Shown here: positions 1 to 64,000 of the stretch, piece by piece | How the letters are laid out: every line of letters begins with the position of its first letter | How positions within the stretch are numbered: the stretch's first letter is position 1 | NCBI GenBank assembly: GCA_965232515.1 | Contig: CBDDPY010000002.1 | Location: forward strand, 4,320,001 to 4,384,000 | Length of the DNA stretch: 64,000 bases | Direction: 5' to 3' | DNA from: Alphaproteobacteria bacterium | GTDB lineage: Bacteria; Pseudomonadota; Alphaproteobacteria; GCA-2731375 | Translations under genes and position numbers: made by a program | The notes under the pieces: model-generated | Seen by the model: only the letters and a program-made list of their open reading frames with translations | Databases searched by the model: none | Told to the model about the DNA's origin: nothing

Positions 1-2
1 GG

Positions 3-491
3 GCCGAGATCGGCATCAAGCTGTTCATCAAACCGTCGCAGCGCGAGGTCTTCCGCAACCGCGTGTTCGCCGGCGAGACCCTGATCGCGGTCTGGAGCGG
101 CTTCGAGAACGGCGTGCCGGCGGCCGACGCCAGCCCGGCCGAATTGGCGCCCACGACGCAGCAGAGCCTGCAATGGCCGAAATGGGGGCAGTATTTCGAG
201 ACCCAGGGGGCGGCCGGCGAAAAGCCCGATATGCCGCACGCGGTCAAGCTGTTCGAGCTGAACAACGCGTGGCTGACGGCGACCGACAAGGCCGCGCGCG
301 AGGAAATCTGGCACAAGATGTTGTCGATTCATGCCGATCAGGTCTTTACCATCGGTCTGGTCTCGGGCGTGCAGCAGCCGGTCATCGTCCGCAACGATCT
401 GCGGAACGTGCCGGCGGAAGGGATCTACAACTGGGATCCGGGCGCGCATTTCGGGATCTACCGACCGGACACCTTCTGGTTCGACCGGTAG
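3..491 (+). CDS. ABC transporter substrate-binding protein, family 5 (C-terminal part, truncated by window edge)
   Basis: Frame is open from nt 3 (AEIGIKLFIKPSQREVFRNR...); C-terminus resembles Opp/Dpp-type binding proteins; directly upstream of two permeases. Confidence 0.85.
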   Translation, partial: AEIGIKLFIKPSQREVFRNRVFAGETLIAVWSGFENGVPAADASPAELAPTTQQSLQWPKWGQYFETQGAAGEKPDMPHAVKLFELNNAWLTATDKAAREEIWHKMLSIHADQVFTIGLVSGVQQPVIVRNDLRNVPAEGIYNWDPGAHFGIYRPDTFWFDR

Positions 492-533
492 TGACGCACC
501 GCCGCTGAGGGCCGACCGCGGAGCCAAGGTCTG

Positions 534-1559
534 ATGTTCACCTATTTCGTCCAACGCGTGCTGATCATGATTCCGACGCTGCTGGTGATCAGCGTCATCA
601 CGTTCATCATCATTCAGCTGCCGCCGGGCGACTATCTGACCAACCTGATCGAGGAACTGAAGTCGCAGGGCGACACCGCGGCGCTGGAGAAGATCGAGTT
701 CCTGCGCAAGGAATACGGCCTCGACCGGCCGATGCTGGAACAGTACGCGATCTGGCTCGGCATCTGGCCCGGCACCAACGGCTTTAGCGGCATCCTGCAG
801 GGCGATCTCGGTTGGTCGTTCGAATATCAGCGCCCCGTCGACGAGGTCGTCGGCGACCGGCTGATGCTGTCGATCCTGCTGAACTTCGCCGTGATCCTGT
901 TCGTTTACGTGGTCTCGTTCCCGATCGGCGTCTACACCGCCGTGCGGCAATATTCCGTCGGCGACCACGTGATGACGTTCGTGGGCTATATCGGCCTGGC
1001 GACGCCGAACTTCCTGCTAGCCCTGATCATGCTGTATCTCGCCAACGTCTGGTTCGGCTTGCAGATCGGCGGCCTGATGGACGACGAATACATCGGCCAG
1101 CCCTGGTCCTGGGGCAAGACGGTGTCGATCCTGCAGCACCTGATCATCCCGGTGATCGTGATCGGCACCTCGGGCACGGCCGGCATGATCCGCCGCCTGC
1201 GCGCGAACCTGCTGGACGAGCTGCAGAAGCAGTACGTCACCACGGCCCGCGCCAAGGGCCTGAAGAACACGAAGCTGCTGATCAAGTATCCGCTGCGCAT
1301 GTCGCTGAACCCGTTCATCGCCGATATCGGCAACCTGCTGCCGCAGATGATCTCGGGCTCGGCCATCGTCGCCGTGGTGATGTCGCTGCCGACGTCGGGC
1401 CCGATGCTGGTCAGCGCGCTGCAGAGCCAGGACCAGTATCTCGCCGGCTCGTTCCTGTTGTTCCTTGCCTTCCTGACCGTGGTCGGCATGTTCATCTCGG
1501 ACGTGGCGCTGGCGGCGCTCGATCCGCGCATCCGGCTCGGCGCGGAGGCCAGCCGATGA
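534..1559 (+). CDS. ABC transporter permease (DppB/OppB-like)
   Basis: N-terminal R..MIPTL..IS.ITF.IIQLPPGD, GDLGWS, EAA-like loop YVTTARAKGL, C-terminal LDPRIR. Confidence 0.92.
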   Translation: MFTYFVQRVLIMIPTLLVISVITFIIIQLPPGDYLTNLIEELKSQGDTAALEKIEFLRKEYGLDRPMLEQYAIWLGIWPGTNGFSGILQGDLGWSFEYQRPVDEVVGDRLMLSILLNFAVILFVYVVSFPIGVYTAVRQYSVGDHVMTFVGYIGLATPNFLLALIMLYLANVWFGLQIGGLMDDEYIGQPWSWGKTVSILQHLIIPVIVIGTSGTAGMIRRLRANLLDELQKQYVTTARAKGLKNTKLLIKYPLRMSLNPFIADIGNLLPQMISGSAIVAVVMSLPTSGPMLVSALQSQDQYLAGSFLLFLAFLTVVGMFISDVALAALDPRIRLGAEASR

Positions 1560-2743
1560 GCACGCGCAGCGAGGGCGGCGAACACTGGGTCTCGGACGCG
1601 CCGTTCGATCCGTATTCGGTCGAGGAGCTGACGCCGGAGCAGGAACGCTTCTACATGGCGTCGCAGTGGCAGCTGATGTGGTGGAAGCTGAAGCGCCACC
1701 CGCTGGCCGTCGGCTCCGGCATCTTCCTGGCCGTGATCTATCTCTCGATCCTGATCTCGGAAGTGATCGCGCCCTACAGCCTGCACAAGCGCAACGCCAA
1801 GTTCATCTACGCGCCGCCGCAGAGCATCAACCTGTTCCACGACGGCAGCTTCGTCGGCCCCTTCGTCTACGGCTATACCGTGACCAAGGACCTGAAGCGG
1901 ATGAAGCGGATCTACACCGTGGATGAAACCAAGGTGCATCCGATCCGGTTCTTCTGCCTGGGCGAGCGCTATAAGTTCTGGGGCGAGTGGCGCGGCCGGT
2001 TCCACCTGTTCTGCCCGTCCGACATCGAGGTCGACGGCAAGACCGTGAAGGGCACGGTGTTCCTGATGGGCACCGACCGGCTGGGCCGCGACATCTTCTC
2101 GCGCATCGTCTATGGCGCGCGGATCTCGCTGACCGTCGGCCTGATCGGCATCGCCATCAGCTTCGTCGTCGGCCTGACGCTGGGCGGGCTCGCCGGCTAT
2201 TACGGCGGCTGGATCGACAACGTCGTACAGCGCATGATCGAGATGATCCGCAGCTTCCCGGAGCTGCCGTTATGGATGGCGCTGTCGGCGGCGCTGCCGG
2301 TGACCTGGAGCCCGATCGGCGTGTTCTTCGGCATCACCGTGATCCTGGGGCTCTTGGACTGGCCGGGACTTGCGCGCGCCGTGCGCTCGAAGCTGCTCGC
2401 GCTCCGCGAGGAAGACTTCGCCAGCGCCGCCGTGCTGATGGGCGCATCGCCCCGCCGGGTAATCGCGCGGCACCTGCTGCCGAACTTCATGAGCCACATC
2501 ATCGCCAGCCTGTCCTTGTCGATCCCGTCGATGATTCTCGCCGAGACGGCGCTGTCGTTCCTCGGCCTCGGCCTGCGCCCGCCGGTGACGAGCTGGGGCG
2601 TGCTGCTGAACGAGGCGCAGAACATCAACGCGGTGGCGATCTATCCCTGGCTGATCTTCCCCATGCTGCCGGTGATCCTGGTGGTGCTGGCCTTCAACTT
2701 CCTGGGCGACGGCCTGCGCGACGCCGCCGATCCCTACAAGTAG
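1556..2743 (+). CDS. ABC transporter permease (DppC/OppC-like)
   Basis: ATG 1556 overlaps the upstream stop (ATGA); motifs MGTDRLGRDIFSRIVYGARISL, ETALSFLGLG, FNFLGDGLRDAADP. Confidence 0.92.
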   Translation: MSTRSEGGEHWVSDAPFDPYSVEELTPEQERFYMASQWQLMWWKLKRHPLAVGSGIFLAVIYLSILISEVIAPYSLHKRNAKFIYAPPQSINLFHDGSFVGPFVYGYTVTKDLKRMKRIYTVDETKVHPIRFFCLGERYKFWGEWRGRFHLFCPSDIEVDGKTVKGTVFLMGTDRLGRDIFSRIVYGARISLTVGLIGIAISFVVGLTLGGLAGYYGGWIDNVVQRMIEMIRSFPELPLWMALSAALPVTWSPIGVFFGITVILGLLDWPGLARAVRSKLLALREEDFASAAVLMGASPRRVIARHLLPNFMSHIIASLSLSIPSMILAETALSFLGLGLRPPVTSWGVLLNEAQNINAVAIYPWLIFPMLPVILVVLAFNFLGDGLRDAADPYK

Positions 2744-2981
2744 CGGCGACGTCCGAGGCGGGGGGTGCCGCGCCCCGCAAACCGCGGAACAACCCCATGC
2801 AAAGGGGCGTCCCGCGCGCCTGAACCGCAAAAGTGCGGCAATTCCGACACGACGCGAGCGGCCCGTCCGGGGTAGAATCTCGACGCTCCGCATCATCGAT
2901 TGATTCGCTTTTGCCGCCGGACGGATCCGCGCGGCCGGTCGATGCCGCGGACCGTTGCAAGCCGACATGGGAGATTTGGAC

Positions 2982-3482
2982 ATGACCCCGTCAGAGGACG
3001 GTGGCGGCGACGTCGCGCGGCCGTTGACCGTGGAAGTGCGCGACCGGCGCGGGTTAATGCGCCTGACCGGCAGCCGCGATCCGGACTTCGCGCGGCGGCT
3101 GCTGGACCAGCTGGCCGAGACCCTGTGGCTTCCGGCCGACCTCAGTCCCGCCGCACGGCAGGCGCGGCTGTCGGCGGCCGTCGCAGGCCTGCGCGATCTG
3201 GCCCCGCGCGACGCGGCGGACGGCCTGCTGGCGAGCCAGATGCTGGCGACGCACGCGGCGGCCATGGAATGCCTGCGCCGCGCCATGCTGGAGAGCCAGA
3301 CCGCGGCCGGCCGTGAAGCCAATCTCGCCCTCGCCACCCGGCTGTCGAACCTGCATCTGCGGCAGCTCGCGGCCTACGACCGCCGGCGCGGTCGGGGGCA
3401 GCAGAAGGTGACGGTCGAGCACGTCAACGTCGCCGACGGCGGCCAGGCCATCGTCGGCAACGTCAGCCATCGGTCGGAGTGA
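2982..3482 (+). CDS. Hypothetical helical protein ending GQQKVTVEHVNVADGGQAIVGNV, of a type I associate with HGGxSTG-protein genes
   Basis: GGGAG 8 nt before ATG 2982; protein-like composition; family association is from recollection. Confidence 0.65.
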   Translation: MTPSEDGGGDVARPLTVEVRDRRGLMRLTGSRDPDFARRLLDQLAETLWLPADLSPAARQARLSAAVAGLRDLAPRDAADGLLASQMLATHAAAMECLRRAMLESQTAAGREANLALATRLSNLHLRQLAAYDRRRGRGQQKVTVEHVNVADGGQAIVGNVSHRSE

Positions 3483-3500
3483 AATCAACAAACGAATGAT

Positions 3501-3587
3501 CGCCGCCAAGGCGCAAAGACACCAAGGTCACGCCGGAGAGGCATCACACATTTCGCGTGATCTTGGCGCCTTGGCGACTTGGCGGTG
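3501..3587. repeat. Imperfect inverted repeat with ~33-bp arms built of 8-bp NCGCCAAG-like units
   Basis: Left arm cgccgccaag-gcgcaaag-acaccaag-gtcacgc; right arm gcgtgat-cttggcgc-cttggcga-cttggcggtg. Confidence 0.8.
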
Positions 3588-3611
3588 AAAATGCAACGGA
3601 GAAATCAAGCG

Positions 3612-3881
3612 ATGCCAGGCAAGCCAGGACCAGATTGGCGGCGGATGTGGGCGAGCCCGCGCTGCGGGGCGCGGACGCGGAAAGGCTCCGCTTGCCAGGC
3701 GCCGGCGGTCGCGGGGCGGCGGCGCTGCCGCATGCATGGCGGGGCCGAGGGCGCGGGCGCGCCGATGGGCAATCAAAACGCCTTGAAGCACGGCCGCTGC
3801 GCGCGGGCCGCGATCGATGAGCGCCACGAAATCCGCCGGCTGATCGAGATGGCGCGGCAACACTTGCTGGAAACCCGCTAG
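3612..3881 (+). CDS. HGGxSTG-like CCCH zinc-finger protein
   Basis: CGARTRKGSACQAPAVAGRRRCRMHGG followed by GAPMGNQNALKHG; start uncertain. Confidence 0.8.
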   Translation: MPGKPGPDWRRMWASPRCGARTRKGSACQAPAVAGRRRCRMHGGAEGAGAPMGNQNALKHGRCARAAIDERHEIRRLIEMARQHLLETR

Positions 3882-3975
3882 GCTGGGCCGGCAGACTGAA
3901 ATCACATCTGGATTGTCATCCGATGTTCCCGCTGCATGTCGCAATAAATTGGCCCGCGATAGAGGGAGACACGAC

Positions 3976-4392
3976 ATGACCGAGATAACCGGCGGCTGCC
4001 TCTGCGGCGCCGTCCGCTTTTCGGCCGAGACCGACGCGCCGATCTCGCTCGCCTGCCATTGCCGCGACTGCCAGTACGTGTCCGGCGGCGCGCCGGCGGT
4101 CGTGGTCGTTGTGCCGTCGGCGGCCTTGGCGGTGACGGGCGACACGCGCACCTTTCGCGCCGCTGCTGACTCGGGCACCGAGGTCCACCGCGCGTTCTGC
4201 CCGGACTGCGGCACGCCACTGTTCGCCGGCAACGCCGCGCATCCGGAGGTGGTCTCCATCAAGCTCGGCACGCTCGACGACCCGGCCGCGTTCGCGCCAC
4301 AGGGTCATATCTGGACCGCCTCGGCCCAGCCCTGGCACCACATCGACCGCGCGTTGCCCTGTAGTGAGAGGAACCCGCAGCTCGGCGGTTAG
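3976..4392 (+). CDS. GFA / CENP-V family protein
   Basis: GGCLCGAVRF, CHCRDCQ and FCPDCGTPL zinc motifs; GGGAG RBS. Confidence 0.92.
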   Translation: MTEITGGCLCGAVRFSAETDAPISLACHCRDCQYVSGGAPAVVVVVPSAALAVTGDTRTFRAAADSGTEVHRAFCPDCGTPLFAGNAAHPEVVSIKLGTLDDPAAFAPQGHIWTASAQPWHHIDRALPCSERNPQLGG

Positions 4393-4480
4393 ATACAAGT
4401 CAAAGCGGCGACGCCCCCCGTTCGCTATTCAGACGCCAATGCCGCGCGCCGGCATGGAGAGACATTCGAGGGAGGGGATC

Positions 4481-4861
4481 ATGTTCCGCTATGCGTTTCT
4501 GCTCGCGGCCGTCTTGGCCGCGTCCGCCGCCGCACGTGCCGACGGCAATGTCGATGCCGGCATGTGGGTGTTCGCCAAGGATTGCAGCGCCTGTCACAGC
4601 CTGCAGCCGGAGATCAACAAGCTTGGCCCGACGCTGGCCGGCATCAACGGCCGCGAAGCCGGCTCGCTCGACGGCTTCGGCTACTCCGAAGGCCTCGCGG
4701 CCGAGACGTTTATCTGGACCGATGCGTTGCTGGCCGAATACCTGACCACGCCGACCAAGTCGGGCGGCGGCGATCAATTGCTGCACAGCGTGCACATGAA
4801 CTTCGAGGGCCTGTCAGACCAGAAAGCCGCAGACCTGATCGCGTTCCTGTCGATGTTCTGA
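4481..4861 (+). CDS. Periplasmic class I cytochrome c (c2-like)
   Basis: Signal peptide, CSACH heme motif, GPTLAGINGREAGS, C-terminal Met in HMNFEGL; GGAGG RBS. Confidence 0.9.
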   Translation: MFRYAFLLAAVLAASAAARADGNVDAGMWVFAKDCSACHSLQPEINKLGPTLAGINGREAGSLDGFGYSEGLAAETFIWTDALLAEYLTTPTKSGGGDQLLHSVHMNFEGLSDQKAADLIAFLSMF

Positions 4862-4889
4862 GGTCGGCGTCGCGGCGGGCGGCGCAGAC

Positions 4890-5597
4890 GTGGCCGCGAC
4901 GCCGCAAGATCCGGACCTGACGGCCGGCCTGTTCCGTCGGTTGCTGCAGATCGGCCTGCTGTTCACGGCACAGCTCGCGGTGCTGCTGCTGGCGTCGGGC
5001 AAGCCGGGCTGGATCTGGGCCTGGGTCTATTTCAGCATCTATGTGGTCGGCACAACGGTGAACGCGCTGCTGCTGCTGAAACGCAGCCCCGAGACCATCG
5101 TCGAGCGCGGCAAAATCGCCGGCATGGCCGGCTGGGACAAGATCGTCGGCGGCCTCTGGGGCGTCGTGTTCCTGCTCGGCCTGCCGCTGACCGCTGGCCT
5201 GGACGAACGCCTCGGCTGGACCGGCGACCAGGCTCTCGGCATCCACGTGACCGGCGTGCTGCTGTTCGTCCTGGGCTATGCGCTGATCAGCTGGGCCATG
5301 ATCGAGAACGCCTTCTTCGCCACGGTCGCCCGTATCCAGCCCGAGCGCGGCCAGACGGTCTGCACCTCAGGCCCCTATCGGCTGGTGCGGCATCCGGGCT
5401 ACATCGCCGCCATCGTCCAGGGTCTGGCGGCGCCGCTCATGTTCGGCTCGACCTGGGCGTTTCTGCCGGGATGCCTGGCCGCCGCGCTGATGGTCCTGCG
5501 CACGGTCCTGGAGGACCGGATGCTGCTGCGCGATCTCGACGGCTACCGCGCCTACGCCGACTGCGTCCGCTACCGGCTGCTGCCGGGGCTGTGGTGA
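4890..5597 (+). CDS. Isoprenylcysteine carboxyl methyltransferase family membrane protein
   Basis: Several TM segments; GPYRLVRHPGY, EDRML, YRLLPGLW. Confidence 0.88.
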   Translation: MAATPQDPDLTAGLFRRLLQIGLLFTAQLAVLLLASGKPGWIWAWVYFSIYVVGTTVNALLLLKRSPETIVERGKIAGMAGWDKIVGGLWGVVFLLGLPLTAGLDERLGWTGDQALGIHVTGVLLFVLGYALISWAMIENAFFATVARIQPERGQTVCTSGPYRLVRHPGYIAAIVQGLAAPLMFGSTWAFLPGCLAAALMVLRTVLEDRMLLRDLDGYRAYADCVRYRLLPGLW

Positions 5598-5606
5598 CGG
5601 CGCCGG

Positions 5607-6368
5607 CTAGCGCCGCCAGAAGCCTTCCTTGTCGATCTGGTGGAGGGCGGCGAGTTCGGCTTCGGTAGGGGGTGGGGTGTCGGCAACGTTCGGCATGGAC
5701 TGCAGGTCCCAGCCGGTGTTCTCGACGACTTCCTCGACCGTGTGGCCGGGATGGACGGCGGCGAGGTGGAGTTCGTTGGTGGGCCCGTGGGGGCGCAGGA
5801 TGGCGCGGTCGGTGATGACCACGGCCGGGCCGCCGCCCGGCAGGCCGGCGCGCTGGCGGGCGTCGCCGCCGTCGAGATAGCCGGGCGAGGTGATGTAGTC
5901 GACACGCTCGACCAGGCGGTGCTTCTGGTGGTTGATGATGACGATCAGGCGTTCGGCCATGGCGGCGATGTCGGGCGCGCCGCCCGAGCCCGGCAGCTTG
6001 ACCGTCGGCGCGTCGGTATCGCCGATATAGGACGTGTTGATGTTGCCGAAGCGGTCGATCTCGGCCCCGCCGATGAAGCCGGCATGGATGCGGCCGCCGC
6101 TCAACAGGCCCATGATCTGGATCAGGCCGGTGGTCCAGGCCGCGCCCAGCTGGTTCGGGCCGTCGCACATGGTGTAAAGCATGTCGTCGGCCGGCGCGTA
6201 GCGGGCGACGCCACTCTCGAACAGGCCGACCGCGTTCGGCGCGTGCGTTAGGCGGGCGACGCCGTAGGCGGTGATCGGCAGGCGCATGCCCACGAAAATC
6301 CGTTCGCCATCGGCGATCTCGCGCGCCGCGGCGATGATCATCAGTTCCTGGGTCGAGTAGTCGGACAT
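5607..6368 (-). CDS. Family I CoA-transferase subunit B (glutaconate CoA-transferase-like)
   Basis: GLFESG (catalytic Glu position), GGAEIDRFGNINTS, LPGSGGA, VERVDYITSPG. Confidence 0.9.
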   Translation of the reverse strand: MSDYSTQELMIIAAAREIADGERIFVGMRLPITAYGVARLTHAPNAVGLFESGVARYAPADDMLYTMCDGPNQLGAAWTTGLIQIMGLLSGGRIHAGFIGGAEIDRFGNINTSYIGDTDAPTVKLPGSGGAPDIAAMAERLIVIINHQKHRLVERVDYITSPGYLDGGDARQRAGLPGGGPAVVITDRAILRPHGPTNELHLAAVHPGHTVEEVVENTGWDLQSMPNVADTPPPTEAELAALHQIDKEGFWRR

Positions 6369-6436
6369 GGCGGTGCCTATTGTGGTGTGGCGGCGCGGCG
6401 GTCTGCAAACGGCGAGCGCGGAATCCCACGGCGGGT

Positions 6437-6515
6437 AATTACGGTGACAGTAACCTTAATTCGAAACGAATTAAGGTTACTGTCACCGTAATTTGTTCTG
6501 CCCCCGTAATTTGTT
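6437..6515. repeat. Perfect palindrome with 27-bp arms (REP/MITE-like), followed by a 12-bp partial repeat of its end
   Basis: AATTACGGTGACAGTAACCTTAATTCG-aaa-CGAATTAAGGTTACTGTCACCGTAATT (6437-6493); CCGTAATTTGTT at 6486 and 6504. Confidence 0.9.
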
Positions 6516-6540
6516 TCTCCGGAATACATGGCGCCTCGCG

Positions 6541-7467
6541 TCAGTCGGTGGCGTAGTTGGCGGGGGCGGAGGGGGCGTCGCCAGTGATGCGAAGCTCCTC
6601 GAGCTGGCCGCCGAGCTTGGCGCGGTAGGCAGCGTGGTCCGGCAGGTCGCGCACCCATTCGTCGCACCAACGCTGGAACGCGGCGGGATCGCGGGTCTCC
6701 TTGTGATAGTCGTGGAAGAAGGCGTTGTCGCGCTTCCAACGGCCGATCAGCATCGATGGATGGTTCGCGGCCGGCACGTGGCAGACGGCGTTGACGCCGA
6801 AGCCGGGGATCAGCACGCGGCTGGGGTCGGACGCAATGACCTCTGGCGCGACGATCTCGTCGGCCAGCACGATGATCTTCTCGGCCGCGATGGAAGCCTC
6901 CTGCGTCAGGCCGGTCGAGCCCCAGATGTGCGAGTTGCCGTGGCGGTCGGCGCGCTGCACCACGAGGAAGGCGACGTCGGGCTTCAGCGCCGGCACCAGC
7001 GCCACCGGATCGGGCGCGTCCGAGAACGGGTTCTCGGCGAGCTTGATGCGCGGGTTCGACTTGACGATGTCGGAGCCGAGGATCGATTTCACCGGCACGT
7101 AGGGCAGGCCGTAGGCGCCGGCGAAGAAGGCCATGCCGATGGTGAAGTTGGAATAGTCGTAGATCCGGATCGGGTGCGGCTGTCCGTGCTCGGCGGCACG
7201 GCGGTAGTTGTGGCCCATGCCGCCGGAAACGTTGCCGACCCAGGCGCCGGTGACCTCGGCGACGCAGCCGGCGCCGATCAGCATGTCGGTGGAGATGTCC
7301 GAGATCGGCGCGATCATGTTGAGGTCGCGGCGGCCCTGGCGGATCAGCTCATGCGTCGCCGCGTAGGGAATGGCGTTCTCCAGCGCCGCGCCGAGCACGA
7401 TGCTGGCGCCGTCCGGCACGAGTTCGGCGATGGCGTCGCTGAGCTCGCAAAGCTTGTCGTCGTTGAT
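6541..7467 (-). CDS. Family I CoA-transferase subunit A (glutaconate CoA-transferase-like); probable ATC start
   Basis: PYAATHELIRQG, DMLIGAGCV, VPALKPDVA..VQRADRHGN; frame extends upstream of GTG 7419 as INDDKLCELSDAIAELVPDG, with GGGAGG 7 nt before ATC 7467. Confidence 0.88.
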   Translation of the reverse strand: MNDDKLCELSDAIAELVPDGASIVLGAALENAIPYAATHELIRQGRRDLNMIAPISDISTDMLIGAGCVAEVTGAWVGNVSGGMGHNYRRAAEHGQPHPIRIYDYSNFTIGMAFFAGAYGLPYVPVKSILGSDIVKSNPRIKLAENPFSDAPDPVALVPALKPDVAFLVVQRADRHGNSHIWGSTGLTQEASIAAEKIIVLADEIVAPEVIASDPSRVLIPGFGVNAVCHVPAANHPSMLIGRWKRDNAFFHDYHKETRDPAAFQRWCDEWVRDLPDHAAYRAKLGGQLEELRITGDAPSAPANYATD

Positions 7468-7636
7468 GGCGCGGCCTCCCGGATGACCTCAGTCGTTGTC
7501 GTTGCTTGCCCCGGTTTTACCGTCATGGCGGCCGCAGGCCAAGCCGTCGGTGTCTTGCTACAGTCGCGCCATTGCTCGGGCGTGGGCTCAGAGGCGATAA
7601 TCGGCGTGGGGGATCTCGGGGGAAGGATCGAGCGAC

Positions 7637-8404
7637 ATGGCGAATGGGGAATTCGCCGGCCGCACGTTGCTGGTGACCGGCGGGTCGCGCGGCATCGGGC
7701 GGGCGGTCTGTTTGCGCCTGGCCGGGACCGGCGCGCGCATCGCTTTCAACTATGCATCGGACACGGCGGCGGCGGAGAAGACGCTGGCCGAACTGGAGGC
7801 CACGGGCGCCGCGTGCCGGATGTACCGGGCCGACGTCGCCGATCTCGATCAGACGGCCGACATGTTCAAGCGGATCGAGGCGGATCTCGGACCGGTCGAC
7901 CTGCTGGTGGCCAACGCCGGCATCGCGCGGAAGGCCGATGCCGCCGACATGTCGGCCGAGGTCTGGCGCGAGATCATGTCGGTCAACCTGGACGGCACCT
8001 TTCACACGGTCTGGTGCGCGAAGGACGGCATGCTGGCGCGCGGCTTCGGCCGGATCGTCTGTATCTCGTCGGTCACCGGCCTGGTCGCCAACCCGATCGC
8101 GCCGCAGCGGCTGATCGCCTACGGCACCTCGAAGGCGGCGATCATCGGCTTCACGCGCAACTGCGCCCGCGCCTTCGGGCCCGACGTGCGGGTGAACTGC
8201 GTGGCGCCGGGCGTGATCGAAACCGAGATGACGGCCGACATCACCGACGACGCACGCGCGCAGATGCTGGCGGGGATGTCGCTGAAACGTTTCGGCCAGC
8301 CGGAAGAGATCGCCGAGATGGTGCACTTCCTGCTGAGCGAGCGGTCGAGCTACACCACCGGCCAGACATTTGTGGCCTCGGGTGGCTTGGTAACTCTGCC
8401 ATAG
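7637..8404 (+). CDS. Short-chain dehydrogenase/reductase (FabG-like)
   Basis: TGGSRGIG, ANAG, YGTSK, VNCVAPG. Confidence 0.92.
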   Translation: MANGEFAGRTLLVTGGSRGIGRAVCLRLAGTGARIAFNYASDTAAAEKTLAELEATGAACRMYRADVADLDQTADMFKRIEADLGPVDLLVANAGIARKADAADMSAEVWREIMSVNLDGTFHTVWCAKDGMLARGFGRIVCISSVTGLVANPIAPQRLIAYGTSKAAIIGFTRNCARAFGPDVRVNCVAPGVIETEMTADITDDARAQMLAGMSLKRFGQPEEIAEMVHFLLSERSSYTTGQTFVASGGLVTLP

Positions 8405-8415
8405 ATCGGCGCAGT

Positions 8416-8490
8416 CATGCTTCGAGACGCCGGCTTTGCCGGCTCCTCAGCATGAGGATAAGTCGTGAAATCAAACGATTCCTCATGCTG
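8416..8490. repeat. REP-like palindromic element plus the start of an inverted second copy interrupted by the IS
   Basis: catgcttcgagacgccggctttgccggctcctcagcatgagg (8416-8457), then cctcatgctg abutting the IS end. Confidence 0.8.
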
Positions 8491-9665
8491 GAGACCTTTG
8501 CACGGTAGGTGTTGTTTGTCGCTATGTTCGAGCTTGGCGCTGGGTTGTTAGCGGCGATCGCGCCTGTTTTCGAGCCGCTGACCGGCTTGAGGCCTGTTTG
8601 CTGTCGATGAGGTCGATATCGAGCGGCCTCAAGTTGCGCAGAGGACGGCGAGGCGTCGCAGGTTGTAGGCGAAACAGGCGAGCGTGACGGTGACTTCGTT
8701 GCGTGCTTGGCTGAAATGCGGCAGGCGGCTGAGGCGGTAGCTTCGTTTGAGGGTGCCGAAGATCTTCTCGACCGGTCGGCGCCGGGCCACCAGCCGGTGG
8801 TTCCGGGCGGTCTCTTCGGCGTTGAGCGGCCTGCCTTTACGGGCATGGCGCATGACCCCGTCGGCGATGCCGAGCGCCGCCAGATGATCGCGCAGGCGCC
8901 GGGCGTCATAACCACGGTCGGCATAGACGGCCTGCTCGTCGCCCTGAACCAAATCGGCGGCAAAGTCGATCTCCTGGCGATTGGCCGGCGTCAGAAACAG
9001 GCCGCGGATCAGCGCCGAGCCCTGATCCACGGCCACATGCAGCTTGTAGCCAAAGCTATAGCGCCGGCGCTCGTTGTTGGTGCCAAAGCGCGCATCCGGA
9101 TCGGTCCGGCTGGTCCGGCCTTCCTTGATCCGAGGCCGCCGCGCCGCGCTGCTCACCAGGCTGGCATCAATCAACGTGCCTTGTTTGAGCACGACCTGGT
9201 GCGCTTCGAGCTGACGCGACAACTCCCCCATCAGCGCCTCAAGACGCGCCGCCCCGCGTAGACGGTCCCGGAAACGGTGGATCGTCGAGTGATCGGGAAC
9301 CGGATCGCTCAGGCTCAGACCGACAAACCGACGGAACGAGATCCGGTCCGCCAACGCCTCCTCCATCATCGGATCCGACAGATTGTACCAGCGCTGCAAC
9401 AGCAGCACCTTGAACATGATCAGCGCCGGATAAGACGGCTCGCCCCGACGCGACGGATAAAGCCCCTCCAGCAGCGCCTCAAACGGCCGCCAGTCCACAA
9501 GATCATTGATCTTCGACAGCCGATCGAACCGAGCGCCAAGCCGCGCCTCGACAACCGCGTCCTCAAACCCCAGCTGACCAACACGCTTGCGAGACATCTC
9601 AAACCCTCACCGACAGCCCCTATACCGTCAGTGAATCACGCTTCCCAAAACCGTGCAAAGGTCTC
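8491..9665 (-). mobile_element. IS5-family insertion sequence, about 1.18 kb
   Basis: Terminal inverted repeats GAGACCTTTGCACGGT (8491-8506) and ACCGTGCAAAGGTCTC (9650-9665) around a single transposase gene. Confidence 0.93.
8629..9597 (-). CDS. IS5-family DDE transposase
   Basis: LLLQRWYNLSD, VPDHSTI..FR, TLIDAS, FGYKLH, YADRGY, RRPVEKIFGTLKR. Confidence 0.95.
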   Translation of the reverse strand: MSRKRVGQLGFEDAVVEARLGARFDRLSKINDLVDWRPFEALLEGLYPSRRGEPSYPALIMFKVLLLQRWYNLSDPMMEEALADRISFRRFVGLSLSDPVPDHSTIHRFRDRLRGAARLEALMGELSRQLEAHQVVLKQGTLIDASLVSSAARRPRIKEGRTSRTDPDARFGTNNERRRYSFGYKLHVAVDQGSALIRGLFLTPANRQEIDFAADLVQGDEQAVYADRGYDARRLRDHLAALGIADGVMRHARKGRPLNAEETARNHRLVARRRPVEKIFGTLKRSYRLSRLPHFSQARNEVTVTLACFAYNLRRLAVLCAT

Positions 9666-9705
9666 CATCCTGAGGAACGCCCGTCAGGGCGTGTCTCGAA
9701 GGATG
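9666..9705. repeat. REP-like element, right flank of the IS
   Basis: catcctgaggaacgcccgtcagggcgtgtctcgaaggatg, similar to the reverse complement of 8416-8457. Confidence 0.8.
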
Positions 9706-9737
9706 TTTCGGCCGCTTCGTCTGCTTTCAGCAGCCTG

Positions 9738-10370
9738 TCAGGCCAACCCCAGCGCCGGGGCCGGGTCGGTTTCGCGCCAGCAGGGTAGCGATTCGACGCG
9801 GTCCATCCAGCGCCGCAGGTTCGGGTAATCCTCGAGCGGCAGTTTCTGGTGGCTGTGCAGGTGCATGGGCGCGGCGACCGCAATGTCGGCCAACGTGACC
9901 TGCGGCCCGCAGAGCCAGTCCTGACCGCTGAGCCGCGCCTCCAGCATGCCCGCCAGCTGATGGAAGGTGGGCGCGTGCGCTTCCAGCACGGCCGGGTCCG
10001 CCTCGGAACCGGTCAGCGGCTTGACGACGTTTTCGACCAGATAAACGTAGCAGGCGTTGAACCACTTGCCGGCCTCCCAAAGCAGCCAGCGCTGGATGTC
10101 GGCCCGCACCTTGGGATCGGTCGGGTAGACGGCGGTGTTGCCGTCCTTCTCGGCCGCGTAGACCAGGATCGCGTTCGATTCCCAGAGCTGCATGTCGCCG
10201 TCGACCAGGGCCGGCAGTTCGCCGTTGGGGTTGATCGCCAGATAATCGTCCTGCTTATGGCCGCCGGCGAAGTAGTCGACCTTGGCTTCCTCGAAGTCGG
10301 TGCCCATCAGCTTGAAGCCGGCGACGACCTTGCGGCAGTTCACGGTGACCGGATCGTAATAGAGTTTCAT
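9738..10370 (-). CDS. Glutathione S-transferase family protein
   Basis: INPNGELPALVDGD, WESNAIL, TLADIA; GGAGG RBS before ATG 10370. Confidence 0.93.
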   Translation of the reverse strand: MKLYYDPVTVNCRKVVAGFKLMGTDFEEAKVDYFAGGHKQDDYLAINPNGELPALVDGDMQLWESNAILVYAAEKDGNTAVYPTDPKVRADIQRWLLWEAGKWFNACYVYLVENVVKPLTGSEADPAVLEAHAPTFHQLAGMLEARLSGQDWLCGPQVTLADIAVAAPMHLHSHQKLPLEDYPNLRRWMDRVESLPCWRETDPAPALGLA

Positions 10371-10651
10371 GTCCCCTCCCCATCGAAGAGTTATCGTTGT
10401 CGACCCCACGGTTGAAACGCGACGCCACAGACAGGACTGAAACAGGGAACGCCCTCTTCCGGATTTGGCCCGAACGGCTGTCCGTTTGTTTTCTTCGATG
10501 ATCTGCCAGCCGGCGCCGGTCTGGCAAGCGATTTGGGATGTTTGCGCTCACGGCAAGCGGACCTGGCGGTCCGCGCCTGCGCGGGCGCGCCGGACGACCG
10601 GCGGGCCGCGGTCGCGGCCTGAAGTGGCTCCGAGCACTTGTCTTTAGCCGG

Positions 10652-12136
10652 TCAGCCGATCTTGATGCCGGGTGTCGTGATCTCTTCACCGAGGTCGACG
10701 GCCTGGGTGAGGTCGACGTCGGGGCGTTGGAAATGCTGCGGGCAGGCGGCGGCGTAGGCGGTGGCCGCGGACAGGGCCAGGTCTTCGCGCTGGCGGGGCG
10801 CGACGAGCTGCAAACCGGCAGGCAAGCCGTCCGACGTGAGGCCGCAGGGGATGGCGGCGATGGGCAGCGCCGTTATCGAGAAGGCGTAGCAGGGCAGGAA
10901 GACGTCGTAGAACCGCTCGACCGGCTGGCCGCCGACCTCGGTCGGCAGCGGCCGGTCGAGACGGAAGGCCGTCGCGGTGGCGCTGGGCGTCAGGATGAAA
11001 TCGTAGCCGGCCATGAATTCGCGCACGCGGTGCCAGTAAAGCGCGCGCAGGCGCTCGGCCCGGGTGATGGCGCGGACGTCGAAGTCGAGCGCGGCCGTGA
11101 CCTGGTTGATCAGCGGCGGCGTCATCACGTCGCGGTGCTTGTCGAACCGGTCGGCGTAGCGGGCGACCATGCCGAAGGCGCGGGTGCCGGCGACGATGTC
11201 CTGGAGGTCCGAGGTGTCGAAAAACGCATCTTCGACGACGGCGCCGAGGTCTTCGAAGGCCTTGGCCGCGGCGTCGGCGAGCGCGCCCACTTGCGCGTCG
11301 AGCGGCACCAAGCCACCGAGATCGCGGGCATAGGCGATCCGCTTGCCGCTGAGGTCGGCCGGCGTCGCGGCGGCGGCCGTGTAGTCCGGCACGGGGCCGG
11401 GCAGGGTGCTGGGATCGCGGTCGTCGGGGCCGGCCATGACCGACAGCATCAGGCCGAGATCGCCGATGTCGGCCGCCATCGGTCCCTGCACGTGCTGGAC
11501 CAGCGTGTCCCAGGCGAAGTCCGTAGGCCAGAACGGCACCCGCCCCGGCGCCGGGCGCAGGCCGGCGATGCCGTTCAGCGCCGACGGGATGCGGATCGAG
11601 CCGCCGAGATCGGTGCCGATGCCGAGCGGCGCCATGGCGGCCGCGACCGCGGCCCCGGTGCCGCCGCTGGAGCCGCCCGCCGTGCGGCGCAGGTCCCAGG
11701 GATTGCGCGTGGCGCCGAACAGCTTGTTCGACGTGTTCACGTCGTGGGCGAATTCCGGCGTGTTCGTCTTGCCCAGCAGGACGCCGCCAGCGGCACGCAG
11801 ACGCTCGACCGAAACGGCGTCGTCGGCCGGCACGTCGTCGGCGCAGATCAGCGAGCCGAAGGTGGTGCGGAGATCTTTCGTGTGGATGATGTCCTTGACC
11901 ACGAAGGGCACGCCGTCCAACGGCCGGGCCGGTTCGCCGGCGGCGAGACGGGCATCGACGGCGGCCGCGTCGGCGGCGGCGCGCGGGTTCAGCGTGCAGA
12001 CGGCGTTGACGGCGCCGTTCACGGCGTCGATGCGGGCGAGGAAGGCGGCCGTGACCTCGGCCGCGCTCAGCCGTCGGTCGGCGACGGCGGCGGCGATCTC
12101 GCGGGCCGACCGCCGGGTGATGTCGTCGCCGGTCAT
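10652..12136 (-). CDS. Amidase (amidase-signature family)
   Basis: PLDGVPFVVKD, GKTNTPEF, GGSSGG, GTDLGGSIRIPS. Confidence 0.95.
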   Translation of the reverse strand: MTGDDITRRSAREIAAAVADRRLSAAEVTAAFLARIDAVNGAVNAVCTLNPRAAADAAAVDARLAAGEPARPLDGVPFVVKDIIHTKDLRTTFGSLICADDVPADDAVSVERLRAAGGVLLGKTNTPEFAHDVNTSNKLFGATRNPWDLRRTAGGSSGGTGAAVAAAMAPLGIGTDLGGSIRIPSALNGIAGLRPAPGRVPFWPTDFAWDTLVQHVQGPMAADIGDLGLMLSVMAGPDDRDPSTLPGPVPDYTAAAATPADLSGKRIAYARDLGGLVPLDAQVGALADAAAKAFEDLGAVVEDAFFDTSDLQDIVAGTRAFGMVARYADRFDKHRDVMTPPLINQVTAALDFDVRAITRAERLRALYWHRVREFMAGYDFILTPSATATAFRLDRPLPTEVGGQPVERFYDVFLPCYAFSITALPIAAIPCGLTSDGLPAGLQLVAPRQREDLALSAATAYAAACPQHFQRPDVDLTQAVDLGEEITTPGIKIG

Positions 12137-12579
12137 GCGTCCGACGCCGGCGGCTTGAAGCTGGTGGCGTCCATGAAGATCACCCGGCGGGCGAACTTCC
12201 AGGCGCCGGCAACCTGCACGATGGTGTCCTCGTAGACACCGACATCGGCAAGCTGCGGCGGCTCGCCCGGCTCGCCGTTATAGCCGTGCAGATAGCAGCG
12301 GCCGCGCACGCTGCCGTCGGGCTGTCTCTCCAGATGCAGGCTGCCGTTCCAGTGCCGGCGGTAGCGCCCGCCGCGGCCGGCCGCGTCCTTTTCCTTGAAG
12401 GCGCGCAGATCGTCATGGCCGCGAACGGCCATGCCAAGCGCCGGGATCTCAACCGAGCCCTCGGGCGTGAAGCAGCCGGCATAGCCCTCAGCGTCGCCGG
12501 CATCGCTCATCAGGTTGTAGTAGGCGTAGAGATTCTGGATCTCGACATAGGCTTCCGCCGACAGACCGCTCGCCGCCAT
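12133..12579 (-). CDS. SnoaL/NTF2-like protein
   Basis: EIQNLYAYY..SD.GD..YAGCFTPEG, RRHWNG, GVYEDTIV...GAWKFARR; stop overlaps the amidase start. Confidence 0.85.
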   Translation of the reverse strand: MAASGLSAEAYVEIQNLYAYYNLMSDAGDAEGYAGCFTPEGSVEIPALGMAVRGHDDLRAFKEKDAAGRGGRYRRHWNGSLHLERQPDGSVRGRCYLHGYNGEPGEPPQLADVGVYEDTIVQVAGAWKFARRVIFMDATSFKPPASDA

Positions 12580-12672
12580 GACGTGCCTCCCGTTCGCGCG
12601 TGCGTTACGGGAATGATAGCAGAGGAATCGGTCTTGGCGACGCGCCGTCGCCGTGGCCGGAAAGAACGAACG

Positions 12673-13425
12673 TCAGGCGCGGCGACGGGCGATGGCGAAG
12701 CCGGCGAGCGCGACCAGGAACAGCGGCAGGGCGGCCGGCGCCGGCACGTCGATGATGACAGGGCCTTCCTCGGCCGAGGCCTGACCTTCGGCGTCGGCCA
12801 GCAGGTTGACGACCTCCGATTCCTCGGGCGCGACGGTGATCGAGAACTGGAACGTGTCGGTCACGCTGTCGTTCGGCAGGCCTTGATCCGGGTTCGCCTG
12901 CAACGCCTGCTCGAACAGAATGCCCAGGAGCTCGGTCTCGATGGCCACGATGGCGAACGCGTTGGCGGTCTCGCTCGCCAGATTGTCGACATCGGCCTGG
13001 GCGGAGAGCGTGAATTCCAGCAGGAAATCGATCTGGAACGTCTCGTCGAGGGAGAGGTTTTCGATCTCGACTTCCGAGTCGGTCAGGAAAAACGACATGG
13101 CGTCGCCGACGGGATCGGCGCTGCCGTTCGCCATGGCCAAGAGATCGATGCTGTCGTTGACGCCGAGCACGGTCGAGCCGCTGGGGCTGGCGCTGCCGTC
13201 GGTCGAGGCGGTGGCGTTGCCGCTCATCATGCTGTCTTCGTCGGCGATCTCGGCGCTGCCCTCGATGCTGAGGTTGGCGAGATCGCCGCCGGTGATCGAC
13301 TGGATGGTCAGGACCGCGCTGGCCGTCGCGGCGTAAATCGCCGTCGCCTGCGCCGGCGCGCCGCTGAACGCCAGCAATAACAGCAGGCCCAGGCCTGCCG
13401 CACACCGCTTGCCGATCAAACGCAT
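12673..13425 (-). CDS. Secreted acidic protein with PEP-CTERM/VPLPA-CTERM-type sorting tail
   Basis: Signal peptide; S/T/D/E/A-rich body; C-terminal VPAPAALPLFLVALAGFAIARRRA. Confidence 0.85.
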   Translation of the reverse strand: MRLIGKRCAAGLGLLLLLAFSGAPAQATAIYAATASAVLTIQSITGGDLANLSIEGSAEIADEDSMMSGNATASTDGSASPSGSTVLGVNDSIDLLAMANGSADPVGDAMSFFLTDSEVEIENLSLDETFQIDFLLEFTLSAQADVDNLASETANAFAIVAIETELLGILFEQALQANPDQGLPNDSVTDTFQFSITVAPEESEVVNLLADAEGQASAEEGPVIIDVPAPAALPLFLVALAGFAIARRRA

Positions 13426-13501
13426 GTTTCTGTCCTTCAACACCGCCGAAATCAGGCGACCCCAATCGAACCGCCACGCCTGACCGCTATAGGGAGGAAC
13501 G

Positions 13502-13518
13502 GTTAACAGATTATTAAC
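13502..13518. promoter_or_regulatory. Putative CtrA-binding site
   Basis: GTTAA-CAGATTA-TTAAC matches TTAA-N7-TTAAC on both strands. Confidence 0.6.
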
Positions 13519-13575
13519 CCGGTCAGCCACGGGTAGGAGTTACCATATTGTGTCGAATTGCGGAATTGAGGGAAT

Positions 13576-14481
13576 CTACCCAGTCAGCGCCGCGACGTCG
13601 GCATGGCGCATGACGTGGCGCGCGTAGCGGTAGTCGCGAATCGTCGCGATACCCCCTTCGTCCCAGTCGAGCAGCACGAAATAGACCGGGCCGGCCGAGG
13701 GCGCGTCGGGATCCGTGGCGAGCACGGCCAGGCGGCCCTCGACGAAGCCGAGGCCGAAGCGCCAATCGTGCTGGGCGGCGTAGTTGTCGAAATAGCCGCC
13801 AACCGCCGCGGCGCCGCGGCGCTGGGCCCGGCCGATGAGGTCGAGCCGCACATCGTCGGCAAGCATGGCCCGGAGCGCGTCGAAATCGCGGGCGTTGAAG
13901 CGATCGACATAGCGCGCCAGCCGTTCGATTTCGGCCGGGTCGGCACTTGCCTGGAGGTCCTCTTCGACGCCGCCCGCGAGGTCGCGCAGCCGTGCCCGGC
14001 CGCGATGCAGCGCCGCCTTGACGGCGCCGACGCTGACATCGAGCAGCTCGGAGATCTCGGCCAGCGAATAGCCCATGACGTCCTTCAGAAACACGCAGCT
14101 GCGCTGCATCGGCGCCAGCTGCAGCAGCCGCGACAGGGCCATGCCGGTGAGCTCGCGGTCGGCGAGCGGCGTGTCCGGGTCGGCCAGCGGCGGCAGGTCG
14201 TCGAGCGGCTCGGCGCGCCAACGGTCGCGCCGCCGCAGATGATCGACGGCCTTGTTGTGCGCGATGCGGAACAGCCAGGCCGACAAATTGCCGACCGGCG
14301 TCACCGTGGGCAGCACGTAATAGGCACGGGCGAGCGTGTCCTGGACGATGTCCTCGCCGTCGACGACGGATCCGGTCATCCAGGCGCAATAGCGGTGCAG
14401 TTGCGGTCGGATGTCCCGAACCAGGTCGTCGAAGGCGGCCCGCGCTTCAGCGAGCGCCGGTGGCAGCAATTCGTCGGTCAT
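13576..14481 (-). CDS. ECF sigma-70 factor with C-terminal SnoaL-like extension
   Basis: Region 2 LHRYC..MTGSVVDGEDIVQD and WLFRIAHN; region 4 SLAEISELLDVSVGAVKAALHRGR; tail YVDRFNARDFDALRAMLADDV. Confidence 0.9.
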   Translation of the reverse strand: MTDELLPPALAEARAAFDDLVRDIRPQLHRYCAWMTGSVVDGEDIVQDTLARAYYVLPTVTPVGNLSAWLFRIAHNKAVDHLRRRDRWRAEPLDDLPPLADPDTPLADRELTGMALSRLLQLAPMQRSCVFLKDVMGYSLAEISELLDVSVGAVKAALHRGRARLRDLAGGVEEDLQASADPAEIERLARYVDRFNARDFDALRAMLADDVRLDLIGRAQRRGAAAVGGYFDNYAAQHDWRFGLGFVEGRLAVLATDPDAPSAGPVYFVLLDWDEGGIATIRDYRYARHVMRHADVAALTG

Positions 14482-14509
14482 GAGCCTCGAAGCGCCACTC
14501 TATCCGGCT

Positions 14510-15259
14510 TCAATCGAGCGACTCCAGCCCGCCACCGGTGATGCCGAAGGCGAGGCCTTCCGCGTAGGTCGCATCGGTCAGCAGGTCGACCACGCCCTGG
14601 CCGAACATGGCCGGCGTCAGTTGCGTGCCGAAGCGCTCCAAGAAAGCCTCCTTGGTGATGCCCTGGCGTTCGGCATAGCCCGTGGCCGCGGCGTGGCCGA
14701 GCGCGGTTTCGCCGACGATCTGCTTCGGCAGCAAGGCCAGAAAACGGATGCCGAGATCGCGCCCGGCCGCTTCCTGCTGCAGGAAGCCGGCGAGAAACCA
14801 CTGCATGCGTTTGGCACCGGAATAGCCGCCGGACAAGGGCGAGCCACCGATGGCGGCGCCGCTGGAGACGACGATCACCGTGCTGCCCGGCGCCAGCGGC
14901 AGGCCGAGGGCCTGCTTGCCGAACTCGAGCGTGGCCCGCACATCGGTGTTCCAGACCCGGGAGAACTGCTCCCAGGACTGTTCCTGCGCCGGCGCCATGT
15001 GCGGCGTCGCGCCGGCGGACAGCACCACAATGTCGGGGCGGATCTCGCGCAGCGCCCGCTCGGCGGTCGCCGGATCGGCGACATCGCCCACGAAGGTTCG
15101 CACGCCCGCGACCTCGCGGGCGAGCGCCGCCAGCGTCTCTTCGTCGCGCGCCAGCGCCACCACCTCGGCACCCGCCTTTACGAGCGCCTCGACCGCGCCA
15201 CGTCCGAGGCCCCGACTGCCGCCGGCGACCAGCGCCGTCTTGCCTTGGATATCCGTCAT
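14510..15259 (-). CDS. Short-chain dehydrogenase/reductase
   Basis: AGGSRGLG, YSGAK. Confidence 0.9.
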   Translation of the reverse strand: MTDIQGKTALVAGGSRGLGRGAVEALVKAGAEVVALARDEETLAALAREVAGVRTFVGDVADPATAERALREIRPDIVVLSAGATPHMAPAQEQSWEQFSRVWNTDVRATLEFGKQALGLPLAPGSTVIVVSSGAAIGGSPLSGGYSGAKRMQWFLAGFLQQEAAGRDLGIRFLALLPKQIVGETALGHAAATGYAERQGITKEAFLERFGTQLTPAMFGQGVVDLLTDATYAEGLAFGITGGGLESLD

Positions 15260-15291
15260 CTCGATCCCCTTCGTCGTTGGTTCAAAGGGAT

Positions 15292-15317
15292 GACGTTCGG
15301 GCGGCGGAAAAGGATTC
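15292..15317 (-). promoter_or_regulatory. Putative ECF-type promoter GAATCC-N16-CGTC
   Basis: On the minus strand upstream of the SDR-ECF pair; CGTC is a common ECF -10 element. Confidence 0.45.
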
Positions 15318-15340
15318 GGTCCGGCGGAAACTTTTTGCGA

Positions 15341-16690
15341 TCAGGGGGCGAGGACGACGAGGTCGACCGGCGCGGCAGTGCCGGCGACGGCGGTGACGGG
15401 ACGGCATTCCGGCTCGTTGTCGGACCGGAAGCCCTGGGCGCGGGCGAGTTCGTAGGTGGTGGCGTCGGTGAGCGCGGTGACGCCCTGCACCTTGTTGGCG
15501 TCCTCGAGCTTGGCGGCCAGATTGACCGCGTCGCCGATGACGGTGAATTCGAGCCGGTCGGTATCGCCGACGGCGCCGAACAGCACCGGCCCGGCGGCGA
15601 CCGCGAAGCCGATATCCAGCGCCGTCTGACCGGCGGCGGCGCGTTCGGCGCGCCAGTCGGCCGCCGCCTGGCGCATCTCGGCGACCGCGGCGAGCGCGTC
15701 GGCGGCATAGGTCTCGGTCGGCAGGGCGGCGCCGAAAGTGGCGAGAATGCCGTCGCCCAGGAATTTGTCGACGGTGCCGCCGTGGCGCTGGATCACTGTC
15801 ACCATCCGCGACTGGTAGTCGGCCAGGAGCCGCATGAGGGCATTCGGCTCGCTGCGCATGGCGAGCGGCGTGAAGTTACGGATATCGCAGACCAGAATCG
15901 CCGCCTCGCGCATATCGCCCTCGCCCGGCTGGATCAGATGCTCGGAGCCGGTGATCTGCTCGGCGACCTCGGGCGAGAAGAAGCGCGACAGGTCGGTATG
16001 CGCGGCGCCCTCGACCACCGAGGCGACCAGCAGCTTGCGCGCGCGCACGATGGCGACGGCCAGGATCAATGTGGTCAACAGAATGGTGATGACCTTGTCG
16101 AACTCGGCCCCCAAAAGGACCTTGGACGCGGTCATGTATTCGATGTAGTTGCGGGTCACGCCCATGCCGTCTTCCGCCTCGAGCATGGCGTAGTAGACCA
16201 TGGCCAGCCAGCCGAACGCGGCGACGCCGCCGGCCAGCAGCACATAGCTGGGCGAAAAGCGCAATGCCCGCAGGGCGATGAAGATGAAGACGTAGAGCAG
16301 CGTCGGCGCCTTCAGATAGAAGGCCGCGGGCTGGGCGTATTGCAGGTGGAAGCTCCAGATCAGCCCCATCAGCAGGGTCATGTCCGCCACCACCGACAGC
16401 GACAGGAACCAGTTCTGCACGAAGCCCTGCCGCAGCAGGAAGATGCGCAGGACCGTGAAGCCGATGTAAAGCGCCAGTGCGACCGGCACCGGCGCGAAGG
16501 TCTCGTCGGCTGAGAAGGTCTTCGGCGCCACCGCGTAGAGCGCCGCCCAGGTCACGCCGACGACGAGCTGGGCCCAGCCGATCAGGCGCTCGCTCTCGAC
16601 CTGCTGGGTCTCGATGACGCGCTGCACCCGCTCCGGTAGCCGCCCCGTCTGGGGTTCGCCCGTGATGGCGATTTTCAACCTCTGCCACAT
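15341..16690 (-). CDS. Membrane-bound class III adenylate/guanylate cyclase
   Basis: N-terminal TM helices; ILVCDIRNFT, VDKFLGDGILATFG, FTVIGDAVNLAAKLE (K and T specificity residues suggest ATP). Confidence 0.93.
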   Translation of the reverse strand: MWQRLKIAITGEPQTGRLPERVQRVIETQQVESERLIGWAQLVVGVTWAALYAVAPKTFSADETFAPVPVALALYIGFTVLRIFLLRQGFVQNWFLSLSVVADMTLLMGLIWSFHLQYAQPAAFYLKAPTLLYVFIFIALRALRFSPSYVLLAGGVAAFGWLAMVYYAMLEAEDGMGVTRNYIEYMTASKVLLGAEFDKVITILLTTLILAVAIVRARKLLVASVVEGAAHTDLSRFFSPEVAEQITGSEHLIQPGEGDMREAAILVCDIRNFTPLAMRSEPNALMRLLADYQSRMVTVIQRHGGTVDKFLGDGILATFGAALPTETYAADALAAVAEMRQAAADWRAERAAAGQTALDIGFAVAAGPVLFGAVGDTDRLEFTVIGDAVNLAAKLEDANKVQGVTALTDATTYELARAQGFRSDNEPECRPVTAVAGTAAPVDLVVLAP

Positions 16691-16769
16691 GCGCCGGCCC
16701 CCTATCCCAGCTAACTAAGGTGCGCAGAAGCGGAGCGGCAAGTCACGCCCTATGACAAGGGTGTGAATG

Positions 16770-17633
16770 TCAGGTGACGGAACCTGAGATGGAAATTCCG
16801 CGTTTTTCAAGCCACAGGCTGGCGGCGCGGGCGCCCGGCTTGTGCGGCAATCCGGCCACCGCCGAGGCGGCGAGCCGGGCCGGCATGCGGGTCGTCACAT
16901 AATGGCTGGCGAACAGCGGCCGCCAGCCGCCGGCGCTCAACAGCGCGGCGACGGCGGTCTGCTCGTTATAGCCGCGCCAGGCCCAGTCGGCCGGATAATC
17001 GTCGGGCAGGAAGATGTCGTGGAACTGCACCGCAACGCCGGCCGGCAGCAGCGGCAGAATACGGGCCAGCACGTCGTCGACGTCGCTGCCGGGCATGGCG
17101 ATGTGGCTGGAATCAACCAGCAGTAGGTCGCCCGCGGCCAGATCCCGGAACGGTCCCTCGCCGGCCTCGGCCAATGTCTCGCGGCGCAGATCGATGTCGA
17201 GCCCCGCGAGCACGGCACGTGGCTGCGGGTCGATGGCGGTGATCGCCGTCGGCAGACCGCCGTCGGCGACGGCGCGGGCGGCGAAGCGGGTGGAATGGCC
17301 CGAGCCGATTTCAATGATGCGGGCCGGCCGGCGTCCGCGGACCAGGGCATAGAGCGCGGCGGCATCGAGCGGCGGAAACCAGTCCTGGTCCCAGCGCGGC
17401 GCGGGGGGCGCGGCGCCGCCGATGGCGTTCAGGTCGTCGGCGAGGCGGTCGATCTCGTCCAGCAATGCCTCGAACACCGCGATCTCGCGGTCCAGCAATG
17501 CTTCCAGCGCGGCGTAAACCGGCCGCGCGCCCGGCCCCGGCAGGCGGGCGGCATAGCGGTAGGGGATGAAAAAGCCCTGGGGTGCGACACCGAGAACCGT
17601 CGCGAGCCCCATGCGCAGACGACGAAGCTTCAT
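16770..17633 (-). CDS. Class I SAM-dependent methyltransferase
   Basis: IIEIGSGHST, LLVDSSH, VQFHDIFLP. Confidence 0.88.
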   Translation of the reverse strand: MKLRRLRMGLATVLGVAPQGFFIPYRYAARLPGPGARPVYAALEALLDREIAVFEALLDEIDRLADDLNAIGGAAPPAPRWDQDWFPPLDAAALYALVRGRRPARIIEIGSGHSTRFAARAVADGGLPTAITAIDPQPRAVLAGLDIDLRRETLAEAGEGPFRDLAAGDLLLVDSSHIAMPGSDVDDVLARILPLLPAGVAVQFHDIFLPDDYPADWAWRGYNEQTAVAALLSAGGWRPLFASHYVTTRMPARLAASAVAGLPHKPGARAASLWLEKRGISISGSVT

Positions 17634-17711
17634 GGCGCCCGAGGGTTACGCGAGCGCGGCTTGGTTGTCATGCGGGAATTTGGCGACGGTCCTGCGACGC
17701 CGGCGAGGCTG

Positions 17712-17805
17712 CCCTGGATCACCGGGTCGAGCCCAGTGATGACGGCGTGGTGCAGGTTGCATGTCTCAACCTCGTCATGGCCGGGCTTGACCCAGCCATC
17801 CAGGG
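17712..17805. repeat. Inverted REP doublet (GTCATGGCCGGGCTTGACCC-type)
   Basis: ccctggatcaccgggtcgagcccagtgatgacg ... cgtcatggccgggcttgacccagccatccaggg. Confidence 0.82.
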
Positions 17806-17824
17806 ACATCGTTGCGTACGTCGC

Positions 17825-18586
17825 CTAGGACGACGAGCCGAAGACGCGTTTCAGGATGTCGGTGGTGCGGGCGGCGGGATTGGCGCGGATCGCGGCCTCT
17901 TCCTGGGCGACATAGTGGAAGATGCCGTCCATGCCCTTGTCGAGCACGTGGTTGGTGAGGTCGGCCTTGACGTCGGGCACCAACGGCACCGATCGGTACT
18001 GCCCCATCAAATTGTCGTAGGCCTTGATCGCGCCGACCTCGGCCAGGCTGTCGTCGACGATCGGCCGCATGGCGTCTGCCAGCGGCGCCGACATCTTGGA
18101 TTCGAAATAGCGCGTCGCCGCGTCCGCCGGCCCGTCGTAGATCGCCTTCGCGTCGTCGAGCGTCATCTCCGAGATCGCCTGCACGAACAGTTCCTGCGCC
18201 TGCGGCGTCGCCGCCTCGGCCGCGCGGTTCAATCGGGTCTCGAGATCGTCCAGCATGCCCGACATGCCGAGCGGCTGCAGCGTCGAGCGCACGGTCTGCA
18301 TGGACTCCGGCAGCGGAATGCGGATGGTGGAATCGGCGTTGAAGCCGTCGGTCTTGCCGAGCTGGCTGACGACCCGCTCGGTGCCGACCCGCAGCGCCTC
18401 CTTCAGGCCGGCCGTCAATTCATCGGTGCCGAGCGCGCCCGCCGCGGCGCCGGCGGCGCTGTCGCCACCGCCCTTGCCGATATTCCCGAGGAGATCCTTC
18501 CCCTTCTGGAGCCAGTCGGTTTGGGCAGCCGCGGCGCCAGCGAAAAGCAGCAGCGATGCGGCCAAAACGATACGAAATCCCGGCAT
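17825..18586 (-). CDS. DUF4197 family secreted protein
   Basis: Signal peptide; GLKEAL..G, IRIPLP, LNRAAEAA, IRANPAARTTDILKRVFG. Confidence 0.88.
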   Translation of the reverse strand: MPGFRIVLAASLLLFAGAAAAQTDWLQKGKDLLGNIGKGGGDSAAGAAAGALGTDELTAGLKEALRVGTERVVSQLGKTDGFNADSTIRIPLPESMQTVRSTLQPLGMSGMLDDLETRLNRAAEAATPQAQELFVQAISEMTLDDAKAIYDGPADAATRYFESKMSAPLADAMRPIVDDSLAEVGAIKAYDNLMGQYRSVPLVPDVKADLTNHVLDKGMDGIFHYVAQEEAAIRANPAARTTDILKRVFGSSS

Positions 18587-18591
18587 AAGAC

Positions 18592-19449
18592 CTATGGTCT
18601 TAGCACCATTCCTTCGCGGGCGACAACGGAACCGGGGCGCGCCGCCGTGACATCTCGGTGAACCTGGTCCATGAAGTCGTCGTCGTGGTCGGGATCGTGA
18701 TGGAAGACCACGAAGGTCTTGACGCCGGCGGCGTCGCAGAGCCTTGCGCCGGCCTGCCAGGTCGAGTGGCCCCAGCCGACGCGGCTGGCATACTCGTCAT
18801 CGGTGTACATGCTGTCGTAGATGGCGAGGTCGGCGCCCTTGATCAGACTGACGATGTTCTCGTCCACCCGGTCGGCGAAGTGCTCGGTGTCGGTGAGGTA
18901 GCAGATCGACTTGCCAGCGAATTCGATACGGTAGCCGGTGGCGCCGTTGGGATGGTTCAGCGGCGTCGAGCGAATGGTCACGCCGGGCGCCGGGCGCAGC
19001 GTGTCGCCGGCGCGGAAATCGCGGAACTCGAGCGAGGACTGAAAGACCTCGGGCGGTACGGGAAACAGCGGCGCCATCATCAGCTCGACCAGCACCTGCC
19101 TGAGCGTCAGCGCCGGCAGCAGATGCCCGGCCCACATGCGGAACTTGTTGCCGGTGGTGAAAAACGGCCGGAAGAACGGGATGCCGCAGATATGGTCGAA
19201 ATGGGTGTGGGTCAGAAAAACGTCCGCGTCGACCGGCTTACCCTCGTCGCAGAGGCGGTTGCCGAGATAGCGGATGCCGGTGCCGGCGTCGAATATGAAC
19301 ATGCGATCGCCGCAGACGATCTCGAGGCAGGACGTGTTGCCGCCGTAGCGGATGGTCTTGGGGTCGGAAACCGAAATGCTGCCGCGCACGCCCCAGAAGC
19401 GCACGAAGAAGTCGGTCGTTTTGTTGGACTTCGAGGTCTCGGTCCCCAT
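18592..19449 (-). CDS. MBL-fold metallo-hydrolase
   Basis: FWGVRGS, YGGNTSC, DAGTG, THTHFDH, GWGHST, FHHDP. Confidence 0.9.
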   Translation of the reverse strand: MGTETSKSNKTTDFFVRFWGVRGSISVSDPKTIRYGGNTSCLEIVCGDRMFIFDAGTGIRYLGNRLCDEGKPVDADVFLTHTHFDHICGIPFFRPFFTTGNKFRMWAGHLLPALTLRQVLVELMMAPLFPVPPEVFQSSLEFRDFRAGDTLRPAPGVTIRSTPLNHPNGATGYRIEFAGKSICYLTDTEHFADRVDENIVSLIKGADLAIYDSMYTDDEYASRVGWGHSTWQAGARLCDAAGVKTFVVFHHDPDHDDDFMDQVHRDVTAARPGSVVAREGMVLRP

Positions 19450-19718
19450 GCGTCCCCGTCCTACTGACGGGCGTATTGTGCCCGACCGTCTACCACAGTG
19501 AAAGGGCGCGGACCGACGGCCCATCGTAACGGTCGCCGTCGCAACAGCCCCCCTTCCTTATATTAGGATTTGTCACAAAAGGGGTTCGGATCAAGATATA
19601 TCGATCCGGAACAGGTTCGCCGGCAAGACATCGGATCGCGCCGCCACGAACGGCAGGCACGTTCGGAATACCTCTCGAAATGGCGGGAAACCGCGGCGCG
19701 CGGCAGAACCCAATGCCG

Positions 19719-20405
19719 TCAGGGCGCCAGCCGGTAGCCGCCGGACTCGGTTACCAACAGTTCGGCGTTCGACGGATCGGCCTCGATCTTCTGCCGCAGG
19801 CGGTAGATATGCGTTTCCAACGTATGCGTGGTGACGCCAGCGTTATAGCCCCAGACTTCATTCAGCAACACGTCGCGCGAGACGGTCTTGTCGCCGGCCC
19901 GGTAGAGGTATTTCAGGATCGAGGTTTCCTTCTCGGTCAGCCGGACCTTCTGGTTGTTCTCGTTGTGCAGCAGCAGCTTGGCGCTGGGCCGGAAGGTGTA
20001 GGGACCGATCGCGAATACGGCGTCCTCGCTCTGCTCGTGCTGGCGCAGCTGCGCGCGCACGCGGGCCAGCAGCACGGCGAACTTGAATGGCTTGGTGACG
20101 TAATCGTTGGCGCCGGATTCCAGGCCGAGGATGGTATCGGCGTCGCTGCCGGCGGCCGTCAGCATGATGATCGGGCATTTCACGCCGTTGCGGCGCATCA
20201 TCTTGCAGGCTTCGCGGCCATCGATGTCCGGCAGGCCGACATCGAGCAGAATCAGGTCGAAGTGATCGCCTTTCACGCTTTCCAGCGCCTGGGCGCCGGA
20301 TTCGGCCTGCTGCGTGGTGAACTCGTCGTGCAGCTCCAACTGCTCGGCCAGCGACTCGCGCAGCGGCGCCTCATCGTCGACCAACAAGATTTTCTTCGCT
20401 GTCAT
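19719..20405 (-). CDS. cenR: OmpR-family response regulator, CenR orthologue
   Basis: Receiver (LLVDD, LLDVGLPD, DYVTKPF) plus wHTH; segments HEQSEDAVF.IGPY.FRP, RLTEKET.ILKYLYRAG and VWGYNAGVTTHTLETHIYRLRQKIE match CenR as I recall it. Confidence 0.8.
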   Translation of the reverse strand: MTAKKILLVDDEAPLRESLAEQLELHDEFTTQQAESGAQALESVKGDHFDLILLDVGLPDIDGREACKMMRRNGVKCPIIMLTAAGSDADTILGLESGANDYVTKPFKFAVLLARVRAQLRQHEQSEDAVFAIGPYTFRPSAKLLLHNENNQKVRLTEKETSILKYLYRAGDKTVSRDVLLNEVWGYNAGVTTHTLETHIYRLRQKIEADPSNAELLVTESGGYRLAP

Positions 20406-20507
20406 GACAGTCCCCATCCTTTCGCGCATATGTTGCGGTACCCGACTCGCGAAAGCGCAATATCATATAGGCGGCAACCCGATCACGCACAAGCGGCGGC
20501 GGTCGTG

Positions 20508-21434
20508 TCAACCCGGCACGAGCGCCGCCGGGGCCAGCGCCCCGTCCGGTTCGGCCAGGTGATCGACCACCGAAAAATGATTGCGGCCGGGCGCGTCGAC
20601 GATGCGCGGCGCGGCGCCAGCCGTCGTCCAGGCGGCGGCAAATTCCGCCTGCTGGCGGTGAAATTCCGGCGTTTCCAGGCCACCCGCGCAGAGCGCCAGC
20701 GGCGGCAGCGGGTCGGCGCCCGGCGGGCGCTGCCGCAGCAGTCCAAGCGGACTGTTGCGGCCGGCGCTGTCGGGCGTCAGGCCGATGACGTCGTTCAGAT
20801 AGCAGAGCCGGATGGGTTCGAGATCGTAGAGTCCGCTGATCGCCAACCCGCCCGCGAGCGGGCGCGGCGGCAGGTCCGACGCGAAGGCCGCCCAGTCTGT
20901 CAAAAGAGCCATCGCCGTCAGATGACCGCCGGCGGAATGGCCGGACACGGTCAGACGTTCGGGATCGGCGCCGATGGCGGCGGCCTGGCGCCAGGCCCAG
21001 GCGACCGCGTTCCGCACCTGGCGCACGATCTCGTCCATGTCGACGGCCGGCGCCAGCGCATAGTCGATGACGGCGAGATGCGCGCCCCGCGGCACGATGC
21101 CGTCGGCGATGTAGCCGAAATGGTCCTTGTCCATGGCCTGCCAGTAGCCGCCATGAATGAAGATATGCAGCGGCGCCGGACGCCCGTCAGCCGGATCGGC
21201 CCGAAACAGGTCCAGCTTCTGCTCGGCCGTGTCGCCATAGACCACGTCGATTTCGACGTCGTGCGTCTCGCGCGCCCTGGCGCTGGCGGCGGCCCAGCGT
21301 TCGACGAACGCCGGATAGTCGGGCACGGCCGCGCGCATGTTGTACTGCGCGTCCAACCCGGCCTGATCGTAATCGCGATACAACACGCCTTTGCCGCTCC
21401 CCTGCGTCTCCCCGACGGCACTGTCCGCGATCAT
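20508..21434 (-). CDS. Alpha/beta hydrolase (arylformamidase-like)
   Basis: LDAQYN, FIHGGYWQ, GHSAGGHL, SGLYDL, NHF. Confidence 0.88.
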   Translation of the reverse strand: MIADSAVGETQGSGKGVLYRDYDQAGLDAQYNMRAAVPDYPAFVERWAAASARARETHDVEIDVVYGDTAEQKLDLFRADPADGRPAPLHIFIHGGYWQAMDKDHFGYIADGIVPRGAHLAVIDYALAPAVDMDEIVRQVRNAVAWAWRQAAAIGADPERLTVSGHSAGGHLTAMALLTDWAAFASDLPPRPLAGGLAISGLYDLEPIRLCYLNDVIGLTPDSAGRNSPLGLLRQRPPGADPLPPLALCAGGLETPEFHRQQAEFAAAWTTAGAAPRIVDAPGRNHFSVVDHLAEPDGALAPAALVPG

Positions 21435-21630
21435 GACAGGCGTCCGGCGTTCGGTCCATGACCGGCGCGGCATTCGCATATATCCGGACGAACGACCGTT
21501 TTCAGGCCAAATTCTTGCTGCATCGCAATACGGGATTTGCCGAGCAGGGCAATCCCCGCTTATGCTTCCGATGACGGATCGATGAACGTCGGTTCGCATA
21601 AGCAAAAACAACAGCCACAGGAGAGGTCCG

Positions 21631-23157
21631 ATGATGATACGGACAGTTACTGCCGGCACGCTCGCGGCGGCCATCGGCCTTGGCGCCGCCGTCGCGCATG
21701 CCGGCAAGGATGACGATACGCTGACCATCGCGTGGGGCTCGACCGGCCCCATCGAGAATGTCGACAACTACTTCAACACCAACCGCACCGGCATCTGGTT
21801 CTCGCGCATGGTCTGGGACCAGCTGGTCTATCGCGACGAGAAGACCTTCGAGTTCAAGGGGCTGCTGGCCGAGAGCTGGGAGTACCTGAACGACACGACG
21901 CTGCGCTTCAAGCTGCGCCAGGGCGTGAAGTTCCACAACGGTGAGCCGTTCGACGCCGACGACGTGGTATTCACGCTGAACTGGATCTCCGATCCGGACA
22001 ACGGCGTGAAGGTCCAGCGCAACGTCAACTGGATCAAGAACGCCGAGAAGGTCGACCAGTACACGGTCGATCTGCACATGAAGAAGCCGTTCCCGCAGGC
22101 GTTCGAATTCCTGTCGGGCCCGCTGACGATCTATCCGAACGAGTACTACGCCAAGGTCGGCCCGGACGGCATGGGCAAGAAGCCGGTCGGCACCGGTCCC
22201 TACTCGGTGGTCAGCGTGAAGCAGGCCGAGGAATACGTCTTCAAACGCAACGACGACTATAACTGGGGCAGCCCGAAGGGCGCCGGCAAGATCGAAAACA
22301 TCGTCGTACGCGAGATCGCCGACGTGCAGACGCAGATCGCCGAGCTGCTGGCCGGCGGCATCGACTTCACGGCCGACATTTCGGCCGACCATGTCGAGCA
22401 GATCGCGACCGTGCCGGGCTTCGAGGCGCTGCAGGCCGAGACCATGCGGACAGGCTATATCGGCTTTGACGCGGCCGGACGGTCCGGCTTCAAGCCGACC
22501 ACCGACGTGCGCGTGCGCCGGGCCATGGCGCATGCCATCAACCGCGAATCCCTGGTCAAGAACCTGATCCGGGGCGATTCCAAGGTGATCCACACGCCGT
22601 GCTTCCCGACCCAGTTCGGCTGCGATGTGAACGCCGCGGTGAAATACGAGTTCGATCCGTCGAAGGCCAAGGCGCTGCTGGCGGAAGCGGGCTATGCCGA
22701 CGGTTTCGAGATCGACCTCTACTCGTTCCGTCCCGCCGACTGGAACGAGGCGGTGATGGGCGACCTGGCCAAGGTCGGCATCAAGGTCAACTTCACCAAG
22801 ATGCCCTACTTCGCGCTGCGCGACCTGCAGTGGGAAGGCAAGACGCCGATGTATTTCATGGACTGGGGTTCCTACTCCATGAACGACATGTCGGCGATCA
22901 CCAGCCACTTCTTCAAGCACGGGCCGGACGACTACGCGCTGGACCCCGACCTGAAGCAATGGTTGGAGACCGGCGACACCAACGTCGATCCGGCGGTCCG
23001 CAAGGAGAACTATTCGAAGGCGATCGCCAAGATCACCGACGAGGTCTACTGGCTGCCGATGTTCTCGCACGTGCGCAACTATGCCTACGTGGCGAGCCTC
23101 GACTTCACGCCTTATCCCGACGAGATCCCGCGTTTCTTCCGCTACGGCTGGAAGTGA
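21631..23157 (+). CDS. ABC transporter substrate-binding protein, family 5
   Basis: Signal peptide; FKLRQGVKFHNGEPFDADDVVFT, PVGTGPY. Confidence 0.93.
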   Translation: MMIRTVTAGTLAAAIGLGAAVAHAGKDDDTLTIAWGSTGPIENVDNYFNTNRTGIWFSRMVWDQLVYRDEKTFEFKGLLAESWEYLNDTTLRFKLRQGVKFHNGEPFDADDVVFTLNWISDPDNGVKVQRNVNWIKNAEKVDQYTVDLHMKKPFPQAFEFLSGPLTIYPNEYYAKVGPDGMGKKPVGTGPYSVVSVKQAEEYVFKRNDDYNWGSPKGAGKIENIVVREIADVQTQIAELLAGGIDFTADISADHVEQIATVPGFEALQAETMRTGYIGFDAAGRSGFKPTTDVRVRRAMAHAINRESLVKNLIRGDSKVIHTPCFPTQFGCDVNAAVKYEFDPSKAKALLAEAGYADGFEIDLYSFRPADWNEAVMGDLAKVGIKVNFTKMPYFALRDLQWEGKTPMYFMDWGSYSMNDMSAITSHFFKHGPDDYALDPDLKQWLETGDTNVDPAVRKENYSKAIAKITDEVYWLPMFSHVRNYAYVASLDFTPYPDEIPRFFRYGWK

Positions 23158-23177
23158 TCCGTCGGACCTGACAACGG

Positions 23178-23209
23178 CGGGGACGGCCGCATTGCCGCGG
23201 CCGTCCCCG
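23178..23209 (+). other. GC-rich intercistronic hairpin (probable mRNA-stabilising stem)
   Basis: cggggacggccgc-attgcc-gcggccgtccccg, with no U-tract. Confidence 0.6.
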
Positions 23210-23229
23210 ACCGCCCATAGGTTGGGGTA

Positions 23230-24147
23230 ATGCTGACTTACACGTTGAAGCGCCTGTTCGTGGCGCTGTTGATTCTGATCGTCGTGTCGGCGCTGACCTT
23301 CAGCATGTCGCATCTGGCGAGCGACCCGGCGATGGCGATCGCCGGCGAAACGGCCAGCGCCGAGGACATCCAGGAAATCCGCCGGATCTACGGCTTCGAC
23401 CAGCCGATCTGGTACCAGTACATGGCCTGGGCCGGGAAGGCGCTGACCGGCGACTTCGGCACCTCGTACCATTACCGCGAGCAGGTCTCGGCTATGCTGG
23501 CCCTGCGATTTCCGACGACGCTGACGCTGGGTATCTGCGCGCTCGCCTTCGCGCTGGTGCTGTCGATCCCGATGGGCGTGCTGGCGGCGATCCGGCCGAA
23601 CTCGCTGATCGACCGGGCGGCCTTGTTTATCGCCGTGCTGGGCCAGGCGCTGCCGACCTTCTGGTTCGCGCTGATGCTGATGATCCTGTTCGGCGTGCAG
23701 CTGCGCTGGCTGCCGATCTCGGGCAACACGACCTGGGCGCATTTCGTCATGCCGGCGATCGCCCTCGGCTATTACTCGACGCCGGCGCTGATGCGGCTGA
23801 CGCGCGCCGGCATGATCGAGGTGCTGAATTCCGATTACATCCGCACGGCTCGGGCCAAGGGTCTCAGGCCGCCGACGGTGATGTTCAAGCACGCGCTGAG
23901 GAACGCCATCCTGCCGGTGGTCTCGCTGACGGCGGTGCAGTTCGGCTTCGCGCTGGGCGGCTCGATCGTGATCGAGACGATTTTTAACCTGAAGGGCATC
24001 GGCTGGCTGAGCTATGACGCGATCCTGCGCGCCGACTTGCCGGTGGTGCAGGCGATCGTGCTGGTCATCGCCTGTTTCTACGTTGTGCTGACGCTGGCGG
24101 CGGATCTGCTGAACGCTGCGCTGGACCCGCGCATCCGGGTGCGCTGA
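23230..24147 (+). CDS. ABC transporter permease (DppB-like)
   Basis: GDFGTS, DYIRTARAKGL, KHALRNA, LDPRIR. Confidence 0.93.
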   Translation: MLTYTLKRLFVALLILIVVSALTFSMSHLASDPAMAIAGETASAEDIQEIRRIYGFDQPIWYQYMAWAGKALTGDFGTSYHYREQVSAMLALRFPTTLTLGICALAFALVLSIPMGVLAAIRPNSLIDRAALFIAVLGQALPTFWFALMLMILFGVQLRWLPISGNTTWAHFVMPAIALGYYSTPALMRLTRAGMIEVLNSDYIRTARAKGLRPPTVMFKHALRNAILPVVSLTAVQFGFALGGSIVIETIFNLKGIGWLSYDAILRADLPVVQAIVLVIACFYVVLTLAADLLNAALDPRIRVR

Positions 24148-24157
24148 GGAGAACATC

Positions 24158-25072
24158 ATGGTCGCGATCGACAACCGCAGCGCCGAACAGATCCTCGAGC
24201 CCTCGCCGCTGGCCAAGCTGCGGCGGCGCATCTTCGGCCATTACAGCTTTCTGTTCGGGGCCGGGGTCATCATCCTGATGATTCTGGTGGCGCTGGCGGC
24301 GCCACTGCTGGCGCCGCACGATCCCTATTACACCGACCTGTCGAAGCGCATCCAGATGCCGTTCTGGCACGCCGACACGACACCGGAGAAATACGACCCC
24401 GATCATCTGCTGGGCACCGACAAGGTCGGCCGCGACTATCTCTCGCGGCTGATCTACGGCGCGCAGGTATCGCTGCTGATCGGCTTCTCGGCGATGATCA
24501 TCTCCGGCGTCATCGGCACCACGCTGGGCGTGATCGCCGGCTATTTCGGCGGCCGTGTCGACCTGGTCATCAACTTCATCATCAATGTGCGCCTGGCCCT
24601 GCCAGTATTCCTGGTGGCGCTGTCGGTCGGCTTCGTGTTCGGGGCCAGCCTGGAGATCGTGATCCTGGTGCTGGGCCTGTTCCTGTGGGACCGGTTCGCC
24701 GTGGTCATGCGAAGTATCACCATGCAGGCGCGCGAGATGGACTATGTCAACGCCGCGCGCGCCATCGGCGTCTCGACGCCGACGATCATCGTCAAGGAAG
24801 TGTTCCCGAACGTCCTGAACTCTCTGACCGTGGTGGCGACGGTGGAGATGGCGAACGCCATCCTGCTGGAAGCGGCGCTGTCGTTCCTGGGCTTCGGCGT
24901 ACAGGCGCCGGAACCGTCCTGGGGCCTGATGCTGAACGAGGCGCGGGAATACATGTTCTTCCATCCCTGGCTGCTGACGCTGCCGGGGCTGGCGCTGTTC
25001 CTGCTGGTGCTGGCGATCAACCTGTTCGGCGACGGCCTGCGCGACGTGACGCAGGCGCGCGAGCGGGCCTGA
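24158..25072 (+). CDS. ABC transporter permease (DppC-like)
   Basis: LLGTDKVGRDYLSRLIYGAQVSL, EAALSFLGFG, NLFGDGLRD. Confidence 0.93.
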   Translation: MVAIDNRSAEQILEPSPLAKLRRRIFGHYSFLFGAGVIILMILVALAAPLLAPHDPYYTDLSKRIQMPFWHADTTPEKYDPDHLLGTDKVGRDYLSRLIYGAQVSLLIGFSAMIISGVIGTTLGVIAGYFGGRVDLVINFIINVRLALPVFLVALSVGFVFGASLEIVILVLGLFLWDRFAVVMRSITMQAREMDYVNAARAIGVSTPTIIVKEVFPNVLNSLTVVATVEMANAILLEAALSFLGFGVQAPEPSWGLMLNEAREYMFFHPWLLTLPGLALFLLVLAINLFGDGLRDVTQARERA

Positions 25073-25091
25073 GCGGGGGAGGCGGCAACAC

Positions 25092-27134
<2,043 letters not shown>

Positions 27135-27207
27135 TTCACCCGGGATTTGCCCGGCGGCGGTATAATCGCCTATGTCTGAGAGTCATTCCGCCACCTGACA
27201 GGTCGTT

Positions 27208-28323
27208 ATGACGACATCGGAGCAGAAATCGCCCGGCGGTGGGGCCAAGGCCCTGATCGCGGTCGAGCGCGCCATCGCCGAATACCGGCGCGGCCGGCCG
27301 GTGCTGCTGCGCGGGCCGGACGGGGCGACGGCCGTGGCGCTGGCGGCCGAGATGGCGATGCCACAGATGTTCGAGCGGGTGAAGACGCTGGGTCAGGCGG
27401 TGCTGGCGCTGACCGACGCGCGGGCGCGGGCGTTGAACATCCGGCCATCGGGGCACGATACCATCCTGGTGCCGCTGACGGCCTGGCTCGACAGCGCCAC
27501 GGCGCGGTCGCTGGCCGATGCCACGACCGACCTGAGCGAGCCGCTGCGCGGGCCGTTCGACCGCGAAAAACGGCCGCCGAGCGCGCCGGAGCGCGGCGCG
27601 GTGGCGCTCGCCAAACTGGCCCGGCTGCTGCCGGCCGCAGTGGTGGCGCCGGTCGCGGCCAACGCCCTGCCGGCGGACTGGGACCTGCTGGCGGCCGACG
27701 TGACGGACGTGATGTCGTATGAGACATCGGCGGCCGAGGCGCTGACGCCGGTGACGTCGGCGAAGGTGCCGCTGGCCGACGCCGAGGACGCGCGCATCTT
27801 CGCCTTCCGGCCGGCCGACGGCGGCATCGAGCATCTGGCGATCGTCGTCGGCGATCCCGACCGGTCGCAGCCGGTGCTGACGCGGCTGCACTCGGAATGC
27901 TTCACCGGCGATCTGATCGGCTCGCTGAAATGCGATTGCGGCGAGCAGCTGCGCGGCGCGCTGAAGCAGATGGGCGAGGCAGGCAGTGGCGTCCTGCTGT
28001 ATCTGGCCCAAGAAGGCCGCGGCATCGGCCTGATGAACAAGCTGCGCGCCTACCGCCTGCAGGCCGACGGCTTCGACACCGTCGACGCCAACCTGCGGCT
28101 GGGGTTCGACGCCGACGAGCGGGTGTTCCTGCCGGCGGCCCAGATGCTGCGCCAGCTCGGCTTCATCAAGGTGCGGCTGTTGACCAACAACCCGGACAAG
28201 GTCGCCGGCCTGGAAGCGCTGGGCGTGGAGGTCACCGAGCGGGTCGCCCACAGCTTCCCCTCCAACACCCACAACGAGTTCTACCTCGCCACGAAGAAAA
28301 GCCGCAGCGGGCATTTATTCTGA
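27208..28323 (+). CDS. ribA: GTP cyclohydrolase II
   Basis: RLHSECFTGD, KCDCGEQL, QEGRGIGL, LLTNNPDK. Confidence 0.95.
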   Translation: MTTSEQKSPGGGAKALIAVERAIAEYRRGRPVLLRGPDGATAVALAAEMAMPQMFERVKTLGQAVLALTDARARALNIRPSGHDTILVPLTAWLDSATARSLADATTDLSEPLRGPFDREKRPPSAPERGAVALAKLARLLPAAVVAPVAANALPADWDLLAADVTDVMSYETSAAEALTPVTSAKVPLADAEDARIFAFRPADGGIEHLAIVVGDPDRSQPVLTRLHSECFTGDLIGSLKCDCGEQLRGALKQMGEAGSGVLLYLAQEGRGIGLMNKLRAYRLQADGFDTVDANLRLGFDADERVFLPAAQMLRQLGFIKVRLLTNNPDKVAGLEALGVEVTERVAHSFPSNTHNEFYLATKKSRSGHLF

Positions 28324-28332
28324 GGCGGCCGG

Positions 28333-28434
28333 CGGCAACGGACGCCGAATAGGCAGAAAGTGCCGTGTCCGAGCCGGCGGGATGGCAATTAAGCCATTGA
28401 AATCATTATCGTTCGGTCTGGCGCGAGATTTGCT
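28333..28434 (+). promoter_or_regulatory. Putative sigma-54 promoter with upstream ftr-like and IHF-like sites
   Basis: TGGCGCG-AGAT-TTGCT at 28419-28434; GGCA-N5-CGCC (28334) and GGCA-N5-TGCC (28352); TTTCAATGGCTTA on the minus strand at 28390-28402. Confidence 0.65.
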
Positions 28435-28445
28435 TCGCCGATTGC

Positions 28446-29180
28446 ATGACGGTCACGCCGAGTTCCTCGATCATGCTGTCGCCGCTGGAGGCGCGGGAGC
28501 GTAATGGCGCGACCTATTGGCATGAGCCCGAGGCCGTGCCGGTCAACGAATCCGGCAAGGGGTTCTGGGGCGAGGACGGCTTCACCTTCGGCGACTTTCT
28601 GGACACCATCAACCCGCTGCAGCACCTGCCCATCGTCGGCACGATCTATCGGGCACTGACCGGCGATGAGCTGGCGCCGGGGGCGCGTCTGGCCGGCGGC
28701 GCGCTGTTCGGCGGTCCGATCGGCGCCGCGGCGGCGATGGCGAACCTCGCCGTCGAGGAAATCGCCGGCCAGGACATCGGCGCCACCGTGCTGGCGGCCG
28801 TCACCGGAGACGACACGCCGGCGGCCCCGACCCGAGTCGCCGCGCTGACGCCGACGGCAGCCGCGACCGATGCCGCAACGGCGGACGGGACGCGGCCGCA
28901 ATTGAGTCCGGCCGCCTTCGAGGCGCTGATGCGCAGCATCGAACTGTCGCCGCAGGCCGCGGCGACCTTGCGGCCGCCCGCGGCAGCGACGGCTGAACCT
29001 ACCGATCTTCCAGAGCTGAGCCCGGCCGCCTTCGAGGCGCTGGTCGGCGCCGGCAACGCCGCCCCGGCCAAGGCCGCGAACGACGACGGCAATCAGGCCG
29101 AGGCGGCCCGCGAACTACACGACATGCTGCGCGCCTATGCCGAGGAACGCGGCGTCACCCCGCCCACTGGCAACCGCTGA
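28446..29180 (+). CDS. Hypothetical protein (FLDTINPLQHLPIVG motif)
   Basis: FTFGDFLDTINPLQHLPIVGTIYR.LTGD followed by Gly-zipper-like GGALFGGPIGAA; low-complexity tail with LSPAAFEAL twice. Confidence 0.75.
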   Translation: MTVTPSSSIMLSPLEARERNGATYWHEPEAVPVNESGKGFWGEDGFTFGDFLDTINPLQHLPIVGTIYRALTGDELAPGARLAGGALFGGPIGAAAAMANLAVEEIAGQDIGATVLAAVTGDDTPAAPTRVAALTPTAAATDAATADGTRPQLSPAAFEALMRSIELSPQAAATLRPPAAATAEPTDLPELSPAAFEALVGAGNAAPAKAANDDGNQAEAARELHDMLRAYAEERGVTPPTGNR

Positions 29181-29290
29181 TCTCCGTTCTTGCCGCAATC
29201 GGGCGGCAACAATCGAAACAATTTGACCCCTTGTTCGGACGCGCCGGGTCTGTCTTTAGTGGCCGGTCTATTCGCATTGGGGTGATAGCG

Positions 29291-29917
29291 ATGTCGTTTG
29301 AGCTTTGGCTCGCCTTCGCGGTGGCGAGCGCAATTCTGCTGGCCATCCCGGGGCCGACGATCATGCTGGTGATCAGCTATGCGCTGGGCCGGGGGCGCAG
29401 CACCGGCTGGGCCACGGTGCCGGGCGTGGTGCTGGGTGACTTCACGGCGATGACGATCTCGCTGATGGGCGCGGGCGCGGTGCTGGCGGCCTCGGCGACG
29501 CTGTTCACGATCCTCAAACTCTGCGGCGCCGCATACCTGATCTGGCTTGGCATCCAGCTCTGGCGGGCGCCAGCCGTGCCCGAGATGCTGGGCACGGCCG
29601 TGCAGACGAACGGCCAGCGCAAGATGTTCGTCAGCACCTATGTGGTGACGGCGCTCAACCCGAAGAGCATCGTCTTCTTTGTCGCCTTCGTGCCGCAGTT
29701 CGTGGTCGCGGACGCGCCGCTGCTGCCGCAGTTCGCGGCACTGGAAGCGACATTCCTGACGCTCGCCGGCATCAACGCCGCGCTCTGGGCCTTGCTCGCG
29801 GGCGAGATGCGAGCCTGGTTCCGCCGGCCGACAACGCTGCGTCTGGTCAACCGCCTGGGCGGCAGCATGCTGATCGGCGCCGGCCTGCTGACTGCGGCGG
29901 CGCGCCGCACCGCCTGA
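29291..29917 (+). CDS. LysE/RhtB family exporter
   Basis: IPGP, LKLCGAAYLIWLG, LNPKSIVFF. Confidence 0.92.
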   Translation: MSFELWLAFAVASAILLAIPGPTIMLVISYALGRGRSTGWATVPGVVLGDFTAMTISLMGAGAVLAASATLFTILKLCGAAYLIWLGIQLWRAPAVPEMLGTAVQTNGQRKMFVSTYVVTALNPKSIVFFVAFVPQFVVADAPLLPQFAALEATFLTLAGINAALWALLAGEMRAWFRRPTTLRLVNRLGGSMLIGAGLLTAAARRTA

Positions 29918-29928
29918 GCCTGAGCGCG

Positions 29929-30396
29929 TTAGGCCCGGTCCACGCGCGCCGCGTAGCAGCCCTGCATGGCGTTGTGCAGATGCAGGTAGTCGACTTGCGC
30001 ATCGGCGAGCAGGCGTTCGACGACGGGCTCCAGCGCACGGCCGTCAGCGAGATCCGCCGCAACCAACATGCCGGCGCCGTCGAAGGCGCGCACCGAGAGC
30101 ACGCGACGGCGCAGCTGTTCCGGCACCTCGTTGCGATCCGGCCGCGCCTGGACGGCGCCTTCGCGCACGTAGATCGCATGGCTGGCGCGATAGGGGGTCG
30201 GCGCCGCTTGATGTTCGTAGTTGAGCAGCAAAACGGTCTCGCCGACCTCGGCATCCTGTAGCGATACCCGGCAGGGGTAGCCCGGCTTGGCATCAACGAC
30301 GTGCCGCTCGACGCCTTGCGCGGCAAGGGCCTTGGCATCCTGTCCGAACAGGTGACGGAACCGGTCGGCGCGCAGCGGGGAAATCTGAAATCCCAT
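29929..30396 (-). CDS. DUF1203 family protein
   Basis: PGYPCRVSLQDA..GE, PYRASHAIYV, YLHLHNA..GCY; GAGGAG RBS. Confidence 0.85.
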   Translation of the reverse strand: MGFQISPLRADRFRHLFGQDAKALAAQGVERHVVDAKPGYPCRVSLQDAEVGETVLLLNYEHQAAPTPYRASHAIYVREGAVQARPDRNEVPEQLRRRVLSVRAFDGAGMLVAADLADGRALEPVVERLLADAQVDYLHLHNAMQGCYAARVDRA

Positions 30397-30490
30397 AATT
30401 GTCTCCTCGTTCGTCGGTTGGCGGCATGGTTCCGCCAAACGCCACGTCCCGCCATCCGGATCTTGCGTCCCTGTCCGCGCGGGCGTGACT

Positions 30491-30512
30491 GACGCTTCGG
30501 TTAGCGGCGAAG
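30491..30512. promoter_or_regulatory. Putative operator GACGCTTCG-N8-CGAAG (copy 1)
   Basis: gacgcttcg-gttagcgg-cgaag between the divergent DUF1203 and ABM genes; same motif at 35281. Confidence 0.65.
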
Positions 30513-30571
30513 CATCAGCGTTCCGCCCGCGCTATGCTGCGCGCAACTCATTTCGAACATGGAGCGACTGG

Positions 30572-30919
30572 ATGATTGCGGTGATCTTCGAGGTCTGGCC
30601 GGCGGACGACAGGCAGCAGGCCTATCTGGACCTGGCGGGCAACCTGAAGGCCGAGCTGGAGCAGATGGACGGCTTCATTTCGGTCGATCGGTTCCAGAGC
30701 ATCTACGAGCCCGGCAAGCTGCTGTCGCTGTCGTTCTGGCGCGACGAGGACGCCGTCAGAGCCTGGCGCAACCATGCCGAACACCGCGCGACCCAGGCCA
30801 TGGGCCGGTCCGGCGTGTTCCGCGACTATCGCCTGCGCATCGCCGAGGTCGCCCGCGACTATGGCCTGAACGAACGGGCGGAAGCGCCCGAGGACTCACG
30901 CAACGCACACGGCGCCTGA
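30572..30919 (+). CDS. Antibiotic biosynthesis monooxygenase (ABM) family protein
   Basis: MIAVIFEV, DGFISVDRFQS, LSLSFWRDE, FRDYRLRIAEV.RDYG. Confidence 0.9.
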   Translation: MIAVIFEVWPADDRQQAYLDLAGNLKAELEQMDGFISVDRFQSIYEPGKLLSLSFWRDEDAVRAWRNHAEHRATQAMGRSGVFRDYRLRIAEVARDYGLNERAEAPEDSRNAHGA

Positions 30920-30931
30920 ACGCGGCCGCCG

Positions 30932-31906
30932 TCAGCCGGCGCGCGGGATCAGCTCGGCGGCGCGTCTGGCGAAGTAGGTCATGACCAGGTCGGCGCCGGC
31001 GCGCTTGAAGGCGATCAGGCTTTCCATGATCGCCTGGTCCTCGTCGATGACGCCGGCCCGGGCGGCGAACTTGATCATGGCGTACTCGCCGCTGACCTGA
31101 TAGGCGGCGAGCGGCAGCAGCGTCCGGTCGCGCAGACGCGCCAGAATGTCGAGATAAGGCATGCCCGGCTTGACCATCAGGATGTCGGCGCCCTCGGCCG
31201 CGTCGTCGAGCGATTCGCGGAGGCCCTCGCGGCCGTTCGCCGGATCCATTTGATAAGTCTTGCGGTCGCCGTCGAGATCACAGCCGGCGGCATCGCGGAA
31301 CGGGCCGTAAAAGCCCGAAGCGAACTTGGTGGAGTACGACATGATCGGCAGGCCGCGATGGCCGGCCGCGTCGAGCGCTCGGCGGATCGCCTGAACCTGG
31401 CCGTCCATCATCGCCGACGGGGCGACCACGTCGACACCGGCTTCCGCCGCGACCACGGCCTGGGCCGCGAGGTTGTCGATGGTCAGATCGTTGTCGACAT
31501 CGCCGTCGACCACGACGCCGCAATGGCCGTGGTCGGTGTATTCGCAAAAACAGATATCGGCGAACAGCGTGATCTCCGGCGCCGCGTCCTTGGCGCGCCG
31601 GATCATGCGTGCCAGCAGGCCGTCGGGCCGCATGGCATCGCCGCCATCGGCGTCCTTGGCGTGCGAGACGCCGAACAGCATCACCGCCTTGATGCCCCGG
31701 TCGGCCAGGCCCCGCATGACCGCGCCGACGCGATCCTCGGGCTCGCGCGACACGCCGGGCATGCTGGCGATGGCGACCGGCTCGGCGAGGCCTTCCTCGA
31801 CAAAAATCGGATAGATCAGGTCATCCATGGTGACGGCGTGCTCGCGCACCAGGCCGCGCAGGCCGTCGGTGCGGCGCAGCCGCCGCAAGCGGGTCGCCGG
31901 AAACAT
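30932..31906 (-). CDS. hemB: Porphobilinogen synthase (Zn-binding type)
   Basis: RLRRLR, DICFCEYTDHGHCG, APSAMMDG, MSYSTKF, MVKPG, AYQVSGEY. Confidence 0.95.
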   Translation of the reverse strand: MFPATRLRRLRRTDGLRGLVREHAVTMDDLIYPIFVEEGLAEPVAIASMPGVSREPEDRVGAVMRGLADRGIKAVMLFGVSHAKDADGGDAMRPDGLLARMIRRAKDAAPEITLFADICFCEYTDHGHCGVVVDGDVDNDLTIDNLAAQAVVAAEAGVDVVAPSAMMDGQVQAIRRALDAAGHRGLPIMSYSTKFASGFYGPFRDAAGCDLDGDRKTYQMDPANGREGLRESLDDAAEGADILMVKPGMPYLDILARLRDRTLLPLAAYQVSGEYAMIKFAARAGVIDEDQAIMESLIAFKRAGADLVMTYFARRAAELIPRAG

Positions 31907-31995
31907 GGGCGTTTCGCCTCCGTCTTCTCGGGTCGTTCGCGGCACTCTATCATCGCCGTCCGAACCGGCAACCGACGCCCGCCCGAGAATCAGAG

Positions 31996-33150
31996 ATGCG
32001 CATCGTCGACATCCGTGAACGCACCGTGCCGATCTCGCGCTACGCCGATCCGGCGCTGCCGTCGGGCGGCCTGACCACCAGCATCGTCGCCGTCGTCACC
32101 GACGCCGTGCGCGACGGCGAACCGGTGACCGGCTATGGCTTCGCCTCGTTCGGCCGGTTCGGCCAGGGCGGGCTGATTCGCGAACGCTTTGCGCCGCGGC
32201 TGCTGGCGGCGGACGATCTCGGCGGCGACCGGCTCGATCCGTTCCACGCCTGGACGGCGATGATGGCCGGCGAGAAGCCGGGCGGTCACGGCGAACGCTG
32301 CGTTGCCGTCGGCGCGTTGGACATGGCGGTATGGGATGCCGCCGCCAAGCTCGACGAACAGCCGCTCTACCGCCACGTTGCCGAGCGCACCGGCCGCCCG
32401 TTGCCGACCACGCCCGACCTGCCGGTCTATGCCGGCGGCGGCTACGTCTATCCCAAGAACGATATCGCGCGCCTGACCGACGAGGTCCGGCGGCACCTCG
32501 ACGCCGGCTACGACCGGGTGAAGATCAAGACCGGCGGCGCTTCGTTGACGGCCGACATGGCGCGGATCGAGGCGGTGCTGACGCTGCTGCCGGCCGGCGA
32601 CCGGCTGGCGGTCGATGCCATGAACGCCTACGACGCGAGCCAGGCGCTCGAGGCGGCGACGACATTGGCGCCGCTCGACCTGATGTGGTTCGAGGACATC
32701 TGCGATCCGCTCGACCTCGACACCCACGCACAGATCGCCGCCGGCTACAGACCGCCGATCGCGGCCGGCGAGGCGATGTTCTCGGCCGCGGAGGCGCGGC
32801 TGCTGTTCCGGCATGGCGGGTTGCGGCCGGACCGCGACATCCTGCTGTTCGATCCCGCGCACTGCTATGGCCTGCCGGGTTACCTGGAGATCATCGCCGC
32901 GGCGGAAGCGCACGGCTGGTCGCGCCGCGCGTTCTGGCCGCATGGCGGACACCTGTTCAGCCTGCACGTCGCCTATGCGTTTGGCCTTGGCGGCAGCGAG
33001 ATCAATCCCGCGAGCTTTCCGCCGTTCGGCAGTCTTGCCGATGGCGCGGTCGTCACGAACGGTCGCACCGCGCCACCGGACGCGCCCGGCATCGGCTTCG
33101 AGACCAAAGCAGAATTGATAGATTTGTTCCGGAATCTGGTCAGCGGTTGA
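31996..33150 (+). CDS. Enolase-superfamily enzyme, D-tartrate dehydratase-like (mandelate racemase subgroup)
   Basis: GQGGLIRERF, EKPGGHGER, DMAVWDA..K, KIK, PHGGH. Confidence 0.88.
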   Translation: MRIVDIRERTVPISRYADPALPSGGLTTSIVAVVTDAVRDGEPVTGYGFASFGRFGQGGLIRERFAPRLLAADDLGGDRLDPFHAWTAMMAGEKPGGHGERCVAVGALDMAVWDAAAKLDEQPLYRHVAERTGRPLPTTPDLPVYAGGGYVYPKNDIARLTDEVRRHLDAGYDRVKIKTGGASLTADMARIEAVLTLLPAGDRLAVDAMNAYDASQALEAATTLAPLDLMWFEDICDPLDLDTHAQIAAGYRPPIAAGEAMFSAAEARLLFRHGGLRPDRDILLFDPAHCYGLPGYLEIIAAAEAHGWSRRAFWPHGGHLFSLHVAYAFGLGGSEINPASFPPFGSLADGAVVTNGRTAPPDAPGIGFETKAELIDLFRNLVSG

Positions 33151-34441
33151 GCCGGCCGGCAACGACGCGGACCCTGCGCGGGGCCGCGAGCCAGATCAGC
33201 ACCGCCGAGGCGAGACTGAGAGCAATAGCGATCTGGAACGACGATGCGTAGCTGCCGGTCAAGTCGAACAGCGCGCCGGTAAGCCAGGGGCCGCCGGCGG
33301 CGCCGGCGCTGCCGGCGATGGTGAGCGTGCCGAAGATGGTGCCGTAGCGCGGGCCTTGAAAGATATCGGCGGCCACCGCGCCATAGACCGCGGCCAGGCC
33401 GTAGCCGAACAGGCCCTGCGCCGCGACCATGAGATAGACCAGCACAAGGCTGGGTTGGTGTTGCATGATCAGGAGCAGAGCGTAAGCGCCGGCAAAACCG
33501 ACGACGCTGATCGTCCAGACCCATTCGCGGCCGATACGGTCCGACAGGTGGCCGAGGGCGGGCTGACCGAGCACGCCGAACAGGCCGACAAAGCCGAGCG
33601 CCAGCGCCGCCTGGCCGGCATCGACCCCGAGGTCCAGGAGATACTTGGTCTGGTGCACCAGGATCGCGTACCAGGCGAACATGGCGCCGAAATAGGCGCC
33701 GGCGATCAGCCAGAACCGGACAGTGCGCGCGGCGCGAAAGATCGTCCAGTCGATGGCGGTCCAGGCGCGGTCGACGACATTGTCGGGTTGTGCCGCCGTC
33801 GCTTTCGTGGCGGCTGGAACGGGATCGCCATCGGGCGTCAGGCCGAGATCTTCGGGCCGCTGGCGCTGCAGCAGCGCGTTCATCGGCACGACGACGACCA
33901 GCAGCAGCGCCGCGAACGCCCAACAGCCCTGGCGCCAGCCGATGCCGTCGATGGCGGTCTGGAACAGCGGCAGCAGCAGAATGGCGCCGATCCCGACGCC
34001 GGAAAAGGCGATGCCCATGGCCAGCCCCCGCCGACGCGCGAACCAGTTCGGCAGGAACACCATGTGGCCGATATAGCTCAGCAGCGTGCTGGCCCCAACA
34101 ACGAGCACGCCGAGTGTCAGATAGAAATGCCAGGGCTGCGTCGACAAGGTGGCGAGCACGAGACCGAGGCTGACCAGCACGGCGCCGGCCGGGATCACCA
34201 GTCGCGGCCCGAACCGGTCCATGCAATAGCCGATCAGCGGGGCGTAGAGCGCCGACGACACGAAGCCGATCGAGAAGGCCGCCGCGGTGACGCCGCGATC
34301 CCATTGGAACTCGGCCAGGATCGGCGGGAACAGCAGCGAGAAGACCGGCCGCGTGTTCACGCCGATGGCCATCGTCACGAAAGCGACGGCGACGACGATC
34401 CAGCCATAAAACAGGCGCGGCCGTTCCGGGCGCTGTAACAT
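33140..34441 (-). CDS. MFS transporter
   Basis: FYGWIVV, DRFGPR, WF.RRRGLAMG, SDRIGR; about 12 TM segments. Confidence 0.92.
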   Translation of the reverse strand: MLQRPERPRLFYGWIVVAVAFVTMAIGVNTRPVFSLLFPPILAEFQWDRGVTAAAFSIGFVSSALYAPLIGYCMDRFGPRLVIPAGAVLVSLGLVLATLSTQPWHFYLTLGVLVVGASTLLSYIGHMVFLPNWFARRRGLAMGIAFSGVGIGAILLLPLFQTAIDGIGWRQGCWAFAALLLVVVVPMNALLQRQRPEDLGLTPDGDPVPAATKATAAQPDNVVDRAWTAIDWTIFRAARTVRFWLIAGAYFGAMFAWYAILVHQTKYLLDLGVDAGQAALALGFVGLFGVLGQPALGHLSDRIGREWVWTISVVGFAGAYALLLIMQHQPSLVLVYLMVAAQGLFGYGLAAVYGAVAADIFQGPRYGTIFGTLTIAGSAGAAGGPWLTGALFDLTGSYASSFQIAIALSLASAVLIWLAAPRRVRVVAGRLNR

Positions 34442-34573
34442 GCCGTTGTCTCGACGTTATGCGGGCTGATCCGGTGCTGCCACCGGGCTCGAACGAGCGT
34501 TTGCCAGCATGGCACGGTCGCACGCTATCGCAAAAGCGCTTCGCTTGCCGAGCAACGCGTCGGCCGTATCGAT

Positions 34574-35206
34574 TCAGCTCGCAGCGCGGCGTGGATCGGC
34601 GAAGGCGACGGCCGACGCGGTGAAGATGTAGAAGCCGCCGGCCGTGCGGTTGAACAGCCGTTGCCGCCGGGCCGAGGTCAGCAGGCGGCGCAACGGCCCG
34701 CCGAGCAGCACCCAGCCGCCGTAGATCATGGCGACGATGGCGCTGGCCGTCGGCATCAGCACGGCAAGCTGCGGCGCCAGCGGCGCCGCCGGATCGATGG
34801 CCTGGGTGAAGACCGAGAGATACATCAGCACGGCCTTGGGGTTGCTCATCGAGACGAGGAAACCGAAGCGCAACAGGCGGCCCGACGACTCGACCGGTCG
34901 GGCCGCGATGGTCAGCTCTGTCGCGGGGCGGCGCCAGAGCAGGATCCCGATCCAGACGAGATAGGCGATGCCGAGCCATTTCAACACGTGGAACAGTTCG
35001 GCATAGAGCAGCAGCAGCGCGCCGAAGCCGAAAACCGCCAGCAGCGCGTGCGCGACGCTGGCGAGCGTGATGCCGGCCGCCGTCCAGAGCGCCCGGCGCG
35101 GACCGTTCGACACCGCCGCCGTCACGCAGGCGACGGCGTTGGGCCCGACCGGCAGGCCGACCGCCGTCCAGATCACCACGAAGGCCAGCCATTCCTGCAA
35201 CGACAT
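34574..35206 (-). CDS. LysE/RhtB family exporter
   Basis: VGPN, LKWLGIAYLVWIG, SNPKA; GGGAGG RBS. Confidence 0.9.
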   Translation of the reverse strand: MSLQEWLAFVVIWTAVGLPVGPNAVACVTAAVSNGPRRALWTAAGITLASVAHALLAVFGFGALLLLYAELFHVLKWLGIAYLVWIGILLWRRPATELTIAARPVESSGRLLRFGFLVSMSNPKAVLMYLSVFTQAIDPAAPLAPQLAVLMPTASAIVAMIYGGWVLLGGPLRRLLTSARRQRLFNRTAGGFYIFTASAVAFADPRRAAS

Positions 35207-35268
35207 CCCCGTCCTCCCGCGTCCCGGATATTCAACGACGGATGACAGCCTGATCGCGGCCGTCATTC

Positions 35269-35302
35269 TTGTCCAGCAGAGACGCTTCGTTTAAGGTCGA
35301 AG
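35269..35302 (+). promoter_or_regulatory. Putative leaderless sigma-70 promoter overlapped by operator copy 2
   Basis: TTGTCC-N17-TAAGGT, 6 nt before ATG 35304; gacgcttcg-tttaaggt-cgaag (35281-35302) spans the -10. Confidence 0.65.
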
Positions 35303-35303
35303 T

Positions 35304-35993
35304 ATGACTGACGCTCCTTTCATCGCCGAAACGGGCGCGCTGATCGGCGATCCGGCCCGGGCCAACATCATCGCCGCGCTGATGGACGGCAAGGCGCGCA
35401 CGGCCACCGAGCTCGCCTATGCCGCCGGCGTCTCGCCGCAGACGACCAGCGCGCATCTCGCCAAGCTGACCGAGGGCCGGCTGATCACGCTCACGCGCCA
35501 GGGCCGGCACCGGTATTACAGCCTTGCCGGACGGGAGGTGGCGGAAGCCATCGAGGCGCTGATGCGGCTGGCCGCGAGCGGACCGCCGCGACACCGTCCG
35601 ACCGGACCGCGCGACGAGGCCATGCGGCGGGCCCGAACCTGCTACGACCATCTGGCCGGCCGGCTGGGCGTGGCGTTGGCCGACGCGCTGACCAAGCGGC
35701 GCTACCTTCGCGCCGTCGGCAACGACTTCGAGGCGACCAAGTCGGGCCGCCAGTTCTTCGACGATTTCGGCATCGACCTCAACGCCGCCCGCGGCCGCCG
35801 GCGCGCCTTCGCCCGGTCCTGCCTGGACTGGAGCGAACGCCGGCCGCATATCGCCGGTGCGCTGGGCGCGGCGCTGGCCGACCGCTGCCTCGAACTCCGC
35901 TGGATCGCCCGCATCGAGGATGGCCGCGCCATGCGCATCACCGAGCGCGGCACGCGCGGCCTGGCGGATGCGTTCGGTATTGAGATCGATTGA
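35304..35993 (+). CDS. ArsR/SmtB family regulator with C-terminal CYDHLAG/CLDW domain
   Basis: LIGDPARA, TATELA, SAHLAKL, QGRHRYY, ARTCYDHLAG, CLDWSERRPH. Confidence 0.92.
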   Translation: MTDAPFIAETGALIGDPARANIIAALMDGKARTATELAYAAGVSPQTTSAHLAKLTEGRLITLTRQGRHRYYSLAGREVAEAIEALMRLAASGPPRHRPTGPRDEAMRRARTCYDHLAGRLGVALADALTKRRYLRAVGNDFEATKSGRQFFDDFGIDLNAARGRRRAFARSCLDWSERRPHIAGALGAALADRCLELRWIARIEDGRAMRITERGTRGLADAFGIEID

Positions 35994-35999
35994 TTCCGA

Positions 36000-36500
36000 A
36001 TGGACGTCGTCGTCACGGCCGATGGACAGCTTAGCTACGGCAACGCGCGCTGGCGCTGCGCGTTGGGGCGTGGCGGCATCGTGGCCGACAAGCGCGAGGG
36101 CGACGGCGGCACGCCGGTCGGCACGTTTCCGTTGCGACGACTGCTCTATCGGCCGGACCGGGTGGCGGCGCCGGCGACGCGGCTGCCGGCGCGGGCGCTG
36201 ACGCCGGCCGACGGCTGGTGCGACGATCCGGCCGACGCGGCTTATAACCGGCCGATCACCCTTCCCTTCGCCGCCAGCCACGAAAAGATGTGGCGGGACG
36301 ATGCGATCTACGACGTGGTCGTCGTGCTGGGCCACAACGACGATCCGCCGGTGGCGGGACGCGGCTCGGCGATCTTCCTGCATGTCGCCAGGCCCGACTA
36401 TCGGCCGACCGAAGGCTGCGTGGCGCTGGCGCTTGACGATCTGCTGACGGTGCTGGCGGATTGCGGGCCGGAGACGCGCCTGAAGGTTCAACCGGGCTGA
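36000..36500 (+). CDS. L,D-transpeptidase (YkuD-like) family protein
   Basis: KREGDGGTP, GSAIFLH, PTEGCVAL. Confidence 0.9.
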   Translation: MDVVVTADGQLSYGNARWRCALGRGGIVADKREGDGGTPVGTFPLRRLLYRPDRVAAPATRLPARALTPADGWCDDPADAAYNRPITLPFAASHEKMWRDDAIYDVVVVLGHNDDPPVAGRGSAIFLHVARPDYRPTEGCVALALDDLLTVLADCGPETRLKVQPG

Positions 36501-37204
36501 GGCGGCCAGGGTTCGCGCGGGCCGAAGATCGCGGTGCCGACGCGCACATGGGTCGCGCCGAATTCGATCGCGGTTTCGAAATCGGCGCTCATGCCCATGG
36601 ACAGACCGGGAAGATCGTTGCGCTCGGCAATCTGGCGGAGCAGCGCGAAATGCAGCGCCGGCTCCTCGTCGAGCGGCGGAATGCACATCAGGCCCTTGAG
36701 CGGCAGCTTCAGCTCGTCACGGCAGAGGCGGATGAAGTCGTCGGCATCGACCGGCAGCACGCCGGCCTTCTGCGGTTCCTCGCCGGTATTGATCTCGACG
36801 AAGCAATCGAGCCAGCGATCCTGGGCCGCCATCTCTCGAGCGAGCGCGCGCGCCAGCTTGGGGCGGTCAACGGTTTCGATGGCGTCGAATAGCGCGACGG
36901 CCTTCTTCACCTTGTTGGTCTGCAGCGGCCCGATCAGGTGCACGCGGACATCCGGATGCGCCGCCTTGAGCGCCGGCCATTTGCCTTCCGCTTCCTGCAC
37001 GCGGTTCTCGCCAAAGAGCTTGTGGCCGGCGGCGATCGCCGGCTCGATACGTTCGGCACCGTGGGTCTTGCTGACCGCCACGAGCGTCACCTCGGCCGGA
37101 TCCCGTCCCGCAGCCCCGGCCGCGGCGGCGATCGTTTCGTTTACCGCGCTGAGATTGGCCGCGACATCGACGGTCGCTTCACTTGGCGTTGTCTGCAGGC
37201 TCAT
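36488..37204 (-). CDS. yggS: PLP homeostasis protein, YggS family
   Basis: LVAVSKT, FGENRVQE, HLIGPLQTNK, LSMGMSAD, VRVGTAIFG. Confidence 0.95.
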   Translation of the reverse strand: MSLQTTPSEATVDVAANLSAVNETIAAAAGAAGRDPAEVTLVAVSKTHGAERIEPAIAAGHKLFGENRVQEAEGKWPALKAAHPDVRVHLIGPLQTNKVKKAVALFDAIETVDRPKLARALAREMAAQDRWLDCFVEINTGEEPQKAGVLPVDADDFIRLCRDELKLPLKGLMCIPPLDEEPALHFALLRQIAERNDLPGLSMGMSADFETAIEFGATHVRVGTAIFGPREPWPPQPG

Positions 37205-37234
37205 GGCAGTGTCGCGAGATCCTTGGGAGGGCGC

Positions 37235-37846
37235 GTGACGACCGTAGCAAACATGGGCCAGCGGCTCAATTCGCGGCACCCGGTCGGCCGCCGACTGCCG
37301 CCGCTGATCCTGATGACCGATGCCATGCGGCTGCCGGACCCGCTGGCCGCGGCGGCGCGGCTTCCGGCCGGCGCGGCGGTGATCCTGCGTGACTACGACG
37401 CGGCCGACCGGACCGATTTGGCCGACGCATTGTCGACGCTCTGCCGGACACGGCGACTGCGGCTGCTGGTGGCGGCCGATGCAAAGTTGGCGGCCCTTGT
37501 CGGGGCGGACGGCGTGCATCTGCCCGAAGATCTGGTTCCACGGATGCCGAGACGATGGCCGCGACGCTGGCTGATTACCGCGGCGGCGCATTCGCCGGCG
37601 GCAATGTGGCGGGCCCGACGCGCGGGGGCGGACGCCGCGCTGCTGTCGCCGGTGTTCGCCACAGCGAGCCACCCGGGCGCGCCTACGCTGGGCGCGCTGC
37701 GCTTCGCCGCTTGGGCGAACCAAGCGCCACTGCCGGTCTATGCGCTGGGCGGCATCAACGCGGGCACGGCACGGCGGCTGACCGACAGCCGCGCCGTCGG
37801 TCTCGCGGGGATCGGCGGCATGACAGACGATAGCGGCAGACGGTAG
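37235..37846 (+). CDS. Thiamine phosphate synthase-like (ThiE/TenI) protein
   Basis: DGVHLP, AAAHS, LSPVFATASHP, PVYALGGI; start uncertain (GTG 37235 or ATG 37253). Confidence 0.85.
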   Translation: MTTVANMGQRLNSRHPVGRRLPPLILMTDAMRLPDPLAAAARLPAGAAVILRDYDAADRTDLADALSTLCRTRRLRLLVAADAKLAALVGADGVHLPEDLVPRMPRRWPRRWLITAAAHSPAAMWRARRAGADAALLSPVFATASHPGAPTLGALRFAAWANQAPLPVYALGGINAGTARRLTDSRAVGLAGIGGMTDDSGRR

Positions 37847-37878
37847 ACTGCGGCGGTTTTCCGACATCGGATGTATCG

Positions 37879-38445
37879 ATGCGCCTCAATCTCGGCTGCG
37901 GCTACGACAAACGCGACGGCTGGCTCAACGTCGACGCGACCGCCGCCTGCGCGCCCGACGAGGTCGTGGACCTGGAGCGCCTGCCCTGGCCCTGGGCGGA
38001 CAACGCGGTCGACGAAGTACTGATGAAGCACGTGCTGGAGCATCTGGGCGCCAGCACCGAGGTCTATCTGGGCCTGATGGCCGAGCTCTGGCGGGTCTGC
38101 CGGCACGGCGCCGAGGTGCGGATCGTGGTGCCGCATCCGCGGCACGACCACTATCTGAACGACCCGACGCACGTACGGCCGATCACGCCCGAGGGCCTGG
38201 AGATGTTCAGCCAGCGCAAGAACCGCGAATGGGTTGAGAAGGGGCTGGGCAACACGCCGCTGGGCCTGCATCTGGGCATCGATTTCGATATTACGTCCGT
38301 CGACATGCGGCCCGACGGCGTCTGGCGCGAACGGTTGCAGCGCGGTGAGATCACGACCCAGGACCTGGCTCAGGCCATGCGGCAGTTCAATAACGTCATC
38401 GCCGAAACGACAGTGGTGCTGCGCGCCGTCAAGGAACCGGGCTGA
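37879..38445 (+). CDS. Methyltransferase-domain protein
   Basis: RLNLGCG, GWLNVD, DL..LPWP, HVLEH, DPTHVR. Confidence 0.85.
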   Translation: MRLNLGCGYDKRDGWLNVDATAACAPDEVVDLERLPWPWADNAVDEVLMKHVLEHLGASTEVYLGLMAELWRVCRHGAEVRIVVPHPRHDHYLNDPTHVRPITPEGLEMFSQRKNREWVEKGLGNTPLGLHLGIDFDITSVDMRPDGVWRERLQRGEITTQDLAQAMRQFNNVIAETTVVLRAVKEPG

Positions 38446-38446
38446 G

Positions 38447-39706
38447 ATGGCCGGACGGCGCGGAACCGCCGCCAAGGCGACGACAACCTCACAGACCCAG
38501 CTGATCGAGTTCGCGGCGCAGCAGGACTTCCGCTTCCGGCAGCAGAACGCCTCGGCCGAAAGCGCCCAGACCGGCCAGGGCGGCGAACGCTACTACACGA
38601 CGTCGCGGCAATTCGCCGAACGGGCGCTGGCCGCCAATCCGGCGCAGTTCCGGATCCTGAAGACCGACAAGCGGCTGAAGTGCCTCGCCCGGGACCGCTG
38701 GGCCGGCACCAACTATCGCGGCCGGCGGGTGTTGTTTCTGCTGCCGAGCGCGGCGCTGGGCAACAATGTCTGCACGGCCCTGTTCCTGCAGGCTTTCGCC
38801 GAGCGGCACGACCCGCGGGCGCTGGGCGTGTTCTGCGCACAGTCGGCCGCCGATATCTATCTCGGCGCGGGCGTCGCGGAAGTCTTTACGCTGTGGCTGC
38901 CGCGGCGGGCGCTGTCGCGCTGGGACGTGGTGATCGACCTCGGCCACCTGGAAAGCCGGCGCAACATTGAGTTCTGGCCGGTCGACATGGAGGCGGACCT
39001 GCTGGCGGCGTTCGACCTGGCGCCCAGCACGCGTTTCAGCGGCGAGGCACGCCCGCTGCCGGACACGGACCGGCTGCGCATCGGCTTGCTGCCGCTGGCC
39101 TCGTCGCCCTTGCGCACGCTGCCGGTGGCGGCGACGGCGGCGCTGATCGAAGCGCTGGCGCCGGCCGGCGATCTCGTGCTTTGCCTCAACCGGTTCCAGC
39201 ATCAGGGCGTGCTCTACCGCCAGGCGCTGCAGGATCGGCTGCCGCCGGATGTCGAGGTGATCGACGCCTTCGATTCGATCGGGGCGCTGCTGAAGGCGAT
39301 CGACGGATTCGATTACGCGGTGTTTGCAGACTCGGGCCCGGCGCACATGGCAAAGCTGTTCGCGACGCCCGGCGTCGCGGTCTACACCTCGGCCCCCGGC
39401 GACGTGCTTCAGGGCCGGTTCCGCAATCTTGTCAACTGGACGGTGCCGTTCGAGGGTCCGCACTGCCGCGCCCCCTGCGGCCTGGCCAAGATCCGACAGA
39501 CGTCGGACGGCCGGGTCGGCTGCATGGGCTCGCTCGGCTGCACCGTCGACGACTTGCCGACGACGCCGAAACGACAGGCACCGGCCGCTGTCGAGCGGCT
39601 GCTGCTGCAGGAACAGGTGCCGTGCGTCGCGGCGCTGGCCGAGGCGCCGGACGACTTGGTCAGATTCGTGCAGGCCGATCTGACCGCGCGCCATTCGCGG
39701 ACCTAG
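38447..39706 (+). CDS. Glycosyltransferase family 9-like protein
   Basis: ALGNNV, IGLLPLASSPLR, FADSGPAHMA..FATPGVAVY; Cys-rich tail; starts 1 nt after the methyltransferase stop. Confidence 0.7.
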   Translation: MAGRRGTAAKATTTSQTQLIEFAAQQDFRFRQQNASAESAQTGQGGERYYTTSRQFAERALAANPAQFRILKTDKRLKCLARDRWAGTNYRGRRVLFLLPSAALGNNVCTALFLQAFAERHDPRALGVFCAQSAADIYLGAGVAEVFTLWLPRRALSRWDVVIDLGHLESRRNIEFWPVDMEADLLAAFDLAPSTRFSGEARPLPDTDRLRIGLLPLASSPLRTLPVAATAALIEALAPAGDLVLCLNRFQHQGVLYRQALQDRLPPDVEVIDAFDSIGALLKAIDGFDYAVFADSGPAHMAKLFATPGVAVYTSAPGDVLQGRFRNLVNWTVPFEGPHCRAPCGLAKIRQTSDGRVGCMGSLGCTVDDLPTTPKRQAPAAVERLLLQEQVPCVAALAEAPDDLVRFVQADLTARHSRT

Positions 39707-39710
39707 AAGC

Positions 39711-39742
39711 AAAAACGGGGCGGAGGAAACACCGCCCCGTTT
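39711..39742. terminator. Intrinsic terminator of porin 1, possibly bidirectional
   Basis: aaaaacggggcgg-aggaaaca-ccgccccgttt. Confidence 0.85.
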
Positions 39743-39768
39743 CCGGTTTCAGACCGAATAGCTTCGGA

Positions 39769-40887
39769 TCAGAAGTTCAGCTTGGTGCCGACATACCCGA
39801 TGACGGAATCGTTCTCCTGAGATCGATCGCGCGCCGCGTCATCGATATCAGCCCATTGCACACCGGCAATCATCGTTACGCCCGGGCCAATAGCGTAGCT
39901 GCCCGCGACTTCGAAGCCTTCATACTCGTCCTCGCCAGCACCGGGGCCCTGCTCGACCTCTTTCCAGGCGTACATGACCGAGGCGCCCCACGGACCCGCG
40001 GTGTACTGCAAGCTCATCGCGAAATCCTCGCTGTCGCCACTATTGGCGAAACCGCGATTGTCGTTGAGGTAGGCAATGCCGAAGGCGAAGCCGGCATAGC
40101 CCAACTCGCCACCGAGCGCCCACTGCTCCCGGTCAGTCTCGATCGGATCGGAGGGGCCTTCCCGCTTACCCTCGCCGTAACCCACCGAGGCCGCCACGCT
40201 GAAGTTGTTGAACTTCTGCACGTAGTTGGCGCCGATCTCGATCACCTCGGACTGCTGACCGACCGGGCTGTTTTCGGGTTGGAAGCCGGAGTATGAGCCT
40301 AAACAGTCCTCGATGCCGCCACCGCGCTCCTCGCAGTTGTCAGGCGTATAGGACGCGCTGAGCTCGAAGCCCAAGAAGCGCGGGGTGAAGTAGGTGATCT
40401 TCTCGGAGTCCGAGGTCATGTTGGGCGGCGTTGCCGTGACGTTCGCCGTCGAGCCTTCCGGTGCGGCCCAGATCCGGAAATTCGGCGAGTTCAGGCCGAG
40501 GCCGGCCGATCTCGTACCGCGGTGCTGCAGGTAGGTGCCAGAGTTCTCCGCACCGATGTTGACGCGGCCCCATGCGCCCTCGAACCAGATGTACGATTCA
40601 TCAATCTGGTCCGTGCAGGTTTCGGCTTCGAGCTGAACCTGGACACCTACTTCGAGACCGTTGTCGAGCGTGGTCTTGCCATTGAAGATGATCTCGCCCT
40701 CGCGGAAGACCCCGTGATCTCGCCGGCCCGCGGCGCCCTCTCCGGCGCCGTTGTCTTCGTCGCCCACGGCGAAGACGGCTTGGAAATAGCCCCCCACACT
40801 CAATTGAATCCTGTCTGCGGCAACGGCGTTACCGGCCAACATCCCGGCTGCGACCATCGACGTCGTGCCAAACAGCAACTTCTGCAT
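39769..40887 (-). CDS. Outer-membrane porin, paralogue 1
   Basis: Signal peptide; EIIFNGKTTLDNGL, KITYFTPRF; C-terminal Phe. Confidence 0.92.
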   Translation of the reverse strand: MQKLLFGTTSMVAAGMLAGNAVAADRIQLSVGGYFQAVFAVGDEDNGAGEGAAGRRDHGVFREGEIIFNGKTTLDNGLEVGVQVQLEAETCTDQIDESYIWFEGAWGRVNIGAENSGTYLQHRGTRSAGLGLNSPNFRIWAAPEGSTANVTATPPNMTSDSEKITYFTPRFLGFELSASYTPDNCEERGGGIEDCLGSYSGFQPENSPVGQQSEVIEIGANYVQKFNNFSVAASVGYGEGKREGPSDPIETDREQWALGGELGYAGFAFGIAYLNDNRGFANSGDSEDFAMSLQYTAGPWGASVMYAWKEVEQGPGAGEDEYEGFEVAGSYAIGPGVTMIAGVQWADIDDAARDRSQENDSVIGYVGTKLNF

Positions 40888-41097
40888 GATGAGCGTACCT
40901 TTCCTGTCTTGTGTCATCATTTGCCCGAATTACATTGTAGTTACATGTTTCAAACTAACATCCCGGTGGGAAAAAATGAAGTCAAAACGAGAATAAAATT
41001 CGAACTAAATTTCTTTATTGGTGTACTGGACAACGCACACAGCCGCAGCGGCCACGCTTGCCGGTCGCGCGAAAATCAAAAATCTAGTGGGAGGAGG

Positions 41098-41312
41098 TCC
41101 GACAGATGCCGGACGGCCGGGCCGGCTGCATGGGCTCGCTCGGCTGCACCGTCGACGACTTGCCGACGACGCCGAAACGACAGGCACCGGCCGCTGTCGA
41201 GCGGTTGCTGCTGAAGGAACAGGTGCCGTGCGGCGCGGCGTTGGCCGAAGCGCCGGACGACATGGTCAGATTCGTGCAGGCCGATCTGACCGCGCGCCAT
41301 TCGCGAACATAA
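41098..41312 (+). pseudogene. Duplicated 3' fragment of the GT9-like gene (possible 68-aa mini-ORF 41106-41312)
   Basis: Aligns without gaps to 39492-39706 with about 12 mismatches counted by eye. Confidence 0.88.
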
Positions 41313-41316
41313 CAAC

Positions 41317-41346
41317 AAAAACGGGGCGGCTGACGCCGCCCCGCTT
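41317..41346 (-). terminator. Intrinsic terminator of porin 2
   Basis: aaaaacggggcggc-tgac-gccgccccg. Confidence 0.85.
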
Positions 41347-41371
41347 AGGCAGATGTATCGGTGCCGACGAT

Positions 41372-42490
41372 CTAGAAGCTGATCTTGGTGCCGAAATAGC
41401 CGATGACGGCCTCGTTCTCCTGCGAGTCGTCACCCGCCGCGTCTTCGATCTCGACGAACTGCACACCACCGGCAAGCGTGATGCCCGGGCCGAGATTGTA
41501 GCTGCCCGCGATTTCGAAGCCGCTGAACTCGTCCTCGTCACCGCCGGAGACTTCCTGTTCGGTCATGACGTACATGACGCTGGCGCCCCACGGACCGGTC
41601 GTGTACTTCAGACTGACCGCGTAATCGTCGCGATCGCCATCGTCGTCCAGGCCGTTGTTGTTGTTGCGGTAGGCCGCGCCCAACGTAAAGCCGGCATAAC
41701 CCAACTCGCCGCCGAACGAATACTCCTCGAGATCGTCGGACGTCGTGGTGTCCGGTCCCTCGCGGTCGGCCTCACCGTAACTGGCCGAGAGCGCGACGCT
41801 GAAGTCGTTGAACTTCTGAATGTAGTTCGCGCCGATCTCGATGACTTCCGACTGCTGCCCGGTGTTTTCCTCGCTCTGGAAGCCGGAATAGGAACCGCCG
41901 CAGCTGCCGGCGCCGGTCGACTGAGAACGTTCCTCGCAGCGATCCGGCGTATAGGAGGCCGCGAGCTGAACGCCGAAGAGACGCGGCGTGAAATAGGTGA
42001 TCTTTTCGGAGTCGGACGTCTGGTTCGGCGGCGTCGCCGTCGTGGTCACACCCGCGCCCGTCGGCGCGGCGTAAAAACGGAAGTTCGGCGAGTTCAGACC
42101 GTCGGCCACCGAGGACACGCCGCGGTGCTGCAGATAAGGGCCGGAGTTTTCCTGGCCGATGTTGATGCGGCCGAATCCGCCCTCGAAGTAGATGAAGGAT
42201 TCGTCGATCTGGTCCGTGCAGGTCTCGGCCTCGAGCTGCACCTGGACACCGACCTCGATGCCGTTGTCGAGCGTCGTCTTGCCGTTGAAGATGATTTCCG
42301 CTTCGCGGAAGAGCCCGTGCTCGCGGCGGCCCGCGGCACCTTCACCATCACCGTCGTCCTCATCGCCGACGGCGAAAAACGCCTGGAAATAACCCCCGAC
42401 GCCCAATTGAATCTTGTCGGCGGCAACAGCGCCACTGGCCAGCATCCCGGCTGCGACCATCGACGTCGTGCCAAACAGCAACTTCTTCAT
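41372..42490 (-). CDS. Outer-membrane porin, paralogue 2
   Basis: Same motifs as paralogue 1; GAAAGG RBS; C-terminal Phe. Confidence 0.92.
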   Translation of the reverse strand: MKKLLFGTTSMVAAGMLASGAVAADKIQLGVGGYFQAFFAVGDEDDGDGEGAAGRREHGLFREAEIIFNGKTTLDNGIEVGVQVQLEAETCTDQIDESFIYFEGGFGRINIGQENSGPYLQHRGVSSVADGLNSPNFRFYAAPTGAGVTTTATPPNQTSDSEKITYFTPRLFGVQLAASYTPDRCEERSQSTGAGSCGGSYSGFQSEENTGQQSEVIEIGANYIQKFNDFSVALSASYGEADREGPDTTTSDDLEEYSFGGELGYAGFTLGAAYRNNNNGLDDDGDRDDYAVSLKYTTGPWGASVMYVMTEQEVSGGDEDEFSGFEIAGSYNLGPGITLAGGVQFVEIEDAAGDDSQENEAVIGYFGTKISF

Positions 42491-42778
42491 GACGAGCGTA
42501 CCTTTCCTGTCTCGTGTCGTCACATACCTGAAATACTTTGTATTTACATGATTTTTCGTACATTCCCGGCCGATGACGTCAAAGTCAACGCGCAAGTCTG
42601 ACGGGCATTGAAATGCCCGCGAACTGTGTCGAAAAAGGCACACAGCGGCGGCACCCGGGCTGCCGGGCGCTTGAGCAGCGATGGTCAGGATAGGTCGAAC
42701 CGGGCTATCGGATCGGGCGGCGAAATGGGCGCCGCGTCAGCTCCGGCGTGGCTGATATCAGCGTGCGATCAACAGACG

Positions 42779-42810
42779 AAAAACGGGGCGGATGACAATC
42801 CGCCCCGTTT
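42779..42810 (-). terminator. Intrinsic terminator of porin 3
   Basis: aaaaacggggcggat-gaca-atccgccccgttt. Confidence 0.85.
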
Positions 42811-42835
42811 CCGTCTTCAAACCGAATGGATCGGT

Positions 42836-43951
42836 TTAGAAGCTCAGCTTGGTGCCGACATAACCGATGACGGCCTCGTTCTCCTGAGCCTCGACGTTGG
42901 CGGCATCCTCGATGTCAGCCCACTGCACACCAGCAATCATGGTGATGCCCGGGCCGAGGTTGTAGCTGCCAGCCAGCTCGAAGCCCTCGTACTCGTCTTC
43001 GTCGCTGCTCGGACCAGTCTCGAGCTCGGACGTGGCATACATCACGGAGACGCCCCACGGGCCCGTGGTGTACTTCAGGCTGACGGCAAAGTCGTCACGG
43101 TCGCCATCATCATCGACGCCGTTGTTGTCCTCGCCGTAAGCAATGCCGAACGCGAAGCCGGCATAACCCAGCTCGCCGCCGACCGACCATTCTTCACGGT
43201 CGTCCGACGTCGTGGTGTCCGGGCCTTCGCGATCCGCCTCGCCGTAACTGGCCGAGGCCGCCACGCTGAAGTCGTTAAACTTCTGCACGTAGTTGGCGCT
43301 GATCTCGATGACTTCCGACTGCTGGCCGGTGTTTTCCTCGCTCTGGAAGCCAGAGTAGGAACCGCCGCAGCTGCCGGCGCCGGTCGACTGCGACCGCTCT
43401 TCGCAGTTGTCAGGCGTGTAGGACGCGCTGAGCTCGAAGCCGAAGAAACGCGGCGTGAAGTACGTGAGCTTCTCCGCGTCCGAGGTCATGTTCGGCGGCG
43501 TCGCGGTGGTGTTGATGCCACCCGGCGCGGCCCAGATCCGGAAGTTCGGCGAGTTCAGGCCGAGACCGACCGAGCTGGTGCCACGGTGCTGCAGGTAAGC
43601 ACCCGAGTTCTCCGCACCGATGTTGACGCGGCCCCAGGCACCCTCGAAGTAGATGAACGATTCGTCGATCTGGTCCGTGCAGGTCTCGGCTTCGAGCTGC
43701 ACCTGGACACCGACCTCGAGACCGTTGTCGAGCGTGGTCTTGCCGTTGAAGATGATTTCACCCTCGCGGAACAGACCGTGCTCACGGCGGCCATCGGCAC
43801 CCTCGCCGTCGCCGTCGTCCTCATCACCTACAGCGAAGACGGCTTGGAAATAGCCCCCCACGCCGAGCTGGATCTTGTCGGCGGCAAAAGCGCTATTGGC
43901 CAAGCAACCCGCGGCCACCAGCGCCGTTGTGCCGTACAACAGCTTTTTCAT
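42836..43951 (-). CDS. Outer-membrane porin, paralogue 3
   Basis: MKKLLYGTTALVAAG signal peptide; same core motifs; C-terminal Phe. Confidence 0.92.
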   Translation of the reverse strand: MKKLLYGTTALVAAGCLANSAFAADKIQLGVGGYFQAVFAVGDEDDGDGEGADGRREHGLFREGEIIFNGKTTLDNGLEVGVQVQLEAETCTDQIDESFIYFEGAWGRVNIGAENSGAYLQHRGTSSVGLGLNSPNFRIWAAPGGINTTATPPNMTSDAEKLTYFTPRFFGFELSASYTPDNCEERSQSTGAGSCGGSYSGFQSEENTGQQSEVIEISANYVQKFNDFSVAASASYGEADREGPDTTTSDDREEWSVGGELGYAGFAFGIAYGEDNNGVDDDGDRDDFAVSLKYTTGPWGVSVMYATSELETGPSSDEDEYEGFELAGSYNLGPGITMIAGVQWADIEDAANVEAQENEAVIGYVGTKLSF

Positions 43952-44237
43952 TGGAATGTACCTCTCTGATGTCGTCGTCTTACGCGTAAAACGAACACGA
44001 AGTTAACGGGTTGAATTCTCTCATTAACCCAACGGTATAGAGCCGATCTCACATCTAAAGGTCAAGCGCTAGACCCTTTGAATTGTGTCGAAAATCGCTC
44101 ACTGTTGCGAATACGCAACATGGCCAAATCAGGGCAAATGCGGCAAATTCGAGACCCCGGCACGGCACGATGACGGCCGAACCGTATTGTATAGGCGCCG
44201 CGCCGACCCCGCCAACAGCGTCGAACAAGGATCGTTC

Positions 44238-44864
44238 GTGCCCCTGTCCTTTCTGGTAATCGACGACTTCTACACCGATCCGCATGCCATTCGGCAGACG
44301 GCGCTGTCGCTGGACTACCCGGCGCCGAAGTCGCCGCCGAACTTCCCCGGCCGCAACTCGCGGCAGAAACTGCTGGTGAAGGGCATCGAGGAGATCGTCT
44401 CGGGTCTGGTCAACGAGCCGCTGGTCGGCAGCACCCGCGACGCGCATGGCCATTGCCGCATCTCGCTGGCCGACGACGACGCCAAACGCCGTTACTACGT
44501 ACATATCGACCCGACCGCCGACTGGTCGGGCATCCTCTACCTCAGCCTGCCCGAGGATTGCCGGGGCGGCACCGAGTTCTATCGCCACAAGGAACTCGAC
44601 AGCGACCGCGCGCCGATCTACGAGCACGAAATCAAGGCCTTGGGCGCCAGCAGCTATCCGGAAGCCGCCGACAAGATCATCCAGCGCGACAGCAACGATC
44701 TGTCCAAGTGGGACCACCTGATGACCATTCCGATGCGGTTCAACCGGCTCATCCTGCTACGCCCGTGGCTGTGGCATACGGCCGGACCGTCGTTCGGCAA
44801 CAGCCTGGAGAACGGCCGACTGGTGCAGCTGTTCTTCTTCGCGCGGAAGCCGGCCCAGGGCTGA
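44238..44864 (+). CDS. DUF6445-like / 2OG-Fe(II) oxygenase-fold protein
   Basis: VIDDFY.DP, FPG, HID, ILYLS, GGTEFY, FNRL, WH, RLVQLFF (HxD...H...R pattern). Confidence 0.78.
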   Translation: MPLSFLVIDDFYTDPHAIRQTALSLDYPAPKSPPNFPGRNSRQKLLVKGIEEIVSGLVNEPLVGSTRDAHGHCRISLADDDAKRRYYVHIDPTADWSGILYLSLPEDCRGGTEFYRHKELDSDRAPIYEHEIKALGASSYPEAADKIIQRDSNDLSKWDHLMTIPMRFNRLILLRPWLWHTAGPSFGNSLENGRLVQLFFFARKPAQG

Positions 44865-44875
44865 ACGACGCGGCG

Positions 44876-45709
44876 ATGGGCGGAATCATCTGGCTGGCGT
44901 CGTATCCGAAATCCGGCAATACCTGGCTGCGGGCCTTTCTGCACAACCTGCTGACCAATCCGCGAACGCCGGCGCAGCCGGACGAGTTGGCCCGCTTTAC
45001 GCTGAGCGAAAACGACAAGGGCTGGTACGACCAGGTCAACGGCGCGCCGGTCGACGGCTTGACCTCCGCGGAAACGATCCGCATGCGGCCGGACGTGCAC
45101 CGGCGGATGACCGCGAGCAGCCCGGACTCGGTGTTCGTGAAAACCCACAGCTATCTGGGCGAAGCCCACGGCACGCCGCTGATCACCATGGATGTGACGG
45201 CCGGCGCCATCTACGTGGTGCGCAATCCGTTGGACGTGGTGCTGTCGATGACCGCGCATTACGGCATCGACATCGCGCAGGCGATCGAGACCATCAACAC
45301 CCCACGCGAGTCGGTCGCCGACGCGGCACATGTGGTCGAAGTGATGGGCACCTGGAGCCGGCACGTCGAGAGTTGGACGGCGCAGCCCAATCCCGGCCTT
45401 TTGGTACTGCGCTACGAGGACCTGCTGGCGAAACCGCGCAAGCACTTCGGCGCCGTCGCCAACTTCCTTGGCCTGACGCCGTCGCGTGAACGTTTGGACC
45501 GGGCGATCCGATTCTGTTCGTTCAAGACACTGCAGCGCCTCGAGGACCGGCACGGCTTTCGCGAGCGCAGCCCCAGCGCGCCCCGGTTCTTCCGCACTGG
45601 CAAGGCAGAGCAATGGCGGGAAAAGCTTGATGAGAGCCAGGTACGCCGGATCGTCGAGACGCACCGCGCACAGATGGCGCGCTTCGGCTACGTGCCGGAC
45701 GGGCTCTAA
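44876..45709 (+). CDS. PAPS-dependent sulfotransferase
   Basis: WLASYPKSGNTW, VKTH, YVVRNPLDVVLS, LRYEDL, FFRTG. Confidence 0.92.
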   Translation: MGGIIWLASYPKSGNTWLRAFLHNLLTNPRTPAQPDELARFTLSENDKGWYDQVNGAPVDGLTSAETIRMRPDVHRRMTASSPDSVFVKTHSYLGEAHGTPLITMDVTAGAIYVVRNPLDVVLSMTAHYGIDIAQAIETINTPRESVADAAHVVEVMGTWSRHVESWTAQPNPGLLVLRYEDLLAKPRKHFGAVANFLGLTPSRERLDRAIRFCSFKTLQRLEDRHGFRERSPSAPRFFRTGKAEQWREKLDESQVRRIVETHRAQMARFGYVPDGL

Positions 45710-47580
45710 TCGGCCTTGAAATCGTGGGCCACGCCCTCGCGGTCGAGAGCGGCGGCGAGCGGCGCCAGGTAACCGGCATAGCGCCGCCAACGGCCGACCG
45801 AACCGCGATAAATCGGCCGCCGGACCTGGTCATAGCTGGCGGTGCGCACGAAGCGGCGGTTCTCGTAGTAGCGCAGGCAGGCCGGATCCCAATCGAGGCC
45901 GAGGAAGTCGATCATCCGGCGGCTGACCGTTTCGAGATCCTCGACCAGGTCCTCATAGGCCACCGTCAGGATCGCCGGGCCGAGGCCGTCGCACCAGTGG
46001 GACATCACCCGTTCGAGCCCGGCATAGTAGGCGGCAAGCGCGTCGAAGCCGGTGCTGTAGGGCAGCCGTTCGCCGAAATTCTGGGTGAAGCAGGACCAGC
46101 AGGTGTCGAGCGGGTCGCGGCGGCAATAGATCACCCGGGCGGCCGGGAACACCTGGGCGATCAGGCCGAGGCGAAGGGCGTTGGCCGGCTGCTTGTCGAC
46201 GACCCGCTCGGCGGCGCCGGCGAGCGCCGTCAGACGGCCGACCTGACGCGCGGCGATGTCGTCAAGCTGCGCCGGCGTGAGCCCGCCGACCTCGTGCGGA
46301 TAGGCCAGCGGCAGTTCGCGGGAGAGGTCGAGGATATCGGGCAGTTCGCCGGCGCCAAAAACGGCGGGATGCGACGCCAGGATCTGCTCGACCAGGCTGG
46401 TGCCCGAACGCGGCATGCCGACGACATAGACCGGCTTGGGCCAGGCGTTGGCGGCCTTGGGCAAATGCGCGAAGTCGGCATAGGCCGTCAGCAGCGCCGT
46501 CACCGCCTCGCGGTGCGCGGCCGGATTGAACCGCGCCGCCGTCAGCGCATTGCCGGCGACATAATGGTCGAAGGCGCGGCCGACCTTGTCGGCCCGGTCA
46601 TAGAGGCCGGCCAGCGCGAAATGCAGTTGCTGACGCGCCGCCTCGCTTTGGCCATCACCGGCCAGGCAGCGTTCGCCCAGACGCAGCGCCCGATCGATGG
46701 CGCCGGCATCGTCGAGCCGGTCGGCGATGCCGACAGAAACGGCCGCGACCAACGCGCTGCCGCTGCCGCGGTCAAGCGCGGGCTGCAGCGCCGCTCGCGC
46801 GGCGTCGACATCGCCCCGTCGCTGGCAAACGCTGGCCAGCACGGCTCGGACATCGTCCTGTTCCGGCGCCATCTCCAGCGCCCTGCGGCACAACGCCAGC
46901 GCCGCCTCGATATCGCCACGGTCGCGGAGCGCGCTCGCCATGTTGGCCATGACCGGCACGTAATCCGGCTTGAGCTGCAGCGCCGTCGCATAGGCGTCGA
47001 CCGCCTCGTCGGCCCGGCCAAGTCGCTGCAGGGTGCTGGCGAGCGCCGCGAACAACGCCGGATCGTTGTCGATTTCGGCGATGGCGACCCGGAATGCCGA
47101 GACGGCGGCGTCGAGCCGGCCCAGCGAGAGCAACGTCTCGGCGTGCTTGGCCGCCAGCACGCCATCGTCGGGCCGTGCCTGGCGGGCCCGCGCAAACTCG
47201 ATCTCCGCCGCGTCCGGCGCGCCGCGCAATGCCAGGACGCTGCCGAGGTGGGCAGCGTATTCGGGCGCCTCCGGCTGCAGGGCCAGAGCTTGTCGGAAGC
47301 TCGCCTCGGCGGCCGAGAAGTCGCCGGCGGCGACCAACACCAGGCCAAGATTGGCGTGATAGGCCGGATTGTCCGGTACGATCCCGATGGCGTGGCGAAT
47401 GCGCCGCAAACCCGCACCGTGATTGCCGCGCTGGTGCTCGACCAGGCCGAGCAGATGGTGGGCATCGGCAAGACCGGGCCGGCGCGCCAGCACGTCGGCA
47501 TAGAGCGACGCGGCCGTCGGCAGGTCGCCGGCGCGATGGCGCGCCACGGCGCGGCGCATCAGACCGTCGATCTCGCTCAT
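45706..47580 (-). CDS. TPR-repeat sulfotransferase
   Basis: N-terminal TPRs; VVGMPRSGTSLVEQILASHP, RDPLD, YEDLV, TASYDQVRRPIY. Confidence 0.92.
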   Translation of the reverse strand: MSEIDGLMRRAVARHRAGDLPTAASLYADVLARRPGLADAHHLLGLVEHQRGNHGAGLRRIRHAIGIVPDNPAYHANLGLVLVAAGDFSAAEASFRQALALQPEAPEYAAHLGSVLALRGAPDAAEIEFARARQARPDDGVLAAKHAETLLSLGRLDAAVSAFRVAIAEIDNDPALFAALASTLQRLGRADEAVDAYATALQLKPDYVPVMANMASALRDRGDIEAALALCRRALEMAPEQDDVRAVLASVCQRRGDVDAARAALQPALDRGSGSALVAAVSVGIADRLDDAGAIDRALRLGERCLAGDGQSEAARQQLHFALAGLYDRADKVGRAFDHYVAGNALTAARFNPAAHREAVTALLTAYADFAHLPKAANAWPKPVYVVGMPRSGTSLVEQILASHPAVFGAGELPDILDLSRELPLAYPHEVGGLTPAQLDDIAARQVGRLTALAGAAERVVDKQPANALRLGLIAQVFPAARVIYCRRDPLDTCWSCFTQNFGERLPYSTGFDALAAYYAGLERVMSHWCDGLGPAILTVAYEDLVEDLETVSRRMIDFLGLDWDPACLRYYENRRFVRTASYDQVRRPIYRGSVGRWRRYAGYLAPLAAALDREGVAHDFKAD

Positions 47581-47795
47581 GACGGGCCGATCCGGCACGG
47601 CGGCGGCCGCGCGATCATGCCTTTCGGTCGGCGGGAAGATGCGGTAAGACTTGCCATATTGCCGGTGATGTTTACCTCTCCGGCAGCCGGTTTGGCGAGC
47701 GCCAAAGGCCGTGGTCGGCCGACAGGGCCGACGGACCCGGTTGCGCCGGGCAGCGAATGAGCGATCGAAGACGCACGATGACGAAGGTCATGAGC

Positions 47796-48350
47796 ATGCG
47801 AAAGCTATTACGGACAAGCGGCGTTGTGGCCAGTGCGGCCGCGGTGTTTGTGCTGGTGGGCTGCGAGAACGTGCCGGTGGAGCACGGCAACTATCCGCGC
47901 AAGGAATACGGCCGTCCGGTGAGCGATCCGTCGCAGCCGCGCGAAACCGTGTTCGGCCCCGGCGGCATCAACTTCATCGGCGGCAACGAAGGCCAGGAAG
48001 GCGCCACGACGGGCACCGGTGGCGGCATCGGCGTCAACAGCTTCTTGTGGCGCGCGTCGCTGGATACGCTGGCCTTCATGCCGTTGGCATCGGCCGATCC
48101 GTTCGGCGGCGTGATCATCACCGACTGGTACAGCCCGCCGGAAACGCCGAGCGAGCGGTTCAAAATGAACATCTACATCCTCGATACCCGACTCCGGGCC
48201 GACGGCCTGAAGGTCGCGGTGTTCCGGCAGGAACGCGGCGGCGCCGAGCAGTGGGCGGACGCCGCGGTCACGCCCGAAACCGCAGTCCAGCTCGAGAACG
48301 CCATCCTTACGCGGGCGCGGCAACTCCGGATCGACGCCTTCGCGCAATAG
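47796..48350 (+). CDS. DUF3576 family lipoprotein
   Basis: Lipobox LVGC; GVNSFLWRASLDTLAFMPLASADPFGGVIITDWY; start uncertain. Confidence 0.88.
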   Translation: MRKLLRTSGVVASAAAVFVLVGCENVPVEHGNYPRKEYGRPVSDPSQPRETVFGPGGINFIGGNEGQEGATTGTGGGIGVNSFLWRASLDTLAFMPLASADPFGGVIITDWYSPPETPSERFKMNIYILDTRLRADGLKVAVFRQERGGAEQWADAAVTPETAVQLENAILTRARQLRIDAFAQ

Positions 48351-48452
48351 ATCCGGTTTCCGCCGCGACGGCCGCGCGCGACCGCGACGCGCGGCCCGCG
48401 ATCAATGACAACCAACAACGGTCGATGGCCGATCAATCGAGGACGAAGCGCC

Positions 48453-51006
<2,554 letters not shown>

Positions 51007-51014
<8 letters not shown>

Positions 51015-51534
51015 CCGGCGGAAATTCGGCCGGCTCGGCGTTTCACTGCTGCTGGGGCTGGCCGTCGCGGGTTGCGGCTTTCAACCTGTTTACAAAGGCG
51101 GCGCCCGCGGCGGCACCGTACCGCAGATGGCGGCGATTTCCGTCGCGCCCATCGACGACCGGCTGGGCCAGGTGGTCCGCAATCATCTGCTGGATCTACT
51201 GACGCCAAGGGGTGCGCCGGCGCGGCCGCTCTACCGGCTGGAGGTCGAACTGCGGGAGACCAAGGACGGCCTCGCACTGGAGCAGGACGAGAGCGTGACG
51301 CGGTTCAATCTCACCCTGCACGCCACCTTCGAGATGAACGACCTGCGCACGGATCAGACGATTCTGGAGGGCAAGACCCGCGCCATTGCGGCCTATAACG
51401 TGGTGCGGTCAGATTACGCCAACCTGATCGCCGAGCGTGATGCTCGGTCACGCTCGTCACAAGAGGTTGCGCAGGAAATTAAAACACGCATAGCGGTATA
51501 TTTTCGACGTCAACGACAGGTATCATTGCATTAA
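51007..51534 (+). CDS. lptE: LPS assembly lipoprotein LptE
   Basis: Lipobox [10 protein letters not shown]; canonical position between leuS and holA. Confidence 0.88.
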
Positions 51535-51564
51535 ATCAATCTTTGATTGAGAATTTTTTGATTA

Positions 51565-52596
51565 ATGCAATTAAAAAAGTATGAAATCGACAGATTCCTT
51601 GCCGACCCGCCGGCGGCGGTGAAGGCCGCGCTGATCTACGGCCCAGACAGCGGGCTGGTCCGCGAGCGGGCGCTGGCACTGCTGAAGACCATCGTCGGCG
51701 ACGTCGACGACCCCTTTCGGGTCGCCCAGGTCAGCCCGGCCAACTTGAAGGACGCGCCGTCGCTGCTGGCCGACGAGATTGCTGCCCTGTCCTTCACCGG
51801 CGGCCGGCGCGTGGTCTGGTTGCGCGCCGCCGGCAACGCCGAGACCGGTGCGGTCTCGCCCCTGCTGGATTCCGACGCTCCCGGCGATGGCTTCCTGCTG
51901 GTCCAGGCCGGTGCGCTGTCACGACGCGACCGGCTGACCAAGCTGTTCGAGGGATCAGACACAGCGGTCGCCATCCCGTGCTATCCCGACGAGGGCGCCG
52001 ATCTGGCCGAATTCGCCGCCCAAGCCCTCCAGCAGCACGGGCTTCGCATCCGGCCGGACGCGCTGGCCTATCTCGCCGACCGGCTGGGCGAGAACCGGCA
52101 GAACAATCGCAATGAACTGGAGAAGCTGTCTCTATATATGGGCAAGGATGGCGGCGAGATCGCGCTCGAAGATGTCGTCGCCTGCGTCGGCGATGCCGCG
52201 CCGTCGGCGTTGGATGACGTCACATTCGCGGCGACCGGCGGCGACCAGCGTGGTTTGGACCGCGCCTTATGGAGGTGCTTCGAGACCGGCACGAACGAGG
52301 TCGTCGTCCTGCGCGCCATCGGCCGGCATCTGCAGCGGCTGCATCTGAGCGCCAGCAAGATCGATCGGGGCATGTCGGCGGATCAGGCGATGAAGGCCCT
52401 GCGGCCGCCGGTGTTCTATAAGCACGCGGCCGCGTTTCGGGGGCAGTTGCAGCACTGGTCGCCAAACCGGCTGGGCCAGGCGATCGCCATCGTCACGCAG
52501 GCCGAACTCGACTGCAAATCGACCGGCATGCCGGCACGGTTGATCTGCAGCCGCGCGCTGATGCGGATCGCTCAGGCCGCCCGCGCCCGAAACTGA
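51565..52596 (+). CDS. holA: DNA polymerase III subunit delta
   Basis: LIYGPDSGLVRER, ELEKLSLY, PPVFYK; synteny with leuS-lptE. Confidence 0.93.
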   Translation: MQLKKYEIDRFLADPPAAVKAALIYGPDSGLVRERALALLKTIVGDVDDPFRVAQVSPANLKDAPSLLADEIAALSFTGGRRVVWLRAAGNAETGAVSPLLDSDAPGDGFLLVQAGALSRRDRLTKLFEGSDTAVAIPCYPDEGADLAEFAAQALQQHGLRIRPDALAYLADRLGENRQNNRNELEKLSLYMGKDGGEIALEDVVACVGDAAPSALDDVTFAATGGDQRGLDRALWRCFETGTNEVVVLRAIGRHLQRLHLSASKIDRGMSADQAMKALRPPVFYKHAAAFRGQLQHWSPNRLGQAIAIVTQAELDCKSTGMPARLICSRALMRIAQAARARN

Positions 52597-52699
52597 CGTC
52601 ATCCAGAAGCGCTACGACCGCCTCACTTTCCAACATTCCAATTGCATGAAGCGCGATCCGGTGACGTTTCGGATGCCTTCGTCGATAGCAACAATTCCC

Positions 52700-52786
52700 C
52701 GTCATCCTGGCGAAGGCCGGGATCCGTGTTTGTTGTTTTTCAATGCGATGCGACGCCGATGGATGCTGGCCTTCGCCAGGATGACG
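52700..52786. repeat. Inverted REP doublet (GTCATCCYGGCGAAGGCCGGGATCC-type)
   Basis: cgtcatcctggcgaaggccgggatcc ... ggatgctggccttcgccaggatgacg between convergent holA and parB. Confidence 0.85.
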
Positions 52787-52806
52787 TCAGTGCCGGACGT
52801 CTCCGC

Positions 52807-53700
52807 TCATTCCTGTCCGCTGTTATGGATCAGGCGGCGGCAAATTTCGTCGAGCTGTTCGAGCGTCCCGTAGGTGATGCGCACCTCACCGCCCTCGTCG
52901 GCGCGATGGTTGACGCTGACCTTCAGGCCGAGCGCGTTTGTCAGGTCGCGCTCGAGCGCCAAGGTGTCGGCGTCCTTCTCGACCGCCGCTGGCTGGCTCG
53001 CGCGTTTGGCCTTGCCGTCGCCCTGCTTGCCGAGGCGTTCGGCCTGACGCACGCTCAACTGCTGCGAGACGATCCGATTGGCGAGCGCCGTCGGATCCTC
53101 GGCTCCGATCAGGGTGCGGGCATGGCCTGCGGTCAGCCGACCGTCCTGCAGCATATCCTTGACCGCATCCGGCAGGGTCAGGAGGCGCAGGCTGTTGGCG
53201 ATGTGGCTGCGGCTCTTGCCGACGATGCGCGCGAGCTGTTCCTGAGTATGGGCGAAATCGGCGATCAGCTTCTGATAGGCCATGGCCTCTTCAAGCGCCG
53301 TCAGATCTTCGCGCTGAACGTTCTCGAGGATCGCCAGCTCGAGCGCTTCGGCGTCGGACACGTCTTTGACGGTGACCGGCACCTCATGCAGCTTGGCCTG
53401 CTGGGCCGCCCGCCAGCGGCGCTCGCCGGCGATAATCTGATATTTCTCGCCGTCGTCCGGCGCGCGGCGCACCAGGATCGGCTGCAGTACGCCGTTCTCC
53501 TCGATCGACTGCACCAGGCCGTTCAGCTCTTCCTCATCGAAGCGCCGGCGCGGCTGATACGGATTCGGCTCCAGCTGCTCGATCGGCACGTCCCGGCCCG
53601 ACCGCATCCGGTCGATGGTGGCGAAGTCGTCGGCGTCCTCTTCCAACAGCGCGGAGAGACCGCGGCCAAGACCCTTGCGTTTGCCCTCGTCCGTCATCAT
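52807..53700 (-). CDS. parB: Chromosome partitioning protein ParB
   Basis: GLGRGLSALL, PNPYQPR, IIAGERRWRAA, ENVQREDL. Confidence 0.97.
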   Translation of the reverse strand: MMTDEGKRKGLGRGLSALLEEDADDFATIDRMRSGRDVPIEQLEPNPYQPRRRFDEEELNGLVQSIEENGVLQPILVRRAPDDGEKYQIIAGERRWRAAQQAKLHEVPVTVKDVSDAEALELAILENVQREDLTALEEAMAYQKLIADFAHTQEQLARIVGKSRSHIANSLRLLTLPDAVKDMLQDGRLTAGHARTLIGAEDPTALANRIVSQQLSVRQAERLGKQGDGKAKRASQPAAVEKDADTLALERDLTNALGLKVSVNHRADEGGEVRITYGTLEQLDEICRRLIHNSGQE

Positions 53701-54530
53701 GCCGCGTCCAGGGCCCGTTCACGGCGCAACATCTCGCTGGCGAGCTGCATATAAGCCTGGCTGCCGGCGCAGCGGTGATCGTAGAGCAACGCCGGCTTGC
53801 CGTGCGATGGCGCTTCCGAGATGCGGACGTTGCGCGGGATCACCGTCTTGTAGACTTTGTCGCCGAGATAGCCGCGCACATCGGCAGCGACCTGGTCCGA
53901 CAGATTGTTGCGCCGGTCGAACATGGTCAGAACCACGCCCTCGATGGACAGATCCTCGTTGTAGGCGCGGCGCACCCGTTCGATGGTTTTGATCAGCATG
54001 CTGAGGCCCTCCAATGCGAAGAATTCACATTGCAGGGGCACGATTACCGCCTTGGCGGCTACCAGAGCGTTAATGGTGAGCAGATTCAGCGACGGCGGAC
54101 AGTCGATCAGCATGACGTCATAGTCACCGCAGCCGGCTTCGAGCGCGTCGCGCAGCCGGTAGCTGCGGCGCGGCATGTCGATCAGCTCGATCTCGGCGCC
54201 GGACAGATCGACCGTCGACGGCACGATATGCAGCCCCGGGATCATGCTGGGGATCGCCGCGTCGACCAGCCGCGTGTCGCCCAACAGCACGTCGTAGACG
54301 CTGCGCCGCCGTGCCGACCGGTCGATGCCGAGTCCCGTGCTGGCGTTGCCCTGGGGATCGAGATCGAGCAGCAGAACGCGGCGGCCGACCGCGGCCAGAC
54401 CGGTCCCGAGATTGATCGTCGTCGTGGTTTTGCCGACACCGCCCTTCTGATTGGTCACGGCGATGATGCGGCAGCTTGTCGTCGCGGCCTCCCTGCGGTC
54501 GTCGACGACCGCGGCTTCAGCTTCAGGCAC
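53697..54530 (-). CDS. parA: Chromosome partitioning ATPase ParA
   Basis: NQKGGVGKTTT, DLDPQGNAS, DCPPSL, IPRNVRISEAPSHG. Confidence 0.97.
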   Translation of the reverse strand: MPEAEAAVVDDRREAATTSCRIIAVTNQKGGVGKTTTTINLGTGLAAVGRRVLLLDLDPQGNASTGLGIDRSARRRSVYDVLLGDTRLVDAAIPSMIPGLHIVPSTVDLSGAEIELIDMPRRSYRLRDALEAGCGDYDVMLIDCPPSLNLLTINALVAAKAVIVPLQCEFFALEGLSMLIKTIERVRRAYNEDLSIEGVVLTMFDRRNNLSDQVAADVRGYLGDKVYKTVIPRNVRISEAPSHGKPALLYDHRCAGSQAYMQLASEMLRRERALDAA

Positions 54531-55176
54531 GCGATACCTCCGTTAGTCGCAACAAAACACCCGAGGAATCCGTCAGGCTGGGCTGGCGCTCGGCGCGCAT
54601 ATTCCAATATTTTGCGGCTTCGGTCAATTCTAACTCCATATCTTGTCCCTTCGGGAACAAAGCCACGGAGTCCGAATTCAGGAACGGGGCCGCCAATTCC
54701 AACAATTTCGGCAGCGGCGCCAGCGCCCGCGCGGTGACGACGGCGGCCGGAAACGGAGCCACGTTTTCGATCCGCGCGGTATGCAACGTGACATTCGTCG
54801 TGGTGATTCGCGCCGCCTCGCGCAGAAAGGCCGCCTTCCGGGTATCGCTTTCCACCAGGTGCATGTCTCGCGCACCCATGATCGCCAGGACCAAACCGGG
54901 GAACCCGGCGCCGCTGCCAAGATCGAGCCACGGTCCGGTGTCAGCCGGTGCCAGCGGCAACAGCTGGGCGGAATCGTACATATGCCGGCGCCACAGGTCC
55001 GGCAACGTCGTCCGGCTTACCAGGTTGATCGCCCGCTGCCACTTCCGTAGCAGATCGGCGTAGGCCGCCAGGCGGTCCAGTGTTTCACGTGAAACACCCG
55101 TCGCGTCCTGGAAAGCCTGGGCGTCGAACGTCGACAATCGATCAGGCGACGCGGCGCCGGTCCGCACGGCGGACAT
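54523..55176 (-). CDS. rsmG: 16S rRNA m7G527 methyltransferase
   Basis: [26 protein letters not shown]; start uncertain (overlaps the mnmG end). Confidence 0.95.
55081..55096. promoter_or_regulatory. parS site within rsmG
   Basis: TGTTTCACGTGAAACA, exact consensus. Confidence 0.95.
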
Positions 55177-57007
55177 GGCCGAGCAGCGCGGTCAGCGCGG
55201 CCGCCGTCACGCCGGGAATGCGGGCCGCCGCCCCCAACGTTGCCGGCCCGTGCCGGCGGAGCTTCTCGCGCACCTCGTTCGACAGCGAACCGACCGCGTC
55301 GTAGTCGATGTCGGCCGGAATGGCCAACGCCTCGTCCTTGCGGAACGCGGCGATGTCGGCCGCCTGACGATCAAGGTAGGCATGATAGCGGGCATCGATT
55401 TCGAGCTGTTCGGCGACATCCGCCCGGACCGCGCCCAGCTCCGGCCAGATCGCCGTCAGCCGCGCGACCGAGACGTCCTCATAGGCCAGCAGCTCGCGCG
55501 CCGTGCGCCGGCGGCCATCGAGATTAACCATAATTTCATGGCGGCGGGCCTGATTTGGCGTCAGCTTTCGGTCCGTCAGGATTTCCCGCGCCGCGTCCAG
55601 CCGCGCCATCTTGTCGACGAAATGCGCGGCGCGCCGTTGCCCGATGGCGCCGATCGACAAGCCTTTCGGGGTTAGCCGCTGGTCGGCATTGTCGGCTCGC
55701 AGCAGCAACCGGTACTCCGCCCGCGAGGTGAACATGCGGTACGGCTCGGTGGTGCCGCGGGTGACCAGGTCGTCGATCATCACGCCGATATAGGCATCGG
55801 CCCGGTCGAGGACGAGCGGAGCGGCATCGCCGGCGGCCAGCGCCGCGTTCAGACCGGCCATCAAGCCCTGGGCCGCCGCCTCCTCGTAGCCGGTGGTGCC
55901 GTTGATCTGGCCGGCAAGATAAAGCCCGGCGACGCGGCGGGTCTCGAGGCTGGGCCAGAGCTCGCGCGAGTCGACGCAATCGTATTCGATAGCGTAGCCC
56001 GGCCGGCGCATGACCGCCCGCTCCAGGCCGGGGATCGCCTTCAGCATTTCGAGCTGCACCTCGCGCGGCAGCGAGGTGGAAATGCCGTTGGGATAGATGG
56101 TGTCGTCGTCCAGGCCCTCGGGCTCGAGAAAGATCTGATGCCGGTCGCGCTCGCCGAAGCGGACGACCTTGTCCTCGATCGACGGACAGTAGCGCGGACC
56201 GGTGCTGTCGATCTGACCGGAATAGATCGGCGCGCGATGCAGGTTGGCCCGGATCAGATCGTGCGCGGCTGGCGTGGTCGTGGTGATATGGCAGAACACC
56301 TGTGGCGTGGCGATGCGTTCGGTCATGAACGAGAACGGCACGGGATTGACGTCACCCGGCTGCAGGTCCAGGCCGGCCCAATCGATGGTCCGCCCGTCGA
56401 GCCGCGGCGGCGTGCCGGTCTTCAGCCGGCCCATTTCGAAATCCAGACCGTAGAGCGTGTCCGACAGGCCGATCGCCGGCGCGTCGCCGACCCGGCCGGC
56501 CGGCCGCTGTTCCTCGCCGATATGGATCAGGCCGCGCAGAAAGGTGCCGGTGGTGAGCACCACCGCGCCGGCGGAAATCACGTCACCATCGGCGGTGACC
56601 ACGCCCGTGACGCGGCCGTCGGTCAGCCGAAGATCCTCGACGGCGGCGGCGCGCACCTCGAGGTTGGGCGTATTCAGCATCTCCCGCTGCATGGCCTGTC
56701 GGTAAAGCTTGCGGTCGGCCTGGGCGCGAGGGCCGCGCACCGCCGGGCCCTTACTGCGGTTCAAGAGACGAAACTGGATACCGGCGGCGTCCGCGACCCG
56801 GCCCATGACGCCATCGAGCGCATCGATCTCGCGGACCAGATGCCCCTTGCCGAGCCCGCCGATGGCAGGATTGCAGGACATCTCGCCAATGGTCTCGATC
56901 TTGTGGGTCAGCAACAGCGTGCGCGCGCCCACACGCGCCGCCGCCGCCGCCGCCTCGCAGCCGGCGTGCCCGCCCCCAATGACAATGACATCGTACCTAG
57001 CCCGCAT
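55142..57007 (-). CDS. mnmG: tRNA uridine-5-carboxymethylaminomethyl synthesis enzyme MnmG (GidA)
   Basis: [53 protein letters not shown]; the current ATG lies inside the MITE terminal repeat. Confidence 0.97.
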
Positions 57008-57263
57008 TTCTCACCCCCATCACGGTCTGCGTCGTGCACAGGCGTTCGACCTGCCAGGAGCGGGCCGAAAAGCGTAGCGGGGACTACGGTTGAGGCCTGC
57101 GACGCCGCGGGCGGGCGCCTGCGCGCGACCCTTCGGGCGGCGCCGTGCTGCCGACAGGGGGCGTCGCGCCGCTTGCCCGATGCCCCACATCGCGCCGCGC
57201 AGCGCTCCTGCCCTGTCGGCAGCACAGCGCCGCGCAGACCATGATGGGGGTGAGAAATGGGGG
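57001..57263. mobile_element. 263-bp MITE-like element with ~30-bp terminal inverted repeats and CTAG/CTCG flanks
   Basis: cccgcatttctcacccccatcacggtctgcg (57001-57031) versus cgcagaccatgatgggggtgagaaatggggg (57233-57263); internal stems 57031-57044/57116-57129 and 57139-57159/57211-57231. Confidence 0.85.
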
Positions 57264-57271
57264 CTCGCCAT
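57020..57271 (-). other. 83-codon upstream ORF running from the inferred ancestral mnmG start through the MITE
   Basis: ATG 57271, in frame with mnmG; TGA at 57022-57020, 12 nt before ATG 57007. Confidence 0.6.
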
Positions 57272-57278
57272 GGCGCGG

Positions 57279-57307
57279 AATTTAGGGTCCCAGATGGTGC
57301 CTGTCAA
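57279..57307 (-). promoter_or_regulatory. Sigma-70 promoter of mnmG-rsmG-parA-parB with leaderless geometry
   Basis: TTGACA-N17-TAAATT, then 7 nt to ATG 57271. Confidence 0.8.
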
Positions 57308-57322
57308 AGCCGACCGCAAGCG

Positions 57323-57338
57323 TGTTTCACGTGAAACA
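57323..57338. promoter_or_regulatory. parS site between mnmE and mnmG
   Basis: TGTTTCACGTGAAACA, exact consensus. Confidence 0.95.
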
Positions 57339-57358
57339 TCTCGTTAAGCTTCGGCCGC

Positions 57359-58693
57359 TTATTTGCCGATACAGAAGTCGGCAAAGACCACATCCAGGAT
57401 GTCTTCCACGTCGACCCGGCCGGTGATCCGGCCCAAAGACCGGGCAGCCAGACGCAGATCCTCCGCGACCAATTCGGGAGCATCTGCCCCGAGCGACCGC
57501 TCGAGCGCCGCCCGGCACTCCTCGAGCGCGGCCCGATGCCGCGCCCGGGTCAGCATCGGCGCGCCGCCGGCATCGAGTCGATCTGCGACCATGTTTCCGA
57601 GCGCCGATAGAAACGCCGTCATCCCCGACCCGGTCTTGACGGAGATCGGCAAGGCGGGATGTCCAGCCACCGCGACCGTCCCGGCGGCCGGCGCCAGGTC
57701 GACCTTGTTCAGCGCCACCAGGGAATTGGCATCGATCAATTCCGCGATCTCAGTTCCGCCAGCATCGGCGGCCGTCGCGTCGGCCAGGACGATCTTCAGA
57801 TCCGCCTGCGCCGCCCGCGCCAACGCCCGCCGCACCCCCTCGCCTTCGATATCGTCGGCGGCCCGACGCAAACCGGCCGTATCGGCCAGCAAGACCGGGT
57901 AACCGCCGATATCGAGATACACCTCGATCACGTCGCGTGTCGTCCCGGCCGTGGTCGAGACGATGGCCGCGTCGCGCCGGGCGAGCGCATTCAGCAGGCT
58001 CGACTTGCCGGCGTTCGGCGGGCCGACGATCACCACATAAAGGCCATCGCGCAAACGCTCACCGCGATGACCGTCATCGAGATGGGTGGCGATCCGATCG
58101 CGCAGCTCGACGACACGTGGACGCACGGTCGCCGCCAGTTCGTCGGGCAGATCCTCATCGGGAAAATCGATGTCAGCTTCGGCGTGGGCTAAGAGCGAAA
58201 TCAGGTCGGCTCGCCAGGTCTCGTAGAGATTGCCCAGCGCACCCGACATCTGCCGCAACGCCTGCCGACGCTGGGCCGCCGTTTCGGCCGCCACCAGATC
58301 CGCGAGACCCTCGGCTTCGGTCAGATCCAGCCGCCCGTTCAGGAAGCCCCGCTTGGTGAATTCGCCGGGCTCGGCCGGCCGGACGCCGGGCCGGGCGATC
58401 AGCGCGTCGGCGAGCGCGGCGGTGACAGCCCGGCCACCATGGACCTGGAACTCGACAATATCCTCGCCAGTAAAGCTATTGGGCCCAGGAAACCAGATCA
58501 CCAGCCCCCGATCGATGACATCGCCGTCCGGTCCCCGCAGTGTTCGCAGCACGGCGGACCGCGGCGGAGGAACGTCAGAGCCGGTCAGATCGGCCGCTGT
58601 ATCCGCCGCGCCCGGACCGGAAACGCGGATCACGGCCACGCCCGCTTGGCCCGGCGCCGTCGCCGGCGCGAAGATTGTATCGGCGTCGGCCAT
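57359..58693 (-). CDS. mnmE: tRNA modification GTPase MnmE (TrmE)
   Basis: DTIFAPAT, SFTGED, GPPNAGKSS, GTTRD, DTAG, NKVD, C-terminal FCIGK. Confidence 0.97.
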   Translation of the reverse strand: MADADTIFAPATAPGQAGVAVIRVSGPGAADTAADLTGSDVPPPRSAVLRTLRGPDGDVIDRGLVIWFPGPNSFTGEDIVEFQVHGGRAVTAALADALIARPGVRPAEPGEFTKRGFLNGRLDLTEAEGLADLVAAETAAQRRQALRQMSGALGNLYETWRADLISLLAHAEADIDFPDEDLPDELAATVRPRVVELRDRIATHLDDGHRGERLRDGLYVVIVGPPNAGKSSLLNALARRDAAIVSTTAGTTRDVIEVYLDIGGYPVLLADTAGLRRAADDIEGEGVRRALARAAQADLKIVLADATAADAGGTEIAELIDANSLVALNKVDLAPAAGTVAVAGHPALPISVKTGSGMTAFLSALGNMVADRLDAGGAPMLTRARHRAALEECRAALERSLGADAPELVAEDLRLAARSLGRITGRVDVEDILDVVFADFCIGK

Positions 58694-58718
58694 CGGCGCG
58701 GATCGTCGACAGGCGAAT

Positions 58719-58979
58719 CTAGTCGACGGGCTTGTCGGTTTTCCCGCCCGTCCCGCCCATGGCGACGGACCAGAACATTTTCTGCATGGCGTCCAGTCCC
58801 TGCATGCCCGCCGGCAACCAGGTCCGGAACAGGGTCTCGGCATCGGCCGCGGACAACGCCTGTTCCATACGTTCCTTGATGCCGGCCATCATGGCCTCCT
58901 GCAGGGGCGTCACGTCCGGGAGACCGAGGAACGCGCGGGCCTCCTCGGGCGTGCAGTCAATATCGATCGTGATTTTCAT
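58719..58979 (-). CDS. DUF6489 family protein
   Basis: [23 protein letters not shown]. Confidence 0.8.
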
Positions 58980-59094
58980 CGTATCCGGCTCCCGTGGTAG
59001 CCTCCGCCCGGGACTGTTCCCAAGCTACGGCAGGCGTCTGGCCGGCGCAAGCCGGCCGACCGCCCGCCATCCCGCCAGCCACGCCGGAGACCGC

Positions 59095-61131
<2,037 letters not shown>

Positions 61132-61137
61132 CGTCAC

Positions 61138-61584
61138 ATGCCACAGCTCTCAATGCACAGCCCGATCGGCGATCTGACGGTATCGGAGGAAAACGGCGCC
61201 ATCGTCGCGCTCGATTGGGGCTGGGGCCGCGATCAGGAGACGACACCGTTGCTGCAACGCGCCCGCGACCAGTTGAACGCCTATTTCGATGGCGATCCGG
61301 TGGATTTCGACCTGCCGCTCAATCCGGCGGGCAGCGCATTTCAGCGCCGGGTCTGGAAGGCCATGTGCGACATTCCCGCGGGCGGCACCGAGACCTATGG
61401 CAGCTTGGCCGGCCGCATCGAGGGCATTGCCCGGGCCGTCGGCACCGCCTGCGGCAAGAATCCGATCCCGATCATCATTCCCTGCCATCGCGTGGTCGCG
61501 GCCAACAGTCTCGGCGGCTATTCCGGCGATGGCGGCCTCGATACCAAGGTGGCGCTGCTGCGGCTGGAAGGCGCGCTGTTGTGA
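61138..61584 (+). CDS. ogt: Methylated-DNA--protein-cysteine methyltransferase
   Basis: SPIGDL, FQRRVW, ARAVG, IPCHRV. Confidence 0.93.
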   Translation: MPQLSMHSPIGDLTVSEENGAIVALDWGWGRDQETTPLLQRARDQLNAYFDGDPVDFDLPLNPAGSAFQRRVWKAMCDIPAGGTETYGSLAGRIEGIARAVGTACGKNPIPIIIPCHRVVAANSLGGYSGDGGLDTKVALLRLEGALL

Positions 61585-61645
61585 CAGGCGAAATGGTCAC
61601 GTCGCAATTGTTGCGATGTCGACCCTACCTCGATTAGCTTGTCGC

Positions 61646-61945
61646 ATGATGTTGAGATGTATGATCTGCGCCCTGTCGCTGATGCTGTTCGCCACGACGG
61701 CAGCGGCGCAATCCGTCGAACCCGGACTCGCAAAATGCAAGCGGCCGGAAGCGCCGTTCGTGCCCACTGGCGGATATACCAGCGTCGAAGCCATGAAAGA
61801 CGCTACCGGCGAAGTCAGGGCGTACTTCAACGGCGTCAACGCCTACATTGTTTGCCTGCGCGATGAATACAATCGGGCGCGGGCCGAGGCGGAGCAGATC
61901 GAGGCGCAGTGGAAGGACGCGCAGGAGCGTTTCAGGTCGCGTTGA
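61646..61945 (+). CDS. Hypothetical secreted protein
   Basis: Signal peptide ending AAA-Q; two Cys; helical C-terminus; start uncertain. Confidence 0.65.
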   Translation: MMLRCMICALSLMLFATTAAAQSVEPGLAKCKRPEAPFVPTGGYTSVEAMKDATGEVRAYFNGVNAYIVCLRDEYNRARAEAEQIEAQWKDAQERFRSR

Positions 61946-61960
61946 CCGTACCGTCGATCG

Positions 61961-62527
61961 TCACCGGAGACCGCTTTCAACCATGCGCTTGAACGCCGTT
62001 TGCTGTGCTTCCGCCAGCGACGTCGGCGCCACCAAGCGCACGTAGATATTGCCCTTTACGCTTTCGAGGATCGCGCCGAGCAAGGTAATGCCCGGGACAG
62101 GTGTTTTCGGACCGCCCGGCATGCCGGAGAGGAAGGTGCCGCTGCCTTGGAAGTAATGCACCTGTTGGCCGGCAACCTCCTCGACCGTCACGACGGCCGC
62201 TTGCCGCGCGTCAGGCTCGGCGAACTGCTGCCGCCAGCGCTCGATGTTCGCCTCGGCGGAGCCGCCGCGACCGGGACCGAAATAGAAGAAGATACAGGAC
62301 CCATCGGGTCCATCGCCCGGATTGACGATGCGGAACTGCGCCTGGCGCATCGATGATTGCGGCGGCTCACTCTGCCAGCCCACGGGAGCCTCGAATTCGA
62401 AGGCGCCCGCCCGGAAGGTCTCTGCCGTCGCCGATGTGACAACGAAAAAGAACAAAATAAGAACAATCGTTGGCAAACAGTGCGCCTGCCGATAACGCCG
62501 ACCATTGCCGTTGATGGAGTCATGCAT
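61961..62527 (-). CDS. Hypothetical secreted protein
   Basis: Hydrophobic signal ending ATA-E; P.GW...SSMR.AQF and FYFG..GG...ANIERW..QF; start uncertain. Confidence 0.7.
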   Translation of the reverse strand: MHDSINGNGRRYRQAHCLPTIVLILFFFVVTSATAETFRAGAFEFEAPVGWQSEPPQSSMRQAQFRIVNPGDGPDGSCIFFYFGPGRGGSAEANIERWRQQFAEPDARQAAVVTVEEVAGQQVHYFQGSGTFLSGMPGGPKTPVPGITLLGAILESVKGNIYVRLVAPTSLAEAQQTAFKRMVESGLR

Positions 62528-62648
62528 TGCCGGGCAGCCTTCCGCCATAGTCTCGCCTGATGTCGGATTATGACCAGAGCGCGGACCGGCAACCAGCCCC
62601 CGGTCCGTCACGTTCCCGTGTCGAGGTCCGCGCTCGGCGGCCCAAGCG

Positions 62649-62789
62649 TTACAGCCGCAGTCCCACGCCGCAGTCGGTCTTCTGGTTCGCGCCGCCACGG
62701 CATTCGAGGAAGGTTCGGTCGCAGGCCGAGAGGGCCAGAAGCGACAGAACGACAAGAACGCCGCCGCAGCGTGCGAAAAGTCGTCGCAT
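62649..62789 (-). CDS. Putative 46-aa lipoprotein
   Basis: MRRLFARCGGVLVVLSLLALSAC-DRTFLECRGGANQKTDCGVGLRL; lipobox LSAC. Confidence 0.6.
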   Translation of the reverse strand: MRRLFARCGGVLVVLSLLALSACDRTFLECRGGANQKTDCGVGLRL

Positions 62790-62919
62790 GACGTCAATAT
62801 AGGGCGATTTCCGTCCGATTTCGGCCGGTTTCTTCGGCTGTGGGCGTGACATCGGCGCGGCACGCGGTCTAAAGTCGCGACCTTGGTTAACGCCAATCGG
62901 GAATTCTAGGGAGCGCGGC

Positions 62920-63618
62920 ATGGCCGGCAAGGAAATCAACATCAGCTGTGACGATGGCGAGTTCATGGGATATCTGGCGCTGCCGGCTTCCGGCAGTGGT
63001 CCGGGCATCGTCGTGATCCAGGAAATCTTCGGTGTGAACGCCGTTATGCGGGAAATCACCGATATGTATGCAAATGCCGGTTTCATGGCGCTGTGTCCGG
63101 ACCTGTTCTGGCGCCAGGAGCCGGGCGTCAACATCACCGACCAGTCGGAAGAGGAATGGCAGAAGGCGTTCCAGCTCTATCAGGGCTTCGATGTCGACAA
63201 GGGCATCGGGGACATCGGTGCCAGCATCGCCGCCTTGCGGGCCATGGACGGCTGCACGGGCAAGATCGGCTCGACCGGCTATTGCCTGGGCGGCCTGCTC
63301 GCCTATCTGACGGCCTGCCGGACGGACGCAGCTGCCTCTGTCGGTTATTACGGTGTCGGCATCGAGGAGAAACTGGGCGAAGCGGCGAATATGACCGGCC
63401 AAGTGATGCTGCATATCGCCGAGGAGGACGGCTTCGTGCCGAAAGAGGCCCAGGCCAAGATCAAGGACGCGCTCGGCGGCAATCCGAAGGTCACGATCCA
63501 CAGCTATCCGGGCATGGACCATGCCTTCTGCCGCATGGGCGGCCAGCATTACGACCAGGCGGCCGCCGATATGGCAAACAGCCGCACGCTGGACTTTTTC
63601 AACCAACAACTTACCTAA
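62920..63618 (+). CDS. Dienelactone hydrolase family protein
   Basis: VIQEIFGVN, PDLFWR, GYCLGG, YPGMDHAF. Confidence 0.93.
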   Translation: MAGKEINISCDDGEFMGYLALPASGSGPGIVVIQEIFGVNAVMREITDMYANAGFMALCPDLFWRQEPGVNITDQSEEEWQKAFQLYQGFDVDKGIGDIGASIAALRAMDGCTGKIGSTGYCLGGLLAYLTACRTDAAASVGYYGVGIEEKLGEAANMTGQVMLHIAEEDGFVPKEAQAKIKDALGGNPKVTIHSYPGMDHAFCRMGGQHYDQAAADMANSRTLDFFNQQLT

Positions 63619-63697
63619 ACGTCACATCGGGGCGGCGCCGGTCCGGCGCCGCCGTACTTTTCCAACAACCAAAAAATTGCTCAAACGGGGGAGCAGC

Positions 63698-64000
63698 ATG
63701 AACGTACGCGCAATCCAATTCGACAAGACCGGCGGCCCATCGGTGCTGAAGTGGCGGGAGGTCACACTCGGCAAGCCGAAAAAGGGCGAGGCGCTGGTAC
63801 GTCACACGGCTATCGGCCTGAACTATATCGACACCTATCAGCGTTCCGGCCTCTATCCGTTGCCGCTGCCGAGCGGTCTCGGCCTGGAAGGCGCCGGCGT
63901 CGTCGAGGCGGTCGGTGCCGGGGTGACCCATGTCAAGCCGGGTGACCGCGTCGCCTATGCTGGCGGCATGCCCGGCGCCTATGCGGAGGCCCGGGTGATG
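63698..64000 (+). CDS. qor: NADPH:quinone oxidoreductase (N-terminal part, truncated)
   Basis: MNVRAIQFDKTGGPSVL, AIGLNYIDTYQRSGLYP, GLEGAGVV. Confidence 0.9.
   Translation, partial: MNVRAIQFDKTGGPSVLKWREVTLGKPKKGEALVRHTAIGLNYIDTYQRSGLYPLPLPSGLGLEGAGVVEAVGAGVTHVKPGDRVAYAGGMPGAYAEARVM

Follow-up and report, generated by a model that had tools for sequence, protein, structure and literature searches.

The mnmG gene in the 64,000-nucleotide stretch of alphaproteobacterial DNA analysed here (the window, to which all positions refer unless a locus is named) carries a TIR-type MITE, inserted between codons 2 and 3 at a CTAG site. We consider it probable that translation of mnmG now starts at an ATG which the terminal repeat of the element supplies at position 57007, that transcription is still provided by the old promoter, and that the new start is reached by re-initiation coupled to an upstream reading frame (uORF) beginning at the original start codon. 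A MITE in codons 2-3 of mnmG had been proposed in the initial annotation of this DNA, and the proposal was borne out by 14 copies of the element in the genome, by empty sites, and by conservation of the promoter and the start codon in relatives.

The element and its insertion site

The features of the locus are collected in Table 1. The terminal repeats, estimated initially at about 30 bp, are arms of 33 nt with 94% complementarity and 201 nt between them, whereas the extent first assigned to the element, 57001-57263, had to be corrected to 57000-57264. Both arms are retained in all 33 aligned copies. With its 265 bp the MITE is too small for a transposase and is non-autonomous. The T>G change in the promoter-side flank is synonymous in the old mnmG frame (GCT to GCG), and when the element is removed together with one copy of the flank, the joined sequence reads ATG GCT/G AGG TAC GAT..., i.e. 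the normal N-terminus M-A-R-Y-D-V that had been predicted for the uninterrupted protein. The outward ATG ascribed to the other repeat is also present on the plus strand; it opens 25 codons only.

Table 1. Positions of the features at the 5' end of mnmG in the window
Feature	Position	Strand	Remarks
mnmG as now readable	55142..57007	(-)	621 aa, starts M-R-A-R-Y-D-V
Gene-side flank TA	56998..56999		target ...GC-TA-GG..., i.e. CTAG
Gene-side (promoter-distal) TIR arm	56999..57031		holds uORF stop, SD-like motif and putative new mnmG ATG
MITE proper	57000..57264	(-)	265 bp, non-coding; by its termini derived from an IS1380-family element
SD-like GGGGGTGA	57011..57018	(-)	3 nt before new ATG (6 nt from the GGGGG core)
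uORF	57020..57271	(-)	83 sense codons and TGA, from old start through the element
Conserved 57-nt core	57157..57213	(-)	tip of the first inner hairpin of the element
Promoter-proximal TIR arm	57233..57265		outward SD-like motif and ATG at 57257-57259 on plus strand
Promoter-side flank, degenerate	57265..57266		TC on plus strand, GA on minus strand; expected TA
Old mnmG start codon, now uORF start	57269..57271	(-)	
Promoter-like TTGACA-N17-TAAATT of mnmG	57279..57307	(-)	-10 hexamer ends 7 nt before old ATG

Other copies of the repeat, for which a search had been suggested, are numerous: this 7.39-Mb genome (G000) contains 14 near-full-length copies of the MITE with 89-100% identity, and further copies occur in G001, G002, G004, G010 and G013; they are dispersed and their flanks differ. 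At the 5' region of mnmG the element is present in none of 19 relatives. The empty mnmG site, likewise anticipated, was found in G001, a member of the same genus, and in a contig of a relative with about 94% identity, in which 6 other nucleotides link 56995 to 57269. G001 has an empty site for each of the five copies checked (mnmG, the glyoxalase-like, OYE-like and ABC ATPase genes, and the aroQ upstream region). Because the element is absent from the closest relatives, the mnmG insertion may be recent; a divergence of 5-11% among the copies in G000 makes a very recent burst less likely. Both junctions between the element and mnmG were matched exactly in X5 contigs, which may represent the source sample; these contigs show filled junctions and no joint across the element, the sole joint seen being that of the diverged relative. 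The RNA-library contigs (X1, X2) containing parts of the element stem from relatives or from other copies, and thus do not bear on transcription of mnmG here.

Family assignment and target duplication

Judged by its termini, the parent family of the MITE is IS1380. At locus L181 the 17-nt termini form an inverted pair with a spacing of 1,754 bp, and the 475-aa ORF between them is an IS1380 transposase (NF033539, 389 bits with a cut-off of 180; PF13701, 539 bits). An IS of 1,692 bp in G004 (L247:1372-3063) has ends near-identical to those of the MITE, and GCCCGGATTTCTCAA is found at both ends in the G004 loci L247 and L255. A transposase with the same ends, recommended as a target of the search, thus exists in other genomes, whereas no IS1380 transposase above the cut-off was found in G000 or G001. 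Without a matching transposase in G000, the element is probably now immobile.

An IS5-family parent with YTAR targets had been favoured in the initial annotation. The YTAR preference is indeed seen, but the transposases enclosed by these 17-nt termini belong to the IS1380 family (NCBIfam equivalog) and a 4-bp repeat fits only 5 of the 14 copies, and the IS5 assignment was abandoned. An IS630/Tc1-mariner parent, suggested by the TA flanks, was rejected as well, since G000 contains no DDE_3, both ends were present at 0 of 20 DDE_3 loci, and IS1380 partners were found. The left end matches at DDE_3 locus L112, but the right one does not.

The 4-bp duplication (CTAG/CTCG) assumed at first fits the copies less well than a 2-bp one: with flanks read by eye, TA is repeated exactly in 10 of the 14 copies and the full YTAR tetramer in 5. 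The base adjoining CCC varies among the copies in an inverted, not a direct, manner. A 2-bp duplication of the TA in YTAR is the more probable. Full IS1380 copies are flanked by CTAG, which agrees with both a 2-bp and a 4-bp duplication. A target duplication of 4-5 bp is usual in the IS1380 family (ISfinder).

The original start and the putative start within the repeat

The promoter-like sequence upstream of mnmG is the only match in the region 56900-57450 (10 of 12 positions; 0.0 +/- 0.1 in shuffles). The -10 hexamer lies 7 nt upstream of the old start and there is no SD, which is the leaderless geometry attributed to ATG 57271 from the beginning, and the arrangement TTGAC-N16-19-(-10)-N6-7-ATG, searched for with a regular expression, is kept in 10 of 19 relatives, including G001. 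The aligned mnmG ATG is followed by GAT CGC TAC GAT in G001 (M-D-R-Y-D-V) and by CAG CGA TAC GAT in an X1 contig.

Reading from the old start, we confirmed the 83 codons and the stop in the distal repeat that had been described previously: the TGA lies at 57022-57020, 21 nt before the end of the element, and is followed by TGG GGG TGA GAA ATG. (The ORF list gives this frame a longer extent, 57020..57319, with 99 aa and a TTG start further upstream.) The ATG ending this stretch is in the mnmG frame, 12 nt past the uORF stop and 8 nt from the gene-side end of the element. In the ORF which it opens, GIDA residues 6-392 correspond to profile positions 1-387 (E 1.2e-169), and both C-terminal domains are present. 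The 3' end of 16S rRNA in G000 is ...GGATCACCTCCTTTCT, and its predicted duplex with the SD region has an energy of -14.3 kcal/mol. We infer that MnmG would now be made from ATG 57007 as M-R-A-R-Y-D-V, replacing M-A-R-Y-D-V, because the same geometry is the only type of intragenic insertion surviving in G000 (4 of 14 copies) and recurs in another phylum.

Insertions at other gene starts

Four of the 14 copies in G000 lie at the very start of conserved genes, no more than 10 codons in, namely in mnmG and in genes for a glyoxalase-like protein, a flavin oxidoreductase of the OYE type and an ABC ATPase. An ATG in frame more often than one time in three had been set as the test near gene starts; the repeat ATG is in frame in all four, and in all four G001 has the empty site, an outcome that favours the proposal. 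The frame on its own offers weak statistics, as the rescuing codon phase is that of 44% of coding YTAR sites (0.44^4 = 0.04). Gene bodies are free of the element in G000 (0 of 14 copies), even though they do offer targets, with 0.285 YTAR sites per kb of coding sequence. In ORFs beginning at the repeat ATG, the matches to GIDA, Glyoxalase_3 and Oxidored_FMN start at residues 5-6, aligned from position 1-2 of the profile, and the N-terminus of the ABC ATPase aligns 1:1 with that in G001. Besides MnmG, the proteins read from the repeat ATG would begin M-R-A-R-G-I-D..., M-W-A-N-L-F-S... and M-Q-A-D-P-I-L... Reading-frame analysis of the copies also upheld the idea that the stop, SD and ATG of the repeat restore the frame in either orientation.

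A further case was found in an Acidobacteriota MAG, in a response-regulator gene with its receiver domain starting from residue 6; the old GTG start is just upstream of the element, and the uORF stop overlaps the new ATG. The distance from the uORF stop to the new ATG is 12 nt in three of the gene-start copies in G000 and 5 nt in one. Such closeness of the uORF end to the new ATG in the five rescue cases may simply follow from the sequence of the repeat.

Nearly invariant and identical at both ends, the 17-nt termini combine stops in two frames with an SD-like GGTGA and an ATG facing outward; the stretches that contain the exact terminus number more than 106 and come from many phyla. Across the element family, the repeat ATG varies (AGG, GTC and ATA variants); G001 has it at 10 of its 30 ends and genus g4 (G004, G010, G013) at 17 of 44. 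Since the ATG is not conserved, the cassette does not characterize the family as a whole. No in-gene 5' rescues were found among the 30 ends in G001 or the 44 ends in G004, G010 and G013, as judged by ORF length and GC3. Long ORFs in the ATG frame were seen across phyla at 16 of 114 ends, with no enrichment relative to the other frames (25 and 4 of 114).

Fold and conserved interior

The nested stems postulated for the interior found support in folding predictions, with an MFE of -201.9 kcal/mol and z = -10.35 relative to 200 shuffles. In the MFE fold, the new SD and AUG are base-paired in a very stable predicted stem, which starts 5 nt after the old ATG and could hinder leaderless initiation. 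The structure has been kept by covariation, with double changes in 43 of 95 pairs; paired cells make up 97.8% in the alignment of copies, compared with 86.2% in shuffles and 32-43% when the alignment is slid. There are 95 G-U and 38 A-C pairs, but much of this excess is inherited, so it is a weak sign of a one-strand RNA fold. The 57-nt core is common to a second MITE family with different ends. No family, intron or other, was found in Rfam at E <= 1, except for a 22-bit match to a plant miRNA model, which was taken as chance. The conserved, predicted three-helix fold and the core shared across MITEs with different ends point to a function of the element interior.

Discussion

In the mechanism that we propose, transcription would still begin at the old promoter, and ribosomes starting at the old ATG would translate the 83-codon uORF and thereby melt the 33-bp stem in which the new SD and AUG are predicted to be buried; termination 12 nt upstream of the new ATG would then make re-initiation possible. 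Such uORF-coupled unmasking is plausible in the light of the modelled fold and of the distance between the stop and the ATG. That the element acts as an acquired regulatory leader is speculation.

The new ATG might also be used without the uORF, if the message started within the element, were cut in the stem by an RNase III-like activity, or were entered by standby ribosomes. We regard this as possible, though rather unlikely. The 33-bp near-perfect stem is a plausible substrate for a double-strand RNase, and regulation by RNase III through NEMIS/Correia hairpins is reported in the review by Delihas (2008; PMC2229807). Moreover, one copy in G004 lies between two divergent start codons, 3 nt upstream of one and 12 nt upstream of the other, so that these genes must be transcribed either from the element or across it, and an RNA-library contig of a relative spans the 3' end of mnmE into mnmG, so there may be read-through transcripts that have no AUG at the 5' terminus. 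However, a consensus scan revealed no sigma-70-like site inside the element, and all five rescue cases keep the old start and its signals, with the uORF ending from -12 to +11 nt relative to the new ATG, which would be coincidental if the uORF played no part. A different view would be that the insertion inactivated mnmG, which would then be a recent, undecayed pseudogene with an in-frame ATG by coincidence. Absence of the insertion from G001 and the approximately 94%-identical relative, hence its possible youth, the 44% prior of the rescuing phase and the predicted sequestration of the SD and AUG are in line with such a loss, and mnmG may be dispensable. Gene-killing insertions, if tolerated, should nevertheless spread along gene bodies, whereas all four intragenic ones are at the first 10 codons or fewer and in the rescuing phase; the same rescue is met in the Acidobacteriota MAG, the mnmG ORF is intact with full-length domain matches, and the divergence among the G000 copies speaks against a very recent burst. 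Inactivation is thus improbable in our judgement.

It is hardly credible that the protein starting with M-A-R-Y is still made following removal of the element from RNA or DNA, by intron-like splicing or by frequent precise excision. The element is highly structured, its structure is conserved, and excising it with one TA restores the mnmG frame, but Rfam gave no intron match at E <= 1, the ends are those of a transposon with an IS1380 partner, the X5 contigs show filled junctions and no joint across, and G000 has no matching transposase.

A broader interpretation, which we put forward only as a doubtful one, is that the 17-nt termini of a pan-bacterial IS1380 clade constitute a portable restart cassette which makes 5' ends of genes safe landing sites, and that the paired ends together with the stranded old start form a translation-gated switch. 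If such a cassette operates, first-codon insertions would be nearly silent phenotypically, even in important genes; if the switch does, mnmG, and perhaps rsmG-parA-parB behind it, would rely on leaderless initiation at the uORF for their expression.

The arrangement has similarities to several known systems. The IS1380 insertion sequences (1,754 bp at L181 and 1,692 bp in G004) share with the MITE identical or near-identical inverted termini of 15-17 nt and (C)TA(G) flanks; in contrast to them, the MITE has 265 bp, no transposase, and an interior of two conserved hairpins instead of coding sequence. Neisseria REP2 and the Borrelia upstream inverted repeats were described with a promoter and a 5' UTR, upstream of genes. 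Compared with a start-donating repeat of the REP2 type, the mnmG element has an RBS and an ATG, but no promoter was found inside it by a consensus scan; unlike both kinds of repeats, it is a TIR transposon in the first codons, apparently replacing the native start. Small palindromic mobile elements (the RPE of Rickettsia, and other MITEs fused to genes in frame such as BOX, BRE and ERIC/YPAL) are tolerated in conserved protein genes since they preserve the frame, according to PMC2229807 and PMC3184786. RPEs are translated within the host protein, whereas the mnmG element stops the old frame (TGA 57022-57020) and only M-R-A would enter the protein. The Correia/NEMIS elements of Neisseria resemble the mnmG element in their TA termini and the long TIR stem in the transcript, and they alter expression of neighbouring genes, as stated in PMC2229807. 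They differ from it in their size of about 107-155 bp and in their ends. To our knowledge, Correia/NEMIS elements have no known link to IS1380 and no reported donation of start codons. Termination-reinitiation coupling has the same geometry, an upstream ORF ending a few nucleotides from a base-paired SD and AUG; as opposed to known coupled sites, the arrangement at mnmG was made in one step by a transposon, and its function is proposed from sequence. We found in the literature no report of the 17-nt terminus and none of an IS1380 or MITE end donating a start codon; supplements of the Delihas reviews may list start-site fusions.

If the repeat-borne ATG is used, the mnmG locus would be a clean natural case of a transposon that brings a start site with it and so repairs the damage caused by its insertion. 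This would explain persistence of a mobile element at the head of the conserved mnmG-rsmG-parA-parB operon, and would provide a route by which a gene gains, in one step, a long structured leader that includes a uORF. As the 17-nt terminus is present in so many stretches and phyla, the start-donation effect could be widespread, with at least one case in Acidobacteriota. Annotation of start codons near such elements needs care, given four proteins in G000 with putative element-derived N-termini (M-R-A, M-W-A, M-Q-A).

Insertion of the element into mnmG

The minus strand carries mnmE, a gap of 351 bp, mnmG, rsmG, parA and parB in this order, all confirmed by Pfam. Between codons 2 and 3 of mnmG lies a MITE of about 265 bp with 33-nt terminal inverted repeats, and that it was inserted there, as the initial annotation had proposed, is borne out by further copies in this genome and by empty sites in relatives. 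The 267-nt unit is present in 14 near-full copies (89-100% identity), with all flanks different. In a genome of the same genus (G001) the flanks of the mnmG copy adjoin, and the gene begins 7 nt past TTGACA-N17-TACATT with ATG GAT CGC TAC GAT GTC. An RNA-library contig from a relative of ~94% identity joins 56995 to 57269 with six other letters between, and reads ATG CAG CGA TAC GAT. The element was absent from the mnmG 5' regions of all 19 relatives. Contigs of the sequencing run X5 match both element junctions without any difference; this run may be the sample behind the genome, and it checks the assembly rather than giving independent support. Before the insertion the gene read ATG GC-TA-GG TAC (M-A-R-Y), with a CTAG target site.

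Features of the mnmG region
Feature	Position	Strand	Remarks
mnmE	57359-58843	-	longest ORF, Pfam
mnmG	55142-57007	-	621-aa ORF, Pfam
Promoter-like site TTGACA-N17-TAAATT	57307-57279	mnmG sense	sole such site in the region
Perfect palindrome, 16 nt	57323-57338		TGTTTCACGTGAAACA; past the mnmE stop, ahead of the mnmG promoter

The promoter-like site matches at 10 of 12 positions (0.0 +/- 0.1 in shuffles), and the old mnmG start, ATG 57271, follows it by 7 nt, without any SD. The repeat arm begins 5 nt past this ATG and pairs at 94% with the second arm 201 nt on. The old frame is now a uORF of 83 codons ended by TGA 57022-57020, after which TGG GGG TGA GAA leads to ATG 57007, opening the mnmG ORF. 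Since the GIDA match begins at residue 6 of this ORF with profile position 1, no later start yields a complete MnmG, and the in-frame TGA bars an earlier one. The uORF, its stop, the SD-like stretch, the in-frame ATG, the outward SD and ATG of the other repeat and the remaining items had all been described correctly at the outset; only the exact boundaries of the element required revision.

Two observations concern the neighbourhood. The longest mnmE ORF has 494 aa, yet its TrmE_N domain begins at residue 56, and the true start is probably ~50 codons further in. The palindrome resembles a parS site, consistent with parA-parB downstream; by a count made by eye, 14 of 19 relatives have its core TTTCACGTGAAAC in the 120 nt preceding mnmG.

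Probable use of the repeat-borne ATG as a start codon

Four of the 14 copies lie within the first codons of genes, all in the same orientation.

Copies within the first codons of genes
Gene	Insertion at codon	Old start	Predicted new N-terminus	Locus
mnmG	2/3	ATG, SD-less	M-R-A-R-Y-D-V	window
Glyoxalase_3 protein	3	ATG with GGGAGG	M-R-A-R-G-I-D-H-L	L004
Oxidored_FMN (OYE-type) protein	9/10	ATG with GGGAG	M-W-A-N-L-F-S	L005
LivF-like ABC ATPase	4/5	GTG overlapping upstream stop	M-Q-A-D-P-I-L-N-V	L014

Read from the repeat ATG, the Pfam domains of the first three begin at residue 5-6 with profile position 1-2, and the ABC ATPase aligns residue by residue with V-S-D-P-D-P-I-L-N-V of G001, where all four sites are empty and the original N-termini are seen. 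Two more copies stand in frame upstream of the kept native starts of LysE and AroQ, and the remaining ones are intergenic or on stop codons, often via the TAG of the target. Among GC3-filtered open frames, no copy was found inside a gene body.

Coding sequence is poor in YTAR sites, yet not free of them (0.285 per kb vs 1.33 per kb genome-wide), and 44% of them have the rescue-compatible phase NNT|ANN. Against this prior the ATG is in frame in four of the four first-codon copies, which taken alone is weak evidence (0.44^4 ~0.04). The position of the insertions is the stronger argument, because tolerated gene-killing insertions would scatter over 230-640 codons instead of staying in the first ten. 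A case from another phylum independently supports the repeat ATG as a start: in an Acidobacteriota MAG (L159), a 284-bp MITE with the same termini and an unrelated interior follows GTG AGC AT-TA of a sigma-54 response regulator, and the ATG of its terminus opens M-R-A-S-R-I-L-V-V-D-D-D, in which the receiver domain begins at residue 6. The proposal of a restart built into the inserted element is well supported by comparison, and ATG 57007 probably serves as the mnmG start.

In this genome 24 of 28 ends carry the ATG. In G001, 20 of 30 ends have AGG in its place and no 5' rescue was seen; in three genomes of the related genus g4 (G004, G010 and G013) 17 of 44 ends carry ATG, none opening a convincing gene. 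Among the terminus matches listed across phyla there was no excess of long ORFs in the ATG frame. The restart cassette comes with the terminus sequence as a by-product that selection exploits in individual cases, and is no maintained feature of every copy.

The prevalence of AGG in G001 is a subfamily difference coinciding with the lack of 5' rescue there; the assembly is fragmented, and many contigs terminate inside the element (L052-L074). Several copies lie exactly on stop codons (contig C2:472076-472341, 4850266-4850531, 6117524-6117789 and 2551274-2551541), where TAG consists of the target TA and the element's first G; among these copies one minus-strand ORF extends ~17 codons into the element, a C-terminal fusion. 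The same contig holds a ~112-bp internally deleted derivative (5950383-5950494), and at 1542615, 3389324 and 5933988 a terminus stands alone, with 0-1 mismatch per 15 nt.

Conserved fold of the element

An alignment of 33 full copies (14 from this genome, one from G001 and 18 from genus g4, in two groups 71-77% identical) predicts a three-helix fold, with a repeat stem and two inner hairpins. Among its 95 pairs, 43 have changes on both sides, compared with 5-11 when partners were slid; paired cells amount to 97.8%, vs 86.2 +/- 0.4% in 500 shuffles and 32-43% with slid partners. As many as six pair types occur in columns 16-22 of the repeat stem, and so several independent events, and the length is kept at 266-271 nt. 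At its 57-nt tip (57157-57213) the first hairpin shows 88-95% conservation between genera, and this tip recurs in a second MITE of 268 bp with the same three-helix layout and quite different 34-nt ends (CTAGAGCACGGTCC...), at L086:1448-1715 in G010; L087 and L094 (G004) are further such loci. In the genome under study the tip occurs inside the 14 copies only, plus one diverged site (C2:6783500). Single-stranded DNA in transposition, RNA or a bound protein are candidates for what keeps the fold; PMC2229807 names long stable stem-loops among the traits of transcripts from bacterial MITEs.

A g4 copy with a GTC-variant end and no ATG (L089:1501-1768, G004) lies between divergent genes, with 3 nt and 12 nt separating its ends from their ATGs; their promoters must be in or beyond the element. 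One of them begins M-C-G-R-Y and is SRAP/YedK-like by eye.

Possible route of translation

The 16S rRNA ends in ...GGATCACCTCCTTTCT, and the bases ahead of ATG 57007 form a duplex of -14.3 kcal/mol with this tail (OYE copy -13.3, ABC copy -7.3). In the modelled transcript the promoter-side arm pairs completely with the new SD and AUG, the predicted fold of the leader as a whole reaching -201.9 kcal/mol (z = -10.35). The simplest route would start with the promoter firing as before the insertion; a ribosome would load on the 5'-terminal AUG before the distal arm is transcribed, translate through, holding the stem open, and terminate beside the strong SD, where the same or a fresh ribosome would start at 57007. 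The old start codons and signals are intact in five of five cases, and the old frames end 12 nt before the new ATG in three copies, 5 nt before it in the ABC copy and 8 nt past its A in the MAG; the terminus itself has stops in two frames, plus TAG/TAA formed with the target. The route through the uORF has weak points: the stem 5 nt past the old AUG could hinder leaderless initiation, and read-through transcripts from mnmE would carry that SD-less AUG internally. An obvious alternative is that the new ATG is used without the uORF, the stem being cleaved by RNase III; Correia hairpins act on mRNA via this enzyme (PMC2229807). Dependence of ATG 57007 on the uORF is possible, if slightly doubtful, and the leader may be gated by its hairpin and have a regulatory role.

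Dispersed repeats donating an RBS and ATG to an adjacent ORF (Neisseria REP2, Borrelia) are described in sections of PMC3184786, and MITEs fused in frame into genes (Rickettsia RPE and others) in sections of PMC3184786 and PMC2229807. The present case departs from these and from Correia elements, as portrayed there: the start signals are donated by the terminal repeat of a MITE from an IS1380 clade, which sits within the opening codons of the gene, the former start survives as that of a uORF ending at the new SD/AUG, and the arrangement is shared by four genes of one genome and by a gene from another phylum. Outside supplementary tables, the literature searched gave no report of the 17-nt terminus or of such a start rescue.

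Target site and family

In the flanks of the 14 copies, Y-TA stands beside G-CCCGC... and, on the other side, ...GCGGG-C beside TA-R. The 4-bp duplication assumed initially is exact in only 5 of 14 copies, vs 10 of 14 for TA on both sides (counted from the flank listing). The base beside CCC varies inverted, not direct, among variant copies, and is therefore part of the element.

The 17-nt terminus TAGCCCGCATTTCTCAC was exact in more than 106 stretches when a single genome from each species was scanned; the matches listed (L136-L241) include Acidobacteriota, Planctomycetota, Verrucomicrobiota, Gamma- and Alphaproteobacteria, a Calothrix and others, and their sequences diverge directly after it. 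At one of these loci (L181), two inverted termini 1,754 bp apart enclose a 475-aa ORF matching the NCBIfam IS1380-family transposase (389 bits, cut-off 180) and Pfam DDE_Tnp_1_4 (539 bits). G004, from the same family as the genome studied here, holds a 1,692-bp IS with a 455-aa PF13701 transposase and CTA-GCCCGGATTTCTCAAACCC at both ends, which agree with end variants among the MITE copies. As the same termini enclose IS1380 transposases in both cases, the element is a MITE of an IS1380 clade, and the IS5 parentage first suggested was wrong. IS1380 transposases form the prokaryotic outgroup of piggyBac in PMC10813416. No PF13701 match above cut-off was found in the present genome (96% complete) or in G001 (81% complete), so the copies of the former are probably stranded.

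Among 90 of the matches listed (L136-L215), the base preceding the terminus was C in 57, T in 27, G in 5 and A in 1. An IS630/Tc1 parent, suggested by the TA flanks, was rejected: the genome has no DDE_3 transposase, and none of the 20 DDE_3 loci compared from relatives carries both ends. At L112:814-2135 (G036), a single MITE-type terminus (1 mismatch/17) adjoins an IS630-like element whose ORFs are split (896-1402 and 1453-2073), and no convincing partner terminus lies on the far side. This is probably an IS that landed next to a solo end.
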